Of a stretch of 64,000 bases of DNA, positions 1 to 64,000 are shown piece after piece. This DNA comes from Rubripirellula sp. (GTDB taxonomy: Bacteria > Planctomycetota > Planctomycetia > Pirellulales > Pirellulaceae). The position numbers were made by a program, and so were the translations under genes. The stretch is taken from positions 224,001 to 288,000 of the forward strand of contig OZ244207.1 of assembly GCA_965216875.1 (NCBI GenBank), read 5' to 3'. How positions within the stretch are numbered: the stretch's first letter is position 1; each line of letters begins with the position of its first letter. The notes beneath the pieces are model-generated. The model had not been told where the DNA came from, did not search any database, and was given only the letters and a program-made list of their open reading frames with translations.

Positions 1-1160
1 TGCAGGATGAGGGGCGACATCACACCTCCCTCGTGCGTGTTCGCTTTGTGCATGCGAAACGGAGTGTTCGAGAGTGTCGCCCAGCCTTTGCCGTACGTTG
101 TCTTCACGGGAGCGTCGGGAGTGCCAACGGTTGCGGTCTCACCAACGCCGAAGGGGCCGCCCGAAGACGCGCCGCCGTTATCGGACAAGAAGACGACGAG
201 CGTTCGATTCAGACGGCCTGATTCACGCAGTGCCTTGACGATGCGACCAACCCCGCGGTCTAGCATTTCGACCTGCGCCGCGTAAGTTGCCATTCGCAAA
301 TCAAGGGCATCGCGTTGTCGCTGGGGCAGTGTCTTCCACGCCGGAATATCTTTCGCACGCGGTGACAGCGAGGTTTGTTCGGGAACAATTCCCAACGCCT
401 TTTGTTTTTCGAGTCTTCGTGAGCGGAGTTTGTCCCAACCGACCAAGTAGTGTCCGCGGTGCTTTTCAATGACGTCGCGCGGAGCCTGGAGAGGAAAGTG
501 GGGGGCATAGAAAGCCGTGTACAGAAACAGCGGCTTGTCTTTGTTTTGGGAAGTGATCCAATCGGCCGCACGGCTTGAAATGGCATCGGTGTAGAAGAAG
601 CCGTCATCGAATGTCTTGATTTCCTTGGACCCGTCGAACAACCAAGTCGGTCGAAAGTAGTTCTTTGCACCCTCCATCGTGCCAAAGAATCGGTCGAAGC
701 CTCGCTGTCGGGGCCAGCTGCCGTTGGGGCCGTCGTCAATCGTTTCGCTACGCGTCAGATGCCATTTGCCAACCATCCCGGTCGCATAGCCGCGTTGCTT
801 GAGAATCTCTGGCAGTGTTGGGAAGTTCGCCGACAGCTGGCCGCGGTAACCTGGCCCCTGATTGCCGTAGGTCATGTCGCCAAGCCCAACGCGATGCGAG
901 TATTGCCCGGTCAACAAACTGGCCCGAGAGGGACAACAACGAGACGTGTTGGAGAAGTTGGAAAAGCGGATGCCGCTGGCCGCCAACGCATCGAGGTGGG
1001 GCGTCGGAATCTCGCTGCCGTAGCAACCAATGTCGCTGAAGCCGAGATCATCGGCCATCATCAGTACGATGTCGGGAAGCTGGTCATCGGCGTGCGCGTT
1101 CCGATTGGCAACACCGGCAAGGGTGACCGCCACGAGCGTCAATAGGAGCCTGCTTATCAC
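1..1160 (-). CDS. Arylsulfatase (Cys-type S1 sulfatase), 3' end runs off the window
   Basis: Manual translation of the minus strand (not in the ORF track because it is truncated). GTG at 1160 is preceded by GAGG. Signal peptide, then LPDIVLMMADDLGFSDIGCYG, RCCPSRASLLTG (CxPxR), GKWHL and FLSDNG. Confidence 0.9.
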   Translation of the reverse strand, partial: MISRLLLTLVAVTLAGVANRNAHADDQLPDIVLMMADDLGFSDIGCYGSEIPTPHLDALAASGIRFSNFSNTSRCCPSRASLLTGQYSHRVGLGDMTYGNQGPGYRGQLSANFPTLPEILKQRGYATGMVGKWHLTRSETIDDGPNGSWPRQRGFDRFFGTMEGAKNYFRPTWLFDGSKEIKTFDDGFFYTDAISSRAADWITSQNKDKPLFLYTAFYAPHFPLQAPRDVIEKHRGHYLVGWDKLRSRRLEKQKALGIVPEQTSLSPRAKDIPAWKTLPQRQRDALDLRMATYAAQVEMLDRGVGRIVKALRESGRLNRTLVVFLSDNGGASSGGPFGVGETATVGTPDAPVKTTYGKGWATLSNTPFRMHKANTHEGGVMSPLIL

Positions 1161-1202
1161 TGGTTGTTCAAACCTCACTTGTATCGCGTTGCCGCCTTTC
1201 GA

Positions 1203-4200
1203 TCACCGGTACTCAAAGTCGACGGTCGCAACGGTATCGGATTCGCTGACCGCGCGCACCCAACAAGCCGAGTACCCAGCGGGGAACGTGTGCGTGATTG
1301 GTTTGCCCGCTGGAACGCGGAAGCGTTCGTATTGGATCCACCTTCCGTTCCCGTCAACGTCGACCTCGAGGGTCAGCGAGACGGGGGCGGCCGAGTCATG
1401 AGTCAGGGCAACCGTTTTCTGATCATAGCCCCTCATCAGATAGGGATCCGATGGAACGTTTGCACGAACCGGCGAGTCCTTCCAAGGGCCGCCATTACCA
1501 ATCGGCTTGCCGAGTTTCCAAAGGTCATCGACGCCACCGAACCAGAGTCCGACTCCATTCTTGGAATCGCGGAAAACGTGACCATCTTCGATGGCATCCG
1601 CTTTGACACCGCAGAGTACGAGCAGCCCATTCCATGAACAGAAGTCGCTGATCTGTTTCCGATGGCTCGAGACAGGGCGGATCAAATTCCAGGCCGGCGG
1701 TGCACCGTTTGTGATCAATGGTAACTCGTAAAACGTACCGTGAATGTTGGCGAGGTGGCGTTCTGATTCAACTTCGCGAACGGCGCGGGGCCAGCCGCTT
1801 GTAAACGGCTTGTCGTAAGCGGCGTCACCTTTGGGAAGCCGATATCGCTTGCCGAGTGATTCAACCACAACCGAGGCCGCGTCGACACTGAATTCGGGCT
1901 CAACCTCAAGCAATGATTTCAATGATTCATCGTGCCCATCGGCCCGGAAGTGAAACGAGTTTTTGTCGAACTCATAAAACCGATCATCATCGGTGATCAT
2001 GCGCAAGTTTCGGTTTCGCTTCGCGGCATACACAAGTCCTCGCGTCACATCTGAGTCGTGGACATCGGCCAAGCCTTCAAACAACGTTTTGCCACCGTCA
2101 TTGTGGTTTGGATAGCTCGACGTCTGATGAAGGAACGCCGTTGCCACACAATCCTTGTCGACTTTGAATCGCATCCAAACGGCATCAAGCGATTGCGGAA
2201 GCAGGACAGACTTTCCTTTTCCATCCGCGACCACAAACTCGTCGAAGTCGGTCCATTGGTTCGTTCCATCGACATCGATCTGAACTGCAAAACGCACTTC
2301 ACTTTCTTTCCCAGTTGGTTTGCCTTTCACGTTCGTGACGGTTGCTGAATCGGACGGCGTGATTCGTAGCTCCGCTGCGGCAGCCGAGACGAACGCGGTG
2401 TGTGGCATCCCGAACGCTCCCTTCGTGTGTTCAACGTCGTTTGCGGGAATCTGCACCGCACCGGCGGAGAAGTCGCGTTTGTAGATGCGATCTCGATGGT
2501 TCTTTCCCCATCGCAACTCCATGTCGGTTGGGACCCATCGCCGATCGAGTTCGGGGGCGCCTCGCTGGTCCACCGCCAAGAAGACGGTCGCCGGTTGATT
2601 GATTTCGAACGAATAGCCAGCAGCTGGCTTGTGCCAATCGCCTCGCTTGATCGTCACCATTGGCAACGCGGCCAAAGATTCGGGAATCGAAGAGATCCGT
2701 TGTTGGTCGGTTGCGCGTAACAGATTCTCACGACTCGCATGCTTTCGTCCAACGCCAAGATGCAGTGTGCGTTGTTCGAAGCCAGCGACTAAGAAGGGTT
2801 CGGACCAAGTCTCCTTCGAAACTTCATCGTCCACCCATGGTCCACCATATCCATTTGCAGGCCCCCATTCTTTCAAGTCTCCATAGGTTCCGAACCACAG
2901 ATTGCTTTGGGGCTGGCCGGCAAGCGGATTGCCTTGAATGCTTGTTTCATCAGTGGCGAGAACCAGACGCCCGTTCCAATTGCAAAAATCGGGGACGTAG
3001 CGTAGGTGACTACCGATCGGGACGAGTCCGCGCGAGTTGTTGACCGAAAATGATTTGGGGAAATCGAAGAACATGCCGTGCATGTCCATCATCCAGCGAC
3101 CGTCCGTGATTTCACGAATGCGTGGCCATTCGGTATACCAACCGTGGCTGGCGTCGTTGCAATAGGATGCCTTGGGAAGCAGGTAGGTGTGCCAGTTGCC
3201 AGCCTCGAGCAATTTCAGACGCACGCTGCGGCGATCCCAACCCATCGACCAGATCGGGTCATCTCCGTTACTGCCGCCTGTGATTCCGTGGGGGCCAGTG
3301 ACTTCGGTGAACTGCCGACGTTCCACAATCTGCCATCCGTTGCCGTCCCACTGTGCAAGCACACCGCGTTCTTCGTCGTTCTCCGCTTTGCCCCCGACAA
3401 GCACATCGGCATAGTCGCCTACGTGAAGCTCGCCATTGTTCGAAACGACGAGTTTTCCTTGCGAAGTGTACCCACCTTTGGAATGCCAACCGGGAACCGG
3501 CTTCTTAAACAGCCGTTTGACGGCAAGCGTATGCACGTTGGCTTCCCAAATGGATCCTTCCATGTCGATGTAGTAAACCATGTTCGCAGGATCTTTCAGG
3601 TGCCGTGCGATCGCGGTCACACGCATCGGCATGTCGGCAGGTTGGATCGTTCGCACGTTGCCGTGCGCATCAACCAAGTGGTGGCCAATCAACAACTGTT
3701 TCGATTCAGCATGAATCATCCGGCCCGCGGGAGTGCCGCCCACACTTTCCGGGTGCACGGTCATTGGCTGGGAAAGATCTTCGTCAACCGAGAACAGCTT
3801 GTGCTCACTGCCGCGAGGCATGTGTGGGGCGTAATTGACCATCCAAAGTTTGCCAGCCCAGGGAACGATCGCACCAATCCCGCACTCGTTGTGGCCACCT
3901 TTAAAGTGCGCTCCATCTTGGCTGTAGACGCCGTAGGTCGTCAGGTGCGGGTACACACCGCTGATTTGAATGTCGGTGCGAGCATCCTCGGCCGTCTTGG
4001 CAGAAACCAATGATTGGGGCTCGGGGGCTCGAAGCGTCTTTCGATGGTGACGCAACTCCGCAGCCAAGCGTTCGACGATTTGCCGATGCTCAGAACGTGC
4101 TGCGAGGTTCCTTAACTCGTCAGCGTCATCATCGAGATCATAAAGTTCCTTAGCGGTGCCTTCAGATTCTCGTGTTTCTGTTTCGATGTATTTCCATCGT

Positions 4201-5474
4201 TTGTTGCGTACGGCCCAAAGCGGTTGGCTGCCGAGTTGAGGCGTTGGCGCCTCATAAAGAAAGCTCTGCCGCCAGTCCTTCGGTTCGTTGCCCGCGATGA
4301 TCGGCAAGAGGCTTCGACCATGAAGGTCCGCAGGGATGCTCAATCCCGCAAGCTCGTAGATGGTTGCTGTTACATCGATGTTCAGTACAAGTGCGTCTGA
4401 AAGTTGCGCTTTGGTTGACGGGCCGGCAATCGCCATCGGAACGCGCATCGATTCTTCATAGGGCAGGACTTTGCTGGTCATGCCATGTTCACCGAGGAAC
4501 CAGCCATTGTCGCCCATGAAGATCACCCATGTGTTGTCATCAATCCCCTGTTGATGAATCTCATCCAGGACGCGTCCAACGGCAGCATCCATTTGCTCGA
4601 CACTTGCGCGATAGTCGCGGATGTGGCTTCGAATGGCAGACGGATCGTCGTAGCCGTACTCTTGTCCACGCGTTCGATTGCGCGCGGACGCCAAGTATTC
4701 GGGTTTACCCTCAAGCGAATCGTCCCAAGACTTTGGCAGCGGCATTTCATCAGCGGGATAACGCTCAAGGTATTCCTGCTTCGCCGGCCACGTGTGTCGA
4801 TGGTCCATGTGAGGCACTTGTGTGCACATCCATAGCACGAATGGTTTCTCTTTTCCGACTGACTCGTCAATGAAACGAATCGATTCGTCGGCGGTCACAT
4901 CATCAACAAACCCGGGCATGGTCTTCGTCTCGCCATCGATTGTGAATCGACGGTCGTACCAAGTGCCGTTGGACCAGCAGGTCGACGCAAAATCAAATCC
5001 ACAGTCCTCGGGTGTTGTCTTGAGGTGCCATTTACCGGCAACGCCCGTCGTGTAGCCAGCCTTTCGCAGTGCGTGGGCAAAGGTGGTTTCACTTTCGTTG
5101 AGAGCAACCTTTCCAAACGAGGTCACTCCATTCGCGCTACCATAGCGTCCGGTCAGGCATGCGGCCCGGCTGGGCGAACAGATCGCCAAGGTGACAAACG
5201 CGTTTTGAAACCGAGTCCCGCGGTCCGCGATACGGTCGAGATTTGGCGTTTGGATCGCTTGCAGACCCGCCATGCCGTAGCTGTCCCAGCGATGGTCGTC
5301 TGTGAGGACAAACACGACGTTTGGCAAAACGCTGCGCGTATCCTCGGGCTCGGCTCCGGTGACCGTTCCCATGCAGCCGAGAACCGATGCCAGGCAATAC
5401 AAGAATCGCAAGATGGCGATTCGATTTACAAAAGAGAGTCGCACCGATCTTGTTTGCTTTTTAGCGTCGTCCAT
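1203..5474 (-). CDS. Secreted sulfatase fused to a ~930-aa uncharacterised, internally duplicated C-terminal region
   Basis: 1423-aa ORF: signal peptide, PNVVFVLTDDHR, CSPSRAACLTG, GKWHL, FMGDNG. After ~aa 495 a Trp/Gly-rich non-sulfatase region follows. Confidence 0.9.
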   Translation of the reverse strand: MDDAKKQTRSVRLSFVNRIAILRFLYCLASVLGCMGTVTGAEPEDTRSVLPNVVFVLTDDHRWDSYGMAGLQAIQTPNLDRIADRGTRFQNAFVTLAICSPSRAACLTGRYGSANGVTSFGKVALNESETTFAHALRKAGYTTGVAGKWHLKTTPEDCGFDFASTCWSNGTWYDRRFTIDGETKTMPGFVDDVTADESIRFIDESVGKEKPFVLWMCTQVPHMDHRHTWPAKQEYLERYPADEMPLPKSWDDSLEGKPEYLASARNRTRGQEYGYDDPSAIRSHIRDYRASVEQMDAAVGRVLDEIHQQGIDDNTWVIFMGDNGWFLGEHGMTSKVLPYEESMRVPMAIAGPSTKAQLSDALVLNIDVTATIYELAGLSIPADLHGRSLLPIIAGNEPKDWRQSFLYEAPTPQLGSQPLWAVRNKRWKYIETETRESEGTAKELYDLDDDADELRNLAARSEHRQIVERLAAELRHHRKTLRAPEPQSLVSAKTAEDARTDIQISGVYPHLTTYGVYSQDGAHFKGGHNECGIGAIVPWAGKLWMVNYAPHMPRGSEHKLFSVDEDLSQPMTVHPESVGGTPAGRMIHAESKQLLIGHHLVDAHGNVRTIQPADMPMRVTAIARHLKDPANMVYYIDMEGSIWEANVHTLAVKRLFKKPVPGWHSKGGYTSQGKLVVSNNGELHVGDYADVLVGGKAENDEERGVLAQWDGNGWQIVERRQFTEVTGPHGITGGSNGDDPIWSMGWDRRSVRLKLLEAGNWHTYLLPKASYCNDASHGWYTEWPRIREITDGRWMMDMHGMFFDFPKSFSVNNSRGLVPIGSHLRYVPDFCNWNGRLVLATDETSIQGNPLAGQPQSNLWFGTYGDLKEWGPANGYGGPWVDDEVSKETWSEPFLVAGFEQRTLHLGVGRKHASRENLLRATDQQRISSIPESLAALPMVTIKRGDWHKPAAGYSFEINQPATVFLAVDQRGAPELDRRWVPTDMELRWGKNHRDRIYKRDFSAGAVQIPANDVEHTKGAFGMPHTAFVSAAAAELRITPSDSATVTNVKGKPTGKESEVRFAVQIDVDGTNQWTDFDEFVVADGKGKSVLLPQSLDAVWMRFKVDKDCVATAFLHQTSSYPNHNDGGKTLFEGLADVHDSDVTRGLVYAAKRNRNLRMITDDDRFYEFDKNSFHFRADGHDESLKSLLEVEPEFSVDAASVVVESLGKRYRLPKGDAAYDKPFTSGWPRAVREVESERHLANIHGTFYELPLITNGAPPAWNLIRPVSSHRKQISDFCSWNGLLVLCGVKADAIEDGHVFRDSKNGVGLWFGGVDDLWKLGKPIGNGGPWKDSPVRANVPSDPYLMRGYDQKTVALTHDSAAPVSLTLEVDVDGNGRWIQYERFRVPAGKPITHTFPAGYSACWVRAVSESDTVATVDFEYR

Positions 5475-5764
5475 CGTGAATCCAGTGAGGGTGAGCCGTG
5501 CTCGTGAAAACAGCTACAGAGAAAATGACCTTCACCACCGGTTTTGGACGTCAAAACTCGAGATTTATCGCAGATTCGAATCGTTATGCGATCGAAGGAC
5601 AAAACCCAATCGCTTGGTGAGCACGAAAACTCGCTCCGCCAATGGCGAGCTGCTACCATGTGTGCTCTTCCCCCTCCCCCTCCTTCCTGATTGCTTTCCC
5701 ACCACGTTCTCGTTGCGTCCACCATTTTGTTGAAGGGCGTGCGACGCTGGGACCTACCGTAGCC

Positions 5765-7219
5765 ATGGCGGAACTCTTCTCGATCGATGCGCGTCTCGTA
5801 AATCCGCTGCAGTGGCGGGCGACACGATTTGGTGTGTGTTGGTTTGCCGCGATCCTGCTGGCGATACCTGCGTTTGGTGAGGACGTTCGCGTTTTGGTGG
5901 TTGCTGGTCAAAACAACCACGACTGGAAACGCTCGACGCCCTACTTGCACTGGATCGTTAACTCGCACCCAGACATCACAGCAACGATCAACAATGCCCC
6001 TTCCTCGAACGATGACAAAGCGTGGCAAGAATGGAATCCCGATTTCGCGGCCTACGACGTTGTGATTCTCAATTACAACGGCCAGATGTGGCCCGGCTAC
6101 CTCAAAGAGAGGTTTGACCGGTACATCCGTGGCGGCGGAACCGCCATGTTGATTCACGCCGCAAACAACTCGTTTACCGGATGGTCCGAATACGAACAAT
6201 TGGTCGGATTGTTGTGGCGTGGTCGCGACTATGGTTCGAGCATTTACTTGGATGAATCTGGGCACCAAGTTCGCGTTCGACCCGGCGAAGGCCGTAACAT
6301 GGGACACGGTGGCATCTTTGATTGGATCATGACGACGCGCGCAGCGGACCATCCAATTGCTCAAGGCATGCCAACCACTTGGATGCACGCTCGCGACGAA
6401 CTGTATCACGGGCAGCGTGGGCCGGCCGAAAACATCAACGTCCTGTTCAGTGCCTACTCAGACCCCAAGCAAGGCGGCACGGGAAAACACGAACCGATCG
6501 TCTGGTGGGTGCCGCACGGCAACGGCAAAGTGCTTACCAACGTCATGGGACATGTTGGCGACATCCAATGTTTACAATGCGTTGGATTCCAAACCATCAC
6601 GCGGCGCGCATGCCTTTGGTTGTCGGGCCGAACGATTGAACCATCGCTGCCCGCAAACTTTCCAACGGCACAAGCGACCAGTATCGCCGAGATTTCGGAA
6701 GCGTTCACACGTCAACTCGAAGAAGCCCGGCTGAACGTTGTCGACCAGCCCGTTCGTCCGCGCACAGGCGGGAATCAAGGCCTCGATGGCGGGCTTCGCT
6801 ATGAAATTTACAACGGAACCTGGGATCGGCTGCCCGACTTCCGCAAGCTCACGCCCGTTGCCAATGGGATCACGCATACGATTACGGCAAAACCGATCGA
6901 TGGTTTGAGCGATCACTATGCAGTCGTCTATTCCGGTTTCATCGAAATCAGTCAGCGGGGCAGGTACACGTTTCACACCCGGTCCGATGACGGGTCGGCA
7001 TTGCTGATCGATGGCGTCGTCGTAGTCAACAACGACGGCGTGCACGGCGGGCATGCCGAAGGAGGCCGCGTGCATCTTGGTCCGGGTGTTTACCCGATCG
7101 AAATACGATTCTTCGAAAAGGATGGCGGCGAAGAGTTGTCGGTGACCTATTCGGGGCCCGCTCTGCAGACACAGAACCTTCCAGCAACGATCCTCTATCA
7201 CAAGCCGCTTGGGCGTTAA
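5765..7219 (+). CDS. ThuA-like (class I GATase-like fold) domain + PA14 domain protein, secreted
   Basis: VRVLVVAGQNNHDW...DELYH...GKVLTNVMGH (ThuA-like) and C-terminal YTFHTRSDDGSALLIDG...VVNNDGVH (PA14). Start moved to the in-frame ATG at 5765; start uncertain. Confidence 0.8.
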   Translation: MAELFSIDARLVNPLQWRATRFGVCWFAAILLAIPAFGEDVRVLVVAGQNNHDWKRSTPYLHWIVNSHPDITATINNAPSSNDDKAWQEWNPDFAAYDVVILNYNGQMWPGYLKERFDRYIRGGGTAMLIHAANNSFTGWSEYEQLVGLLWRGRDYGSSIYLDESGHQVRVRPGEGRNMGHGGIFDWIMTTRAADHPIAQGMPTTWMHARDELYHGQRGPAENINVLFSAYSDPKQGGTGKHEPIVWWVPHGNGKVLTNVMGHVGDIQCLQCVGFQTITRRACLWLSGRTIEPSLPANFPTAQATSIAEISEAFTRQLEEARLNVVDQPVRPRTGGNQGLDGGLRYEIYNGTWDRLPDFRKLTPVANGITHTITAKPIDGLSDHYAVVYSGFIEISQRGRYTFHTRSDDGSALLIDGVVVVNNDGVHGGHAEGGRVHLGPGVYPIEIRFFEKDGGEELSVTYSGPALQTQNLPATILYHKPLGR

Positions 7220-7251
7220 AAGCCACACTGCAAACCGACGGATGACTAACC

Positions 7252-8490
7252 ATGAAGCGAAACCCTTCTTCTCGACGTGCGTTTCTAAAAACATCGTCCG
7301 CAGCCGCGGCCGCTATGGCTGCGCCGACGATTATTCCGTCCAGCGCATTAGGACGCGACGGCGCTGTCGCACCGAGTGAGCGAATCAATCTCGCGGGCAT
7401 CGGAATGGGGGGCCAGGGACGCGGCGACTTGAACGGTTTTATTGGCTTCCCCCAGGTGCAAGGCGTTGCCGTGTGTGACGTGGTCGGCCGACACTGCCAG
7501 ATGGCAAAGGACCTTGTCGATCGCAAGTACGGCAACAAAGACTGTGCGATGTACAGCGATTTTCGCGAAGTTCTTGCGAGGCCCGACGTTGATGCCGTCC
7601 TGATTGGAACACCGGACCATTGGCATGTGCCTATTGCCATCGAAGCGATGAAGCACGGCAAAGACGTGTACTCCGAAAAACCGGAAACACTCACGATCAA
7701 TCAAGGCAAAGAACTTCGCAAGGTTGTCTATCAAACCGGACGCGTCTACTCGGGCGGTAGCCAACGTGTTTGGGGTGATTACAACTGGTTCCACAAGATG
7801 GTTCGGGGCGGAAAACTCGGCGAAGTGACCGACGCATGGGCGAACGTCGGCGGACCATCCGGGCCTTGCTACCTTCCGGCCGAAAAGACACCTGACGACG
7901 TTGATTGGAATCTTTGGCTTGGTCCAGCACCGTGGCGTCCCTTTCATCAACAACTGATTCGAGGCGGGTTCAGGCCGTTTCGTGATTACTCCGGCGGCAG
8001 CACAACGGATTGGGGATGTCACACGTTTGGTGGATGTCTGTTTGCGTTGAACCTCCATCTGACTGGCCCGACCGAAATCATTCCTCCCAACGACGAACAC
8101 AAGAACCTCGTCTTCAAGTTCTCGACTGGGCAAAAGATCCATCACGGTGGCGGATGGGGAGGCATCATTAACTTCCGCGGCACCGAAGGTGAATTGTCCG
8201 AAGAGGATCGCAAGGCGGGCAAGCTAAAGGCTCCGGAAATCTACATTCCAAATTACAAGGGATCGGGTGGGATCTTTGGCGACTTCCTGCACTGTGTGAA
8301 GTCGCGCGAACAACCTTTCCGACACGTCGAAGCGGCGCACCGAACTGCGACCTGCGCCCACTTGGCCAACATCGCTTATTGGCTCAATCGACCTTTGAAG
8401 TGGGATCCCGACAACGAGGAAATCCTCGATGACCCCGAGGCCAGTCGCTGGATGGACCGTCCCGCTCGGGATGCGTGGCAGCACAGTTGA
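7252..8490 (+). CDS. Gfo/Idh/MocA family oxidoreductase with Tat signal
   Basis: SSRRAFLK twin-arginine motif; GIGMGGQG, DAVLIGTPDHWH, GKDVYSEKP, DWNLWLGPAP. Confidence 0.92.
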   Translation: MKRNPSSRRAFLKTSSAAAAAMAAPTIIPSSALGRDGAVAPSERINLAGIGMGGQGRGDLNGFIGFPQVQGVAVCDVVGRHCQMAKDLVDRKYGNKDCAMYSDFREVLARPDVDAVLIGTPDHWHVPIAIEAMKHGKDVYSEKPETLTINQGKELRKVVYQTGRVYSGGSQRVWGDYNWFHKMVRGGKLGEVTDAWANVGGPSGPCYLPAEKTPDDVDWNLWLGPAPWRPFHQQLIRGGFRPFRDYSGGSTTDWGCHTFGGCLFALNLHLTGPTEIIPPNDEHKNLVFKFSTGQKIHHGGGWGGIINFRGTEGELSEEDRKAGKLKAPEIYIPNYKGSGGIFGDFLHCVKSREQPFRHVEAAHRTATCAHLANIAYWLNRPLKWDPDNEEILDDPEASRWMDRPARDAWQHS

Positions 8491-8550
8491 CGAGACGTCG
8501 ACATTGATTTCTGAACATTCGACATCTGTGATTCACTGGAATTGGAAACC

Positions 8551-11058
8551 ATGAACAACCGAATCGTTTTGACAGCCCTCTTTGCTTGGGTTTTCAGCGG
8601 ATGGGTGCATGCAGACGATGCCCAAACGCTGGCCAAGATCGACCAGCAACTGAAGCAAGTGCAGTCTTTTGAATTCGGTCAAAGCGGCAACCCCGCGCAA
8701 GACCTCGAGCGCACGCTTTTTCAATTGCCGGCCGATTCAGCACTGCGTGCAGAGGTCGAACAGAAACTGATCGATGCATTGGACGGAGCCAACAACGTCG
8801 GACGCGGTGTCATTTGTCGCCAGCTTCGAGTGGTGGGGACCGACCGTTGCGTGCCAGCGGTTGCGAAGTTGCTTTCCGACGAAGACGCTTCAGCCTTCGC
8901 GCGGTACACGCTTCAAGGACTCGGAAGCGAAACCGCATTGGGTGCAATGCACGAAGCACTTCATGACGTGCCCGATAACCTCAAACTCGGCATCTTAAAC
9001 TCGTTGTCCGCGCGCGGCTACGAACCGATGCTCAAAGATTGTGTCGACTTGATTGAATCCAAAGACGACAACGTCGCGACCGCAGCGGCCCGCGCCCTCG
9101 GGCGGCTCGGAGGCCCGAGGGCAATATCGACGCTGGCCGATCGACGCGCAAATGCCAGTGCAACACTCGCGGCCGAAATCGACCTCGCTCTATTGGGATG
9201 CGCTGAACAGTTGCTAGCCGGCGGCAAAACCGATTCGGCCGCGAAGATCTATCAACAACTGTATGGCCGCGATGGCTTTCAGCTGGCCGGGTTGAAAGGC
9301 CTCGTTGCTGCACGGCCCGATGACGCCGCGAGCCTGTTGGTCGGTGCGATGCGCAAAGAGGATGCCAGGCTTGCCGCGTTCGCAGCCAACTCAACGCGGT
9401 TAGTTCCTGGGAACGAGGCGACAGCAGCCTTTGTTTCGACGCTCGACATGCTGCCCGAAGGAACCGCGGTTGTACTGATCAAGGCGTTAGGCGAGCGAGG
9501 TGATGCGGCGGCTGCACCCGCGATCGCGGCTGCTTCGAAGAGCCCCAGCCGCGAGGTTCGGTTTGCTGCCTTGGCGGCACTCGGTGGTCTCGAAGGTAAC
9601 GACGCTGCCGACGCGTTGCTCGGGTCGGCAATGGATGATGATCCAACGGTTCGCAGCTTGGCCCGTGCAAGTTTGGCCAAGATTCGAGGCGTCAATTCTT
9701 ATCTCGCAACGATGGCTCAAGGTGGCAATGAAGACCGCGCTGTCGAGGCGATCGCAGCATTCGCGTCACGCGGCGCCACGGACCAAAACAAACTGTTGTT
9801 TGCGTTGGCACGATCCGAAAACGCCAAAAAGCGTGTGGCTGCCATCAACGCGCTCGGTGTGATCGGCGATTCGACGACAGTCGGTCAGTTGGTTGAGTTG
9901 CTACTCGCCTCAGGCAATGCAGAAGACTTAGCGTCCATCGAAGCCTCCTTGGGACGCGTGCTAGGCCGCATCAGCGATGCGGACGAACGAGCAGAGGTTT
10001 TGTTGACCGCCATGCCTCGAGCTTCGGGTGCCGCGAAACCTGCGCTGGTCCGTCTGCTTGCTCGCGCCGGAACGACGGACGCATTGGACGCCGCGCGTCG
10101 GTCGCTGAAAGATGCTGATGCAGCCGTTCGCGTAGGTGCCGTCGAGTCACTTGCGAGTTGGCCCAATTCCGATGCGGCCGACGATCTGGTGCCGTTGATC
10201 GAAAATGCCGCCTCGGCCGAGTTGAAGAGAGTTGCCCTCGATGGATACGTCCGCATCGCTTCCGAATCCGAAGATCCTGCAAGCATGTTCTTGGGGCTGC
10301 TCGATCGCATACGAAGCGTCGACAGCAAAAAGGTTGTGCTCAATGAGATCGGTTTGAATTGTGAATCATTCGAAGCGCTCGACGCGACCATGTCATTGTT
10401 TGGCAACCCGCAACTCAAAGCGGTTGCTGGAATCGCCGCGATTCGAATCGCGTACAAGCTGCGTCGTCAGCATCGAGATCGAATCCGAGAGGTGCTGCAC
10501 GAGATTCTGGCTCGCGTCGATCATCCCGATGTGCAACGACGCGGACAAGACGTAATTAACGACCTCGACAAGTACGAAGATCACATTCTTCGTTGGGTCG
10601 CTATCGGTCCATTTGTGGACAATGAAATCACCAGCGGCGAAGTCAGTTACAAGACGGTCTTTGCACCTGAGCGATCCGACACGTCTGACTTGAAATGGAA
10701 GCCGCTCACTTTGGGCATTGGCAGCTGGGACATCAACCTTGAATCGACCTACGGCGCAAAGGACCATTGCTCGGCATTTGTCCGCACGATGATTTGGTCG
10801 CCCGTTGATCAATCCGTTCAAGTTGAAGGGGGTGCCGACGATGCGCTCAAGATTTGGGTCAACGGCAAACTCGTGCACGAGGGCTGGCGCACCGGTGGTT
10901 GTGAGCCGCGTCAGATCAAAGTGCCCACGAAACTCACTAAGGGCTGGAACGAACTAAAGCTCAAGGTCACCGACCACGAAGGAGGGTGGCAGTTTGGTTG
11001 CCGCGTTCGTAAGCCAAACGGCACCAAAGTCGACGACCTCAAATACGAAGCACGCTAA
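8551..11058 (+). CDS. Secreted HEAT-repeat protein with C-terminal beta-sandwich (PA14-like) domain
   Basis: Signal peptide, many Ala/Leu-rich helical repeats (AAARALGRLGG, AALAALGGLEG), C-terminal GADDALKIWVNG...LTKGWNELKLKV. Confidence 0.8.
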   Translation: MNNRIVLTALFAWVFSGWVHADDAQTLAKIDQQLKQVQSFEFGQSGNPAQDLERTLFQLPADSALRAEVEQKLIDALDGANNVGRGVICRQLRVVGTDRCVPAVAKLLSDEDASAFARYTLQGLGSETALGAMHEALHDVPDNLKLGILNSLSARGYEPMLKDCVDLIESKDDNVATAAARALGRLGGPRAISTLADRRANASATLAAEIDLALLGCAEQLLAGGKTDSAAKIYQQLYGRDGFQLAGLKGLVAARPDDAASLLVGAMRKEDARLAAFAANSTRLVPGNEATAAFVSTLDMLPEGTAVVLIKALGERGDAAAAPAIAAASKSPSREVRFAALAALGGLEGNDAADALLGSAMDDDPTVRSLARASLAKIRGVNSYLATMAQGGNEDRAVEAIAAFASRGATDQNKLLFALARSENAKKRVAAINALGVIGDSTTVGQLVELLLASGNAEDLASIEASLGRVLGRISDADERAEVLLTAMPRASGAAKPALVRLLARAGTTDALDAARRSLKDADAAVRVGAVESLASWPNSDAADDLVPLIENAASAELKRVALDGYVRIASESEDPASMFLGLLDRIRSVDSKKVVLNEIGLNCESFEALDATMSLFGNPQLKAVAGIAAIRIAYKLRRQHRDRIREVLHEILARVDHPDVQRRGQDVINDLDKYEDHILRWVAIGPFVDNEITSGEVSYKTVFAPERSDTSDLKWKPLTLGIGSWDINLESTYGAKDHCSAFVRTMIWSPVDQSVQVEGGADDALKIWVNGKLVHEGWRTGGCEPRQIKVPTKLTKGWNELKLKVTDHEGGWQFGCRVRKPNGTKVDDLKYEAR

Positions 11059-11130
11059 GCAAGCTGAGCTTAGCCGCATTCCGCCCACTCCAACTACGTT
11101 TTCGCAAACCTCCATCGCAAGAGCCACAAG

Positions 11131-12126
11131 ATGCACCGTGTTTTTCTCTTTGCCGTAACGTTCATCAGTTTGATCCCTTTCGTCGATGCTGCGGGGCCGG
11201 CGATTACTGACCCCGCAAAGACTGGAATCGATTTTCAGATCCAGGGGGAATACTCCGGCGAGCTGCAATCGGATGAGGGCAAGGGTAACTTTGGCGTGCA
11301 GGTGATCGCTCAGGGAAACGGCAAGTTCAAAGCGGTCGCCTATCGTGGTGGACTTCCCGGCGACGGTTGGGATGGCAAAGACCCGCTGCGCATTGACGGA
11401 GAGTTTGCACTGCAAGAGGACGGCACGCTCGTGATTCAAGGCGAGCACGGGACGGGAACGATCGACAGCGGAGTTCTGTCGATCGATCTCGGGGACGACG
11501 GCACAGTCAACGGCAAGCTCAAGCGAGTCGTTCGCAAGAGTCCGACGCTAGGCAAGGCGCCGCCCGAAGGGGCTGTAGTGCTCTATGCGGACAAAGCGGA
11601 CGCGGCGAAGTGGAAGGGTGGCAAAGCCGATGAGGACGGGCACCTAATGCAAGGCGTCACCAGTAAAGAGACGTTCGGCAGTCACCAGTTGCACGTTGAA
11701 TTCCGCTTGCCGTACATGCCCGAAGCGCGCGGACAAGGTCGCGGCAACAGTGGCTGCTACGTGCAAGGAAAGTACGAAGTGCAGATGCTCGACTCGTTCG
11801 GACTCGAAGGCAAGATGAACGAGTGCGGCGGAATCTATTCGGTCAGCGGCGTCGCAACCAACATGTGTTTTCCGCCACTGTCATGGCAAACCTACGACAT
11901 TGACTACACTGCAGCGAAATACGACGGTGACAAGCGGGTTGCCAATCCTCGTATCACGGTGCGGCACAACGGCATCGTGATTCATGATGACATCGAACTT
12001 CCAGGCGAACGAAACACAACAGCAGCGCCGCAGCCAGCTGGCCCTGAACCAGGCCCCGTGTACTTGCAGAATCATGGCAACCCCGTCCGCTACCGCAACA
12101 TCTGGGTCGTCAAAAAAGACGAGTGA
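11131..12126 (+). CDS. DUF1080 (3-keto-disaccharide hydrolase family) protein
   Basis: LHVEFRLP, GNSGCYVQGKYEVQMLDS, WQTYDI, GPVYLQNHGNPVRYRNIW. Confidence 0.9.
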   Translation: MHRVFLFAVTFISLIPFVDAAGPAITDPAKTGIDFQIQGEYSGELQSDEGKGNFGVQVIAQGNGKFKAVAYRGGLPGDGWDGKDPLRIDGEFALQEDGTLVIQGEHGTGTIDSGVLSIDLGDDGTVNGKLKRVVRKSPTLGKAPPEGAVVLYADKADAAKWKGGKADEDGHLMQGVTSKETFGSHQLHVEFRLPYMPEARGQGRGNSGCYVQGKYEVQMLDSFGLEGKMNECGGIYSVSGVATNMCFPPLSWQTYDIDYTAAKYDGDKRVANPRITVRHNGIVIHDDIELPGERNTTAAPQPAGPEPGPVYLQNHGNPVRYRNIWVVKKDE

Positions 12127-12133
12127 CGTAGAC

Positions 12134-12982
12134 GTAGGCCGGATCAAGGAGCGACAGCGACACAGATCCGGCACGCTGAGCAGACGGCGCTAGCCGAGGG
12201 CCCAACGCTCAATCTTCCGCAATCGTTGTAGGCCGGATCAAGGAGCGACAGCGACACAGATCCGGCACGCTCCACCGAAGACTAAGCCAGAAGGTGGACG
12301 AGTGCCAATGAGCCGCGACCGCGTAAGCGGCCGGGCCCTGTCCACTCTTTCGTGGCCAATCTCTTTTCCCAACGTTCGCCACACTCCTGAGCCGACGGCG
12401 CTAGCCGCGGGCCCTACGCTCAATCTTCCGCAATCGTTGTAGGCCGGATCAAGGAGCGACAGCGACACAGATCCGGCACGCTCCACCGAAGACTAAACCA
12501 GAAGGTGGACGAGTGCCAATGAGCCGCGAACGCGTAAGCGGCCAGGCCCTGTCCACTCTTTCGTGGCCAATCTCTTTTCCTAACGTTCGCCACACTCCTG
12601 AGCCGACGGCGCTAGCCGCGGGCCCTGCCCTCAATCTTCCGCAATCGTTGTAGGCCGGATCAAGGAGCGACAGCGACACAGATCCGGCACGCTCCACCGA
12701 AGACTAAACCAGAAGGTGGACGAGTGCCAATGAGCCGCGACCGCGTAAGCGGCCGGGCCCTGTCCACTCTTTCGTGGCCAATCTCTTTTCCTAACGTTCG
12801 CCACACTCCTGAGCCGACGGCGCTAGCCGCGGGCCCTACGCTCAATCTTCCGCAATCGTTGTAGGCCGGATTAAGGAGCGACAGCGACACAGATCCGGCA
12901 CGCTCCACCGAAGACTAAACCAGAAGTTGGACGAGTGCCAATGAGCCGCGAATGCGTAAGCGGCCGGGCCCCATCCACTCTT
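12134..12982 (+). repeat. Tandem array of a 211-bp composite REP unit (three full units, a 94-bp internally deleted first unit, a partial last unit)
   Basis: GTAGGCCGGAT(C/T)AAGGAGCGACAGCGACACAGATCCGGCAC starts at 12134, 12228, 12439, 12650 and 12861 (211-bp period from 12228). Each full unit also carries two TGAGCCG...GGGCCC-like hairpins. Confidence 0.95.
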
Positions 12983-13094
12983 TGTGTCTTCTCGTGTTTT
13001 TCGTGGCCCATCTTCCCACAAGAACCTCAGCACCATTCGTCCAATTCGATCGATTCGTGGTTCGTCATTGTCAAAAAGCACAACAAGTTCAGCG
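12958..13094 (+). repeat. Dispersed repeat, copy 1 (AAGCGGCCGGGCCC...CACAACAAGTTCAGCG), related to 19250-19437
   Basis: Aligns by eye to 19250-19437; this copy has two internal deletions. Confidence 0.85.
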
Positions 13095-13175
13095 CGAAAA
13101 TCCTTAAACATTTCTTGTTGTGTTGTTCGTGCCCAATCATTCAACAAGAAGAGTGATCCCTGCGCGATCCAAAAT

Positions 13176-13204
13176 TTGACAACCCAAATGTCAACGGCGA
13201 GAAT
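13176..13204 (+). promoter_or_regulatory. Putative Pc-like sigma70 promoter for the cassette array
   Basis: TTGACA (13176-13181), 17 nt, GAGAAT (13199-13204). The -35 box is part of the palindrome TTGACA-N7-TGTCAA. Confidence 0.55.
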
Positions 13205-13231
13205 GCCCCCGAAGTGGTTGCCACCTAACCG

Positions 13232-13365
13232 GTGAGAATGCTGGGGCGACCAGTGAGAATACGAGGATCAACGCGCGCGTCACCAACCGTACCGAAGGTC
13301 CACTCAGTGAGAATAACCAGCACGACGTATTCTCACCTGTCCAACAGCTGATAAATAAGTTATTT
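13232..13365 (+). other. attI-like site, crossover G/TT at 13359
   Basis: GTTATTTGGA at 13359 is the reverse complement of TCCAAATAAC in the first attC. No attC hairpin lies upstream of it; instead there is an AT-rich GCTGATAAATAAGTT core and repeated GTGAGAAT boxes. Confidence 0.7.
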
Positions 13366-13377
13366 GGACTAACCTCC

Positions 13378-13990
13378 TTGCGAGTGCGCTTCTCAATCAC
13401 TGCTTTGCTCGTGTTGCCTATCGCGGCAGCATTCACGTACGCGTTGTGGTTACGCCTTGCTAATTGGGGACCGCCTGAGAGGAAGACATGCATTGCACAC
13501 GAACACTCCGTCGGACTGGTGCGGGGTTTTGATACTCAAGATTGGGGCCACCACGACGTTGAGCCGGGACAGGGCACTTATCTCACAGGGCACTTATCTC
13601 TATGTTCGAATCTACGGATTGCTGAGCACGACAACGGACAGCACTTCCTATTTGGATTTGGGACTCCAACTTCCCGCGAACGTTGAAGCCGGACAAACGT
13701 TTACCTGTACGCCAGCTAAACGCGCACGCGCAGTATCCGAAGTCGATGTTAACGGCGACTCACTATCGAAACTCACGGAAGGGGAATTCGCTATATTCGG
13801 GTATGCGTACCCGCGTACCGGTTGGTTAGTTTCAGGTTCGAAGGTGACGGCCAGAGTCGCGATCGAACGCATTTCGCGAAAACGGATGTATGCCCAAATC
13901 CAACTTGCTGGTCAATTTGCCCCCGATCTCGGTCCACTTAATATTGATCGGACATTGGTTTTTGATCGCGACCTGGCGAATTCCAAATAA
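13378..13990 (+). pseudogene. Cassette 1: membrane-anchored/secreted hypothetical protein frameshifted by a 16-bp tandem duplication
   Basis: ACAGGGCACTTATCTC is duplicated at 13569-13584 and 13585-13600. Removing one copy joins ORFs 13378..13686 and 13457..13990 into one frame. Confidence 0.85.
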
Positions 13991-14073
13991 CCAAGCCATG
14001 AACCGGAGATCGCCATAGCGCGATTGCTGATGGCAACCACATTGGGCGATCCCGGTTATGGCCAACGTTCGCC
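13985..14073 (+). repeat. attC-like site 1
   Basis: AAATAAC...CATGAACCGGAGATCGCC / GGCGATCCCGGTTATGG...GTTCGCC. Confidence 0.85.
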
Positions 14074-14098
14074 AACACAAAGCCTCAAACTGCGATTG

Positions 14099-14548
14099 AT
14101 GACCGAACATCGATTGTCGACACAAGATGTGCTCGATTTCTTCCGCGAGTTGCCTCAACACCGTGGTTGTTCGGTAGACGAACTTGACGCCGTTGAGAAT
14201 CAGCTAGCGGTATCACTACCGCAGTTATATCGCGACATGATGCTGCTTGACGCATATCGCCTCTACAACACTGAAATCTTCGTCCCTGTTTCCGAATTGC
14301 ACGAGTGGACACGGACTGCACCCGACGACTTCCATCGCGGTACGATCTGGACACTCTCTCCGAGTGACGTGATCTTTGCGGTTGCCCCCGGTGCAGAGGA
14401 CAACTACTACTTTTCCGCAGACGGGACTGACGACCCGCCGGTGTACGGCTTGTCCCTGAATACAAGCAATCCTTCGACGCCGAATGTTGTCGCTGATACA
14501 CTATCCTTCTTCACTGCTGAGATTCTCAGGTCGTCCCTGAGACTCTAG
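14099..14548 (+). CDS. Cassette 2: SMI1/KNR4 (SUKH) family immunity-type protein
   Basis: GCSVDELDAVENQLAVSLPQLYRDMM...YYF...DDPPVY. Confidence 0.8.
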   Translation: MTEHRLSTQDVLDFFRELPQHRGCSVDELDAVENQLAVSLPQLYRDMMLLDAYRLYNTEIFVPVSELHEWTRTAPDDFHRGTIWTLSPSDVIFAVAPGAEDNYYFSADGTDDPPVYGLSLNTSNPSTPNVVADTLSFFTAEILRSSLRL

Positions 14549-14560
14549 CGTTACTGAACT

Positions 14561-14653
14561 GGCGAACCATGAAATGCACGGGAGGACGGGAGTCGCGTTT
14601 TTTAGTCTGCTTGCAAGCCTTTCGCCCGTCCCCCGTGATTTCTTTCGTTCGCC
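14561..14653 (+). repeat. attC-like site 2
   Basis: GGCGAAC...ATGCACGGGAGGACGGG / CCCGTCCCCCGTGAT...GTTCGCC. Confidence 0.85.
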
Positions 14654-14659
14654 GATGCA

Positions 14660-15196
14660 ATGAACAACTCCTTTTCATTTGTCGTCGTGTTCGGATTACT
14701 CGCATTTGTGTCCGGCTGCAGCGACGCGTCGAGAACCGACGAGCAATACCTTGCTGACTGGCGGAACGCCGAATCTAAAAGCAACGTTTTGCATGAGGGT
14801 GGCACCTGGCATTTCGAATTTGTGTCTGTTCGCCTGTACCGCCACAACTGGGATAACCAATATATCGAATTTCCAATCCTATCGGCGGGGAAGCTAAGTG
14901 AAACCCGTGAACCGAAGGAAGGGATCTTGCTGAGTCCTAGTCAGGTCGACCGCCTAGAAGCAGCAGTAACCGGATCCCACGCAGACACTGGAATCGCATT
15001 GTGCCATTTTCCACATCACGGATTTGTCTTTTTCGACGCTGATGGCGTTCCTGTCGGTAGCGTGGATGTCTGTTTTCTTTGCGGAAACGTTAGGACCATG
15101 CCCGAAGGGTATGCAGAGAGTTGTGATCTGCTCTCTCTTGCTGAGTTGATACATGAAGCCGGTGTTCCACTTCGCAACCCAGAGTGGAAGCACTAG
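14660..15196 (+). CDS. Cassette 3: hypothetical lipoprotein with CxxPHH...CFxC motif
   Basis: Hydrophobic signal ending VSGC; ALCHFPHHGFVFFD...VDVCFLCGN. The ORF fills the cassette. Confidence 0.8.
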   Translation: MNNSFSFVVVFGLLAFVSGCSDASRTDEQYLADWRNAESKSNVLHEGGTWHFEFVSVRLYRHNWDNQYIEFPILSAGKLSETREPKEGILLSPSQVDRLEAAVTGSHADTGIALCHFPHHGFVFFDADGVPVGSVDVCFLCGNVRTMPEGYAESCDLLSLAELIHEAGVPLRNPEWKH

Positions 15197-15197
15197 C

Positions 15198-15287
15198 GGC
15201 GAACCATGGCGTGCACACGAAGCACGGCATAAGATGTTTACAAATGGAAACCGCATGGGCCGTCCCCGGTGACGGCTAACGTTCTGC
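15198..15287 (+). repeat. attC-like site 3
   Basis: GGCGAAC...CGTGCACACGAAGCACGGC / GCCGTCCCCGGTGACG...GTTCTGC. Confidence 0.8.
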
Positions 15288-15297
15288 CAATGGAGAT

Positions 15298-15744
15298 TTG
15301 CGTTTGACGCTGAGCCCTGAATCGAAGCGCGACCTTGCAATTGCCGCTGGGGGGATCCTCGCAACGACTTTCTTCGTTTCGTCAAACGGTAACGGACAGA
15401 ATCCGTTCACGGTTCTCCTTGGGATGCTGATTGTCTCCGCGATCGTCTCTGCCATATCTATTCTGCTGTCAAGGCTCGTGCCCACATTAACATTGGCTAT
15501 CGTTGCGAGTATTGTCATTTCGGAACTGGTTTTCCTGCTCTATTTCATGTACAGCGTAGCATCGCGTGGGCATTCAGACCCTCATCTGGCAGAAGCGTTT
15601 TTGCTCCTTCCGATCGTTTTTGCGATCGTGACTTCACCGCTCATCGCGTTGACCGCGTATGGTATAGGACGGATCGCCAATCGCTACTTTTATTCGCATG
15701 ACACAACTTCTGATCTTTCCGATCAGAAAACACCGGCGATGTGA
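15298..15744 (+). CDS. Cassette 4: small integral membrane protein (~4 TM)
   Basis: TTG start after GGAG; four hydrophobic segments; stop codon 2 nt before attC4. Confidence 0.8.
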   Translation: MRLTLSPESKRDLAIAAGGILATTFFVSSNGNGQNPFTVLLGMLIVSAIVSAISILLSRLVPTLTLAIVASIVISELVFLLYFMYSVASRGHSDPHLAEAFLLLPIVFAIVTSPLIALTAYGIGRIANRYFYSHDTTSDLSDQKTPAM

Positions 15745-15746
15745 AG

Positions 15747-15837
15747 GCAGAACAATGACATGCCCCGAAGGACGCGAGCCAAGCGGTTTGGCAATGGTGA
15801 ATCTTTCTCGCGTCCTCGGTGATGTCCGCCGTTCTGC
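15747..15837 (+). repeat. attC-like site 4
   Basis: GCAGAAC...CCGAAGGACGCGAG / CTCGCGTCCTCGG...GTTCTGC. Confidence 0.85.
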
Positions 15838-15844
15838 GACAAGA

Positions 15845-16330
15845 ATGAATCTCACTGTTGCTGCCTTCTTCCTTGCTGCAGTTGGATGCAGCAATCGTAC
15901 AACAACGACGCCCCAAGAGAACGCCTTTGATCCGGCTGCCTATAGACCCGAGATTAGACCGTTTCTACTCCAACTCGACTCATTGGTCGGAAAGTACAAC
16001 TCAGAGGCGCGCGGAATCGAACTCAGTGAGCACGGAGTCGATGGACACCTGAATGATGCTGAAGCCCGTAGATTAGCCGATTTCGCAAATGCGATTATCG
16101 ACGACTTGAACAACCGTTTTGATAGGCCTGTCGCCCGCACGATCGGTGATACTTGGTATCAAGTTCCTTCGCGATTCAACATCACGGAAGCCGAACCACA
16201 TGACGGCATTTCAAGAACGTTCACTGTTTCTCACCTCAATTGCGGCCTTCATGAGTACGATTTCGTCGTTGACGAGGGCCTGGGCATCGTTGTTGCAGAT
16301 CGCTACGACAGCCTGGGCATCAACTGGTAA
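15845..16330 (+). CDS. Cassette 5: hypothetical lipoprotein
   Basis: MNLTVAAFFLAAVGC lipobox; the ORF fills the cassette. Confidence 0.8.
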   Translation: MNLTVAAFFLAAVGCSNRTTTTPQENAFDPAAYRPEIRPFLLQLDSLVGKYNSEARGIELSEHGVDGHLNDAEARRLADFANAIIDDLNNRFDRPVARTIGDTWYQVPSRFNITEAEPHDGISRTFTVSHLNCGLHEYDFVVDEGLGIVVADRYDSLGINW

Positions 16331-16335
16331 GGTGC

Positions 16336-16426
16336 GCAGAACGATGCGAAAATACGGAGCGGCGGTGGAGCGATTGTTTCCAATGGTTGGTCAACTCCCG
16401 CCGACCGCACATCGCTACCGTTATGC
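16336..16426 (+). repeat. attC-like site 5
   Basis: GCAGAAC...CGGAGCGGCGG / CCGCCGACCG...GTTATGC. Confidence 0.8.
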
Positions 16427-16435
16427 ATCAAGACA

Positions 16436-16934
16436 ATGGAACTTCGTCCCCAACTTGAGCCTCCGAAGATCGACGAGCAGCTTGCTGCCCGACTCGCAGA
16501 GCTTGCTGCGGACATTGACGGTGCGCGACCCGGCGAATGGGACGAATGGCTGGCTGAATTCAATCAGCTCGCGAATACTTCGATTCCGTTTGAGCACTTC
16601 CAAGGAATCTACGGTGGCGAAGAACATATCGAATGGGTGCGCCGAATATTGCACGATCAACACTCAAAACCTGTTGATGACGTCACGCGTGACGAACTAA
16701 TCGAAATTGTCCGACGTGCCATGCCTCAGAACGGATATTTGGAAGCCGAGGCATACATGGCGGTACTCGACAAAAAATGTCCCGCGATCTGGGGCGTCAA
16801 ACTTGATCTTTTATCCGCCTGACTACGACGACGCCACGAACACTTGGGACGGTGGCCGCATGATGGGTGAATACGATCCCACACCAGAGCAAATCGTGGA
16901 TTGGGCGTTGCAAACTGATTCAAATGATGCATAA
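16436..16934 (+). pseudogene. Cassette 6: colicin/pyocin-immunity-like protein, frameshifted at an A6 run
   Basis: Removing one A at 16772-16777 joins 16436..16822 to 16707..16934, giving ...TRDELIEIVRRAM...LDKNVPRSGASNLIFYPPDY...DPTPEQIVDWAL, which resembles nuclease-colicin immunity proteins. Confidence 0.75.
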
Positions 16935-17019
16935 CAAAAAAATGCACCCGAGTCGCGAAGTCGGGCGTATTGACAATTGAGAATCTCTCGTCGCGACCGG
17001 GTGATCTTAGACGTTCTGT
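16929..17019 (+). repeat. attC-like site 6
   Basis: GCATAAC...ATGCACCCGAGTCGCGA / TCGCGACCGGGTGAT...GTTCTGT. Confidence 0.85.
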
Positions 17020-17022
17020 GAA

Positions 17023-17652
17023 ATGGAGTCTTCGCCCAACGTGACTGCAGGCAAAATCACAATCGCCGTTGTCGTGCTCGGCTTCGCAGTGCTTTATTGC
17101 GAATGGCTAGCGACGATTGTTCCTCCCGAGCATTGGGCATACGGCTTCTGCGTCAATTTTGTATTCCTGGCAGCGTTCACGGCCGTACTCACAACGCTTG
17201 AACTTCCAATCCTCCCAAGCTCGTACTTCACACCTAAATCATTTGAGCGCGAGGGCCGGATCTATCGCTGGACGGGCATCCAGCCATTTCTAGCTTTCTT
17301 GCGGCTTATCGGTTGGGAGCGATTTTGGCGAAAAGCAATTCCGGTCAGGACTGACGTTGCCTCGCTTCGCAAGTACTCTCAATCTACGCGCGGCTCCGAA
17401 GCAGTGCACCTGGTCGCTGCGATCTTTACAGCATTGTTTACGATGACGGTCGCAGTTCGACACTCGTTCGTAGGTACAGGATGGCTGTGGGGATTCAACG
17501 TTCTGGCGAACGCCTACCCAGTGATGCTTCAACGCTATAATCGTCCGCGGGTTGATCGACTACTTCGCCGCCTCGAACGAAAATGCGGTCAGGACAGCAC
17601 AGAACAAAGCGATCGACACGGAGCCGCCGACGGCGCTTTTACAAAAGGATGA
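17023..17652 (+). CDS. Cassette 7: membrane protein, CrtO-like (glycosyl-4,4'-diaponeurosporenoate acyltransferase family)
   Basis: IYRWTGI..F...TRGSEAVH...[14 protein letters not shown] motif. The stop codon lies inside attC7. Confidence 0.65.
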
Positions 17653-17688
17653 TCGATTGCGGCGGCCCGGTCATCGCAAGCGTTCTGT
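17599..17688 (+). repeat. attC-like site 7
   Basis: ACAGAAC...GATCGACACGGAGCCGCCG / CGGCGGCCCGGTCATC...GTTCTGT. Confidence 0.85.
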
Positions 17689-17701
17689 GGCTAAGACGAA
17701 C

Positions 17702-18298
17702 ATGCCGAAACAACTCCCGTCTTGGGTCATCGAACAATCTCTCAACTGGCAGCTCTTCGAATGTTGCGGTGACCAAGACCTGTTTCCGTTTCGCTGTCAC
17801 CAATGCCAACACATTTACGTGCTCTGCTACGAGTGCGACACCCTATACACCGATTTGACGGATCTCTCGCAGCGCCACGCTCCTTTGTGGGACAACTATT
17901 CCTGCACAAATTGCCCCGCCAACTTCGACGACGACTTCATGCGTTCGCCACGGCATCGCATTCCATACACCGACTGGAACAACGCAAACCTGCATCAATT
18001 GCTGGTGGATTGCCCGTTTGAAGACTTGATGCGAATGCTCACAACCTTGAGCGACCAGATTGCGGATCACCTGCGCCGCGGCATGCGCAGCACGGCTGGA
18101 CGTGCGATGACCGAATACCGAAATTTGGCCGAATCAATTATGGTTCACGTGGCGGACGCGGACGATGCCCGTGCAGATGGTTACGATTTGACGGATCCCA
18201 AGGCACTTGCAAACGCGATGGCCTGGCACGACGAACTCCCCAACAAACCAAGCCGCAACTACGCGTTGCTGGGAATCACTGACAGGCTCTTCGCGTAA
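17702..18298 (+). CDS. Cassette 8: Cys-rich putative zinc-binding protein
   Basis: ECC...CHQC...CYEC...CTNC in the N-terminal half; helical C-terminal half. Confidence 0.75.
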   Translation: MPKQLPSWVIEQSLNWQLFECCGDQDLFPFRCHQCQHIYVLCYECDTLYTDLTDLSQRHAPLWDNYSCTNCPANFDDDFMRSPRHRIPYTDWNNANLHQLLVDCPFEDLMRMLTTLSDQIADHLRRGMRSTAGRAMTEYRNLAESIMVHVADADDARADGYDLTDPKALANAMAWHDELPNKPSRNYALLGITDRLFA

Positions 18299-18308
18299 AA
18301 AAGACGCC

Positions 18309-18399
18309 ACAGAACCATGCGATGAACGGAAGTCGCGGAGTCGTCGTTTTTGACCAATGAAAATCGATCGCCGCGACTCGGTTCTCGCGTCCGTTCCGC
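18309..18399 (+). repeat. attC-like site 8
   Basis: ACAGAAC...GCGATGAACGGAAGTCGCGG / CCGCGACTCGGTTCTCGC...GTTCCGC. Confidence 0.85.
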
Positions 18400-18426
18400 T
18401 TGTTATTAGACGATCCAACTCTGCCA

Positions 18427-18711
18427 ATGTCGATGAAAGCAGCATCCACACATCTGACCGCTGGAGTTTTTCTGACTCTGCTGACGGGTTGCGCGTTGTT
18501 CAGCGAACCTAAAATGGAATTCCCGCGTGGAAGCCCCATTTCGCACGATCAGATCCCTGAGGCGTTACGACTGAAGCTTGACCTTCCACTTAATGCATCG
18601 GTGGAACGATTCGGCGATGACCCGGATACGGCGTCGTATAGGATTGAGCAGCCTAATGGCAGTGTCCGATACATCGGATCAAATGGAGAGCCTCAAGGCG
18701 GTATCATGTAG
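18427..18711 (+). CDS. Cassette 9: small lipoprotein
   Basis: MSMKAASTHLTAGVFLTLLTGC lipobox; the start could be 18433. Confidence 0.75.
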   Translation: MSMKAASTHLTAGVFLTLLTGCALFSEPKMEFPRGSPISHDQIPEALRLKLDLPLNASVERFGDDPDTASYRIEQPNGSVRYIGSNGEPQGGIM

Positions 18712-18718
18712 AGGGAAG

Positions 18719-18809
18719 GCGGAACCATGCGATGAACCGAAGTCGCGGGGTCACCGTTTTGGACAATGGAAAATCAATCGCCGCGACTCGGTTATCGCGA
18801 CCGTTCTGT
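18719..18809 (+). repeat. attC-like site 9
   Basis: GCGGAAC...GCGATGAACCGAAGTCGCGG / CCGCGACTCGGTTATCGC...GTTCTGT. Confidence 0.9.
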
Positions 18810-18836
18810 TGCAAGAGCTAATGAAACCAAACTGAC

Positions 18837-19187
18837 ATGATTCGACCCGATGACTTTGAGATTGAAATTGGCCACAACGATCGAGGCACATTCGTTCGCG
18901 TAAAACACAAGCCAACCAACAACGAACGTCTTCAGGAATCTGTACCGGAAAATGAGATTGGGCGTCGTCGCGAATCAATGATCACCGAACTCCGCGGGCT
19001 ATTGTTCGGACCCAAGGATGTCGTTTTCGACACGGGAAGATCTGTAGGCGGTGACTTCATTCGTGTTCGCCACTTGCCGACGGGAATGGAGCGTTCCGCT
19101 ATGCGTCGCGAAAGCACGCACGAAAATCTGCTGGATGCTGTGCTCGAGGACGTGTATTCGGATAGGCTCCGAGAGGATGCAACCTAA
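18837..19187 (+). CDS. Cassette 10: protein with two tandem release-factor domain-3-like repeats lacking GGQ
   Basis: Repeats IRPDDFEIEIG...FVRVKHKPT and FGPKDVVFDTGRS...FIRVRHLPTG. Confidence 0.75.
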   Translation: MIRPDDFEIEIGHNDRGTFVRVKHKPTNNERLQESVPENEIGRRRESMITELRGLLFGPKDVVFDTGRSVGGDFIRVRHLPTGMERSAMRRESTHENLLDAVLEDVYSDRLREDAT

Positions 19188-19228
19188 CTGGCGTTGCCCT
19201 TTAGCCGGCCACCGCCAACGAAGAAGCA

Positions 19229-19256
19229 ACAGAATCATGACATGAACCGAAGCGGC
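19229..19256 (+). repeat. attC-like site 10, left half only (disrupted)
   Basis: ACAGAAT-CATGA-CATGAACCGAAGCGGC, then an abrupt switch into the dispersed repeat. GCAACAGAAT pairs 9/10 with the cassette start GTTCTGTTGC. Confidence 0.7.
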
Positions 19257-19437
19257 CGGGCCCTATCCACTTTTTGTGTCTTCTTGCGTTTTTCGTGGCT
19301 CATCATCCCAAAAGAATCTCAGCACGAGTGCTCGCGCAACAGTTCGCCATTTGTCCAATTCGATCGATTCGTGGTTCGTCTTTGTCGCCTGGATGAGGCA
19401 GCCACAAGAAACACGAAAAGGCACAACAAGTTCAGCG
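19250..19437 (+). repeat. Dispersed repeat, copy 2, containing an inverted pair (TTGTGTCTTCTTGCGTTTTTCGTGGC / GCCACAAGAAACACGAAAAGGCACAA)
   Basis: Direct-repeat homology to 12958-13094. Confidence 0.85.
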
Positions 19438-19469
19438 ATTGCCGATTGCTGCCCAAGGGAGTTCCCCCG

Positions 19470-19560
19470 CGACAACCATGTGATGTTGACGGAGCGGCGG
19501 TGGTCGCCGCTCACAAATGGAAAACAAATCACCGCCGCACGCACATCGCTACCGTTCGCC
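19470..19560 (+). repeat. attC-like site 11 (its own cassette gene is missing)
   Basis: CGACAAC...GCGGCGGTG / CACCGCCGC...GTTCGCC; similar to attC5. Confidence 0.8.
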
Positions 19561-19578
19561 GAAGATGCAAATAGCACT

Positions 19579-20028
19579 ATGACGGATCACGAAATCGATA
19601 AACTTATCACTGAATTTCAGACGAAGCATCCCTCGATCATGGATGGGGCTCACGTCCGACGAGATCCCGTACATACCATTGAGCGTCTTGCCGAAATCGA
19701 GCGGGAGCACGGGGTCGTACTTCCAGCGCAATACAAACGCCATCTGTGCAAGCACGGCGCCGGAGATTTCGGGCACACGTGGATCTACGCTCCCGAAGGC
19801 AAAGAGGGGGCGGGGTTGTGGGAGGATTACTACTACATGCCTCAGCACAAGGGACGCTTCCTACCAATTTCCGATAACGGCTGCGGCGATCACTACGGAT
19901 TTCGCATTGTCGATAATGTCTGCGCGGACTTCATCTGCTTTGCCGACCACGAACAGGATTACGAGTTGTCCGATGCTGTCTATCCAGACTTCAATACGTT
20001 TATCGCAGAGGTTGGGCTATCCAGCTGA
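19579..20028 (+). CDS. Cassette: SMI1/KNR4 (SUKH) family immunity-type protein
   Basis: LAEIEREHGVVLPAQYKRHL...FLPISDNGCGDHYGF...DHE...YPDFNTFI. Confidence 0.88.
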   Translation: MTDHEIDKLITEFQTKHPSIMDGAHVRRDPVHTIERLAEIEREHGVVLPAQYKRHLCKHGAGDFGHTWIYAPEGKEGAGLWEDYYYMPQHKGRFLPISDNGCGDHYGFRIVDNVCADFICFADHEQDYELSDAVYPDFNTFIAEVGLSS

Positions 20029-20045
20029 TTTGCGATTCACACAAC

Positions 20046-20140
20046 GGACAACAACGCGTTGCACCAGAGTAAGGGCGTCTGACATAATCGAGATTCCGGT
20101 CGCAATGAACTCCCTTGCCCGGTGAACGCCATCGTTATCC
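20046..20140 (+). repeat. attC-like site 12 (divergent loop)
   Basis: GGACAAC...GCGTTGCACCAGAGTAAGGG / CCCTTGCCCGGTGAACGC...GTTATCC. Confidence 0.75.
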
Positions 20141-20170
20141 GAACTCGCAACCAGGCCGACTGATCCGTAC

Positions 20171-20584
20171 ATGTTTGAATTTCACGGCTGGGCGTCAATT
20201 CACTATCACGTCTACGAGATTGATGAGCGGAAGCAGGATTCGCTTTGGCGTGATTTGACCGACTACGTCGCTTCAAACTGCTCACGTTTCGCGACACTCA
20301 CGCGCTACAACGGATGCGATTCGTGTCACACCGCTGGTCAGCGCAACCATCGCACCTCCCACCCCTTTGAGCTGTTTGAGTGGATTGCACTTCACGCACC
20401 CGGTTCATACGGACTGCTCTATGTTCGCGACGATGAGGATGACATGCGTGGCTCGGACTTCACCAATTGCTTTCGGGCGTGGCGACTCTGCAGAGGGATA
20501 TTTGCTGAACTCGACGATCCCTTTCTCTCACCTGCGATACCCGTCGTGGAAGACCCCACCGATCTCGATCGTGACGATTTTTGA
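20171..20584 (+). CDS. Cassette: Imm7 family immunity protein
   Basis: MFEFHGW...NHR...APGSYGLLYVRDDED...LCRG...DPFLSPAIPVVED, which matches my recollection of the Imm7 consensus. Confidence 0.8.
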   Translation: MFEFHGWASIHYHVYEIDERKQDSLWRDLTDYVASNCSRFATLTRYNGCDSCHTAGQRNHRTSHPFELFEWIALHAPGSYGLLYVRDDEDDMRGSDFTNCFRAWRLCRGIFAELDDPFLSPAIPVVEDPTDLDRDDF

Positions 20585-20587
20585 TTC

Positions 20588-20678
20588 GGATCACCATCCA
20601 ATGCACCCGAGCGGCGAAGTCGGGCATTTTGACAATGGACATTGACTCGTCGCCGCCGGGTGATTGTTGCCGTTCGCC
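20588..20678 (+). repeat. attC-like site 13 (R'' mutated to CAC)
   Basis: GGATCAC...AATGCACCCGAGCGGCGA / TCGCCGCCGGGTGATT...GTTCGCC. Confidence 0.85.
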
Positions 20679-20731
20679 GACTTACCGAGTGATGGCAACC
20701 TCTCGATTCAACTGCAACTCCTTCTGAACCA

Positions 20732-21094
20732 ATGCCGGACGATGTGATTGCGACCATCAAGCGTTTCATCACTGACTACCGCCGCGGTAGCCATACGAGC
20801 TTGGAACTTGTTGATGTCACCTTCCAAACGCTCGTCGACAACGATGCATCCGACGAGCTCGTCAATGAGGTTCTGTTTCTGATGCCTGATAGCGTGATTT
20901 CCGCGTTCGAACAACGGATGGGCGAGATGGTGGAAACTGCGTTCTTTATTCCAAACAAACGCCTCGGTGACCACCGATCGGACGACGAAGTCCGTCGTGA
21001 TGCTTTCGCGCGTCAACCGATACTCCGGCGAATTCATCACGCATTCTTACGTCCGTTACTGCTACGTCGTTATCGTCTCGAACATGGATGGTGA
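20732..21094 (+). CDS. Cassette: hypothetical helical protein
   Basis: 120-aa ORF in cassette orientation; no recognisable family. Confidence 0.6.
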   Translation: MPDDVIATIKRFITDYRRGSHTSLELVDVTFQTLVDNDASDELVNEVLFLMPDSVISAFEQRMGEMVETAFFIPNKRLGDHRSDDEVRRDAFARQPILRRIHHAFLRPLLLRRYRLEHGW

Positions 21095-21174
21095 CCTGGC
21101 AACATTTGCCGTGGCTGTGGCACACCGATACGATGGAAAGTGTTGAGCAATGGAAGACCAACCCCGCTGCAGGC

Positions 21175-21263
21175 GGCGAATCATCGCGTGCACACGAAGG
21201 CCTGTTGGTTCGTTTGCTCAAATGGAAAGTCAACTCACGAGCCTCGGTGACGGGGCGTTCATC
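21175..21263 (+). repeat. attC-like site 14 (degenerate)
   Basis: GGCGAAT...CGTGCACACGAAGGC / GCCTCGGTGACG...GTTCATC; L'-R' spacer 2 nt short. Confidence 0.75.
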
Positions 21264-21278
21264 GAATGAGAACAGGCC

Positions 21279-21857
21279 TTGGCAGATGCAATAGAAAATC
21301 GATTCAGGCCGCGTTACAGCTTGCTTCTGTTTTGCCTTGTCTGTTTACTGATCTCAATGCTTGTCGCCTACACTGGAGTCTTGAGGCAGATCACTCCTCC
21401 GGCACATGAATTTGTTGGCTTTCCAGCCGATGCGCCACGCCAAGACGGTTTCATCGCTCCGGGACAGCTAACGCATGTTGTCAAGCAAGATGTTTTCGCT
21501 CCAAATGGATTTGATGTGCGTCTGACAGTTCGCATTCAGCTGAACCATGATCGCGTTTTTTCACATTCCATCGACGGATGCCTAATGGAAATCGAGCATG
21601 TCAGCTATAGCCTTTACGACAGCCTGTCGGTCGGTGATCCGACGTTCGTGGAGGAGTTTGTCGCGGGTGAGCTCACGCGATTCAATGGCACGTCGGCTGT
21701 CCGATCCGTTGAGCTGTTAGACTTTAAGACACTTCCAGCACCGGGAACGAACTCCGGTGGCTCGGCAAACTCCATGGTCATCGATGAACCATCCGATGCA
21801 CCGAAGGACCGAACGTCGCGTTCTGAAGATGGAAAATCAATCGCCGGTCCTCGGTGA
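21279..21857 (+). CDS. Cassette: membrane-anchored hypothetical protein reading through its attC
   Basis: RFRPRYSLLLFCLVCLLISMLVAY N-terminal anchor; stop codon in the L' box of attC15. Confidence 0.7.
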   Translation: MADAIENRFRPRYSLLLFCLVCLLISMLVAYTGVLRQITPPAHEFVGFPADAPRQDGFIAPGQLTHVVKQDVFAPNGFDVRLTVRIQLNHDRVFSHSIDGCLMEIEHVSYSLYDSLSVGDPTFVEEFVAGELTRFNGTSAVRSVELLDFKTLPAPGTNSGGSANSMVIDEPSDAPKDRTSRSEDGKSIAGPR

Positions 21858-21872
21858 TCGCGTGCGTTACCC
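21783..21872 (+). repeat. attC-like site 15
   Basis: GATGAAC...CGATGCACCGAAGGACCG / CGGTCCTCGGTGATCG...GTTACCC. Confidence 0.85.
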
Positions 21873-21883
21873 ATGGTGAGATT

Positions 21884-22207
21884 TTGTTGAGACTCTTGAT
21901 TCTTCTTGCAGTTCCGCTTTGTGTGTTGGGGTGTACGACGGTCAGATCCCCCAAATTCAAGGTTGATACTCGCGACGAGATGCATCATGCAATCGTTGAT
22001 GCGATACCTACGGGGACCTCAGTCAAGCATGCGACGGAAATCATGGAATCCGCTGGTTTTGACTGCGTTTTCATCGAGTCAGGAAGTTTTTCTGAGGACG
22101 CAGGGATCATTGGCGATGAACGCGACTACCCATTCGTAAAAGACGCACGATTTCTTAAGTGCACGCGCATAGACAGCACAGGAATGTTGACGTCAAATAG
22201 TTGGTGA
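21884..22207 (+). CDS. Last cassette: lipoprotein, possibly 3'-truncated, no following attC
   Basis: TTG start, LRLLILLAVPLCVLGC lipobox; IPTGTSVKHATEIMESAGFDC. Confidence 0.65.
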   Translation: MLRLLILLAVPLCVLGCTTVRSPKFKVDTRDEMHHAIVDAIPTGTSVKHATEIMESAGFDCVFIESGSFSEDAGIIGDERDYPFVKDARFLKCTRIDSTGMLTSNSW

Positions 22208-22253
22208 GCGTAGCTGGCTACGGGAGGAGGTTTGGTGCGTGCAAGCACACACC

Positions 22254-23234
22254 CTACTTTCTGATGACGGGGGCCAGGTAGATATCTCGGTACTTCACGT
22301 TCGTGTGATCACCTTGCAGATGAATGGGCCCTGGTTGGGTTGGGTCGGTGAAGACGGCACCACCGGTTGGCCCAGGAACCGGTTGATTGTCGATCACTTT
22401 TTCGCCGTTTAAGACAACGGTGACGTGGCGATCAACCAGCGTCAAATCGTAGGTCTGCCACTGCCCGCCTGCGCGGCCTGCATTTTTCGACGGTGGGATG
22501 CTGCCGAAAATCGCGCCGACCCCTTGGATGCCCTGCATCCGACTGTCGCGATCAACCACTTGCGCTTCATACATGCCGCGTAGGTAGACGCCACTGTTGC
22601 GATCTTTTTCGACCAGGAATTCGATGTGCAACCAGAAGTCTTCAAAGACCGCTTCGGTGCGAAGATTCGCGTACGCGCCGGTCGCGCTGAAGTCGGTCTT
22701 GGGTGTCGTGTTCACAAGCTGGCCGTCTTTCACGCTCCAGCCGTTGATCTTATCGGACTCGTGCGGCCGCCAGCCTGTCAGGTCTTTGCCGTTGAAAAGC
22801 GAAATGGGATGCCCGAACCGAACCTTCGATAGATCGGGAGGTGTTGACGGCATCGGTGGGATCTTTTTTCCCTTCAGCCGATCCCGTTTCACCGTTCCAT
22901 CTGGCGAAACCGCTTTGATTTCTCCGACGAGTGCTCCATCGACAAGCATCACTTGTACTGTTTTGGTGTCTTTCTGCTTTCGGTTTTGGCGAAGCGTGAA
23001 GGACAACTGTCCTTGCGAATGCTTGACGTCTTGATGAGGTCCGTCGGGCCCGACGTGCAATCGCATTTTGACAACCGGGGCGCCATCGGATTCCGTGATG
23101 CTTAACCATGCTGGCGTGCCCGATTCCAAAGTGATAGACCAATCGCCAATCAGGTCGTCTGCCGATGCGGACAGTCCGAACGAACAAGCAAGCAGGACGC
23201 AACCAAGGACGTTTCGAATGGGCAAGTGATTCAT
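22254..23234 (-). CDS. DUF1080 (3-keto-disaccharide hydrolase family) protein
   Basis: SLFNGKDLTGW, FEDFWLHIEF, NSGVYLRGMYEAQV, GPIHLQGDH; start set at MNHLP. Confidence 0.9.
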   Translation of the reverse strand: MNHLPIRNVLGCVLLACSFGLSASADDLIGDWSITLESGTPAWLSITESDGAPVVKMRLHVGPDGPHQDVKHSQGQLSFTLRQNRKQKDTKTVQVMLVDGALVGEIKAVSPDGTVKRDRLKGKKIPPMPSTPPDLSKVRFGHPISLFNGKDLTGWRPHESDKINGWSVKDGQLVNTTPKTDFSATGAYANLRTEAVFEDFWLHIEFLVEKDRNSGVYLRGMYEAQVVDRDSRMQGIQGVGAIFGSIPPSKNAGRAGGQWQTYDLTLVDRHVTVVLNGEKVIDNQPVPGPTGGAVFTDPTQPGPIHLQGDHTNVKYRDIYLAPVIRK

Positions 23235-23339
23235 GGTGTGGTGGCTTTTTGAGAAACGCAAACTCGATGACGACCAAACCCCGGCTACATCATCATGGCT
23301 CGCACGAGGGCAAGCAAGCTGTTACTGAGATCAAGGCCA

Positions 23340-24128
23340 TCATTTCCCACGCAGCGCGAGCGTCACCAAAATGGGACGATGGTCTGATGCAACTTTTTCT
23401 TCGAGCACTTGTACGTTCTTGACCATCCAACGATTCGCGGGTCGGAAGAGTACAAAGTCGATTTGAAGGTTCGGCTGCTGTGACGGGTAGGTCGGCATTT
23501 CTTCGTCACCGGCAATCGACCACTGCTTTGAAAGCTCCAAGAGGGTGTCGCTTGACCGAGTGTCGTTCAAGTCGCCAGCCAGGATTGCGAGCGACGAATC
23601 GCTGTTGATCCATTGGTTGATCTCGACTGCCGAAGCAATCCGCTCGCGATCGTTGCTGCGGTGATCAAAGTGTGTCGCCATGAATTGGAGTGGTTCGCTA
23701 CCAACCAAACCATTGATCGTTGCATCAATCACTCCTCGCTGCTCGCCATTGTCGAAGCTTGGAAGCATGCGGTTCTCGGATGCAGTGATTGGCAATCGCG
23801 ACAGCAAGGCGTTGCCGTAGTGGCCGCCTTGGAGCGGGATGTTTGCACCATAGACCGACGACATGCCAGTCAACTCGGCAAGCATGCGTGGCTGGTCCAC
23901 GTTGCCACTGCGTTTGACTTTGTTGTCGACTTCCTGCAAGGCGACCAAGTCGGGCTTGGCCGCACGAATCACCTTTGCCAACCGCTCGAGATCGAGCTTG
24001 CCATCGACGCCACGTCCGTGATGCAAGTTGTAGGAAAGCACTCGGATCTCAAACGCGTGATGGCCGAATGTGAGCGAACCCAGGCAACAACACAGAAGAA
24101 AAACACTGATTCGAATCACCTTCATCAT
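23340..24128 (-). CDS. Endonuclease/exonuclease/phosphatase family protein, secreted
   Basis: VLSYNLHHG, PDLVALQEVD, YGNALLSR, ILAGDLN, IDFVLF, ASDHRP. Confidence 0.92.
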   Translation of the reverse strand: MMKVIRISVFLLCCCLGSLTFGHHAFEIRVLSYNLHHGRGVDGKLDLERLAKVIRAAKPDLVALQEVDNKVKRSGNVDQPRMLAELTGMSSVYGANIPLQGGHYGNALLSRLPITASENRMLPSFDNGEQRGVIDATINGLVGSEPLQFMATHFDHRSNDRERIASAVEINQWINSDSSLAILAGDLNDTRSSDTLLELSKQWSIAGDEEMPTYPSQQPNLQIDFVLFRPANRWMVKNVQVLEEKVASDHRPILVTLALRGK

Positions 24129-24137
24129 GTCACTCCA

Positions 24138-25628
24138 CTAGTATTTCCCATTGGTCCCGAACATCTCTTCCTTTGATTTCCGCGGGCGAACACGCACCGA
24201 GTGGTCGGGTTCGCCGGTCACGCGATCAAATTCATCCGGAGTGCGGCGACTCGGCAAATAATCACCCGTCTCTTCAGTCCATTGAGCCAAAGCCGCCTTC
24301 AAGCGTTCGGCAACCGATGCGTAGGCGGGATCGTCAATGAGGTTGGTCAATTCGCCGGGATCGCGATTGAGATCAAACAGTTCCCACTGGGCACGTGGCG
24401 CGATGAAGCAGGTTTGTTGTTGCGCGGGGAGTTCGCCGGCATCGTAGAGCTTTAGCATTTTCTGCCAACTGAGCCCACGTCCCGCATCGGCCGACGGCGT
24501 TGGCGGTAGATCGACATAATCATTGCGGATCAGTTTGTATTGCTGAGTGACGACGGCTCGCGCATGGTCCTCGTAGTCGTGCCAATGATCTTCGCCAAAG
24601 GCGAACTCGCGGTGTGAACGTCGTGAATCGCCCAGCACGCTGGCGAAACTCTTCCCTTCGGTGGCAAGACTAAGCGTGCCTCGAGAGGCGACGTCAAGAA
24701 ACGTTGCTGCAAGGTCGACGGAGCTGACGAGTGCATCGGTTGTCTGTCCTGCGTCAACGTGGTCGGGCCAGCGGACGATCCAGGGTGTGCGGATGCCACC
24801 GTCGTAAAGTGATGTCTTGTCTCGCGGGAAAGGACGCCCATTGTCGCTGATGAACAGGACGAGCGTGTTCTTATCGACGCCCTGTTTTTTGAGGACGTTG
24901 ATCACTTTGCCCACGTATTGGTCGAGCCGTCCAATTTCGTCGTAATAAAGACGCAGGTCTTCGCGCACTTCAGGAGTGTCGGGAAGGTGCGCCGGAACGA
25001 TCACGTCGTCGTGGGTGTGAGGCGGATCGAGTGCGCCTTCACTGTACTCGCGGTGCGGATCGAGCGCTGCGAGCCACATGAAGAACGGTTTGTCCATTGG
25101 CCGCTGCTCGAGTGCTCGTTCCCAGTCTTCGCAGCCGCTCGGTTGGGTCGCGATCATCTTGGCCGGTTGTCCATCCTTGCCTGATGGCAACACGAAACCG
25201 GCTGTCGACGCTTCGTAGATCTTGTCGAAGTGATCGCGGACATGATTGCCGAGATGCCATTTGCCAGCCGCAGCGGTGTAGTAGCCCGCTTGCTGCAATG
25301 CTTTGGCAAAGGTTGGGCTTCCCGCGGGCAACGGCCAGTGCAATTGTTCGGCGCCCGTATTGTGCGGGTACTTTCCTGTCAGGATGCTCGACCGCGAGGG
25401 ACTGCATGAGTTGGTCGTCAGGTATGCGTGGCGAAACAGCATTCCGTCGGCCGCGAGCTGGTCGATGTTCGGCGTTCGGATCGCAGGATGACCATAGGCA
25501 CCACAGTCATCCCAATTCATGTCGTCCGCGATCATCAACACAATGTTTGGCGGTTCGTCGGCAACCGTTTGGTTACCGAGGAGGACCATCGAACAGAGGA
25601 AACCGAAGACGCAAAAAGCTCTTGTCAT
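24138..25628 (-). CDS. Sulfatase (N-sulfoglucosamine sulfohydrolase-like)
   Basis: PNIVLMIADD, SCSPSRSSILTG, GKWHLG, FISDNG. Alternative starts at 25670 and 25721. Confidence 0.9.
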   Translation of the reverse strand: MTRAFCVFGFLCSMVLLGNQTVADEPPNIVLMIADDMNWDDCGAYGHPAIRTPNIDQLAADGMLFRHAYLTTNSCSPSRSSILTGKYPHNTGAEQLHWPLPAGSPTFAKALQQAGYYTAAAGKWHLGNHVRDHFDKIYEASTAGFVLPSGKDGQPAKMIATQPSGCEDWERALEQRPMDKPFFMWLAALDPHREYSEGALDPPHTHDDVIVPAHLPDTPEVREDLRLYYDEIGRLDQYVGKVINVLKKQGVDKNTLVLFISDNGRPFPRDKTSLYDGGIRTPWIVRWPDHVDAGQTTDALVSSVDLAATFLDVASRGTLSLATEGKSFASVLGDSRRSHREFAFGEDHWHDYEDHARAVVTQQYKLIRNDYVDLPPTPSADAGRGLSWQKMLKLYDAGELPAQQQTCFIAPRAQWELFDLNRDPGELTNLIDDPAYASVAERLKAALAQWTEETGDYLPSRRTPDEFDRVTGEPDHSVRVRPRKSKEEMFGTNGKY

Positions 25629-25825
25629 CACTTGCCAACCCATCGCGGACGTATTCTCGTTACTTGTCATCAAAGAGTGATTCACCTGTCGCGGCTGGAA
25701 CACTGACGAGCTGCAACACATCTTATTTGCCGACTGTGTTCAACCTGCCTCGATTTCAGCCGCACTGGGTAATGTCTGGCGTCAACGCCGGGCTATGTCT
25801 GGCGTCAACGGCAATGCCTTGGCCG

Positions 25826-26722
25826 CTACTTGCGAAGCGAGACGATTTGCTCGATTCCTTTGAGGTTCTCGACCGGGGCTTTGCCCTGTCGATTTCCTTC
25901 GTAGACCAGCCACTTGTCATAGCCGGCATCGTCGAGTGCTCGAGCGAGTTTCGCTAGGTCCGTCTTGTCTTGACCGACCACGGCGCCTCCGGCGGGTTTG
26001 ATGTGGATCTCGCAAAAATGATCTTTGGCGTATTTGCGAATGGTCTCGTAGACGTCTTCCTTTTCGAACAGGTTGCCGGTGTCGTAATAGATCTTGAGGT
26101 TTTCGGGAAACTCCAGCCTCTCCATCAATTCAAGCACGCGCACGGTGGTGACGGGTGCTTCGATCCCGACGACGACATTGTTTGCCGCAGCGTAGGGAAC
26201 GAACTCCTTCATGAATTCGGCCACGCCCTCGATCGCCTCGTCACTCTCTTGGAACTTTGACGGCCCGAAAAATGGGAACAACATCACTTCGACATCGAGC
26301 TGAACACAGGCGTCGACGGTTTGCTTGGCGACTCGCATCGCGACCTCGCGGTCTTTGCCCCAGATTTCGCAACGGTTCAAACAGCCGGTGCACAGCGAAA
26401 TGATCTCGACATCCTCGGCTTGGGATGCTTTTTGCCAAGCGGGTAGCAGGGCGGCATCCTCGGCAACGGGCAGGCTGCTTTTGGCGTCGATGGGCTTCTT
26501 GCGAATTCCATCTGGCATCCCGGTGTGCATTTGGATGGCGCGGTAACCTGCTTGACGCGCTGCTTTGAAACTCTTGGGATCGGCTTGGTTTCCCAACGCC
26601 GTTTCCATCACTGCGATGCGTGGTGCGCTCGATTGCGCCAACGCTGACGATGAGTCATTGAGCGAAACGATCGCCATCGCGATCACTGTTGAGAGCAGCA
26701 GTTTTGTTTTGTTCATGAACAT
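25826..26722 (-). CDS. Sugar phosphate isomerase/epimerase (AP_endonuc_2 TIM barrel), secreted
   Basis: Signal peptide; VVVGIE, IYYDTGN, EIHIK, WLVYE metal-binding pattern. Confidence 0.85.
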   Translation of the reverse strand: MFMNKTKLLLSTVIAMAIVSLNDSSSALAQSSAPRIAVMETALGNQADPKSFKAARQAGYRAIQMHTGMPDGIRKKPIDAKSSLPVAEDAALLPAWQKASQAEDVEIISLCTGCLNRCEIWGKDREVAMRVAKQTVDACVQLDVEVMLFPFFGPSKFQESDEAIEGVAEFMKEFVPYAAANNVVVGIEAPVTTVRVLELMERLEFPENLKIYYDTGNLFEKEDVYETIRKYAKDHFCEIHIKPAGGAVVGQDKTDLAKLARALDDAGYDKWLVYEGNRQGKAPVENLKGIEQIVSLRK

Positions 26723-26737
26723 GGATGTACCCGTTAC

Positions 26738-27376
26738 CTATTCCCCAGTGACCAAACGGACATTGCGAACGGAGAGTTCACCCGACGCAAAGCTGATGGT
26801 GAACTCCCCTTTCTTGCGCCCGATCGATGGGTGCGTGAGCTCCTCGTTGTAGTCACCATAGGTGATCGTCGCGGTGTCGCCTTTGAACTGCAGTTTGGCT
26901 TTGATCCATTTGCCGTTGATTTGATCGATCGACGGAACGCCTTCTTTGGCGACTGTCTTTGGTTTGTTGGTCTTGGAGGATTTCCCAATCCAGCCAAAGA
27001 AACGCGATCGATCGGGCTCATGGAAAAGCATTCGAAAGACATGCCCCTGTTCATTCAGCGTGATGATCACTCGTTGGCAGTCTTTGGGTTGAAACTCAAA
27101 TTCAATCGTGCCGTCGGTGAACTCGGCGGGCCAACGCAAGATGGGGCCGTGGTTGGCGAACTTTTTGTAGAGTTCAGGATCCGAGACACAGTGGGCGACG
27201 CCATCGTTGAAGGTCCATGCACCGCGAAGTGCTTGGCGCGTCTTGAGTTTGGGGTTGCTGAAGTCATCAACAAACCCATCCGCGCCAGCGGGCGTCGAGA
27301 GCATCAACGCGCAAACAAGCATGCCGAGTGCGCGTTGTAGAGTGGTCGTCTTGCGACGGGAGGGGCGATCGTTCAT
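26738..27376 (-). CDS. Secreted hypothetical protein, probable ConA/DUF1080-like beta-sandwich
   Basis: Signal peptide; FVDDFS...GAWTF...DGTIEFEF...VRNVRL. Confidence 0.65.
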   Translation of the reverse strand: MNDRPSRRKTTTLQRALGMLVCALMLSTPAGADGFVDDFSNPKLKTRQALRGAWTFNDGVAHCVSDPELYKKFANHGPILRWPAEFTDGTIEFEFQPKDCQRVIITLNEQGHVFRMLFHEPDRSRFFGWIGKSSKTNKPKTVAKEGVPSIDQINGKWIKAKLQFKGDTATITYGDYNEELTHPSIGRKKGEFTISFASGELSVRNVRLVTGE

Positions 27377-27441
27377 TGCAGAAGTCCAATCGTGTGGTGG
27401 TGGCTGTCTTGACGCGCCACCACCAACGAATGGCCTGCGGA

Positions 27442-30400
27442 TTAGACGCCAGCCAAGCGGTTTGCGAGTGTCGCGTCGTTCATTGACGGTTGCATCGGGT
27501 CGGCGCCCAAGGTGCCAATGAGTTTTTGCTCGTAGTCGGCCGCTTCGGCGATAGCCCGTTGCTCGCGGGCGTATTGTAGTCGCTCGTGGAGGTCCAATTC
27601 ATCCGCCATGCCCGGCTTGGAAGCGATGTAGTTTGACAAACGCTCCTCAAAGTCGGCCCAGTGCTGGATGTCCTTGTGTTTTTTGGCAGCCAAGCGACGT
27701 TGGTACCATTCGCTTTCGAGCAACGATTCGCGTGTGAATAGCTTGCGAACTTCCGGATCGTAGACCGTTTTGCCTTCATATTGGCCGGTCGCCATGATGC
27801 TCAGTGCGGCTCGCAGCGGTGGGCATGCCAATTCGTAGCCACCATCGTCAAAGTAGCGTTGGGCAACACGTTGCTGTGCCTCGGCGATGTGCAAAATGCC
27901 ATCGGCGAACGATTCGAAATCTTGCTTTTCAGGCTGCAAGATCTCGTCGGTGAACACCTTGTCCGGGTTGTCAAAGACGCGAGCCAAGTAGGTTCGAACG
28001 AACTTGCGTGTGATGCGGTAGCCGAGACGGCTGCCCGGAATCTGGTTGCCGTTATGCTCGAAGTCTTTCACTGGCTCGAGCATGCCTTCGGCGATGAGCT
28101 TATCGGGGTCGCGTTCGTTAGGGCCCATGCGACACCAAACTTCTGGGATCAGCAGCGAGATGTCGTGGCCAACTTCAAAGCGTGGGCCGATGTGTCCCGC
28201 CGCAGTGCTGAAACCACCAAGGCCGGTCAGGATCATCGAAGCGACCATCGAGTTCAAATCGACCGCGGGCATCAACGCGTTGAAGGGACCTTTGGTCAAT
28301 GCACCTTCGCTACCGGCTCCCGTTGTGCTTGGGCTTTTGCCGGTCAACGAACAGACATAGTCCATGATCAGCTCAGGCAGTTCCTGGTAATGCAGCGGTG
28401 AAAAAACCGCAAGCGATCGGAAACCGGCGACAGGGTCTGGTGGGTTGTTGCGGCGTCCGCTCAGTACCGCGCCGACGGGCATGTGGGTCGGCGCATCGGC
28501 CGGGAGGCTGCGTTGTAATTGAGCACCACGCATTGCAACGTAGCTGTCGCGTTGATTGACGAGGTCGGGGCGGTCTTGCAAGTACCGTGGGTTCTTGGTC
28601 GGTTTGCCATCGACAATCCGAGGCTCGGAGGTGCAAACGACATAACCACTGTCATTCTTCGCAGCTTTGCTCAAGAAGTCCTTCATGCGATCGGTGAACT
28701 TATCGAACTCCATCGCTTCGTCGACAATGTTCGCAGTTTGCTCAAGCGTCATCGGTTCGAAGTTGCTGACGAAGCTTCCCGGACGCGACAGGTCCCATTC
28801 GGTTTGCTTGTCCAATCCGCGATGAATTGCATCGTCAGGTCGTTGGAACAAACGGTATTCGCAGTTCTCGACAAACTTGTAGCTGAAGGCAGGTTGGAGT
28901 GCGGGACCGGGCTGAGTGACCGAGTCCGAAGGAACCACCACACTGCAGCTGATGTCGTCTTCGCGTTGGACCTTGGCCGCTGCGATAAAGTCTTGACGCA
29001 ACTTGAAGGTGCGCCAGCGTGCTTCATCCAAACCGACTCGCAGGTAGGTACCGACCAGACGGCGTTCGCCAAGTTTCAATTCGTGACCGGGCGAACCGTT
29101 GACGATGTCGACACCAAAGTGCTTGCGCCAATCGGTTTCCATTCCAGGACGCGTGAATCGTTTGATGATCAACGCCATCGAGTAGACGTGCTCGGGGATT
29201 TCGGCGAGCCAAGCGTTGTAGCTTTCGTTGTAGTCGGGTGAAGGCGTGAGCAGTTTGATCACGCTTCCCAAGCTGCGGCTCGGGTCGAGCACGGTACGGC
29301 TCGGACGCTCGCTGTAGTCGGTGCGGCCGGTGTAGGCTTCGGACCAACGGTCGTGGTAATCGCGGTTGAAGATTTCGTCGAGCTTGGCGAAGTCCTCTTC
29401 GCGATCACCGATAAAGATCGGTCCGTAAAGCATGTAGTCGCGAAGGCTCTTGCTGATTTCGCTCTTGCCGCCACCACTGACGGTGCATGGCTTGTGGCAG
29501 AAGATGCCTTCGCCGACCGTTCCAACCAATCGCCACGAGGGGGCATTGGGGTGTTTTTCGAGGCGGATCTTGTAACCGCTCGGGGCGATGTAGATCTGTT
29601 TCGGCGAGAGCGGGATGCTCTTCTTTTCGCCGTTCTTTTCCCACTCGACGCAGCTGTCGGCAAGCGTCACGCGGGCGTTTTCGGGAATGTAGTAGACCGT
29701 GTCGTCGTACTTGTCGATGCCGTAGCCTTCGGGTTTGACATCGATGAACGATTCGTAGTCGCGTGCAACGTCTTCGAAGGTGCGACCGTTGTAGCGACGA
29801 CTATCGACTTGGAATTCTTCACCCAACGAGTAGGAAGCGAATGCCAACGCACCGCCCGCGTGCTCCTCTTCGACGCCGCCCATCAAGTTGGCTGCGTAAC
29901 TGATCTGGGTTTTGACTTCCTTCTTGCAATAGCCGTAGTAGTTATCGGCAATCAGCGTGACGACCACGCCCGATGCGTCGCGGCAAGTCAGCTTGAACGC
30001 GCCGCCATCGTTGTACTTTTCGTTCTCGTCCTTCCAGCACATCGAATCGCGACGTTGTCGTTCGGTCGCGTCGTCCCAATGCGGCAGGCCAAGTTCTTTC
30101 TTGGTCATTTGCGTCAGATGCGTCGCAAGAATCACGCATCCGGTGTGGCCGCTCCAGGATTTTGCGTCGAGGCCGGCGTCGTTGGCACCGATCAACGGGT
30201 CGCCAGCGTTACCGAAGATCGATTCGACAAAGTCGAGGTTGCTCACCAACGAACCGGGGGCAAAGAAGCGAACTTCAAGTGACTTGGCACCGCAGTAGCC
30301 GGGGACTTCGGGACACACTTGGGGTCGCAGCAAGAGCGAAACCCAGGTGTGAGCCGGGTTGGCTGTTTCCGACATGTACGGCAGGTTCATCAAATCCTCG

Positions 30401-30966
30401 GGAGGATTCATTGCCGAGCGGAAGAGATTGACAAAGACTTCCTTGGGGACCGCACGTTTGTCGCCCGGGATTGGCAAGCCACCTTCGACAACGTGGAACG
30501 TACCGGCGGTGGTTCGTCGGTCCGCTTTCGGATTGTTCAGGACGCCGTTGGCACATCGGTACGACGAAACCAATTCGGTTTGGAATTTGTCGCCACCAAC
30601 CGGAAGACTCAACTCGCGCGCCATGCCATGTCGGTCGAGCGTGATCGAACGGCCAGGAAGACGAACAGGCGTCTCGCCAACTTCCGAGGCGAAGTATTCA
30701 TTCAGGAAGGATTCGATTCGCAAATCAACCGGCGCGCGATAATCGGCCAAGAATGCGTTGCGTTCGCGCAGGCTGCCCAAGATGCCACGAGAAAAGTCGG
30801 CCATCTCGCCCTCGGCGTCGCCTTCGTTGGGAGGCGTCAGGCCGGCGGAGGCGAATTGCAGAGCGATGTAACTGCGCAACAATCGGCGTTCTGCCGGATC
30901 GTTGGCGATTTCTCGATTCCAGCCAACCGCTCGCTGTAGCGATGCATCATCACGAAAAAGAGCCAT
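27442..30966 (-). CDS. PPi-type phosphoenolpyruvate carboxykinase
   Basis: 1174 aa with YYGYCKKEVKTQISY, EEEHAGGA, HKPCTVSGGGKSEISK, CEYRLFQRPDDAI, TGKSPSTTGAGSEGALTK. Confidence 0.88.
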   Translation of the reverse strand: MALFRDDASLQRAVGWNREIANDPAERRLLRSYIALQFASAGLTPPNEGDAEGEMADFSRGILGSLRERNAFLADYRAPVDLRIESFLNEYFASEVGETPVRLPGRSITLDRHGMARELSLPVGGDKFQTELVSSYRCANGVLNNPKADRRTTAGTFHVVEGGLPIPGDKRAVPKEVFVNLFRSAMNPPEDLMNLPYMSETANPAHTWVSLLLRPQVCPEVPGYCGAKSLEVRFFAPGSLVSNLDFVESIFGNAGDPLIGANDAGLDAKSWSGHTGCVILATHLTQMTKKELGLPHWDDATERQRRDSMCWKDENEKYNDGGAFKLTCRDASGVVVTLIADNYYGYCKKEVKTQISYAANLMGGVEEEHAGGALAFASYSLGEEFQVDSRRYNGRTFEDVARDYESFIDVKPEGYGIDKYDDTVYYIPENARVTLADSCVEWEKNGEKKSIPLSPKQIYIAPSGYKIRLEKHPNAPSWRLVGTVGEGIFCHKPCTVSGGGKSEISKSLRDYMLYGPIFIGDREEDFAKLDEIFNRDYHDRWSEAYTGRTDYSERPSRTVLDPSRSLGSVIKLLTPSPDYNESYNAWLAEIPEHVYSMALIIKRFTRPGMETDWRKHFGVDIVNGSPGHELKLGERRLVGTYLRVGLDEARWRTFKLRQDFIAAAKVQREDDISCSVVVPSDSVTQPGPALQPAFSYKFVENCEYRLFQRPDDAIHRGLDKQTEWDLSRPGSFVSNFEPMTLEQTANIVDEAMEFDKFTDRMKDFLSKAAKNDSGYVVCTSEPRIVDGKPTKNPRYLQDRPDLVNQRDSYVAMRGAQLQRSLPADAPTHMPVGAVLSGRRNNPPDPVAGFRSLAVFSPLHYQELPELIMDYVCSLTGKSPSTTGAGSEGALTKGPFNALMPAVDLNSMVASMILTGLGGFSTAAGHIGPRFEVGHDISLLIPEVWCRMGPNERDPDKLIAEGMLEPVKDFEHNGNQIPGSRLGYRITRKFVRTYLARVFDNPDKVFTDEILQPEKQDFESFADGILHIAEAQQRVAQRYFDDGGYELACPPLRAALSIMATGQYEGKTVYDPEVRKLFTRESLLESEWYQRRLAAKKHKDIQHWADFEERLSNYIASKPGMADELDLHERLQYAREQRAIAEAADYEQKLIGTLGADPMQPSMNDATLANRLAGV

Positions 30967-31306
30967 GGCGATATTCCCAAAAGACTGTGCGGGGCGTGAA
31001 ATGAGTTGAGTCTTGAGGGCATTGCTGGCCTCAAAACGACCGCCCAGAATACCAAATCAGCGTCGTTTTTCGGCCTCCCCCCACGTCTGATTCGCACTGA
31101 AAACCCCGTGTGTTGGAGCAACTGCCGTTGTCGTCCTGACAGTGGCGTGCTCGCTAACACAAAAGACATGGTGTTCGCGGAGCATGGGCTTGGGCGCCGA
31201 TCGCTTCGGCGGACTATGTAGCGACTGCGGTGACTTCACTACCTCGCCCGCGACTTGCCGCACCCCCTAGGTGATGGTTTTCCCGAAAGCGCGCGCTCCA
31301 ACAATC

Positions 31307-31510
31307 ACCCTCCCGCTTGCGGGAGGGTCGGACGCAAAGTCCGGGGAGGGAATGAACGACCCTCTCCGGGCCTTAGAGCCCGACTCTCCCAAGGGAGATT
31401 GTTAACGTGCGCTTTTTCGAAGCCTGGAGCACTCGATGCGCGAGGGGCAAGGGCCCGTGGCCTCACGGCCAGCGGCTCACGGACCACCTTCTGGCGAAGG
31501 TAGCTACGGG
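31307..31510. repeat. Composite cluster of three REP-like hairpin families
   Basis: ACCCTCCCGC-TT-GCGGGAGGGT hairpin plus an inverted partner (31307-31400); minus-strand GTGAGCCG...GGGCCC (31451-31480); minus-strand GTAGCTACCTTCGCCAGAAGGTGG (31484-31507). Confidence 0.75.
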
Positions 31511-31574
31511 CGAAGGTAGTTAGGGGGTGGGCGGCTGATATAGTTGCCGTGGGACAGCTCGACTCGGACTCGCG

Positions 31575-32483
31575 ATGACTGACAAAGCATCCATTCAATC
31601 GGCAATCGACCAGCTCACTGACTTCGATGTTCGCGTCGACGGTGTTGGGCCGGTCGGCGGTGGCTGCATCAGTGAAGCCTTTCGCGTTGATGTGATCCAG
31701 CGCGACGGTGGCCGAAGTACGCTGTTTGTGAAATGTAACGACGTCTCGTTTGAAGACAATTTTCGTTGCGAGGCAGCGGGACTGACGGCAATCGCGGCAA
31801 GCGAAGCGATTGCCACGACCGACGTCATTGGGGTGGGGCAATGTGATGGCCGCGTTTGGCTGGTCGCGCGATGGATCGATTGGGGAGAGCAGGCCGACCA
31901 ACGCCAGTTCTTTTCGTCGTTCGCCCACGACCTGGCGAATTTGCACCGCGTGACGACGACCGACTGGATCGGCTGGGACACCGACAACTACCTCGGGGCG
32001 GCGCCCCAAAAGAATGCGCCGCGTGAGAATTGGGTCGAGTTCTTTGCTGAGCAGCGACTTGAGTTTCAAGTTCGCTGGGCCAACGACCAAGGGCTGATCA
32101 GCACGCGTTGCCGAAATCGTTGTGACGCCATCATCAACCGCCTGGGATCGCTCCTCGCTGGCAGGACGGACGAGACCTGCTTGCTGCACGGCGACCTTTG
32201 GAGCGGCAACTACCTTTGCAATGCTGAGGGCCGCCCCGTGGTCATCGACCCGGCCGTCTACTACGGGTGTCGCGAAGCGGAATTTGGGATGCTGAAGCTA
32301 TTCGGTAGCTGTCCGCCGGGCTTTTACGACGCCTATCAGGCGACATTTCCGATGCCTGGCGGTTGGCAACAGCGGGTCAATGTCTATGTTCTTTATCATC
32401 TGCTCAACCATTTGAACCTGTTTGGCAGTGGCTACCTTGGCTCGTGTGAGTCGACGGCGGCGAGCATCTTGCAAGACTCGTAG
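31575..32483 (+). CDS. Fructosamine kinase family protein
   Basis: [41 protein letters not shown]. Confidence 0.92.
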
Positions 32484-32527
32484 CTGCCACCTGGACCGTC
32501 ATCCGTACAACATTCGAAAAGTCATCC

Positions 32528-33295
32528 ATGCTTGCCGCTCGCGTGATCCCCTGCCTGGACGTACATGAAGGACGAGTCGTCAAAGGCACCAATTTTGTCA
32601 ACCTTCGCGACGCGGGTGACCCTGTTGAAGTCGCGCGGCGCTACGAAGCCGAAGGCGCCGACGAACTTGTGTTTTTGGACATCACGGCCAGTCACGAAGA
32701 GCGAGACATCATCCTAGACGTGGTCAGCCGAACGGCCGAGCAAGTCTTCATGCCGCTTACCGTGGGTGGCGGAGTTCGAACGATTGAAGACGTCCGTGCT
32801 CTTTTGTCGGCGGGTTGTGACAAAGTGTCGATCAACTCGGCCGCCTGCAAAGATCCCGAGTTCGTGCGGCGTGCCGCCGACCGGTTCGGTAGCCAATGCA
32901 TCGTCGTGAACATCGACCCCAAACGTGTCCAAAAAGATGGCGAAGAAACCTGGGAAGTTCACATCAACGGCGGCCGCACACCGACTGGCCTGATGGCCGT
33001 CGAGTGGGCTCTGGAGGTGGAGCGTCTGGGGGCGGGCGAAATCGTACTGACCAGCATGGACTGTGACGGAACCAAAGACGGGTACGACTTGCCGATCACG
33101 GCGGCGGTCAGCGATGCTGTCTCGATTCCCGTCGTTGCCAGCGGTGGCGCAGGTCACCCCCAACACCTCGCCGATGCGATCACCAAAGGAAAAGCAGACG
33201 CCGCGCTGGCGGCAAGCATCTTTCACTTTGGTGAATTCACGATCGGTGAAACCAAGAAGATCATGCAAGATGCCGGCGTCGCAGTCAGAATGTAA
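32528..33295 (+). CDS. hisF: Imidazole glycerol phosphate synthase subunit HisF
   Basis: [44 protein letters not shown]. Confidence 0.98.
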
Positions 33296-33348
33296 CTCAC
33301 GGGCGTCCAAGCGAAGGCGACTTGAAGGTGGGGCGATAGAGACATTCC

Positions 33349-34092
33349 ATGCAATCGATTGCTTTTCGCACGCTGTGTGATCCTGACGCTCCCAAGGCCG
33401 ACGTGTTTTGGATTCACCATGCTGGCGGTGTCACCAACACTCTTGCGCACCGCGCCAAGTCGATTGAGTTGCCGCTGCGAATTCGCACGCCACTGATGCC
33501 CGCACGCGAGCAGCTCGTTGACCAAGCGTTCGATGGCGACCTTTGCCAGCTCGCCGAAATGATTGCCCAGGAGATCGTTGCGACGACCGGCAGCGGTTTG
33601 CCGCTCGTCTTGGCCGGCCACAGCTTCGGAAGCGTGATTGCCTACCGAGTCGCCTGTGAACTCGCCAAGCAAGACGTACCCGTGCATCGTCTGCTGGTCA
33701 TGTCGTTTCTATCGCCCGACCAGCTCAAGGGAAGCGAGCGATTCGATTCGCTTGATGACCAGGAGCTGATCCAACGCGTTGACGAAGTCTTTGGTGGTGT
33801 TCCTGCGGCAATCCGCGACGATCCCGAAACGCTGCGACATTTCATCCCCGCGCTACGTTTCGATGTCGAACTGCTGGCCAAGTATCGACACGATGATCGA
33901 ACGCCCAAGCTCGGGACCGAGATCATGGCCATCTCGGGAACGGACGACGAGAGCTTGGAACTGTCGCAGGTTGCGGGGTGGAAGAACTTGACCCGTGGTC
34001 AAACCCGTCTTGTCAGCATGCCAGGGGATCACTTTTTCGCTCTCGAGCGTTTTGCCGAAGTCTTGCAGGCAGCGACGTGGGACGTTGTTTAA
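33349..34092 (+). CDS. Type II thioesterase-like alpha/beta hydrolase
   Basis: HHAGG, LAGHSFGS nucleophile elbow, PGDHFF. Confidence 0.85.
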   Translation: MQSIAFRTLCDPDAPKADVFWIHHAGGVTNTLAHRAKSIELPLRIRTPLMPAREQLVDQAFDGDLCQLAEMIAQEIVATTGSGLPLVLAGHSFGSVIAYRVACELAKQDVPVHRLLVMSFLSPDQLKGSERFDSLDDQELIQRVDEVFGGVPAAIRDDPETLRHFIPALRFDVELLAKYRHDDRTPKLGTEIMAISGTDDESLELSQVAGWKNLTRGQTRLVSMPGDHFFALERFAEVLQAATWDVV

Positions 34093-34338
34093 GGCGGATA
34101 TTGTTTAAAGCGGATCTTGCCTGAGGCGGGTATCGTCTGACGTGAACAACGGTCGAAAGCATGTGGGTGGTGGAAGCCGTCCCGCCCGTTGTTGACGTCA
34201 CAAACATCGCGATTCCGGGTCGCAATACGTCCGACCGGGTTGACCAGTCCGCGTGCCTGAGATTACACCAATGCGGTGCGTTCGCGCTCGATTCCCCACG
34301 CTGTGTTCCGTCCCTCTTATTGAAAAGTCCTGATCGCC

Positions 34339-35910
34339 GTGTCTGAAGCCGTCCCGATTCGCAATGCCTTGATCAGCGTCAGTGACAAGCTTGGTTTGGC
34401 CGATTTCGCAGCAGGACTGCGGCGCGCCGGCGTCACCATCTACAGCACCGGCGGAACGCGCCGCCACCTCGAGCAGTCTGGCGTCGAGGTTCTCGACGTT
34501 GCTGAGTACACCGGTTTTCCCGAAATGCTTGACGGCCGAGTCAAGACGCTCCACCCGCGCGTCTTTGGTGGCATCCTTGCCATTCGCGATCGCGCCGACC
34601 ACATGGAAGCGATCGGCGAACACGACATCGAGCCGTTCGATCTTGTTGTGGTGAACCTATATCCCTTTGCGGCGACCGCCTCACGTGCCGGCGCGACTCG
34701 CGAAGAATGTGTCGAACAAATCGACATCGGCGGTCCGAGCCTCGTGCGCGCCGCGGCCAAGAACCACAATGATGTTGCCATCGCCACCAGCCCTGAGCAG
34801 TACGGCGAAATCCTCGCGCAGCTCGACACGCTTGGCGGCACTACCTTTGATCTGCGTCAGCAGCTCGCAAGCGACGCCTTTGATCACACCGCTGCTTACG
34901 ACCGAGCGATCGCCGACTACATGCGTGGCGATTCGATCTCGGGCGAGTTCCCTGCAAGCTTGCACCTCTCGCTGCGTCGCAAGGCTCAACTACGCTACGG
35001 CGAAAACCCGCACCAGCGCGCCGCGCTCTACGCCGATCCCAGTGCAAAGTCCGCCAACCTCGTTTCGGCGCGACAACTTAGCGGCAAAGAACTTTCCTAC
35101 AACAACTTGCTTGACCTCGATTCGGCCCTCGACATCGTTCGCAACATGGGCGGGCCAGCGGTGTCGGTTATCAAGCACAACAATCCCTGCGGTGCCGCGA
35201 CCGACAACAAGCTCGCTCGAGCTTGTCAGAAAGCACTCGATGGTGACCCGTTGAGTGCGTTTGGCTCGGTGCTCGGCTTCAACCGAACCGTCGACACCGA
35301 AACTGCGGAACTGCTTTGCCAACCCGGTTTGTTCATCGAAGCGATCGTCGCACCCGATTTCGAAGCCGAAGCCGTCGGCTTGCTGACCACAAAACCTCGC
35401 TGGCGCGAAAACGTTCGGCTAATGCAGGTTGGGATTCTTGATGAACCACCACCGCCGATCCAACGGCGGTTCATCAGCGGCGGGATGCTGGTCCAGGACG
35501 CCGATCGTCTTACGAGCGCACCACTGCAATGGAAAACGGTGACCGACACGAAAGTCGCCGATGAACTTTGGGATGACGTTGCGTTTGGCTGGGAAATGGT
35601 GCGTCACGTCAAGAGCAACGCCATCGTGCTTGCCAAAGACACCTCACTTATCGGCGTCGGCGCTGGACAGATGAGTCGCGTCGACAGTGTCGAGATTGCG
35701 ATCGACAAGGCGGGCGACCGTGTCGTCGGCTCGATCTTGGCTTCGGATGCATTCTTTCCGTTTCCCGATTCGATCGAGGCAGCAGCCGAGGCTGGCATTG
35801 TCGCGATTGTGCAACCGGGCGGCTCGCGCCGCGACCAGGAAGTCATCGAAGCCTGCGACAAACACAATCTGCCGATGGTGTTCACGGGCCGACGTCACTT
35901 CAAGCACTGA
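34339..35910 (+). CDS. purH: Bifunctional AICAR transformylase/IMP cyclohydrolase
   Basis: ALISVSDK, GRVKTLHP, IDIGGP, LRYGENPHQ, KHNNPCG, GQMSRVDS, TGRRHFKH. Confidence 0.98.
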   Translation: MSEAVPIRNALISVSDKLGLADFAAGLRRAGVTIYSTGGTRRHLEQSGVEVLDVAEYTGFPEMLDGRVKTLHPRVFGGILAIRDRADHMEAIGEHDIEPFDLVVVNLYPFAATASRAGATREECVEQIDIGGPSLVRAAAKNHNDVAIATSPEQYGEILAQLDTLGGTTFDLRQQLASDAFDHTAAYDRAIADYMRGDSISGEFPASLHLSLRRKAQLRYGENPHQRAALYADPSAKSANLVSARQLSGKELSYNNLLDLDSALDIVRNMGGPAVSVIKHNNPCGAATDNKLARACQKALDGDPLSAFGSVLGFNRTVDTETAELLCQPGLFIEAIVAPDFEAEAVGLLTTKPRWRENVRLMQVGILDEPPPPIQRRFISGGMLVQDADRLTSAPLQWKTVTDTKVADELWDDVAFGWEMVRHVKSNAIVLAKDTSLIGVGAGQMSRVDSVEIAIDKAGDRVVGSILASDAFFPFPDSIEAAAEAGIVAIVQPGGSRRDQEVIEACDKHNLPMVFTGRRHFKH

Positions 35911-36012
35911 TCGTCACGTCAATGCTTTGAAACACCCGACCTGCCAACACACCCGATTCTGCAAATCGCCGCCAACACGCCCGACCCTGCGCCTCGATCG
36001 GCCCAGTGAATC

Positions 36013-36792
36013 ATGACCATCCTTGACGATATCCTGGTAAAGACGCGGCAAACGATTGCAGCCGATCAACAGCTTGTCGCCGCGTCGGAGCTCGAGGCCG
36101 CGGTCGCCGACCAACCGCCCTGTCGCGATTTTCATGGCGCACTTGCGTCCGGCGATCGCGTGCAATTGATCGCCGAGGTCAAAAAGGCGAGTCCTTCTGC
36201 GGGGCTGATTCGCGAGGACTTTGACCCGCCAACGATCGCGTCTTGTTACGAAAAAGGCGGCGCGGCATGCATCAGTGTTTTGACCGATGAACCTTTCTTT
36301 CAAGGTTCGCTCGACTACTTGAAACAAGTGCGCGCGGCAGCCGACCTGCCGATTCTTCGCAAAGACTTTATCGTCGACCGCTACCAGTTGCTACAGGCTC
36401 GTGCGGCCGGCGCCGACTGCGTGCTGCTCATTGCCGAATGCTTGACGGCCGATCAGCTCAAGACGCTTCACGATCAAGCAACCGAACTCGGTTTGCAAAC
36501 GTTGATCGAGCTCTACGAACCGGAAAACCTCGATGCTGTATTGGCAACAGGAACGAAGCTCGTCGGAATCAACAACCGCGACCTGCGGACGTTTCATACA
36601 ACGCTGCAGCACACTTTGTCGATTTGTCCGAATATTCCGAATGATCGGCTTGTTGTAGGCGAAAGTGGCATTCGCACGTTTGCCGATCTACAGCTCTTGG
36701 CAACCGGCGGTGTGAAAGCAGTGCTGGTCGGTGAATCACTCATGCGACAAGACGATATCACCGACGCGACGCGACGACTATTGAACGGTTGA
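36013..36792 (+). CDS. trpC: Indole-3-glycerol phosphate synthase
   Basis: IAEVKKASPSAG, SVLTD..FF.GS, LRKDF, GINNRDL, ESGI, LVGESLM. Confidence 0.97.
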   Translation: MTILDDILVKTRQTIAADQQLVAASELEAAVADQPPCRDFHGALASGDRVQLIAEVKKASPSAGLIREDFDPPTIASCYEKGGAACISVLTDEPFFQGSLDYLKQVRAAADLPILRKDFIVDRYQLLQARAAGADCVLLIAECLTADQLKTLHDQATELGLQTLIELYEPENLDAVLATGTKLVGINNRDLRTFHTTLQHTLSICPNIPNDRLVVGESGIRTFADLQLLATGGVKAVLVGESLMRQDDITDATRRLLNG

Positions 36793-36840
36793 TTGCGTTT
36801 TTGAGTTGTCACCTCTCGATCGAAGATTACGCTCGGACTT

Positions 36841-38238
36841 GTGTCTAACCGTCTCGAGCGTCTCACTACTCGATCGCAATCTATGCCCGCCGCAGGTTCC
36901 GCCATTGACTCTGTCGAAGCGCCCCGTTTCGAACTCGGCAACCGGGGACTTGCGATCGTCGCTGCGCTGATGTTGATGCTTGGTGTCGGCGCCACCGCGG
37001 CCCGAACGATCGTCAAATACCAACCTCCGGGGCCGTTCGATCCAAGTCGACAGGGCATGTGCGACTTTCACAACGGTATCTACTTTCCCACGCGAGCGAT
37101 GTTGCGTGGCGAAAGCCCTTACGGTGCCGACTATGCAGCCACCTACCCGGTTGCCCGGCAGATCCCGTTTTTTTCGCCAGCGATCCTTGCGCTGCACGCC
37201 CCACTCGCGTTGATGCCGTTGCATGTTGGCGAAGTCTTGCACTTCAGCCTTTCACTCGGGGTGATCGTTGCCATCGCTTACCTCGTTGTCCTCGCATCGG
37301 GGTTGCCCAAACGATGGGATTACGTGATCGGCATATCGGCGGCGTTGGTCTTCACACGCGGCGGACACATCACGCTCTTTGATGGCTACTTCACGCTCGA
37401 GCTTGTGCTCGCGTCTTTGTTAGCGATTCACTGGGGAAACAAACGTCCTTGGTTGGCGGCATTAGCATTGGTGGTTGTGTCTGCCAAACCAACCTACATT
37501 TTGCCGCTGGGGTTTTTGCTGTTGGCACGAGGCAACTTCAAGCCGCTCGTCATTGGGGCGATCCTCAGTGTGGTCGCGGCTGCCATTCCAATGGGATGGA
37601 TGGCCTACCATCAAGGTGACGGCGACCTCGGCGCCGGGCTGGCAAGCATTCGAGCCGACATCTCCGGGGCTCAAGAGATCCACCGCGCCCAAGAAGATGA
37701 GTCGCCCGTTCACTCTTGGACCCGTGTTGACCTGTTGGCGATCGTCGCGAAATGGACCGAGGATGATCCCGCCGAGGCGACCCATTTGATCGTCATGGCG
37801 GTGCTGCTTTTTCCAGCCATGGTGGTGCTCTTTCGACGCTGCCGAAGGGGTGTTGACGATGGTGTCTGCGGACTCACAGGCGCGATCATTCTGAGTGCAC
37901 TTCTGACGAGTCTTTACCACCAATCGTATGACGTCCTGTTGCTTGTCGCGCCAGCGGTTGGAGTGCTCGCTGCCAGACTCGATGGATGGCGATCGCTAGG
38001 GGCGTGGCATCGAATCGCATTGGCCGGTGTGATGTTGTTGCCCGCTTACAACTACCTCTCGACTCGGATGTTCCTGTTGCGGATCGACCCCGATCCCACA
38101 ACCGTGAAGTTGCTGACCAGCCTGAACGGAATCTCACTGGCCATTTTGATGGTTTGGTGCCTTTTTCTGGCGGCCCGTGGGGCGGCGAAATTGCCCACAG
38201 AATCGTCGCAATCGTACCCTGAACAACAAAGCACCTAA
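36841..38238 (+). CDS. GT87/DUF2029-like polytopic membrane glycosyltransferase (GT-C)
   Basis: DFHNGIY...LRGESPY, F.P.....HAPLA, many TM helices, SAKP and YD motifs. Confidence 0.7.
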   Translation: MSNRLERLTTRSQSMPAAGSAIDSVEAPRFELGNRGLAIVAALMLMLGVGATAARTIVKYQPPGPFDPSRQGMCDFHNGIYFPTRAMLRGESPYGADYAATYPVARQIPFFSPAILALHAPLALMPLHVGEVLHFSLSLGVIVAIAYLVVLASGLPKRWDYVIGISAALVFTRGGHITLFDGYFTLELVLASLLAIHWGNKRPWLAALALVVVSAKPTYILPLGFLLLARGNFKPLVIGAILSVVAAAIPMGWMAYHQGDGDLGAGLASIRADISGAQEIHRAQEDESPVHSWTRVDLLAIVAKWTEDDPAEATHLIVMAVLLFPAMVVLFRRCRRGVDDGVCGLTGAIILSALLTSLYHQSYDVLLLVAPAVGVLAARLDGWRSLGAWHRIALAGVMLLPAYNYLSTRMFLLRIDPDPTTVKLLTSLNGISLAILMVWCLFLAARGAAKLPTESSQSYPEQQST

Positions 38239-38428
38239 AAGGCCTGTGTTGCCCACGCTGCGCATGTTGCCCGGCCGGTTGACGCAGTTACACTGTCCTT
38301 GGAGGGCCGGTCAATTGGCCCATTTTCGCACGGGCACCGGCCCCAAATGCGTGTCGGATTGCAGGCATGTGGGGACGTTCTGCTGCAGTTCTTCAGCACT
38401 CGAAAAAACAACTTGACGAGCTACTCTC

Positions 38429-39244
38429 ATGTCGCCTCCTGAACCAGGCAAAGTCCAAACGGCAAGTTCACCCGAAGCACGCGACTCGGTGCGTTTTCGT
38501 CCAGCCAAAGTGCTGATGGCGCTGCCCGCCTACAACGAGGAAGCGGCGTTGCCCGAATTGCTCGAGCGAATCGGCGAAGCGTTTGCCGATAGCGGCTTGC
38601 CCTACGAAGTGGTGATCGTCGACGACGGCAGCAGCGATGACACGGCGAACATCGCAAGCCAAATGTCATTTCAGATGCCCATCCACTTGGTCAAGCACGA
38701 AGTCAACCAGGGTCTCGGAACAACGCTTCGCGATGGTCTTCGCGAGGCCGTCGATCGTGCGGGCGAGCGCGACATCATCGTGACGATGGATGCCGACAAC
38801 ACGCATCCACCTGGATTGATCGATCGCATGGTCCGCATGATTCACGAAGGGTGCGACGTCGTGATTGCGTCGCGATTCCAACCGGGTGCGCGCGTTGTGG
38901 GTGTTCCGATCGAACGTCACTTCCTTAGCGTTGGTGCCCGCGTGCTGTTCACGTTGTTGTTTCCGACTCGCGGCGTGCGCGATTACACGTCTGGGTTTCG
39001 TGCCTACCGCGCCAGCGCCATTCGTGCGGCGTTCGCCGAATACGGTGATGACTTTGTCGGTGAAACAGGTTTCTCATGCATGGCTGATGTGCTGTTGAAA
39101 CTCCGTCGACAGGGAGCGCTTTTTGGCGAAGCCCCTTTGCGTTTGCGCTATGACCAAAAGGGTGGCGACAGCAAGATGCGAGTATTCAAGACAATCTGGC
39201 TGACGCTCAAATTGCTCGGCCGTCACCGAGTGGGTGGAAAATAA
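38429..39244 (+). CDS. GT2 polyprenyl-phosphate glycosyltransferase (DPM1-like)
   Basis: PAYNEE, VDDGSSD, TMDADNTH, VIASRF, RDYTSGFR. Confidence 0.9.
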   Translation: MSPPEPGKVQTASSPEARDSVRFRPAKVLMALPAYNEEAALPELLERIGEAFADSGLPYEVVIVDDGSSDDTANIASQMSFQMPIHLVKHEVNQGLGTTLRDGLREAVDRAGERDIIVTMDADNTHPPGLIDRMVRMIHEGCDVVIASRFQPGARVVGVPIERHFLSVGARVLFTLLFPTRGVRDYTSGFRAYRASAIRAAFAEYGDDFVGETGFSCMADVLLKLRRQGALFGEAPLRLRYDQKGGDSKMRVFKTIWLTLKLLGRHRVGGK

Positions 39245-39246
39245 GC

Positions 39247-40653
39247 GTGGCAAACGATTCTCAGGGCAAGCAACCCAAATCAAAGTGGCTGGTGGTTGGC
39301 GGTGGTGTGATGGGCTTGAAGGTCGCCCGTGACCTACAAGCTCGCGGTCAAGACGTGACGGTGGCCGAAGCCGCGCCAACGTTTGGTGGCCTCACCAGCG
39401 CATGGAACCTTGGCGGTGTTGTCTGGGATCGCTTTTATCATGTCACCCTTCTAAGTGACACAAAGCTGCGCGACCAGCTTGAAGAACTTGGCCTGGAAAA
39501 CGAAATCGAGTGGGTCGAGACCAAGACCGGTTTTTACAGTGACGGCAAGTTGCTTTCGATGAGCAACACGGCGGAGTTCCTGCGTTTTCCCCCACTGTCA
39601 TTGATTCAGCGCATCCGCTTGGGCGGCACCATTTTCTACGCGTCGAAGATCAAGAGTTGGCGTCGTCTCGAAAAACTGTCGGTCGAAAAATGGCTGCGTC
39701 GTTGGTCAGGCAAAGGGGCCTTCGAAAAGGTCTGGTTGCCGCTGCTGAAAGCGAAATTGGGCGAAGCCTACAAACAGACCTCCGCAGCATTCATTTGGGC
39801 CCACACCGCGCGAATGTACAAGGCGCGGCGCAGTGGTGCCAAAAAAGAGATGTTTGGCTACGTGCCCGGCGGTTATGCCCGTATTCTCGAGACCTGGGTC
39901 AACTTCCTTTCCGGCCGCGGGGTGAGGATGTTGGCTGACCATCCGGTCCAGAGCATACGTCCGATTGCGGCCGACGCCGGCGGCGGTCTTGAGGTCGACT
40001 TTGGCGACGGACGCGTCGAGCATTTTGACAATGTTGTCACCACGATCGCTTCGCCACTGATCGCGAAATCGTGCGACGCACTCAGGGATGACGAAAAGCA
40101 GAAGCTCGAGAACATCCGCTATCTAGGTGTCGTCTGTGCATCGATGCTGATGAAGAAACCGATCAGTCCCTATTACGTGACCAACATTATCGACACGTGG
40201 GTGCCGCTCACTGCTGTCATCGAGATGTCGACGATCGTTGATTCCGAAAGTCAGTTGGACGGCCAGCATTTGGTGTACCTGCCCAAATACTTGCCGGATG
40301 ACCACGACGGTTTGAAAGAGTCCGACGAAGACTACAAAGAGAAGTGTTTGTCGACGCTTGAAAAGATGTATGACCACTTTTCACGCGACAACGTCGCCGA
40401 CTTTAAAGTCGCTCGTGCCAAGTACGTCGCTGCGCTCGCGACGATTGACTACAGCACACGTCTGCCACCGATCGTGACCAGCGTGCCGGGTTTCTACGCT
40501 CTCAATTCTGCCCACATCCTCGAGGGCAACTTGAACGTGAACGAAACGATCACGTTGGGCGAGGACAAGTTGGCCGAAGAAGTCTGGCCCGATTACGTCG
40601 CCCGCTGTGAGGCCGGAGAGGTGCGCGCCGTCGACCAGCACGCCGTCGTTTAG
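39247..40653 (+). CDS. FAD-dependent oxidoreductase (amine oxidase/protoporphyrinogen oxidase-like fold)
   Basis: VVGGGVMGL...E.....GGL, DRFYH, GYVPGGY. Confidence 0.85.
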   Translation: MANDSQGKQPKSKWLVVGGGVMGLKVARDLQARGQDVTVAEAAPTFGGLTSAWNLGGVVWDRFYHVTLLSDTKLRDQLEELGLENEIEWVETKTGFYSDGKLLSMSNTAEFLRFPPLSLIQRIRLGGTIFYASKIKSWRRLEKLSVEKWLRRWSGKGAFEKVWLPLLKAKLGEAYKQTSAAFIWAHTARMYKARRSGAKKEMFGYVPGGYARILETWVNFLSGRGVRMLADHPVQSIRPIAADAGGGLEVDFGDGRVEHFDNVVTTIASPLIAKSCDALRDDEKQKLENIRYLGVVCASMLMKKPISPYYVTNIIDTWVPLTAVIEMSTIVDSESQLDGQHLVYLPKYLPDDHDGLKESDEDYKEKCLSTLEKMYDHFSRDNVADFKVARAKYVAALATIDYSTRLPPIVTSVPGFYALNSAHILEGNLNVNETITLGEDKLAEEVWPDYVARCEAGEVRAVDQHAVV

Positions 40654-40729
40654 CCTCCTCCCCTCGTTAACACGCTTCGCGTGGTAACGCACTCTCGGAC
40701 GCTCCGCGTCTTCTTCCATCCCCGTTCGT

Positions 40730-40788
40730 CGGTCCCGCCTTTAGGCGGAAGAGCCTGAAGATTCCGGCTAAAGCCGGTACTACGAACT
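40730..40788. repeat. GTAG-type REP doublet (GTAGTACCGGCTTTAGCCGG on the minus strand)
   Basis: The 33 bp at 40756-40788 are identical to 53889-53921; a degenerate inverted partner GTCCCGCCTTTAGGCGG lies upstream. Confidence 0.8.
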
Positions 40789-40913
40789 GGCAGAGCGCCG
40801 CGCGCGATCAGGGCTCATGCGGCGCATGACCTACGGGCTTTCGAAATCGGGTAGGATCAGGAGCCAAATTGGATTTCTTATCCGTTTTTCGTTCCTCTCC
40901 GATCTGCTCATCG

Positions 40914-42026
40914 ATGTTTCCAAGCATTCGTTCCGTTGTCGCAACGTCCCTGGTTTGTGGTTCCCTCCTTTGTGGCAATGAGGCTCGCGGGCAGGTCGAC
41001 GAACCGCTTCCGCGATTCAAGCCGAAGCCAGTCATTTGGGTCGAAGACTACAAGCCGAAGGACGAATCAAAAACCAAGAACGAACAGAACAGCCAGCTGC
41101 TGGTTCGGTACGCGGATCGATTGAAGTCGGCGGGCGAATACGGCCAAGCCGAAGAGGCCTACATTGCAGCAACCAAATACGATCCATCCAACGGGTACGC
41201 CCATTATCAGCTCGCGTGCAACTACGAGCTTTGGGGGAAGCACGAGCAGGCAGTCGAGCAATACGAGACGGCGCTCAAGGTTGGCTACAGTGACTTCCCC
41301 ACCGTCCTGGCTGACGGCGAACTCGGCGGTATACGTGAGCGACCGGAGTTTGCCGACGAGCTGAAGGCGATGCGGAAGACTTACATTGAGTCGGCCAACG
41401 AGATGACGGGGCATCCGATCGCGATTCGGCCCGATGGCGAAAAACCAAAATCGGGTTGGCCGCTGATCTTCCTTCTGCACGGCTATGGCGATTCAAACAC
41501 CAGCTACATCGACAACGCCCAGAAATGGGCCGAAGCTGGATTCCTTGCCGTGGCGTTGCCAGGTTCCGTGCCAGCGGGTGAAGGACGCTACATGTGGTCG
41601 AGCGAATCGACCGACGCCACGCTCAAAGACCTCGAGGACGCGCTCGCGTCGCCGTTGCTAAAGGAGGCCGATCGCAGCAACGTTCACCTGCTTGGTTTTT
41701 CACAAGGGGCACTTCATTCGATGTTGCTCGCCACCAAGCATTCCGACCGGTTTGCCTCCGTGGTCGCGGTTTCTCCCGGCGGTTCATTGGCAAGAGACCT
41801 CTACAATCTCAAGCTCTCGCCGGATGCACGAACTGGAAAATGCTACTTCATTCATGGTGACCAAGAACCGCATGCACCGCTGGTTGAGATTTGGAAGCAG
41901 GCCTATGAGCGGGCAGGTTGGAAGTTCATGAGTGCCACGCATCCGGGCAGTCATCACTTTCCTGCCGACTGGGACCAACGGCGCAAGGAAGTGATCGAGT
42001 TCATGCGCTCAAAATCGCTTCGTTGA
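40914..42026 (+). CDS. Secreted TPR + alpha/beta hydrolase (phospholipase/carboxylesterase-like)
   Basis: TPR-like helices (AHYQLACNY), LHGYG, GFSQG, HGDQE, HHFP. Confidence 0.8.
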   Translation: MFPSIRSVVATSLVCGSLLCGNEARGQVDEPLPRFKPKPVIWVEDYKPKDESKTKNEQNSQLLVRYADRLKSAGEYGQAEEAYIAATKYDPSNGYAHYQLACNYELWGKHEQAVEQYETALKVGYSDFPTVLADGELGGIRERPEFADELKAMRKTYIESANEMTGHPIAIRPDGEKPKSGWPLIFLLHGYGDSNTSYIDNAQKWAEAGFLAVALPGSVPAGEGRYMWSSESTDATLKDLEDALASPLLKEADRSNVHLLGFSQGALHSMLLATKHSDRFASVVAVSPGGSLARDLYNLKLSPDARTGKCYFIHGDQEPHAPLVEIWKQAYERAGWKFMSATHPGSHHFPADWDQRRKEVIEFMRSKSLR

Positions 42027-42033
42027 TTAACCG

Positions 42034-42990
42034 CTAAGAGTCGCTTGCGTCAGCGAACCCGCCGTCGGATAGGGGAGCACCCCATTTTCGGTTCGTGGTG
42101 AACAGGACGTCTGCGATCGTGACAGCGTGCGCGTCGCGTAAGCCGGCGTAGATCTTTTCACGCAGTGCGTCCAACGAGCCGAGGTCATTGAGTTCGTAGT
42201 CGTCCGGCAAAACGATGTGCGCAAGGACCATGCGTTGACGACCGGGTTGCGTCACGCGAATAAATCGTTCTTTCACCGGAACATCTGCTAGATTCGCGTC
42301 GATAATCGACGTGACTTGGTCGACCACCTCTTGGGTCGGTGCGCGGTTTAACAACGCCATCAACGCGTTGTGCGCCATCCTGACCGGAACCAAGATTGAG
42401 ATGGCGACAACGGCCAGGACAACGATGGGGTCGACGTAGGGTGTGAGCCAATCGAGCCCGATGGCACGAAGCAGGAACATGAGGGTAAAGGCGATCAGCA
42501 CACACGATGAGATGGCCGCGTTGACAATCCAATTTTCGGCATCGGCGCGAACCAGCGGACTCTGTGTTTCTTTTGCGCCTCGCCAAGTGATGTAGGAAAC
42601 GCCCCAACACAACGAAGACGCAAAGAGCCCGTAGCCAATCGCCATGGCTGCAGCGATCTCGCGGCCACCTCCGAGCAATGCCTGAATCGCGCCGACCATC
42701 GCAGCCACGGAAACGCCGAGGACCAACATCCCTTTGATCCCGTTGACCAGTGGTTCAAAGAAGGCATACCCGTGCGGGAATCGTTGGTCGTCACCGCCCG
42801 CTACCAGTGAGACAACTTTGATCGTGAAGAGGCCCGACGCAAAGTAGGTGAGGTTGAACAATCCGTCCAATAGAATCGCTTGCGACGAGGTAATCGGCGC
42901 CATGACCATTCCGACGCCTCCCATCACGACGTTTCCGAGAACGGAGATTCCAAGGTACTTCTTTTCGACACCGACGTGAGGCGATTTCAT
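42034..42990 (-). CDS. Cation diffusion facilitator family transporter
   Basis: SQAILLDGLF, RFPHGYAFFEP, six TM helices, VDP motif. Confidence 0.85.
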   Translation of the reverse strand: MKSPHVGVEKKYLGISVLGNVVMGGVGMVMAPITSSQAILLDGLFNLTYFASGLFTIKVVSLVAGGDDQRFPHGYAFFEPLVNGIKGMLVLGVSVAAMVGAIQALLGGGREIAAAMAIGYGLFASSLCWGVSYITWRGAKETQSPLVRADAENWIVNAAISSCVLIAFTLMFLLRAIGLDWLTPYVDPIVVLAVVAISILVPVRMAHNALMALLNRAPTQEVVDQVTSIIDANLADVPVKERFIRVTQPGRQRMVLAHIVLPDDYELNDLGSLDALREKIYAGLRDAHAVTIADVLFTTNRKWGAPLSDGGFADASDS

Positions 42991-43205
42991 CGGGACACCA
43001 AGATCAGGAAAGCAATGATTCGACGAGGTGACAGTGTAGCGCGTGGCGAGTCCTGTTGAAACCAAGCCATTACATCCGGAACGTCCAGCAGAAACCGCAA
43101 TCGACCATCGGGACGTACTGTGAAAACGTCAATCGGTTCAACCGGATTCCATCGGCCGATCGATCATCAATGGATGACATGGACGTTTCACAAGGCACAT
43201 TGGCG

Positions 43206-44660
43206 ATGATCACTGGGTGGAAGCATTGGTTTCTACTTGTGCTTCTATTGGCGAGTCCAATCGCGAGCGTGGCGCGATCGGAAACGCTTGAGTGCGATGC
43301 CGGTCATTGCGACGGGCAAGACTTGATGTGCGATGCTGCGTCCTGTGCCCCGTGGGAAAAGGCCCCGGTTTCCCGCTTCCCATGCAGCAAGAACAGCTTC
43401 TGGGTTCGTCCCACTCTGACCGGCGACTGGTGCGGCTTGCGCACACGGATGCGCGAGTCAGGAGTCACCTTTCGCGGAACGGTCACGCAATTTGGTTTTG
43501 GGGTCGAAGGTGGCATCAACAGCGCCGCCGTGCCGCCAGCACTCGGTCAGGGGGACACGTTCAAATACACCGGTCGAGGTGAATACGACTTCGGTATCGA
43601 TCTCGAAAGAGTGCTGCATCTTCGAGGTGCCAAGTTGCTGATCGGGGCACAGCATTGGTGGGGCCAGTTCGGAAGTGTCTCTTTCAACACTGGTGCTCTC
43701 GTACCTGCAGTGTTGCCGGCCGTCGCACCTCCTGTGCAAAACCGACCTGGCGAAGTCTTTCTGACCGACTTTCTGGTCACGATGCCGATCACGAAGCGAC
43801 TGGTTGTGTTTGCGGGCAAGAAGAACGTCTTGGGCTCAGCCGACCAAGACATCTTTGCTGGCGGCGATGGCACGGACCAATTCATGAACCAAGCCCTGGT
43901 GGCAAACCCAGCCTACCTGCTTGCCTTGCCGTATAGTTCGTTCACCGCTGGCCTGGTCATGCCGCGTGACTGGGGGATGGCAACGCTTTACGTTTGGGAT
44001 CCGCAAGAGAGAACCAAGCAAGGATTAAAGCTTGACCGTCTTTTTTCCCAAGGGGTCATCCTTGGAACGCAAGTAAAGGTCAACACGAACTTTTTCAGCA
44101 AGCCGGGTGAACATCACGTCGGCGGCATCTGGAAACACCTCGACCAGATCGATCTTTCATTGAACCCGCCGCCTGGAATCGGGTTTCCCGGACAAGTCGG
44201 TGCCGGTGGACTTCCAACCAAACGTGACGCATACACCATCTACTATGGATTCGACCAATACGTTCAGGTCTTTCCGGGCGAGCGGCGAAGTCCATTGCCA
44301 ATCAAACCACCACGCGGATGGGGACTGTTTGGTCGGGCTTCGATCAGTGACGGCAATCCCACGCCCTATGATTACTTCCTCAGCCTCGGTGTCGGTGGAG
44401 ACACTCGCTTTGGAAACGATCGTGGCGACGCGTTTGGGATTGGATGGTATTACAACGGCGTCAGCGACAGTTTTTCGCCTGCGGTCAGCACGCTGCTTGG
44501 TCGACGCGAGGGAACCGGTCTTGAGGTCTACTACAAGTTTCAGCTCACTCCTTGGATGGCCGTGACGCCCGACCTCCAATACATCCGCCCTGGATTCGGC
44601 AGTTTCACTTCGGGCGATGATGCCTTTGTCTACGGTTTGCGTCTGAACATGATCCTCTAG
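43206..44660 (+). CDS. Carbohydrate porin (OprB family)
   Basis: Signal peptide, TLTGDWCGLR, C-terminal EVYYKFQLTPWMAVTPDLQYI..PG...VYGLRLN; start uncertain. Confidence 0.85.
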   Translation: MITGWKHWFLLVLLLASPIASVARSETLECDAGHCDGQDLMCDAASCAPWEKAPVSRFPCSKNSFWVRPTLTGDWCGLRTRMRESGVTFRGTVTQFGFGVEGGINSAAVPPALGQGDTFKYTGRGEYDFGIDLERVLHLRGAKLLIGAQHWWGQFGSVSFNTGALVPAVLPAVAPPVQNRPGEVFLTDFLVTMPITKRLVVFAGKKNVLGSADQDIFAGGDGTDQFMNQALVANPAYLLALPYSSFTAGLVMPRDWGMATLYVWDPQERTKQGLKLDRLFSQGVILGTQVKVNTNFFSKPGEHHVGGIWKHLDQIDLSLNPPPGIGFPGQVGAGGLPTKRDAYTIYYGFDQYVQVFPGERRSPLPIKPPRGWGLFGRASISDGNPTPYDYFLSLGVGGDTRFGNDRGDAFGIGWYYNGVSDSFSPAVSTLLGRREGTGLEVYYKFQLTPWMAVTPDLQYIRPGFGSFTSGDDAFVYGLRLNMIL

Positions 44661-44675
44661 TCGCATCGCAGACAA

Positions 44676-45566
44676 CTAGCGAAGCAGCTTTCTTATTGCG
44701 CCGGCGACGCCGAGCGTCACCTCGGTCATTCGCGGGTAGTCAAGCGTCTCGGGTGTATCGGACGGCTGGTGATAGTGCGGATTGCGCAGGAAGCTCGTGT
44801 CGGTCAACATCAGCGCAGGGTAGTCTTGGTCCCAAAACGAACTGTTGTCGCTTAGCCGAATCTCGCCGATCTTTTCAGGCAAGCAAATGGAAAACAACGG
44901 CATCCTTCGCGTGCCCTGTTTGAACCCGCGGCGAAACTGCCAACACAGTTTCCAAGAGGGCATGTTGCCAACCGCAGCCAAGAAATTCCCGCGGCTTGGA
45001 AAGAAACGCCGCATCCAATTTGGGATCGTCGGTGGAATGGTTTGGCTTCCCTTGGCCAGCGCGTAATAGCCCACCATCTCGAGGCACAACATGCCAAGGA
45101 TCTTGTCATTGCGTTGCCGCGACTGCAACGCATGGTGTTGGCTGCCCATGGCGCCAAAATTGAAGTAGGGCGGTTCCTCGCACGCGAACGCAACATACCG
45201 AACGGTGCGTTTGCCGGTGTGCTGTGCGAGGCAGCGACTCACTTCCAGCATCACGGCAACGGCCGAGGCATTGTCGTCGGCGCCAGGCGTTGTGTAGACG
45301 GTGTCGTAGTGAGCACCAAGCAAGACGATTTCGTCGGAACGCCGTGAGCCTTTCTTTTCGACGATCAGGTTCGTTGCTTCATTGCCCAACGCATCGTAGG
45401 TCTCACGCTGAATCTCATATCCAATGTCGTTCCAAACACTTTCGATGTACCCAATCGATGCCGTGATCGTTTTGGGCTTGTCGAGTGTGCGCGGGCCGAT
45501 CAATCCAGCAAGTCGGTCGACGTGCAGACGGAGGTTGTTTTCGATCGTGTCGCGAGAGAGGTTCAT
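44676..45566 (-). CDS. M28 family metallopeptidase
   Basis: GAHYDT, PGADDNASAVA, CEEPP, LEMVG, SDN, PHYHQPSDT. Confidence 0.9.
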   Translation of the reverse strand: MNLSRDTIENNLRLHVDRLAGLIGPRTLDKPKTITASIGYIESVWNDIGYEIQRETYDALGNEATNLIVEKKGSRRSDEIVLLGAHYDTVYTTPGADDNASAVAVMLEVSRCLAQHTGKRTVRYVAFACEEPPYFNFGAMGSQHHALQSRQRNDKILGMLCLEMVGYYALAKGSQTIPPTIPNWMRRFFPSRGNFLAAVGNMPSWKLCWQFRRGFKQGTRRMPLFSICLPEKIGEIRLSDNSSFWDQDYPALMLTDTSFLRNPHYHQPSDTPETLDYPRMTEVTLGVAGAIRKLLR

Positions 45567-46621
45567 CAGTAGGGAGGCGCAAGGCGACGAAAACCATGAA
45601 ACAGAACGACTGACAAAAAGAGCAGGTTGCGGGCGATGACGGCGAACGGGTTGACAGAGGGAGACGTTACCGGTGAATCATGCCCGATGGTATTGGCAAG
45701 GCGTCTGGCCAAGTCTTCGATCCACGCGATGCTGCGAGGCCATTCACGGATCTCGTCGAGCCAGTTTGGGGGAATGCCGTCGCGTCCAACTGACGCACCA
45801 ACAATTCCTCCGACAATCGCCGCCGTTGTATCGGCGTCGCCCCCGCACTCGATCGTCTCGGTCACCGCGGCGCGGAAATCGTGAGGGTGAGACAACCACG
45901 CATGGATGGCCGCGGGAACGGTGTGATAGGTGTAGCCACTGACGCCACTTTGCATGCCTGATGCGGCGACGTACTGGTTGGTCGTTTCGCCGCGGGCCAC
46001 GCTTTCCACGACGGCATACAGCAGTTCGATTAATTCGCTTCCTTCGTTTCCAACGGAGGAGACAACGTCATCGAGCCAGCGGTTCGCATCAATCGTTTGA
46101 TTTCGCGAGGCTTCTCGTGCCGCAAGTGCGACGGCGATCGCGCCGTATTCAGCCTTGGGGTCGCTGTGCGTCAATCGAGCTGAGACGCGAACGTGGTCAA
46201 GCAGCAATCGGTGATCGTCGATCGCCACGCCGAGGATTGCCGACCGCATCGCCGGACCATTTCCGGCCGAGTTGATGCCTGTCTTGGCCTTGTTGGACCA
46301 TCGGAGCCACAACTTGATTCCGCTCAGCGCGGTTGCGCGACCGATTCCAGCCGGGAACGACAACACCCACCACCGCAAATGCCAACTCAACGAATGTCGG
46401 AACTTTGCGACGTCACCGCGGGATTGAATCAGCGATTGGGCGACCAAACAGGAATGCTCGGTGTCGTCAGAGATCATGCCGCGACGAAAGAGGAACCGAT
46501 AGCGGTCTGGCGGCCCGAGCAGTTTTGCAGCTCGCTTGGGGCTCAGTTTTTCATAGGGCAAGCCAAGAGCATCCCCGACCGCTGTGCCCAGTAGACAACC
46601 GATCATTGCGTTTTCGTTCAA
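45566..46621 (-). CDS. ADP-ribosylglycohydrolase family protein
   Basis: AVGDALG, SDDT, SAGNGPAMR, GGDADT; TTG start 7 nt after GGAGGT. Confidence 0.92.
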   Translation of the reverse strand: MNENAMIGCLLGTAVGDALGLPYEKLSPKRAAKLLGPPDRYRFLFRRGMISDDTEHSCLVAQSLIQSRGDVAKFRHSLSWHLRWWVLSFPAGIGRATALSGIKLWLRWSNKAKTGINSAGNGPAMRSAILGVAIDDHRLLLDHVRVSARLTHSDPKAEYGAIAVALAAREASRNQTIDANRWLDDVVSSVGNEGSELIELLYAVVESVARGETTNQYVAASGMQSGVSGYTYHTVPAAIHAWLSHPHDFRAAVTETIECGGDADTTAAIVGGIVGASVGRDGIPPNWLDEIREWPRSIAWIEDLARRLANTIGHDSPVTSPSVNPFAVIARNLLFLSVVLFHGFRRLAPPY

Positions 46622-46771
46622 TGGGGATACCTCCAGCAGCTGTTTTCGCCCAATCGTGCTACGCCTTGGGAAGCGGTTTGGTTTTTCGCAGCCAACCAAA
46701 CGAACGTGCTATCATCTTCACACATGCTCGCTCTGGAAATGCTCGTGCCAACCGCGTCGAAGGTGATTGCT

Positions 46772-47665
46772 ATGTGGATACGAACCTTGTCAACGATCAT
46801 CGTTTGCCTCGTGATCGGATCGGAGGTGGCGAATGCCGAGGGCCCTGCGAAGATTGTCTTTATCTCCGGTTCGCCAAGTCATGGGCCGATGAGCCATGAG
46901 CATCGGGCGGGAAACATGATCCTTGCCGACGCACTGAATCGATCAGGGCTGGACGTTGAAGCTGTGCTCGTTCCGCACTACGGCTATCCCAAAGACGCGT
47001 CGATTCTTGAGGATGCGGCAACGATCGTCATCTTCTGTACCGGACACCGCGGCCATGTCGTCAATCCGCACCTTGATGCTTTCGACGCTTTGATGAAAAA
47101 GGGAACGGGCGTTGTCATGATCCATTGGGCGACCGAAGCCGAAAAAGGAAAACCGGGAGCCAAGTTTCTTCAGTGGATGGGAGGTTTCTGTGATCTCGAT
47201 TGGTCCGTGAACCCGCACTGGAAACCAAACTTCGATGAGTTCCCGCATCACCCGATCGCCAACGGGGTCGAACCCTTTAGCGTGCATGACGAATGGTACT
47301 ACCACATGCGTTTTGTCGACGACATGAAGGGTGTTACACCCATCCTTTCGGACTTGCCGCCACCGGAAACGCTACGCCGACAGGATGGGCCACGCAGTGG
47401 TAACCCAACGGTGCGCAAAGCGGTTGGCAACGGAGAAAAACAACATGTTGCCTGGGCCTACGAGCGTCCCGGGGGAGGACGCGGTTTTGGTTTTACCGGC
47501 GCCCACAATCATGTCAGCTGGCAGGACGACAACTTTCGCAAAGTCGTCCTCAACGCGATCCTTTGGACGGCCAACGTTGATGTGCCAAAGGAAGGTTGTC
47601 CATCGCCCGCCGTGGGCGAGGCAACCATCAAAGAAAACATCGACGACAAGTCCAAACGCAAGTAA
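46772..47665 (+). CDS. ThuA-like domain protein, secreted
   Basis: KIVFISG..SHG...HEHRAG, DEWYYHMRF, GRGFGFTGAH.H..W. Confidence 0.85.
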   Translation: MWIRTLSTIIVCLVIGSEVANAEGPAKIVFISGSPSHGPMSHEHRAGNMILADALNRSGLDVEAVLVPHYGYPKDASILEDAATIVIFCTGHRGHVVNPHLDAFDALMKKGTGVVMIHWATEAEKGKPGAKFLQWMGGFCDLDWSVNPHWKPNFDEFPHHPIANGVEPFSVHDEWYYHMRFVDDMKGVTPILSDLPPPETLRRQDGPRSGNPTVRKAVGNGEKQHVAWAYERPGGGRGFGFTGAHNHVSWQDDNFRKVVLNAILWTANVDVPKEGCPSPAVGEATIKENIDDKSKRK

Positions 47666-47678
47666 GAATGGATACGAG

Positions 47679-50600
47679 CTAGGCACCGACCGGAACAGGC
47701 ATGATCGCCGAATCGTCTTCCGGTTCTGTGTCGTCGGATGACGTTTCCTCGACGTTGTCTTCGGGCCATTCGCGTTGTTGCGGATCTGTCTGTTCGTCAT
47801 CGGTCACCGCGTGCGACTGATGCTCACTCGCCAGAATCAGGTAAAGTGCTGGCACGACAAACAGCGTGAACAACGTTCCCGTTGCCATGCCGATCACCAA
47901 CACGATGCCGATGCTGTTTCGTGCTGCTGCTCCAGCGCCTACGACATAGACCAGTGGCAAGTGACCGAGTACCGTGGCGACTGAAGTCATCAACACTGGA
48001 CGCAAACGCGTCAGCGACGCTTCGACAATGGCCTTGCGTTTCGACAGGCCCTGTTCTCGCAGCGAGTTTGCAAACTCGACAATGAGGATCCCGTTCTTGG
48101 CCACCAAGCCAACCAGCGTGATCAGTCCAACTTGCGAATAGATGTTAATCGTGGTGAAGCTGAGGCAAGTCAACGTCAACACTGCGGTCATCGCCAGCGG
48201 CACCGATCCCAACAGCACGATCAGCGGATCGCGGAACGAGCGGAATTGAGCAGCGAGTACCAAGTAGATCAGGATCAAGGCAAAGCCAAGCGTTGTCGCC
48301 AGTTTCGATCCTTCCTTGCGAATCTGACGAGATTCTCCCGCATGATCGAGGGCAACCGAGGTACCAGCCACTTCGTTGGCGATCTGTTCGAGCGTTTCGA
48401 GTCCGGCAGTCTTGGTGAGTCCTGGGTAGACCGCTGCGAAAATGCGAACCGCGCCTTGCTGTTGGAACCGTGTCAACGCGCGTGGTGCCGTTTCGGGCTC
48501 AATCGATGCAAACGAGGAGACGGGGATCAGCTGCCCGCTTGGCCCACGGACTCGCAAGTCCATCAAGGCTTGTGATGATTGGCGGTCGCGTGCCTCGAGT
48601 TGTGGGATCACTCGGTACGATCGGTTGAAGTAATTGAATCGGTTGACGTAACCACCGCCGAGCAACACGCCAAGTTCGCGTCCCACAAGTGCTTGGTCGA
48701 GTCCCAAGTCAGCCAGGCGTTCACGATCGACAACAACTCGCGCTTGAGGTAAGTCGACCTTTAGATCGGTGTCAACAAACATGAACATGTTTGCGGCGCG
48801 AGCACGGCGAACAATTTCGTCGGCAAGCTCGCGCTGTCGCGCAACGGGCAGGTCGCTTTTTAGCAACAACTCAACGTCGTAATTTCCCGCTCCTGGAAGT
48901 GGCGGCACGAGGACGGGGAAGGCTTCGAGGCCTGGGTTCATCGACGCACCGGCAAAGACTTCAGGCAAGATCTCTTGCGTGTTTCGTGAGCGTTCATCCC
49001 AGTCGGTGGTGATCACACCACCGAAGCCACCGCTGGAGCTGACCAACGCCCACATATAGTCGGTCTCGGGGATCTCTTCGAAGGAGTCCGCAAGATTGCT
49101 CGCCCACTTGGTCGATGCCTTCAACGTCGAATCGGGAGACGCGGTCAACATCACGGCGATCGCGCCTTCATCCTCGACGGGGGCAAGTTCGCGGGCCGAG
49201 AATTGGTAGAGCGGAATCGCGGCCAAGCCAGCGACCAATGTCGCAAACGCAATCGAAAACCGAAGATTCAGCGCGACGGACAGCAGTTTTGCGTAGCCTC
49301 GTTTGAGCCAATCGAAAACTCGGTTGACCAGCCGAGTCATCAGCCCTTCGCGTCCACCGGGAGGAATGACAAACGCACTCATCACGGGCGACAACGTGAC
49401 CGCGACAATTCCCGAAACCACGACTGCAGCAGCAAGCGTGAAGGCAAATTCGCGGAACAACATTCCGGTCAGACCACCCTGGAACCCGATCGGCGCATAG
49501 ACTGTTGCCAAGGTGATCGTCATTGCGATGATCGGGCCAACCAGTTCGCGTGCACCCGAGAGCGCAGCTTGGATCCGTCCCTGGCCCTGTTGGATATGAC
49601 GCTGGACGTTTTCGACAACCACAATCGCGTCGTCAACAACAAGTCCCACCGCAAGCACGATTGCCAACAAGGTTAACAGGTTCAATGAGAAGCCCATCAT
49701 CAGCATGACGATGGTCGCACCAATCAGCGAAACGGGCATCGCAACCAAAGGAACCAACGCCGTTCGCAGCGACCCCATGAACATGAACACAACGATGCCG
49801 ACAATCAAAATCGTTTCGGCAAGTGTTTTTGAGATCTCCGTCAGCGATTTACGCATGAATTTGGTGCCGTCATAGGCCAGTCCCATGTCGACATGAGCCG
49901 GCAATTCAGGCTCGAGTTCTTCCATCGCCGCTCGCAGCGCCGTCGAAACCTCGATTTCGTTGCTGCCAGGAAGTGGCCAGACGCTGACGTAGATCGCTTC
50001 CTTACCGCGATACATCGCAGTCATGAGCGGTTCCTCGCTGGCCAATTCGACGCGAGCGACGTCGGCCAGACGAATGATCGTGCCAGGGGAATCCTCACTC
50101 GGCGGCACTTGCTGGACGATCAAGTCTTCGAATTCTTCGACGGTCTTCAAGTCCGTGTTGGTAAGCAAGTCGACTTGAACCGAATCGCTTTTGACTTGTC
50201 CGATCGCAGCAAGGAAATTGTTCCGCTGCAGCGCCGAATAGACATCGCCGGGTGTGAGATTGAGTTTGCTGAGTTCGGTGGGTGAGATCCAAACTCGCAT
50301 CGCAGGCGTTTGTCCGGCCTCGATCCCTACCTTTTGCACGCCTTGCAGAACCGAAAGTCTCGGTTGGACATTTCGCGTCAGGTAATCGGTCAGCTGCGAA
50401 AGGTCGAATTCGTCGGAAGTGAACGACAGATAGAACGAGGCATACGGCTTATCTGCACGCACCAACTCGATTGTGGGTGGCTCGGCCTCACTCGGTAATT
50501 CACTTCGGACTTGCTGGAGTCGCGCGTTGACCTCGGCCAGTGCTTTGGTCGAATCGTGATTCAAGTTCAATCGAATGGTGACCGAACTGAGTCCGGCGGT

Positions 50601-50855
50601 GCTTTTTGATTCGATGTAGTCGATGCCGGCAACGGATGACACGGCGCGTTCGATCGGCGTTGTCAGGAAGCCGCGGACGGTTTCGGCACTGGCGCCAAAG
50701 TAAACCGTGTTGACGTTGATCGAGGTGCTCTCGAGTTTTGGATACTGTTGGATCGGCAGCGACATGGCGCAGCGGACCCCAACCAGTATCAGAACCAGGT
50801 TCACCACAATCGCCAGGACGGGATGGCGAATGAAGATGTCAGTGATCGATTTCAT
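47679..50855 (-). CDS. RND efflux transporter permease subunit
   Basis: FIRHPVLA, GLVVDDAIVVVEN, AKNGILIVEFAN, RLRPVLMT. Confidence 0.96.
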   Translation of the reverse strand: MKSITDIFIRHPVLAIVVNLVLILVGVRCAMSLPIQQYPKLESTSINVNTVYFGASAETVRGFLTTPIERAVSSVAGIDYIESKSTAGLSSVTIRLNLNHDSTKALAEVNARLQQVRSELPSEAEPPTIELVRADKPYASFYLSFTSDEFDLSQLTDYLTRNVQPRLSVLQGVQKVGIEAGQTPAMRVWISPTELSKLNLTPGDVYSALQRNNFLAAIGQVKSDSVQVDLLTNTDLKTVEEFEDLIVQQVPPSEDSPGTIIRLADVARVELASEEPLMTAMYRGKEAIYVSVWPLPGSNEIEVSTALRAAMEELEPELPAHVDMGLAYDGTKFMRKSLTEISKTLAETILIVGIVVFMFMGSLRTALVPLVAMPVSLIGATIVMLMMGFSLNLLTLLAIVLAVGLVVDDAIVVVENVQRHIQQGQGRIQAALSGARELVGPIIAMTITLATVYAPIGFQGGLTGMLFREFAFTLAAAVVVSGIVAVTLSPVMSAFVIPPGGREGLMTRLVNRVFDWLKRGYAKLLSVALNLRFSIAFATLVAGLAAIPLYQFSARELAPVEDEGAIAVMLTASPDSTLKASTKWASNLADSFEEIPETDYMWALVSSSGGFGGVITTDWDERSRNTQEILPEVFAGASMNPGLEAFPVLVPPLPGAGNYDVELLLKSDLPVARQRELADEIVRRARAANMFMFVDTDLKVDLPQARVVVDRERLADLGLDQALVGRELGVLLGGGYVNRFNYFNRSYRVIPQLEARDRQSSQALMDLRVRGPSGQLIPVSSFASIEPETAPRALTRFQQQGAVRIFAAVYPGLTKTAGLETLEQIANEVAGTSVALDHAGESRQIRKEGSKLATTLGFALILIYLVLAAQFRSFRDPLIVLLGSVPLAMTAVLTLTCLSFTTINIYSQVGLITLVGLVAKNGILIVEFANSLREQGLSKRKAIVEASLTRLRPVLMTSVATVLGHLPLVYVVGAGAAARNSIGIVLVIGMATGTLFTLFVVPALYLILASEHQSHAVTDDEQTDPQQREWPEDNVEETSSDDTEPEDDSAIMPVPVGA

Positions 50856-51997
50856 TCAAGAGGCTCCTGACCTTCTTGTACTGCGTCGATCGGTCCGAGC
50901 AGCGACCCTTCGAAGACTTTGAATGAGCCATCGGTGACAACCAAGTCGTCCAGCGACAATCCACCCACAACGCGAGCCATCGTTCCATCGCTGCCGCCAA
51001 GTGCCACGCCCACCGCGGTTGCACGTAGTGATGTCGTGCCATCTTCATTCGGGCTCTCTTTGGCCAAAAAGACGGTGGTGCCCGAAGGGCCACGGCGAAT
51101 TGCCGTTTGTGGGACGAGAATCGCTTCGATCTGGGGACCAAATTCAACGGTGACGAGTACCGAGTCTCCTGGCACAAGCGTTTCGGGCGGCGAATCCAAA
51201 CGGGCTCGCACCGTCAACGAACGCGAGACCGCATCGGCACGCGAGTCCATCGCGACGACGCTTGCTGACAGGGGCGCCGAATACGAGTTTGGACGCATCA
51301 CCACGGAATCGCCCACGGCAATTTGATCCGCGATATGACCAGGGACTGCGAAATCAACGTTGAGGTAGTCGGCAACGCCTTCAAGTGAAACGATGTCAGT
51401 GCCAGCAGCCAGGTATTGACCGGGGTGCAAATCGAACAATCCAACCCGGGCGTCAAACTGAGCCCGAATCCGTTTGCGATCGATCATCACTTGAAGTCGT
51501 TCGACTTCCGCCGCCGCTCGTTCGGCGTCGGCGAGCGCGATGTCCAGCTCTTGGACACTTGTTGCTTTGGCCAGTTGCAAACGTTCGGCTCGGGCTAGAA
51601 GTGTCTTGGCTTGTCGCTGCGTCGCCTGAGCTGATTTGAGTGCGGCACGCTCGAGACGATCGTCGATTTGGACCAGAAGGTCGCCCGCTTTGACTACGCC
51701 CCCGGGCGTCATCGCGACTTCGGTCACCACACCGGTTTCTTCATTCCTTAAGTCGACCGAGCGGTGTGCCATCGCGCTGCCAACCACCACGGTTGCTTTG
51801 CGAAACGAGGTCGTCCGCGGCTGAAAGAGATCGACGGTGACCGGCATTTCGGGCGGAGGTGGCGCGGCCATTGCCGCTTGAACCTGTTGGACCTTTGCCC
51901 AACCGATCGCAACGATCACGCCGCCAACGGCTGCCAGCAGACCGATCGACCCGCCGAGCGTGACCAATCGACTTCGCCACTTGCTTGGTAAAGACAT
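50852..51997 (-). CDS. RND efflux periplasmic adaptor (MFP) subunit
   Basis: N-terminal TM, lipoyl/hairpin motifs (VKAGDLLVQID, IRAQFDARVG); 4-bp overlap with the permease. Confidence 0.92.
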   Translation of the reverse strand: MSLPSKWRSRLVTLGGSIGLLAAVGGVIVAIGWAKVQQVQAAMAAPPPPEMPVTVDLFQPRTTSFRKATVVVGSAMAHRSVDLRNEETGVVTEVAMTPGGVVKAGDLLVQIDDRLERAALKSAQATQRQAKTLLARAERLQLAKATSVQELDIALADAERAAAEVERLQVMIDRKRIRAQFDARVGLFDLHPGQYLAAGTDIVSLEGVADYLNVDFAVPGHIADQIAVGDSVVMRPNSYSAPLSASVVAMDSRADAVSRSLTVRARLDSPPETLVPGDSVLVTVEFGPQIEAILVPQTAIRRGPSGTTVFLAKESPNEDGTTSLRATAVGVALGGSDGTMARVVGGLSLDDLVVTDGSFKVFEGSLLGPIDAVQEGQEPLE

Positions 51998-51999
51998 GG

Positions 52000-52629
52000 C
52001 TAACGCGGGGCCCCCACTTTGTTGTTCTTCTTTGTTGCTCGTTTCACAGGTGCTTTCACAGATTTGTGCTTTTCAAGATCGGCGTCGATAAGGCGTCGCA
52101 GTTGCAGACGAATTTGCGTCGCACGCTTGGCAACGCGGTCGACCGGTAAGAGCGCCGCTTGCAGCCAAAGCCCGTCAACCGAGGTCATCACGAGATCGGT
52201 AACGTTCTGGGACAGTCCATCCCCCTTGAGTTCAAGCGAGAGCCTGCGGTAGTGGTCTTCGGCGTGAGCGGTCATTTGCCCCTGCATCAGAGCGATCATG
52301 ATCGCCGCAATCTCCTGGCTGCTTTCCGGTTTGCACATTGCCGGATCTTTCAGCATGAAGTCGACAAACGCCTTGGTCCGTTTGCCGCCCCCGCGTGAAA
52401 TCGGTTCGAGGTGCTCGGCAAGCTCGCCAAGGCATTCGTCGCTCGAACGCGTCACAAACGCATCAACGAGCGCCTCTTTGGATGGGTAGTGATGCATCAG
52501 CCCTCCCTTGCTGATTCCCGCGCGGCGACAGACCGAGGACAACGTCACTGCCGAAAGTCCCCCCTCAAGGATCAACTCCATGACGGCGAAGAAGATTTGG
52601 TCAACGGTAGGACTGGTGTCTTTAGTCAT
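52000..52629 (-). CDS. TetR/AcrR family transcriptional regulator
   Basis: VTLSSVCRRAGISKGGLMHHYPSKEAL helix-turn-helix. Confidence 0.93.
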   Translation of the reverse strand: MTKDTSPTVDQIFFAVMELILEGGLSAVTLSSVCRRAGISKGGLMHHYPSKEALVDAFVTRSSDECLGELAEHLEPISRGGGKRTKAFVDFMLKDPAMCKPESSQEIAAIMIALMQGQMTAHAEDHYRRLSLELKGDGLSQNVTDLVMTSVDGLWLQAALLPVDRVAKRATQIRLQLRRLIDADLEKHKSVKAPVKRATKKNNKVGAPR

Positions 52630-52635
52630 ACTGCC

Positions 52636-52664
52636 ACTCTACCGACCGACCGGTCGGTCGGCAA
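52636..52664 (-). promoter_or_regulatory. Sigma70 promoter with overlapping 20-bp palindromic TetR operator
   Basis: Minus strand TTGCCG-17 nt-TAGAGT-6 nt-ATG; perfect palindrome CCGACCGACCGGTCGGTCGG at 52642-52661. Confidence 0.8.
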
Positions 52665-52924
52665 GCTGAATCGTCTCCCCTTTTCGGGATTCACGGTGCC
52701 CAGCACCGGCAAAGAAGCGGCTGGCCGCAGGAAGGTTCGCGGTTCATACGACGTCACGTGAAGCATCCCACATTGAACGGTTCGCATTCTCCTTTCACCT
52801 TTCGCGGCAACGAAGCAAACCGAAACGATTGGAGCTGGCGTGAAACTGAGTAACACTTTGGCGTGAGCGACGTTACAAAAGAGTGTCGCGTCTCCTTCAC
52901 GAAAACTTCAAATACAAACAAGCC

Positions 52925-53866
52925 ATGTCTGTGACGTTTTGCCGCTGTCTTGTGATCGGGGTGTTGGCAGCCACCACGACTTCCCTGACGCACGCCGATG
53001 AGGAATGGATTACCGATCCCGCTAAGCTGCTTGCTCATCTTCAGGCACGTGATGCCGCGTTCGACAACCGTTCATTGACCACCGACCGGATCTGGAGCGA
53101 GAAGGTCTCGCCGGCGGCGCACATCGCCGAAGCTCAATGGCAAGCCCGGCGGTTTGGCGGCGAGCCCATGCCCAAGCCGAAAGAGATTCCCGCAGATTTC
53201 GTGCAGCACCACCGCTTGCGGCAAATGTTAACGCTCCGCGGAGACGAAGTGACGCTTGAGAGACAGGGCGATTTGGAACCCAAGCCGCATCCTCAATACG
53301 TCGCGATCGACAACGTGGGGCATCGCTGGAGCAACGTTGGGGGCATCGTTCGATCGTACAGTCCCGAGACCAAGACCTTGCACCTCTCAGGACCAACGAA
53401 GCCGGAGAGCATGCTTTTGAGTTATCAAAAGATGATGGTGTGGTGTAGCGGTTTCGGTTTTACTCGAGGAATGAAGTCAATCGAATCAGCAAGAGTGGAT
53501 GGCGAAATGCTTGTCGTCAAAGCGAAGTCGCAGTTACTCGGTTACGACACGAGCGACGTTGAACTGCGCCTCGATCAAGACTACATCGTCCGCCAGGCCA
53601 ACATCTTCACCCCGGTCAAGATTGGTACTGGCGGCAACAAGTACGTCATCAAGACTCGGGGGACATTCGATCAACACGATGCACCGCCGGTTGCCAAACA
53701 TGGTTCTTACCAGCGGATTCTGGCGCCCGAAGGCAAGCCGGAACGCGTTTACACCGAATACGATTTCGAGTTTGCAATGCTCTCGAAAAAACTCACCGAC
53801 ACAGAGTACAAAGAACGCGCAGAGATCACCCCCGATGAAGATGCCCGCGTGCTGAACTTCCCCTAG
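52925..53866 (+). CDS. Secreted hypothetical protein
   Basis: Signal peptide ending THA; beta-rich body; no recognised family. Confidence 0.75.
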   Translation: MSVTFCRCLVIGVLAATTTSLTHADEEWITDPAKLLAHLQARDAAFDNRSLTTDRIWSEKVSPAAHIAEAQWQARRFGGEPMPKPKEIPADFVQHHRLRQMLTLRGDEVTLERQGDLEPKPHPQYVAIDNVGHRWSNVGGIVRSYSPETKTLHLSGPTKPESMLLSYQKMMVWCSGFGFTRGMKSIESARVDGEMLVVKAKSQLLGYDTSDVELRLDQDYIVRQANIFTPVKIGTGGNKYVIKTRGTFDQHDAPPVAKHGSYQRILAPEGKPERVYTEYDFEFAMLSKKLTDTEYKERAEITPDEDARVLNFP

Positions 53867-53888
53867 GTCGGGTCGGGGCGGAAGCGGA

Positions 53889-53921
53889 TGAAGATTCCGG
53901 CTAAAGCCGGTACTACGAACT
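53889..53921. repeat. GTAG-type REP between convergent genes
   Basis: Identical to 40756-40788. Confidence 0.8.
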
Positions 53922-53932
53922 CGCAATGACGA

Positions 53933-56900
53933 TCAGTCTTGAAGGCGTTCGAACAGATCGATCTCGGGAGCCTCGGCGGCGGGCCAAAGGATGAGTGTGC
54001 CATCCCTTCCGGCTGTCATGATCAGGCGATCATCGTGCGAGACATCGACTGCGGTCAGGCCGCGGGTATGTCGGCGCAACGAGATCAACTCGCGGCCTGA
54101 TTGGGGAATCTCCGTCGCATCGACGACCAGCAGATGTTGTTTGCCAACGACCAAATCCCAGAGCCGAGCGGACTTGTCTTCCGAGGCGGTGACCAAACGC
54201 AGTGGTTGATCACCACCACCCAGGAATGACACATCGGAAATCGGTGCGGCGTGCCCCCGGAATGTGATCGGCGACTCGGGATGTTCCAGATCCCAGACCT
54301 TGGCAAAATGATCCTCACCGCCAATAGCGATCATGTTGCCCGAGGGTGAAAATTGGCCGCATGTTGCAGCTATGTTTTTGCCAAAGGACGACTCAAAGGT
54401 GACCTTGGTGTTGTGCCGATTCCAGACAACGACTTGGCCTTCAGATCCGGTGGCCAACAGAGATTGGCCTGATGGTGAAAAGCAGACGCTTCGCACCGCT
54501 TGTTCGTTTTGCGTTTTGTATGGATGGATCGGTTGGAAAGCTTGTGACTTGGCGCTCCACAACCAGGTTCGCACGACGCCATCGTCGCCGCCACTGACAA
54601 ACAAGTAGTCACCGGATGCATCGGCAACGGGCGAAAACTGAACCGATCGCACGACGCCTCCATGCGGCGATTCCAGTTTTCCGACAGCTTTCCCTGTCGC
54701 CGCATCCCATATTTTGATCGCGCGACTTGCCGTCACGACATAGCGTCCGTCAAACGAGAATCCCGTTTGCGTGATCGCTGCGTGAGATCGATAGCTCTTG
54801 TTGAGCGCCGTTGTGGCGAGGTCCCAGCGAAAGGCTGATTCTCCGTTGAGCGTTACGATTTCCTGTCGTGATAGCGGCATCGCAATTTGAGCCGCATCGA
54901 GTTGGTCTGGGATCTTTGACGATTGAATCACGCGGCTCTGATCAACGCGATCGTCGAGTTGCCAAAGGGTGACGCTTGGTCCTTTTGCTGAATGGGAGCC
55001 GCTCGCCCCACTGCCTGAACGACTGATGGTCGCCAAACGATTGGAGTTTCCAAAACTCGCCGAGGTGATTCGTCCCTTCTGTTGCAATGGCGAATCGATG
55101 GATTCCAAGATACGCTGGCTGCCGTTTCGCAGGTTCCAAAGCGTCGCCTCACTTTCAATGCGATCGCGCGTGAGCGACTCACTTACGGTCAATGCCATCA
55201 CGCCATCGGCGGAAAGCGAGACGTGCGTGACGTATCCAGCGTGCGCTTGGTTTTGGAGTGGCTTGCCGGACTCAACGTCGATCTCAAAGAGTTGGCGTTT
55301 GTCGGAAGCGACCAACAGACGCGTGCCATCGGGCGTAAACGCAGCATCATTGATTCGGTCGCCACGCAGCACTTCGATCGGACCAACAAGCCGCTGCCCC
55401 GTTGCGGTGGACCAGATGTAGGCAACACCGTCACGGTCTCCCGTGAACATTAACGATTCGTCCGACGAGAGCGCGAGGGAGGTTACCGCCTGTTGGTGCG
55501 TTCCCAGGCGATGCTTGATCGTAGCCCGGCCTGACGAATCGATGGACCACAAGAATGCCTTGTGCTCGGTCGAGCTCGAACCGGTTAGCAGCAGTTCGCC
55601 CGACTTGGAAACCGCGATCGAATGGTTCAGCCCCGTACCGGGAACGCTGGCCAGCTGCACTCCGCGTCTGAGGTCCCAGACGCGAACGACGGCGTCGGAA
55701 CTGCCGATGAAGAGTCGTCCGTGGTGTTTGTCGATGGCCAAGGACATTCCAACAAAGGGGCTGCCTTCGCTCAATTCGTCGCTTTGCACCTGCGTTTCGC
55801 CGTCATCCAGAACTGCGATTTCGCGGAATGCCAACGTGTCGGGGTCGATCGCCATCAGTCGAGCCTTTTGGTCACGACTCGCGGAAACCACGCGACGTCC
55901 ATCGGGGCTAAATCGCGCCGACCAAACGGCATCGTCATGAGGGGAGGCAAGTCGAACGATGGGCTTCGAGATGATGGCGGCTTCGTTGTAGCTCGTCGAA
56001 ACCCAGGTTCGCAATGTTTCATCGGAGGCAGCGGAAAGGACGGTGACCTGTTCGCTGGGGTCATTGCCGAGAGCGACGATCGAAGCCGCCGAAATGGGGC
56101 CACCATGGCCTTGGAACGTCATTTTCAGGGACGCTGATCGGCTATCCCATAGCTTGAGTGTGTAGTCTTGAGAGCTCGAAAGGAGTGTGCCGTCAGCGGC
56201 GAGTTGCAATGACGTGATCACATCTTCGTGCGCGGTGGCCATCGTTGTGAAGTTGGAGTTGGCCGAAACGAATCGTCGATTGCTCGCTTCATCGCGAAGG
56301 ACAGCTACCTCGGCATCGTTTTCATCATCGGATCGAGGGCGTGTGGTTTCGCCGCTGACGCCGGCGACTGAATCTTCGATGGCCCGTTGGTAGTCGATGG
56401 GCAGCACTCGCCTTGGATTCCAAACAAGAATGTTCCCCGACGTGTCGCCAGATGCAGCGACTGACAGATCGGGGGCGAGCGCGACGGCCGTCACCGGAGC
56501 ATGATGACCAACGAAGTCGCCAACGCGTTCTGCCTCGAACTGTGCACCTTTGGGGTTCAAGTTCCACACAACGACCTTTCCGGTCGACTCATCAGCGGCG
56601 ACAGCGGCAACGACGATCGAACGCGAATTCGAATCGCTTGAGGTCGCCGCATTGACGCGTTGAACGGGAGCGATGTGCCATCCAACAGCAAGCGCATCGC
56701 CATCCTGGGTCCACAGTCGCATCGCGTGATCGTTCGACGCCGAAACGATGTAGCCAGCGACGAACTGCAAATCGTTAACACCGCTCGCTTTGTCCTCGTC
56801 AACAAACCAGCGTTTGGGTTGCTGTAACGATTCATCAAGAAGGATGATCTCGCCAGCTGATGTGCCGATCGCAACATGCCCGCGATCAGAGATCGTGGCA

Positions 56901-59461
56901 CAGGTTGCCGGCGATGGTAGTTCGATCGGCGTGACTTTCTGAAGTTCGCCAGAGGGCGAAACTTGAGTGATAAAGACTTGCCCATCATCAAGCGTGACGA
57001 CCGCGCGCCGAAGCACTTGGGACATCGAAAGATCGACAGGTTGGTTGGGAAGGTTCTGGACCGATTCCGCTTGGCTGGCCTGCGTCCACAGCCATTTCCA
57101 CTCCCAGCCGACGCGTTGGCCATCGGCTTCGACTTGAGCTCGAATGTCAGTAAGGATCTTGCGTGCGTCGCTAAACTCACGCTGCTCGATGCGCGCCTTG
57201 GCCAAGCCGATCATCGAGACGACACGTTCATATTGAGCGGCGTTACGTGCGCGGATCGCGACCTCTTGGCTCGCTTCGGCTTGCTGACGTCGTTTCTCTG
57301 CGACGTCGTACAAGTTGTCGGCTCGCATGCGCGCCTTCTCTTCCTGCTTACGTGCTTCAACAGCAACCTGCTGAGCCGTCTGAGCCTTTTCTTTAGCAAG
57401 CCGTTCCTCCGTTTCGGCCCGCCTCGCTTCACGCTCTGCAACCTTGGCGTCGTTGAGCGCTTTGACGGTCTCTTGGCGAGCCCGCTCCTCGGCTTGCAAG
57501 GCAAGCTGTTTTTCATCAAGGGCTCGTGTTCGTTCATCAAGTGCCTGTTTCGTTTGTGCGGTTGCGTTTTCCGCTTCGCCCCTTAACCGCGCTTCTTCCT
57601 GACGCGATTTCTCGATTCGATAGGTCGCGTAGGATCCACCGACCAAGATCACGGCTAGCATCGCGGCACTTGCGGCCACCAAGCCTCGAACAAGTTTCTT
57701 GCGGCGGTCACGCTGTCGAATCGAACTTCGTAGATCGCCGATCAATTCCAAGTGATTCGTGTTCGATTCATCGAGAAGTGATAGGCCAAGTTCATAGTCT
57801 CCCTTGTCCAGGGCGGTTTGCGCATAAGCCGTGCGCGTTTGCTCGAGCCCGGTGCGTGCTTCGTCGTTTCCATCCCACAGCCGAATCGCTTGCTCGAAGC
57901 CATGTGAGGCGCGTGCGAACTCTTCGTAGTCTTGGCCGCTGCGTCCTTGAGCGAGTTGGTCTTGCGCCGCGTTACACAAGTCGATACTTTGCGCATGGGC
58001 GCGGTACTGTCGGATGGCCGATTGGAAACTCGCGACATCGTCGTACCGATCTTCGGGTCGTGTCGCCATCGCCTTGAGTGCGATGTCCAGAAGCTCGCCT
58101 TCGTTTTCCGGGGCGACCGGTCGAATCTCGTTGGCCGCGACGGCTTTCAAACATTGACTGACATTGGGGGCCGAGTGTGGCGCGTGTCCAGTGATGATCG
58201 AATACAGCGTTGCACCCAACAGGTAGATGTCGCTTGCAGGACCAATTCTCGAAACAGGTCCGACGACCATTTCGGGCGCCATGAAAGCTGGCGAACCACC
58301 TAACCCTGTTGCTGGATAGATCGATTCGATCTTCTCGAACTCTTTCGTCGCGACGGCGAGGCCCCAGTCCATGACCATCACGACGCCAAAGTCGCCAAGC
58401 ATGATGTTTTCGGGTTTGATGTCGCGATGCACCACGCCGCGTGTGTGGGCAAACCCGACCGCATCCGATGCCTTGAGTAGGATCTCGAGGTTCTCGTCGA
58501 CCGATTTGTCATTGATGACTTTCGACCACGGAGTCCCGACGACCCGCTTCATGGAATAGAAGAGTGTGTTGTCGGCCGTGACTGCAATGTCATGGATGGG
58601 AACAATGTTGGGATGATCCAAGTCCCCCGTCACGACCGCTTCGGACAAGAATTGCTGTCGACGTTCTTGTTCGACCGCATCGAGTTTGCCACCTTGACGG
58701 AGCTTTTCTCGTTTCTTGTCACTTAGAGGTTTGATGACCTTTACGGCCAACAAGCGATCGAGCGAACCTTGCCGCGCGACGTAGACGTTGCCCATGCCAC
58801 CCTTGCCAAGCAATCGCACGAGCCGATAGTCGGACGGTTCAGCTGGATCGCTCTTGGGCGTGGCCACGCGTCGGCCACGGATCTGCAACTTCGTTTCTGT
58901 GAGTGAACGGTCAATCGCCGGCGGCAGAACGCTCGGGTCTTGTTTGCTGTCGCGAGACATCGACAGCGATCCCCAAAACGCAGCATCCTTTTCGGACATT
59001 TCTCGCGGGTTGATCGTTTCACCGATGTTGGCACTCTCGAGCATCGACGGTGTCTCGTGAGACGTGCGATGCCCGTCGGCGGTGGTGTCAATTTCAGTTG
59101 TTTCGCCGATCGGTTTTGGCAGCGGATTGCGATTCTGACTCACACGGACGCCTTGTTTCTCGTCGACCGTCTTGGCCGTTGGGTCGACTTCAAGGGTCGT
59201 CTGCAGTTCATCCGCTTCATCGGATTCGGAGTGAAGTGAAACGGTTTCGTCGATCGCAGGATCGGTGTCTTCATTCTGAGAGTTCTCGAAGCTTTCCGCA
59301 GTATGCGTTTCTTCGAGTTCGGGCAAGATGGTCGAGTGATCCGAATCGGCCGGGTCATCTCCTTTTACCGGTTCCGGTTTGTTGGGATCCTCGTCTCCAC
59401 GCGGCTCGTTGAGCGGTCGCTTGGAATCGTCGGATTCAGGTTGTGAGTTTTCGTTGGTCAT
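53933..59461 (-). CDS. Membrane Ser/Thr protein kinase with coiled coil and WD40 repeats
   Basis: LGKGGMGNVY, AVK, HRDIKPEN, DWG, APE; one TM helix; Glu/Ala/Arg coiled coil; many GH...WD repeats. Start set at MTNENS. Confidence 0.93.
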   Translation of the reverse strand: MTNENSQPESDDSKRPLNEPRGDEDPNKPEPVKGDDPADSDHSTILPELEETHTAESFENSQNEDTDPAIDETVSLHSESDEADELQTTLEVDPTAKTVDEKQGVRVSQNRNPLPKPIGETTEIDTTADGHRTSHETPSMLESANIGETINPREMSEKDAAFWGSLSMSRDSKQDPSVLPPAIDRSLTETKLQIRGRRVATPKSDPAEPSDYRLVRLLGKGGMGNVYVARQGSLDRLLAVKVIKPLSDKKREKLRQGGKLDAVEQERRQQFLSEAVVTGDLDHPNIVPIHDIAVTADNTLFYSMKRVVGTPWSKVINDKSVDENLEILLKASDAVGFAHTRGVVHRDIKPENIMLGDFGVVMVMDWGLAVATKEFEKIESIYPATGLGGSPAFMAPEMVVGPVSRIGPASDIYLLGATLYSIITGHAPHSAPNVSQCLKAVAANEIRPVAPENEGELLDIALKAMATRPEDRYDDVASFQSAIRQYRAHAQSIDLCNAAQDQLAQGRSGQDYEEFARASHGFEQAIRLWDGNDEARTGLEQTRTAYAQTALDKGDYELGLSLLDESNTNHLELIGDLRSSIRQRDRRKKLVRGLVAASAAMLAVILVGGSYATYRIEKSRQEEARLRGEAENATAQTKQALDERTRALDEKQLALQAEERARQETVKALNDAKVAEREARRAETEERLAKEKAQTAQQVAVEARKQEEKARMRADNLYDVAEKRRQQAEASQEVAIRARNAAQYERVVSMIGLAKARIEQREFSDARKILTDIRAQVEADGQRVGWEWKWLWTQASQAESVQNLPNQPVDLSMSQVLRRAVVTLDDGQVFITQVSPSGELQKVTPIELPSPATCATISDRGHVAIGTSAGEIILLDESLQQPKRWFVDEDKASGVNDLQFVAGYIVSASNDHAMRLWTQDGDALAVGWHIAPVQRVNAATSSDSNSRSIVVAAVAADESTGKVVVWNLNPKGAQFEAERVGDFVGHHAPVTAVALAPDLSVAASGDTSGNILVWNPRRVLPIDYQRAIEDSVAGVSGETTRPRSDDENDAEVAVLRDEASNRRFVSANSNFTTMATAHEDVITSLQLAADGTLLSSSQDYTLKLWDSRSASLKMTFQGHGGPISAASIVALGNDPSEQVTVLSAASDETLRTWVSTSYNEAAIISKPIVRLASPHDDAVWSARFSPDGRRVVSASRDQKARLMAIDPDTLAFREIAVLDDGETQVQSDELSEGSPFVGMSLAIDKHHGRLFIGSSDAVVRVWDLRRGVQLASVPGTGLNHSIAVSKSGELLLTGSSSTEHKAFLWSIDSSGRATIKHRLGTHQQAVTSLALSSDESLMFTGDRDGVAYIWSTATGQRLVGPIEVLRGDRINDAAFTPDGTRLLVASDKRQLFEIDVESGKPLQNQAHAGYVTHVSLSADGVMALTVSESLTRDRIESEATLWNLRNGSQRILESIDSPLQQKGRITSASFGNSNRLATISRSGSGASGSHSAKGPSVTLWQLDDRVDQSRVIQSSKIPDQLDAAQIAMPLSRQEIVTLNGESAFRWDLATTALNKSYRSHAAITQTGFSFDGRYVVTASRAIKIWDAATGKAVGKLESPHGGVVRSVQFSPVADASGDYLFVSGGDDGVVRTWLWSAKSQAFQPIHPYKTQNEQAVRSVCFSPSGQSLLATGSEGQVVVWNRHNTKVTFESSFGKNIAATCGQFSPSGNMIAIGGEDHFAKVWDLEHPESPITFRGHAAPISDVSFLGGGDQPLRLVTASEDKSARLWDLVVGKQHLLVVDATEIPQSGRELISLRRHTRGLTAVDVSHDDRLIMTAGRDGTLILWPAAEAPEIDLFERLQD

Positions 59462-59483
59462 CGGATTTGGACTGCGTCGCAGC

Positions 59484-62400
59484 TTATTGGCGGTCTCGGC
59501 CGCGAGCAAAGCGGGCGGCCGCCGAAAAGGGGCGTTTGCGTTTGAGTTTCGTCACGGCAAACGGCAACAGGGCGGTCGTGGCGACCATCGCTGTTTGTCC
59601 ATCGCGCGTGGCATTGTCGTTGATCGGTCGAGGATGTTCGGGCAAGACTGGCGGTTGCCAATCTGCTGAGTCTTCGGAAGCGGCTTTGCCTGGCTCCGGG
59701 AGCGACGGGGCGGTCAGGTCCGTGGGAAGGTGCTCGAGTTTGAGTTCGCCTTCGTCCAGTCCATCACTCGGCGACGTTGGGACACCATCCCTCAGATCAA
59801 AACGAAAGATCGAACGTTCATTTCCGTCGCCCAAGACATACTCGATCTCATAGCGTCCATCGGGAAGCCCTGGTGTCCCCTCCTCAGGCGATCCCTTGAG
59901 CAGTCGTTGCAACTTATCGCCGGACAAGATGTCGTTGGGCAAACGTGTCGGCTCGGCAAGATCCTGTTCGGCATTGGGATCAGGTGAAAGGACACGAATA
60001 CGAAAGTACTCTTCGCGAGCTACCGTGGCTGACGATGCCGACTCGATCGATTCGCTTTGTGTGTCGGTCAGGGCCACGGAAGCCTCGGTCGTCACAAAGA
60101 ACTCTGGTTGTTCGACATCCGGGATCACATCACGAACCGGGAAGAATGCAACCGGAATCGAAAGGTTCGGAATGATGAACGAAGCTTCGCCGTTGAGATG
60201 AGTGAGGTTTCGGTTGGGATCGTGAAGGGTGGGGGCATCGTTGTCCGTAGACGAAACGACACGATTCTGTGGTTGGCCGATGGTCGCGGGGAAATCGCGT
60301 GGCGGCAAACTTTCCTCGGGAAGCGGTGGGAGCGTTTCGGTGGCACCAGCCTGCTGGACCGTCGACCCGAGAACGACAATCGATTCGTGATGCCGAACAG
60401 AAAACCGTACCTCGATGGGTTTCGTTTCGGATTCACGATCGTTGAACCGCGTAAACAGGATGTTGCTCTCGGTGTATTTGTGTTCGACGTTCAACAGCGG
60501 CGGTGCGTTACGCGTCCGCACTGGGGCCTGAACCACGCGCGTTTCCCCATCATCTGGATCGCTGCCAGGGCCTTCTACCAAAAGCGGAACGTCATAGGCT
60601 GCGTCGGCCGATAGACCATCAATCTGTTGGAAACGAAACGTTGGCGCTCCCCAGTCAATATTGACGGTCAAACCACGTTCACCTTCAGCACCGATGTCGA
60701 GCGTCAAGATGCCTGTCGCGTTGTTGACGTCGGCTTGCTCGAGAATGTTGGTGCGGACGGAACCAACATCAAAGAAGGCGGTCTCGGGATTGTCGTCGGC
60801 GTCTTTGTCAAAGTCGATCGTGTCGACCGGACGAGGTGCGAACTTTCTCGCGACCCCTTGATCGTCACCCGTGTTGATCTCAATGTTCTCGCCAAGCGTG
60901 ATCACCCCGGTATCGGGGGTTGTACCCGCCAGCAAGAAAACGGCTGCATTCTCGCGAGAGACAACATCGCGAATCTCTGTCGTGGTCTGTGGATTTTCGC
61001 CGGCCGACTCAACTTGGAAGGTCATGGGAGTGCGAACCGTTTGCTTTTCGGCAACAAGTTGCACCGCGTCGTCCAATCGGATCTCGGTGTCCGATTGGAA
61101 ATCGATCCGACCGTTGGTTCCCTGGGCAAGCACTTCGGGGTCAAGCTTGAGGTCGGGGCCTTCGTCACGGACGTCAAAATCGACGACGTGAATCAACCCC
61201 GTCGCGCGCACCACAACCTCGCCATTTTCGGTGTGAACAATGTCGTCGGTCATCGCGTCGGACGATGCGAGCCGCAGATCATCGACCTCGGTCAATCGCA
61301 AGTCGCCACGATGGGGACCTTCAACAATCGCGGTGACGTCATTGACGTTGATGGAAAGGTCGACCGCTTGCTGTTGGTCGGGCGTCAGGTTGGCCGAGAT
61401 GATTTCCAGGTCATCCGCCACGATCCGGTTTTGGTCGCCGAGATCCGTGTCGAACAGATCATCGGCTGAATGAAGATGCACGTCGGCGGAATTGGCTGCC
61501 ACGACTTGCCCGACAAACAAATCACTTTGGTCGCCGCGGGTCGTCAGGCGAACATCACGACTTGTCGTCCCAGCGATCGAATCATCAATGGCTGACAAGT
61601 TCTCGCTGACGACGTCGACGGCGGTGAGTGGCCCGCCGGCGTCGACCGTGATCGCACCATCCTGCGCGACGACAGATGCCAACGTCAGGGGCGCGGTGTC
61701 ACGAAGGCCCTCCTGTGTCAAACGCAGGTCGCCGGTCACGGCCATCAATGATTCGACGACCGTTGCACGCGTCGCTTCCAGAGCCAAGTCAATGCCACCA
61801 TCGGTTGTTACTGCTTCCAGTTCGGCCAACCCTCGCAGTTCCAGTCGGTTTGTATTGCCAATGCCAGCGTCTGCCAGCAACGAAAGCCGGCGACTTTGAA
61901 GATCAACCGTGTCATCGGCCGACGCATCGTTGATCGAATCGGCGATCAAACTGACATTTCCGTCGCCCGCATTGAACAATCCAATCGGCATCGCAATCCC
62001 GATCGAAGCGATGAAGACGTCGCCATTCGCATTCTCGGTGTTGGCACTTACCGATGATGTTGCCAAGATGTCAACGAAGTTAGTGTCCATTCCGATGGCG
62101 GATGCGACAAGCGAGACATCGCCAGCAAGAAGGTTTGGTAGATCTGTGCCGCTTGCATCAGCGATCGTCCGGCCAGCGGTGACCGATGCGTTTGCGTCGC
62201 CTGCGACAATGGCGCTATCAAAAAGGAAGACGTCGCCAGACGAACGGATGTCGACGTCGTTGCCTGAACTGTTGATGGATTGCACAATCAAGTCGCCCAC
62301 CGAATCGGTGATCGCGACCTCGCGTGCTTGCACCGACTCAATCAAACGAAATTCGTTTCCGACGTTTGAAAGATTGATGTCAGATTCGGTGATTGCGACG

Positions 62401-64000
62401 AAGCGATCGGCAGTGATGGTCGTGCCGCCCGCTTGAGTGACTAAGCCGATGGCCCCGCCTTGTTCACTCAATCGAAGTGTTCCCGAAGCCGCTGATGTGT
62501 CTCCCAATTGAATCGACGACGCGTTGGTGACCACAATGGCTTCGGTTGCCCGGTTGCCAACCAAGTTGCCATCGGATGTGTCGACGCGTCCGGCACCAGC
62601 GTCGATTCGGATCTGTCCAGCACGGCTATCGACGACCGCATCGTTTTCGACGATTACCAAGTCGTTTCCGCGGATGATGACATCGCTCGCGACCCCCGAT
62701 CCCGATGTGGTGATGTCTGCAGCGATGCGCACGGTGCTCGCAGTTAGATCGAGGCTCTCGCCAAGATTCACGGTGCCATCAATGCGTGCCGTTCCCCCAG
62801 CGGAAAGGTCAAGGCTCTGAGGCAATGAGACTTCATACGCGATGGTCGCATCGTCGCCAGCGGAAACGTTCAGGTCGCCGGTACCGACTTGGCCTTGGAC
62901 ACGACCGGCAAGCGTCACGCTGCCAGCCGAACGGATGTCGGTTTGGTTGACCGGTAACCGTAGCGCCGTATCGAATTGAATGTCGCCGTCACCCACCGTT
63001 TCGACCAGATTGCCTGACAGAGTTGTTTCGGTTGCTTGAAGATCGATCACGCCACCGACAACCCGCACCGAGTTGATCTCGATGCGATCGGCAAGCACTT
63101 CGAGTCCATTCAAATCTTCCGCTGTCGGTTCACTCAAGCTGCCGAACGGGGTGCTGAAGGTCACGGTCCCGTCGACGTCGGCTCCACGAGCATCCACGCG
63201 CAACGTGTCGTTGCCAGATCCGGTTGAGGAGATTGTGTCAAAGAACTGAATCTGCCCTGCGATTGACGCTTGTGTCGCGCGGCCGGAATCGAAAAGAACC
63301 GTCCCCTCGATTTCGACATCTCCGTCGATCCCAATGTTTCCACCAGAACTGCGAACGTCGACATCGCGCAAAGCGATGTCGGATGATGACAATTCAATGC
63401 CACCCGTCGATGCCTCTAAGTCGTCGCCGATGACAAGCTGATCACCAGCTGCTAATCGAATCCGATCCGATGTGATCGGCGCCTGGATATCGATTGCTTG
63501 ATCGGACTGGATCACCGTTGATTGCGAAACCAAGTCGGCGTTCACCTCAACGGAATCGGCAACTCCATCGATCGCGATTTGGCCAGCGACTTCGAAGGCT
63601 TGTCCGTCAAACGCAACCGTACCAGCGCGCAGGATCGAGACGTCTTGAATCAAGTCACCTGCCGACGCATCGGCATCGCCGAGCAAAGCGAGAGAACCGG
63701 TGCCAGCGAGATCGATTTGCAACAGCGTTCCCGGTTGGAACGCCGAAAGTGTGCTTGACGAAAAGTCGATCGCAGCGTTTGCGCCAACGAACGATACATC
63801 GCCGGCGAAGAGGAGGTCGCCGTCGACGGTGAAGCTACCCGTCGCTAAATCGACTTGGGTCGCGGTGTTCGAATTACCAAGCACCACCGAGCCGGTCAGG
63901 TCTAAGGTGTCGCCGCCTAGAGCAACGCGGGGCTGTGGGCCGAATTCAATGGTGTCCGAATCGACGGTGACTAGGTTCCCATTGGATGACCCAGCACTTC
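59484..64000 (-). CDS. Giant secreted repetitive (beta-helix/adhesin-like) protein, 5' part outside the window
   Basis: The frame is open to the window edge; Asp/Gly/Ser/Thr/Ala-rich degenerate repeats; C-terminal hydrophobic stretch followed by a basic tail. Confidence 0.85.
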   Translation of the reverse strand, partial: SAGSSNGNLVTVDSDTIEFGPQPRVALGGDTLDLTGSVVLGNSNTATQVDLATGSFTVDGDLLFAGDVSFVGANAAIDFSSSTLSAFQPGTLLQIDLAGTGSLALLGDADASAGDLIQDVSILRAGTVAFDGQAFEVAGQIAIDGVADSVEVNADLVSQSTVIQSDQAIDIQAPITSDRIRLAAGDQLVIGDDLEASTGGIELSSSDIALRDVDVRSSGGNIGIDGDVEIEGTVLFDSGRATQASIAGQIQFFDTISSTGSGNDTLRVDARGADVDGTVTFSTPFGSLSEPTAEDLNGLEVLADRIEINSVRVVGGVIDLQATETTLSGNLVETVGDGDIQFDTALRLPVNQTDIRSAGSVTLAGRVQGQVGTGDLNVSAGDDATIAYEVSLPQSLDLSAGGTARIDGTVNLGESLDLTASTVRIAADITTSGSGVASDVIIRGNDLVIVENDAVVDSRAGQIRIDAGAGRVDTSDGNLVGNRATEAIVVTNASSIQLGDTSAASGTLRLSEQGGAIGLVTQAGGTTITADRFVAITESDINLSNVGNEFRLIESVQAREVAITDSVGDLIVQSINSSGNDVDIRSSGDVFLFDSAIVAGDANASVTAGRTIADASGTDLPNLLAGDVSLVASAIGMDTNFVDILATSSVSANTENANGDVFIASIGIAMPIGLFNAGDGNVSLIADSINDASADDTVDLQSRRLSLLADAGIGNTNRLELRGLAELEAVTTDGGIDLALEATRATVVESLMAVTGDLRLTQEGLRDTAPLTLASVVAQDGAITVDAGGPLTAVDVVSENLSAIDDSIAGTTSRDVRLTTRGDQSDLFVGQVVAANSADVHLHSADDLFDTDLGDQNRIVADDLEIISANLTPDQQQAVDLSINVNDVTAIVEGPHRGDLRLTEVDDLRLASSDAMTDDIVHTENGEVVVRATGLIHVVDFDVRDEGPDLKLDPEVLAQGTNGRIDFQSDTEIRLDDAVQLVAEKQTVRTPMTFQVESAGENPQTTTEIRDVVSRENAAVFLLAGTTPDTGVITLGENIEINTGDDQGVARKFAPRPVDTIDFDKDADDNPETAFFDVGSVRTNILEQADVNNATGILTLDIGAEGERGLTVNIDWGAPTFRFQQIDGLSADAAYDVPLLVEGPGSDPDDGETRVVQAPVRTRNAPPLLNVEHKYTESNILFTRFNDRESETKPIEVRFSVRHHESIVVLGSTVQQAGATETLPPLPEESLPPRDFPATIGQPQNRVVSSTDNDAPTLHDPNRNLTHLNGEASFIIPNLSIPVAFFPVRDVIPDVEQPEFFVTTEASVALTDTQSESIESASSATVAREEYFRIRVLSPDPNAEQDLAEPTRLPNDILSGDKLQRLLKGSPEEGTPGLPDGRYEIEYVLGDGNERSIFRFDLRDGVPTSPSDGLDEGELKLEHLPTDLTAPSLPEPGKAASEDSADWQPPVLPEHPRPINDNATRDGQTAMVATTALLPFAVTKLKRKRPFSAAARFARGRDRQ

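Follow-up and report, generated by a model that had tools for sequence, protein, structure and literature searches.

Cassette arrays reportedly persist in Xanthomonas after inactivation of intI, with a single locus in decay. Integrons with decayed intI have been described from this genus (bioRxiv 10.1101/2025.06.18.660453). Integrons in Planctomycetes were reported by Cury 2016 (PMC4889954), who also defined CALINs; in the passages of that work cited here, about half of CALINs lie in replicons encoding IntI, and recognizable intI pseudogenes occur near only 15 of 279 CALINs. A covariance model of Planctomycetes-type attC sites, based on 188 sites, is given a sensitivity of 71.8% and a specificity of 99.3% in the cited passages of Ghaly et al. 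2021 (PMC8352920). The corresponding passages of Nivina 2016 (PMC5027507) describe extrahelical bases and a stem of the kind seen in the present sites as general to attC, and AAC/GTT as the sole stretch conserved across all attC sites. The usual extrahelical base at position 16 is G. The type of element reported here is already known. CALINs, integrons of planctomycetes and an attC model for this group have all been published before.

We analyzed a 64-kb stretch of planctomycete DNA (the window, to which coordinates refer unless genome positions are given). Positions 13165-22207 are a genuine integron cassette array without its own integrase gene, in which the insertion site has been kept. The observation made in a first-pass annotation of this DNA was confirmed as a whole, and the accompanying interpretation was partly supported, some of its parts being overstated or already known.

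Organization of the array and structure of the attC sites

Between 13.2 and 22.2 kb the window contains 14 intact attC hairpins of ~90 bp, one truncated attC, and 16 short ORFs in a single orientation. The 14 intact sites were located by direct reading of the DNA and then delimited; they measure 89-93 bp, with exactly 91 bp in seven. The count, the frequency of the 91-bp length and the co-orientation of the genes agree with the first-pass annotation, as does the absence of intI, integron-integrase matches inside the 64 kb numbering zero. The attC sites are as follows, with scores from the R1 covariance model:

13985-14073, plus strand: attC s1, 69.7 bits, fold shown
14561-14653, plus strand: attC s2, 81.4 bits
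15198-15287, plus strand: attC s3, 67.1 bits; the unconstrained MFE structure misses the attC hairpin (z -0.6)
15747-15837, plus strand: attC s4, 84 bits; bottom-strand dG -26.1 kcal/mol
16336-16426, plus strand: attC s5, 71.8 bits
16929-17019, plus strand: attC s6, 85.1 bits
17599-17688, plus strand: attC s7, 73.1 bits
18309-18399, plus strand: attC s8, 83.4 bits
18719-18809, plus strand: attC s9, 95.2 bits, the top score in the window
about 19226-19262, plus strand: attC s10, truncated, read from the sequence; R''/L'' left arm only, running into a repeat element; no R1 match
19470-19560, plus strand: attC s11, 73 bits
20049-20140, plus strand: attC s12, 59.7 bits; weak MFE fold (z -0.7)
20588-20678, plus strand: attC s13, 83.8 bits
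21175-21263, plus strand: attC s14, 58.6 bits; weak MFE fold (z -1.0)
21783-21872, plus strand: attC s15, last of the array, 80.8 bits

The R' core is GTTC in 11 of the 14 window sites, the number first reported, and GTTA in three; GTTRRRY is fitted by only one of the 82 cores in the four arrays of the genome (see below). The first unpaired base had been described as a bottom-strand C (top-strand G), and this was found in 12 of the 14 window sites. Across the four arrays, extrahelical position 16 is C in 72/82 sites and position 23/24 is T in 78/82. A 6-bp stem lies between these extrahelical bases, the middle base is optional, and bulges occur on one arm only. The label "non-canonical" applied to these sites therefore holds for base identities (C16, R' GTT[C/A]), which are all that differ; the geometry, with extrahelical positions 16 and 23/24 and the 6-bp stem, is canonical.

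Folding of the bottom strands into attC-like hairpins was borne out by RNAalifold, which gave a consensus of 21 pairs for the 14 bottom strands, with compensatory changes in 16; s3, s12 and s14 depart from the attC fold when the MFE structure is computed without constraint (z -0.6 to -1.0, against mononucleotide shuffles). For the 82 sites, whose alignment was fitted to the model and so leans towards structure, pairing cells amount to 92% compared with 65.6% in shuffles. Covariation in this alignment is 0.591 compared with 0.149, a level reached by 0/500 shuffles, and slid controls gave at most 0.10. When the 14 sites were turned into a covariance model, it matched those 14 alone in the 64-kb window, and an Rfam scan of the window yielded no matches.

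Cassette boundaries and cassette genes

The view that the cassettes were integrated as circles at G/TT is supported by the complementarity of the cassette 5' end to its own R'', present in 13 of the 14 cassettes with a defined left boundary, including cassette 1 at the attI junction (11/12 positions). All four examples cited for this complementarity were found in the sequence. Twelve cassettes score 8-11 of 12 complementary positions, cassette 10 matches at 9/10 as read by eye, and in cassette 12 the complementarity fails (4/12). The mean for own sites, which takes in a cassette 10 row scored in the wrong register, is 8.43/12, compared with 5.72/12 in 196 non-own pairings. The ORFs below were taken from the ORF list and families were assigned by Pfam search; cassette limits are given in brackets:

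13457-13990, plus strand: cassette 1 (13360-14067), 177 aa, no Pfam family
14024-14548, plus strand: cassette 2 (14068-14647), SUKH/SMI1_KNR4 immunity-type, PF09346, E 3.3e-07
14660-15196, plus strand: cassette 3 (14648-15281), 178 aa, no Pfam family
15298-15744, plus strand: cassette 4 (15282-15831), 148 aa, no Pfam family
15698-16330, plus strand: cassette 5 (15832-16420), no Pfam family
16436-16934, plus strand: cassette 6 (16421-17013), ORFs 16436-16822 and 16707-16934 overlapping, no Pfam family
17023-17652, plus strand: cassette 7 (17014-17682), CrtO-like membrane acyltransferase, PF18927, E 6.1e-21
17552-18298, plus strand: cassette 8 (17683-18393), no Pfam family
18400-18711, plus strand: cassette 9 (18394-18803), 103 aa, no Pfam family
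18837-19187, plus strand: cassette 10, 116 aa, no Pfam family
19580-20028, plus strand: cassette 12 (19555-20134), SUKH immunity-type, PF14568, E 2.8e-12
20171-20584, plus strand: cassette 13 (20135-20672), Imm7 immunity protein, PF15585, E 9.1e-26
20732-21094, plus strand: cassette 14 (20673-21257), 120 aa, sub-threshold Pfam match only
21279-21857, plus strand: cassette 15 (21258-21866), 192 aa, no Pfam family
21854-22207, plus strand: terminal ORF after s15, without its own attC, no R1 match downstream, no Pfam family

The true starts of the cassette 2 and cassette 8 ORFs are probably inside their cassettes. The same probably applies to cassette 5, since the start given in the list precedes the cassette. 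The two ORFs of cassette 6 are possibly one frameshifted gene. The cassette 12 ORF is listed within a longer frame, 19276-20028. The terminal ORF is either a 16th cassette minus its site or a chromosomal boundary gene.

The array head, its sister loci and the distant integrase

The array has an attI-like head of its own, which the first-pass annotation had overlooked. The head and the repeats associated with the array are:

12176-12983, no strand: left flank, 211-bp tandem repeat, 3.8 copies (tandem-repeat search)
12958-13164, plus strand: ~200-bp repeat element (one copy), then the junction upstream of attI (alignment A4)
13165-13361, plus strand: attI-like platform head, crossover G/TT at 13359-13361; four genomic copies, 88-92% identity
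13176-13204, plus strand: promoter-like TTGACA-17-GAGAAT directed towards the cassettes, a candidate Pc, 10/12 consensus positions
13197-13336, no strand: candidate protein-binding repeats of the attI region, a cluster of five GYGAGAAT motifs (four direct, one inverted)
19240-19470, plus strand: copy of the ~200-bp repeat element, replacing the right half of s10 (BLAST; alignment A4)

One copy of the ~200-bp head stands at the start of each of four arrays in the genome, and the homology stops right at the G/TT crossover, indicating that every array carries an attI copy of its own. The intI-linked copy (genome 1814723-1814919) separates the first cassette from intI, which starts at about 1815044. 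The head was found in none of the 25 relatives searched, as expected of an attI specific to its own integrase. The promoter-like site, the sole one found in 12900-13500, is retained in every one of the four heads. Of the 13 GYGAGAAT matches in the window, five fall within 140 bp; the total is not above chance (13.9 expected), and only the clustering stands out. The ~200-bp repeat element recurs in further copies beside each of the four platform heads, and each 211-bp unit of the left flank holds a ~44-nt palindromic REP-like element (family D1), the unit giving 340 BLAST rows genome-wide, mostly to a ~40-nt core.

A genome search for a recombinase with the IntI insertion located an intact IntI 1.59 Mb from the window array. 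It alone scores higher than the TIGR02249 cut-off (414 bits compared with 265; genome 1815402-1816352) and aligns to VchIntIA (PDB 2A3V) with an E of 1.1e-66, the alignment covering the IntI-specific insertion and the RHR-Y motifs. The gene adjoins, divergently, an array of 36 attC of the window family, and two further arrays of 24 and 8 attC lack intI; of the 77 matches in a covariance-model scan of the genome, 76 fall into four clusters. At the 3.54-Mb head, 47 aa of the intI 5' region are left (72% identity), after which the sequence jumps to that following intI. The window head and the 1.148-Mb head have a common junction, found at no other array and unlike that of the 3.54-Mb head (window 13073-13361 and genome 1148126-1147837, 86.9% identity), and tblastn detected no intI remnant beside the window head. 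Matches to the attC model occur in 26 of 41 genomes, the window's own genome being counted in both figures. Linkage of homologous repeats to intI was seen in this genome and at seven other planctomycete loci (L020, L023, L024, L026, L050, L060, and L090), where the matches lie directly upstream of intI.

Recent cassette exchange

Cassette 2 (14066-14654) is present without a single difference (100% identity) at genome positions 1814225-1813628, in the intI-linked array. The identity begins at C-G/TT, the neighboring attC and cassettes show no relationship, and identity between the attI copies of the two arrays is only 88%. Cassette order was also compared with a close strain, ~98% identical in both flanks, from metagenome run X6, and it differs at attI: a single 477-bp contig joins attI (13255-13358, three differences) to cassette 4 (15281-15653, five differences), although contigs of this kind can be chimeric. 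The letters GTT at the joint fit either side. The direct junction of attI to cassette 4 indicates that cassettes 1-3 were gained or lost at the window attI. A second joint in X6, 20160 to 20636, removes most of cassette 13; it is not at a G/TT crossover and is hence no IntI product. The cassette 2 identity and the attI joint point to recent action of IntI in trans. Of the two fates first offered for the array, "served in trans or orphaned", the former is favored by the intact IntI and the shared cassette; the array is not orphaned.

Origin and present state of the array

We consider it very probable that the locus is an integron platform that lost intI, made up of attI with a promoter-like element, 15 attC-bounded cassettes and a terminal ORF, and served in trans by the distant IntI. 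The evidence observed directly consists of the attC structure with its covariation, four attI copies ending at G/TT, an intact IntI elsewhere, one cassette found identical in two arrays with cassette-precise limits, and an equally cassette-precise difference at attI in a close strain. The four platforms would have descended by duplication of one integron, with IntI still encoded at 1.815 Mb only. Most likely, this IntI acts in trans on the window array: it would be expressed and would bind the window attI, cut folded attC bottom strands at AA/C (top-strand G/TT), and excise cassettes as circles for insertion at the array's own attI. The conserved promoter-like site, presumably active, could express the first cassettes. 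A repeat element has destroyed s10 and the final ORF has no attC, signs that the array is partly decaying.

That decay, together with a seemingly frameshifted cassette 6, the failed R'' complementarity of cassette 12 and the lack of a tblastn-detectable intI remnant beside the head, would also suit an inert fossil of a dead integron copy, untouched by any integrase since intI was lost. We regard this as improbable: a cassette is 100% identical, with G/TT-precise ends, in the intI-linked array despite 88% attI identity, a GTT junction links attI to cassette 4 in a strain of ~98% identity, and the genome holds an intact IntI and other arrays of the same attC family. Detachment of a cassette block from a single integron by rearrangement, leaving a donor with no insertion site, is less probable still. 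Rearrangement is listed among CALIN origins (Cury 2016, PMC4889954, passages cited), and repeat elements flank all platforms; however, a plain split would leave attI beside intI only, whereas this array starts with its own diverged attI head and promoter-like site, its homology stops at G/TT, and the R'' of cassette 1 matches the attI junction.

Serial insertion by the distant IntI at a non-classical attG, in a place that was never a platform, appears highly unlikely. Such events are a proposed origin of small CALINs and single cassettes in the cited part of Loot et al. (bioRxiv 10.1101/2022.09.11.507474), but the ~200-bp head has its homologue in the complete integron, in the stretch that separates intI from the first cassette, and the 3.54-Mb sister locus retains the 5' end of intI. 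The idea that there is no integron at all, the hairpins being REP-like elements or terminators between short genes, draws on the palindromic repeats in which the genome is rich (the 340 rows for the flank unit) and on the empty Rfam scan. This idea is refuted, and we give it next to no weight, by the conserved AAC/GTT ends, the one-arm bulges at 16 and 23/24, the covariation, the complementarity of cassette 5' ends to their own R'', and the intI linkage here and at the seven other loci.

Comparison with known systems

As far as the cited passages of the sources go, the array resembles sedentary chromosomal integrons such as the Vibrio cholerae superintegron (PMC5027507) in its long arrays of co-oriented promoterless cassettes, attC homogeneity within the genome, bottom-strand recombination at AAC, and variation of cassette content between strains. 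It differs in that four arrays per genome have one IntI in common, and in its ~91-bp attC, in which extrahelical position 16 is C instead of G and R' reads GTT[C/A]. For the proposed planctomycete-specific attC family there is prior work, the model from 188 sites having been published (Ghaly 2021, PMC8352920, passages cited). That model likewise describes a taxon-specific attC family of planctomycete chromosomes, and, judged from taxonomy only, the window family is presumably the same one. Attributes shared with attG/SALIN insertions (Loot et al., bioRxiv 10.1101/2022.09.11.507474, in part) are cassettes far from intI and IntI in trans, but the insertion point in the window is a bona fide attI homologue, not a secondary genomic site.

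As in the decayed integrons of Xanthomonas, the array outlasts its integrase gene; here, in contrast, the genome has an intact IntI at another locus, which could still serve the copies that lack intI. The array also matches CALINs as characterized in the cited passages of PMC4889954: at least two attC, no intI nearby, a complete integron on the same replicon, and cassettes of unknown function rather than resistance genes. In the window array, by comparison, an attI homologue and a promoter-like site are still visible, and sister loci reveal its origin, in which a platform was duplicated and intI then deleted. These loci document well the origin of a CALIN by platform duplication and intI loss.

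Structure and conservation of the attC sites

Sixteen short open reading frames, all on the plus strand, lie at 13.2-22.2 kb of the window with imperfect palindromes of ~90 bp between them. In this interval we identified 14 intact attC sites, with lengths of 89-93 bp overall and of exactly 91 bp in seven cases. The sites are numbered s1-s15 by cassette; at s10 (~19226-19262) the left arm alone is present, a ~200-bp repeat element having taken the place of the right half. Neighboring sites are 410-711 bp apart (n = 14, covariance model). A generic repeat search of the window did not pick up the sites, whose sequences differ too much for exact seeding, and an Rfam scan of the window returned 0 families, hence no attC match.

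The first-pass annotation had made its reading depend on attC-like folding of the bottom strands. RNAalifold gave one common attC-like hairpin for the 14 bottom strands, with 21 pairs, 16 of which show compensatory changes on both sides. The bottom-strand fold energies under DNA parameters range from -12.5 to -26.1 kcal/mol, with z ≤ -2.4 against mononucleotide shuffles in 11 of the 14 sites; for s3, s12 and s14, the free minimum-energy structure of the bottom strand is not the attC fold. As the first-pass annotation had proposed, a covariance model was built from the 14 sites and used to scan the genome. It recovered exactly these 14 sites and no others in the 64-kb window, and gave 77 matches in the 8.26-Mb genome, 76 of them in four clusters. 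Across the 82 attC sites of the four clusters, 92% of the cells are paired, compared to 65.6% in shuffles, and the covariation score is 0.591, compared to 0.149 in shuffles (0 of 500 reach 0.591) and 0.10 or less in slid controls, the alignment having been fitted to the covariance model, which biases these values in favor of the structure.

In their account of attC structure, Nivina et al. (2016; PMC5027507) give AAC/GTT as the sole stretch conserved among all attC sites, place the first extrahelical base, usually a G, at position 16 in L'' and the last, a conserved T, at position 23/24, and require a 6-bp stem between the two. In the window, the R' GTT is invariant (14/14) and the R'' triplet is AAC in 12 of the 14 sites, with CAC in s13 and AAT in s14; the three R-box pairs are 96.3% paired across the 82 sites. 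The two bulges are on the 3' arm of the bottom strand, opposite the cleaved AAC (alignment columns 131 and 122), with 3+3 pairs and an optional middle base between them. Counted from the bottom-strand 3' end on alignment columns, they map to positions 16 and 23/24, matching the published geometry. The distal bulge is T in 78/82 sites. The extrahelical base nearest the R box is C in 72/82 sites (12/14 in the window) and G in 7/82, so that this family lacks the usual G at the first extrahelical position. The R' cores follow the pattern GTT[C/A][T/G/C][G/C]C, with GTTCGCC, GTTCTGC and GTTATCC the commonest; 39 of the 82 begin with GTTC and 31 with GTTA. The GTTRRRY/RYYYAAC consensus does not describe them, as one R' core of 82, and none of the 14 in the window, fits GTTRRRY. 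The core tally agrees with the 11 GTTC cores of 14 counted earlier in the window array; in the intI-linked array described below, GTTC is found at 16 of 36 sites. Since the bulge positions, the conserved distal T and the 6-bp stem all match the published description, the architecture is canonical, and the description of the family as non-canonical was too strong. The differences are the C at position 16 and the R' core bases, and the misfit to GTTRRRY is a departure from a consensus rather than from a requirement, because only AAC/GTT is held to be universally conserved.

Cassette ends and cassette content

The crossover of each cassette was taken as the top-strand G/TT of R'. For 13 of the 14 cassettes with a defined left end, the 5' end is complementary to the R'' of the cassette's own attC site, at 8-11 of 12 positions in twelve cassettes and at 9 of 10 positions, read by eye, in cassette 10; the 5' end of cassette 12 is not complementary to its own R'' (4 of 12). 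Mean complementarity is 8.43/12 for own sites versus 5.72/12 for 196 non-own pairings, both means including the mis-registered row of cassette 10. The four examples quoted in the first-pass annotation were all correct on re-reading. Such complementarity is what the insertion of circular cassettes at G/TT produces.

Pfam assigned two cassettes to SUKH/SMI1-KNR4, one to the Imm7 immunity proteins and one to a CrtO-like acyltransferase; the remaining cassette ORFs have no Pfam family above the cut-off, and among them the cassette 14 ORF alone has a sub-threshold match. This content of immunity-type and unknown proteins is typical for chromosomal integrons. The G+C content is 52-54% in the array versus 55-60% in the flanks. 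In cassette 6 (16436-16934), an ORF at 16436-16822 overlaps a second one at 16707-16934 in another frame; an A-run lies nearby, and the two are probably a single frameshifted gene. A perfect 16-nt tandem duplication (13569-13600) lies within the cassette 1 ORF.

A single integrase and four arrays

The TIGR02249 (IntI) profile found no integron integrase in the 64-kb window (genome C1:224001-288000), as had been stated from the sequence, and its nearest match is 1.59 Mb from the window array. A genome-wide search for an integrase with the IntI-specific insertion, which had been suggested as a check, found one. It is the only match in the genome above the TIGR02249 cut-off (412.6-414 bits versus a cut-off of 265), and its alignment with the Vibrio cholerae integrase VchIntIA (PDB 2A3V; E 1.1e-66) takes in both the insertion and the catalytic motifs. 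The integrase gene and the other three arrays are as follows.

genome 1815402-1816352: intI, divergent to the adjoining attC array
genome 1793755-1814307: intI-linked array, 36 attC sites of the same family
genome 3525136-3541688: array without intI, 24 attC sites
genome 1143161-1147077: array without intI, 8 attC sites

The genes flanking the window array encode a HEAT-repeat protein, two 3-keto-disaccharide hydrolases, a nuclease and a sulfatase. A flanking duplication was considered and rejected, the two hydrolase genes being just 24% identical. In the intI-linked array, one cassette is duplicated (1813182-1813665 and 1801429-1801912, loci L016 and L015), with 99.4% identity over 484 bp.

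Ahead of the canonical IntI core, the reading frame is extended at the N terminus by ~120 aa (locus L001 1144-1500, genome ~1815044-1815400). This extension is conserved in 7 of 8 aligned Pirellulaceae/planctomycete IntI loci and has a weak, sub-threshold SAM-like match (PF02899, E 0.0046). The extension may be a second DNA-binding domain. We also considered co-variation between IntI and attC, as a His aligns to W157 of VchIntIA. This idea was dropped because IntI1 has R168 at that position, yet still uses a G extrahelical base (PMC2095811).

An attI-like head at each array

The ~200 bp preceding the first cassette of the window array, referred to here as the head, contain the following features.

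window 13165-13361: attI-like head
window 13176-13204: promoter-like TTGACA-17-GAGAAT, directed into the cassettes

The head has four copies in the genome, one at the start of each array, with 88-92% identity. The copy at the complete locus separates intI from the first cassette there, and the window head is 88% identical to this copy. In the four-way alignment, homology stops exactly at G/TT, where four different cassettes start; by this comparison, the window array has a predicted attI of its own. The conserved block opens with the promoter-like element in all four heads. We consider it a candidate Pc on the basis of a consensus match only, planctomycete promoters being poorly defined. The head also contains five clustered GYGAGAAT motifs; the motif occurs at chance level across the window, and its clustering alone is notable. 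No copy of the head was found in 25 relatives (0/25), as expected because an attI site is specific to its own integrase, and this result carries no information on age.

Integrase loss and repeat elements

At the 3.54-Mb locus, the head is followed by 47 codons from the start of the intI frame (72% amino-acid identity), and the sequence then switches to the repeat elements found after intI at the complete locus. This arrangement is a deletion of the intI gene. A different upstream junction is common to the heads of the window array and the 1.148-Mb array, which therefore descend from another deletion, common to both; tblastn detected no intI remnant beside the window head. All four heads are flanked by copies of a ~200-bp non-coding repeat element, a further copy of which is the element that disrupts s10. 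The copies are located as follows.

window 12958-13072: ~200-bp repeat element
window 19240-19470: ~200-bp repeat element
genome 1148112-1148303: ~200-bp repeat element
genome 1816661-1816860: ~200-bp repeat element
genome 3542600-3542786: ~200-bp repeat element
genome 3543042-3543224: ~200-bp repeat element

At the complete locus the element sits past the 3' end of intI, and its own 5' end is similar to an attC left arm. Possible identities are a MITE, an element that targets attC sites, and an old platform flank.

The left flank also includes a 211-bp tandem unit (window 12134-12983, 3.8 copies, 96% matches). Within each unit lies a palindromic element of ~44 nt; its ~40-nt core accounts for ~340 BLAST rows genome-wide, and the element resembles a REP-like family of dispersed repeats. 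A short high-copy sequence (window ~22230-22257) lies at the distal end of the array. In sequencing run X1, contig depth in this bin is ~5x the single-copy level, with many joints to the left-flank repeats; dispersed repeats therefore lie on both sides of the array.

Cassette exchange and strain differences

Cassette 2 of the window array (14066-14654) has 0 differences from a cassette of the intI-linked array. The identity starts at the C-G/TT of the preceding attC, and around it the preceding attC, the neighboring cassettes and the later cassettes are all unrelated, with the attI copies just 88% identical. Apart from cassette 2, the heads and the duplicate within the intI-linked array, the four arrays have nothing of at least 150 bp in common.

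A comparison of cassette order between close strains, one of the proposed checks, was made possible by public run X6 (contigs, labelled algae metagenome), which contains a strain whose flanks are both ~98% identical to those of the window array (left, 74 differences over 3257 bases; right, 48 over 2970). The X6 strain differs by exactly cassettes 1-3 at the attI. On one contig of 477 bp, from a metagenome assembly and thus possibly chimeric, the attI (13255-13358, 3 differences) is joined straight to cassette 4 (15281-15653, 5 differences), and GTT at the joint fits both sides. Cassettes 1-3 were therefore either gained in the window genome or lost in the X6 strain by recombination at the attI of the window array. 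Other X6 contigs have cassettes 7, 12, 14 and 15 beside sequence absent from the window. Another lacks 20161-20635, which makes up most of cassette 13, and its joint does not correspond to a G/TT crossover. The bins of cassettes 5, 8 and 9 are without cover or a bridging contig in X6 and were left out of the interpretation.

Two joints in run X1, 13361-14066 and 15837-18310, were rejected as evidence of excision, both being flagged as having unknown sequence between sides of 27-30 letters. The former is not a precise G/TT product and is explained by a contig of the intI-linked array with its identical cassette 2. Low-depth pieces from runs X5 and X7 have 0 differences, represent the same sequence and are uninformative on variation. 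Synteny with two congeners offered no orthologous locus to compare, the flanks matching at 66-73% in scattered segments. The cassette-precise identity of cassette 2 and the X6 difference at G/TT of the attI indicate that the window array is still used, and of the two earlier proposals, served in trans or orphaned, they favor the first.

Distribution among relatives

Matches to the attC model were found in 26 of 41 genomes, the window's own genome being counted in both figures; with that genome excluded, 18 of the 24 searched from its family have matches. The closest named relatives of the IntI (68-75% identity) are in Roseiconus, Stieleria and Rubripirellula, which places the family in the Pirellulaceae. 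An IntI above the cut-off is present in 12 of the 41 genomes, and several relatives have attC arrays and no IntI match at E ≤ 1e-30. Two of them, G012 (38 attC matches spread over several loci of a single contig, 99% complete) and G006 (19 attC matches), have no IntI match at this threshold and appear to be CALIN-only genomes. Five relatives (G001, G002, G009, G013 and G018) have recurrent matches to the N-terminal half alone of the IntI model (~3-180) in open frames of 309-590 aa, some of them inside attC arrays; these may represent intI copies that have been truncated, or else a separate protein with the same N-terminal domain.

We also scanned 80 IntI-bearing loci from many phyla and found matches to the attC model beside intI at 7 planctomycete loci, and matches at only 3 non-planctomycete loci, counts that are not a measure of sensitivity, as many upstream flanks were short. 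Repeats of this family are thus linked to intI genes outside the genome under study, the linkage whose absence would have weakened the first-pass reading.

Comparison with known integrons

With clustered attC sites and no intI nearby, the window array is a CALIN in the sense of Cury et al. (2016), for which at least two such sites suffice. An intI adjoining an attI and an array, the feature of a complete integron, is found at the 1.815-Mb locus alone. Cury et al. (2016) describe a sedentary chromosomal integron by >19 attC sites or by presence in all genomes of a species; the window array has 14 intact sites, and the 36-site and 24-site arrays elsewhere in the genome exceed that number. The same authors defined CALINs, found integrons in Planctomycetes, noted that the replicon of about half of CALINs also encodes an IntI, and named intI loss as one possible origin (PMC4889954). 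A Planctomycetes attC model from 188 sites (Ghaly et al., 2021; PMC8352920) and a listed Rhodopirellula baltica integron integrase (Cambray et al., 2011; PMC3108266) are also published, and the planctomycete-specific novelty initially claimed for the family was overstated. A literature search found no account of attI-bearing CALINs or of several attI copies under one IntI, an absence that is not proof.

The origin of CALINs, treated as unsettled by Loot et al. (bioRxiv 10.1101/2022.09.11.507474), and their continuing activity are open questions in integron biology, for which this genome is an unusually readable case: three CALINs each have an attI copy, one has an intI stump, and one has exchanged a cassette with the intI-linked array. 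The attI copies, the intI stump, the shared cassette and the strain difference together support an origin of the intI-less arrays by platform duplication and integrase loss, and the idea that these arrays remain capture sites served in trans. A bolder reading, which we hold to be possible and rather unlikely, is that the four arrays form one distributed integron in which a single IntI serves four attI pads, each with a promoter-like element. If so, the genome would have four expressed first positions in place of a single one, and platform duplication followed by intI loss would be a maintained architecture, not decay; the conserved ~120-aa extension of the Pirellulaceae IntI and the clustered GYGAGAAT repeats of the attI might then constitute an arm-type recognition system. 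Compared to known integrons, the window array is no new kind of system, and it adds a clear case of attI-keeping CALINs that arose by platform duplication and integrase deletion and still exchange cassettes.
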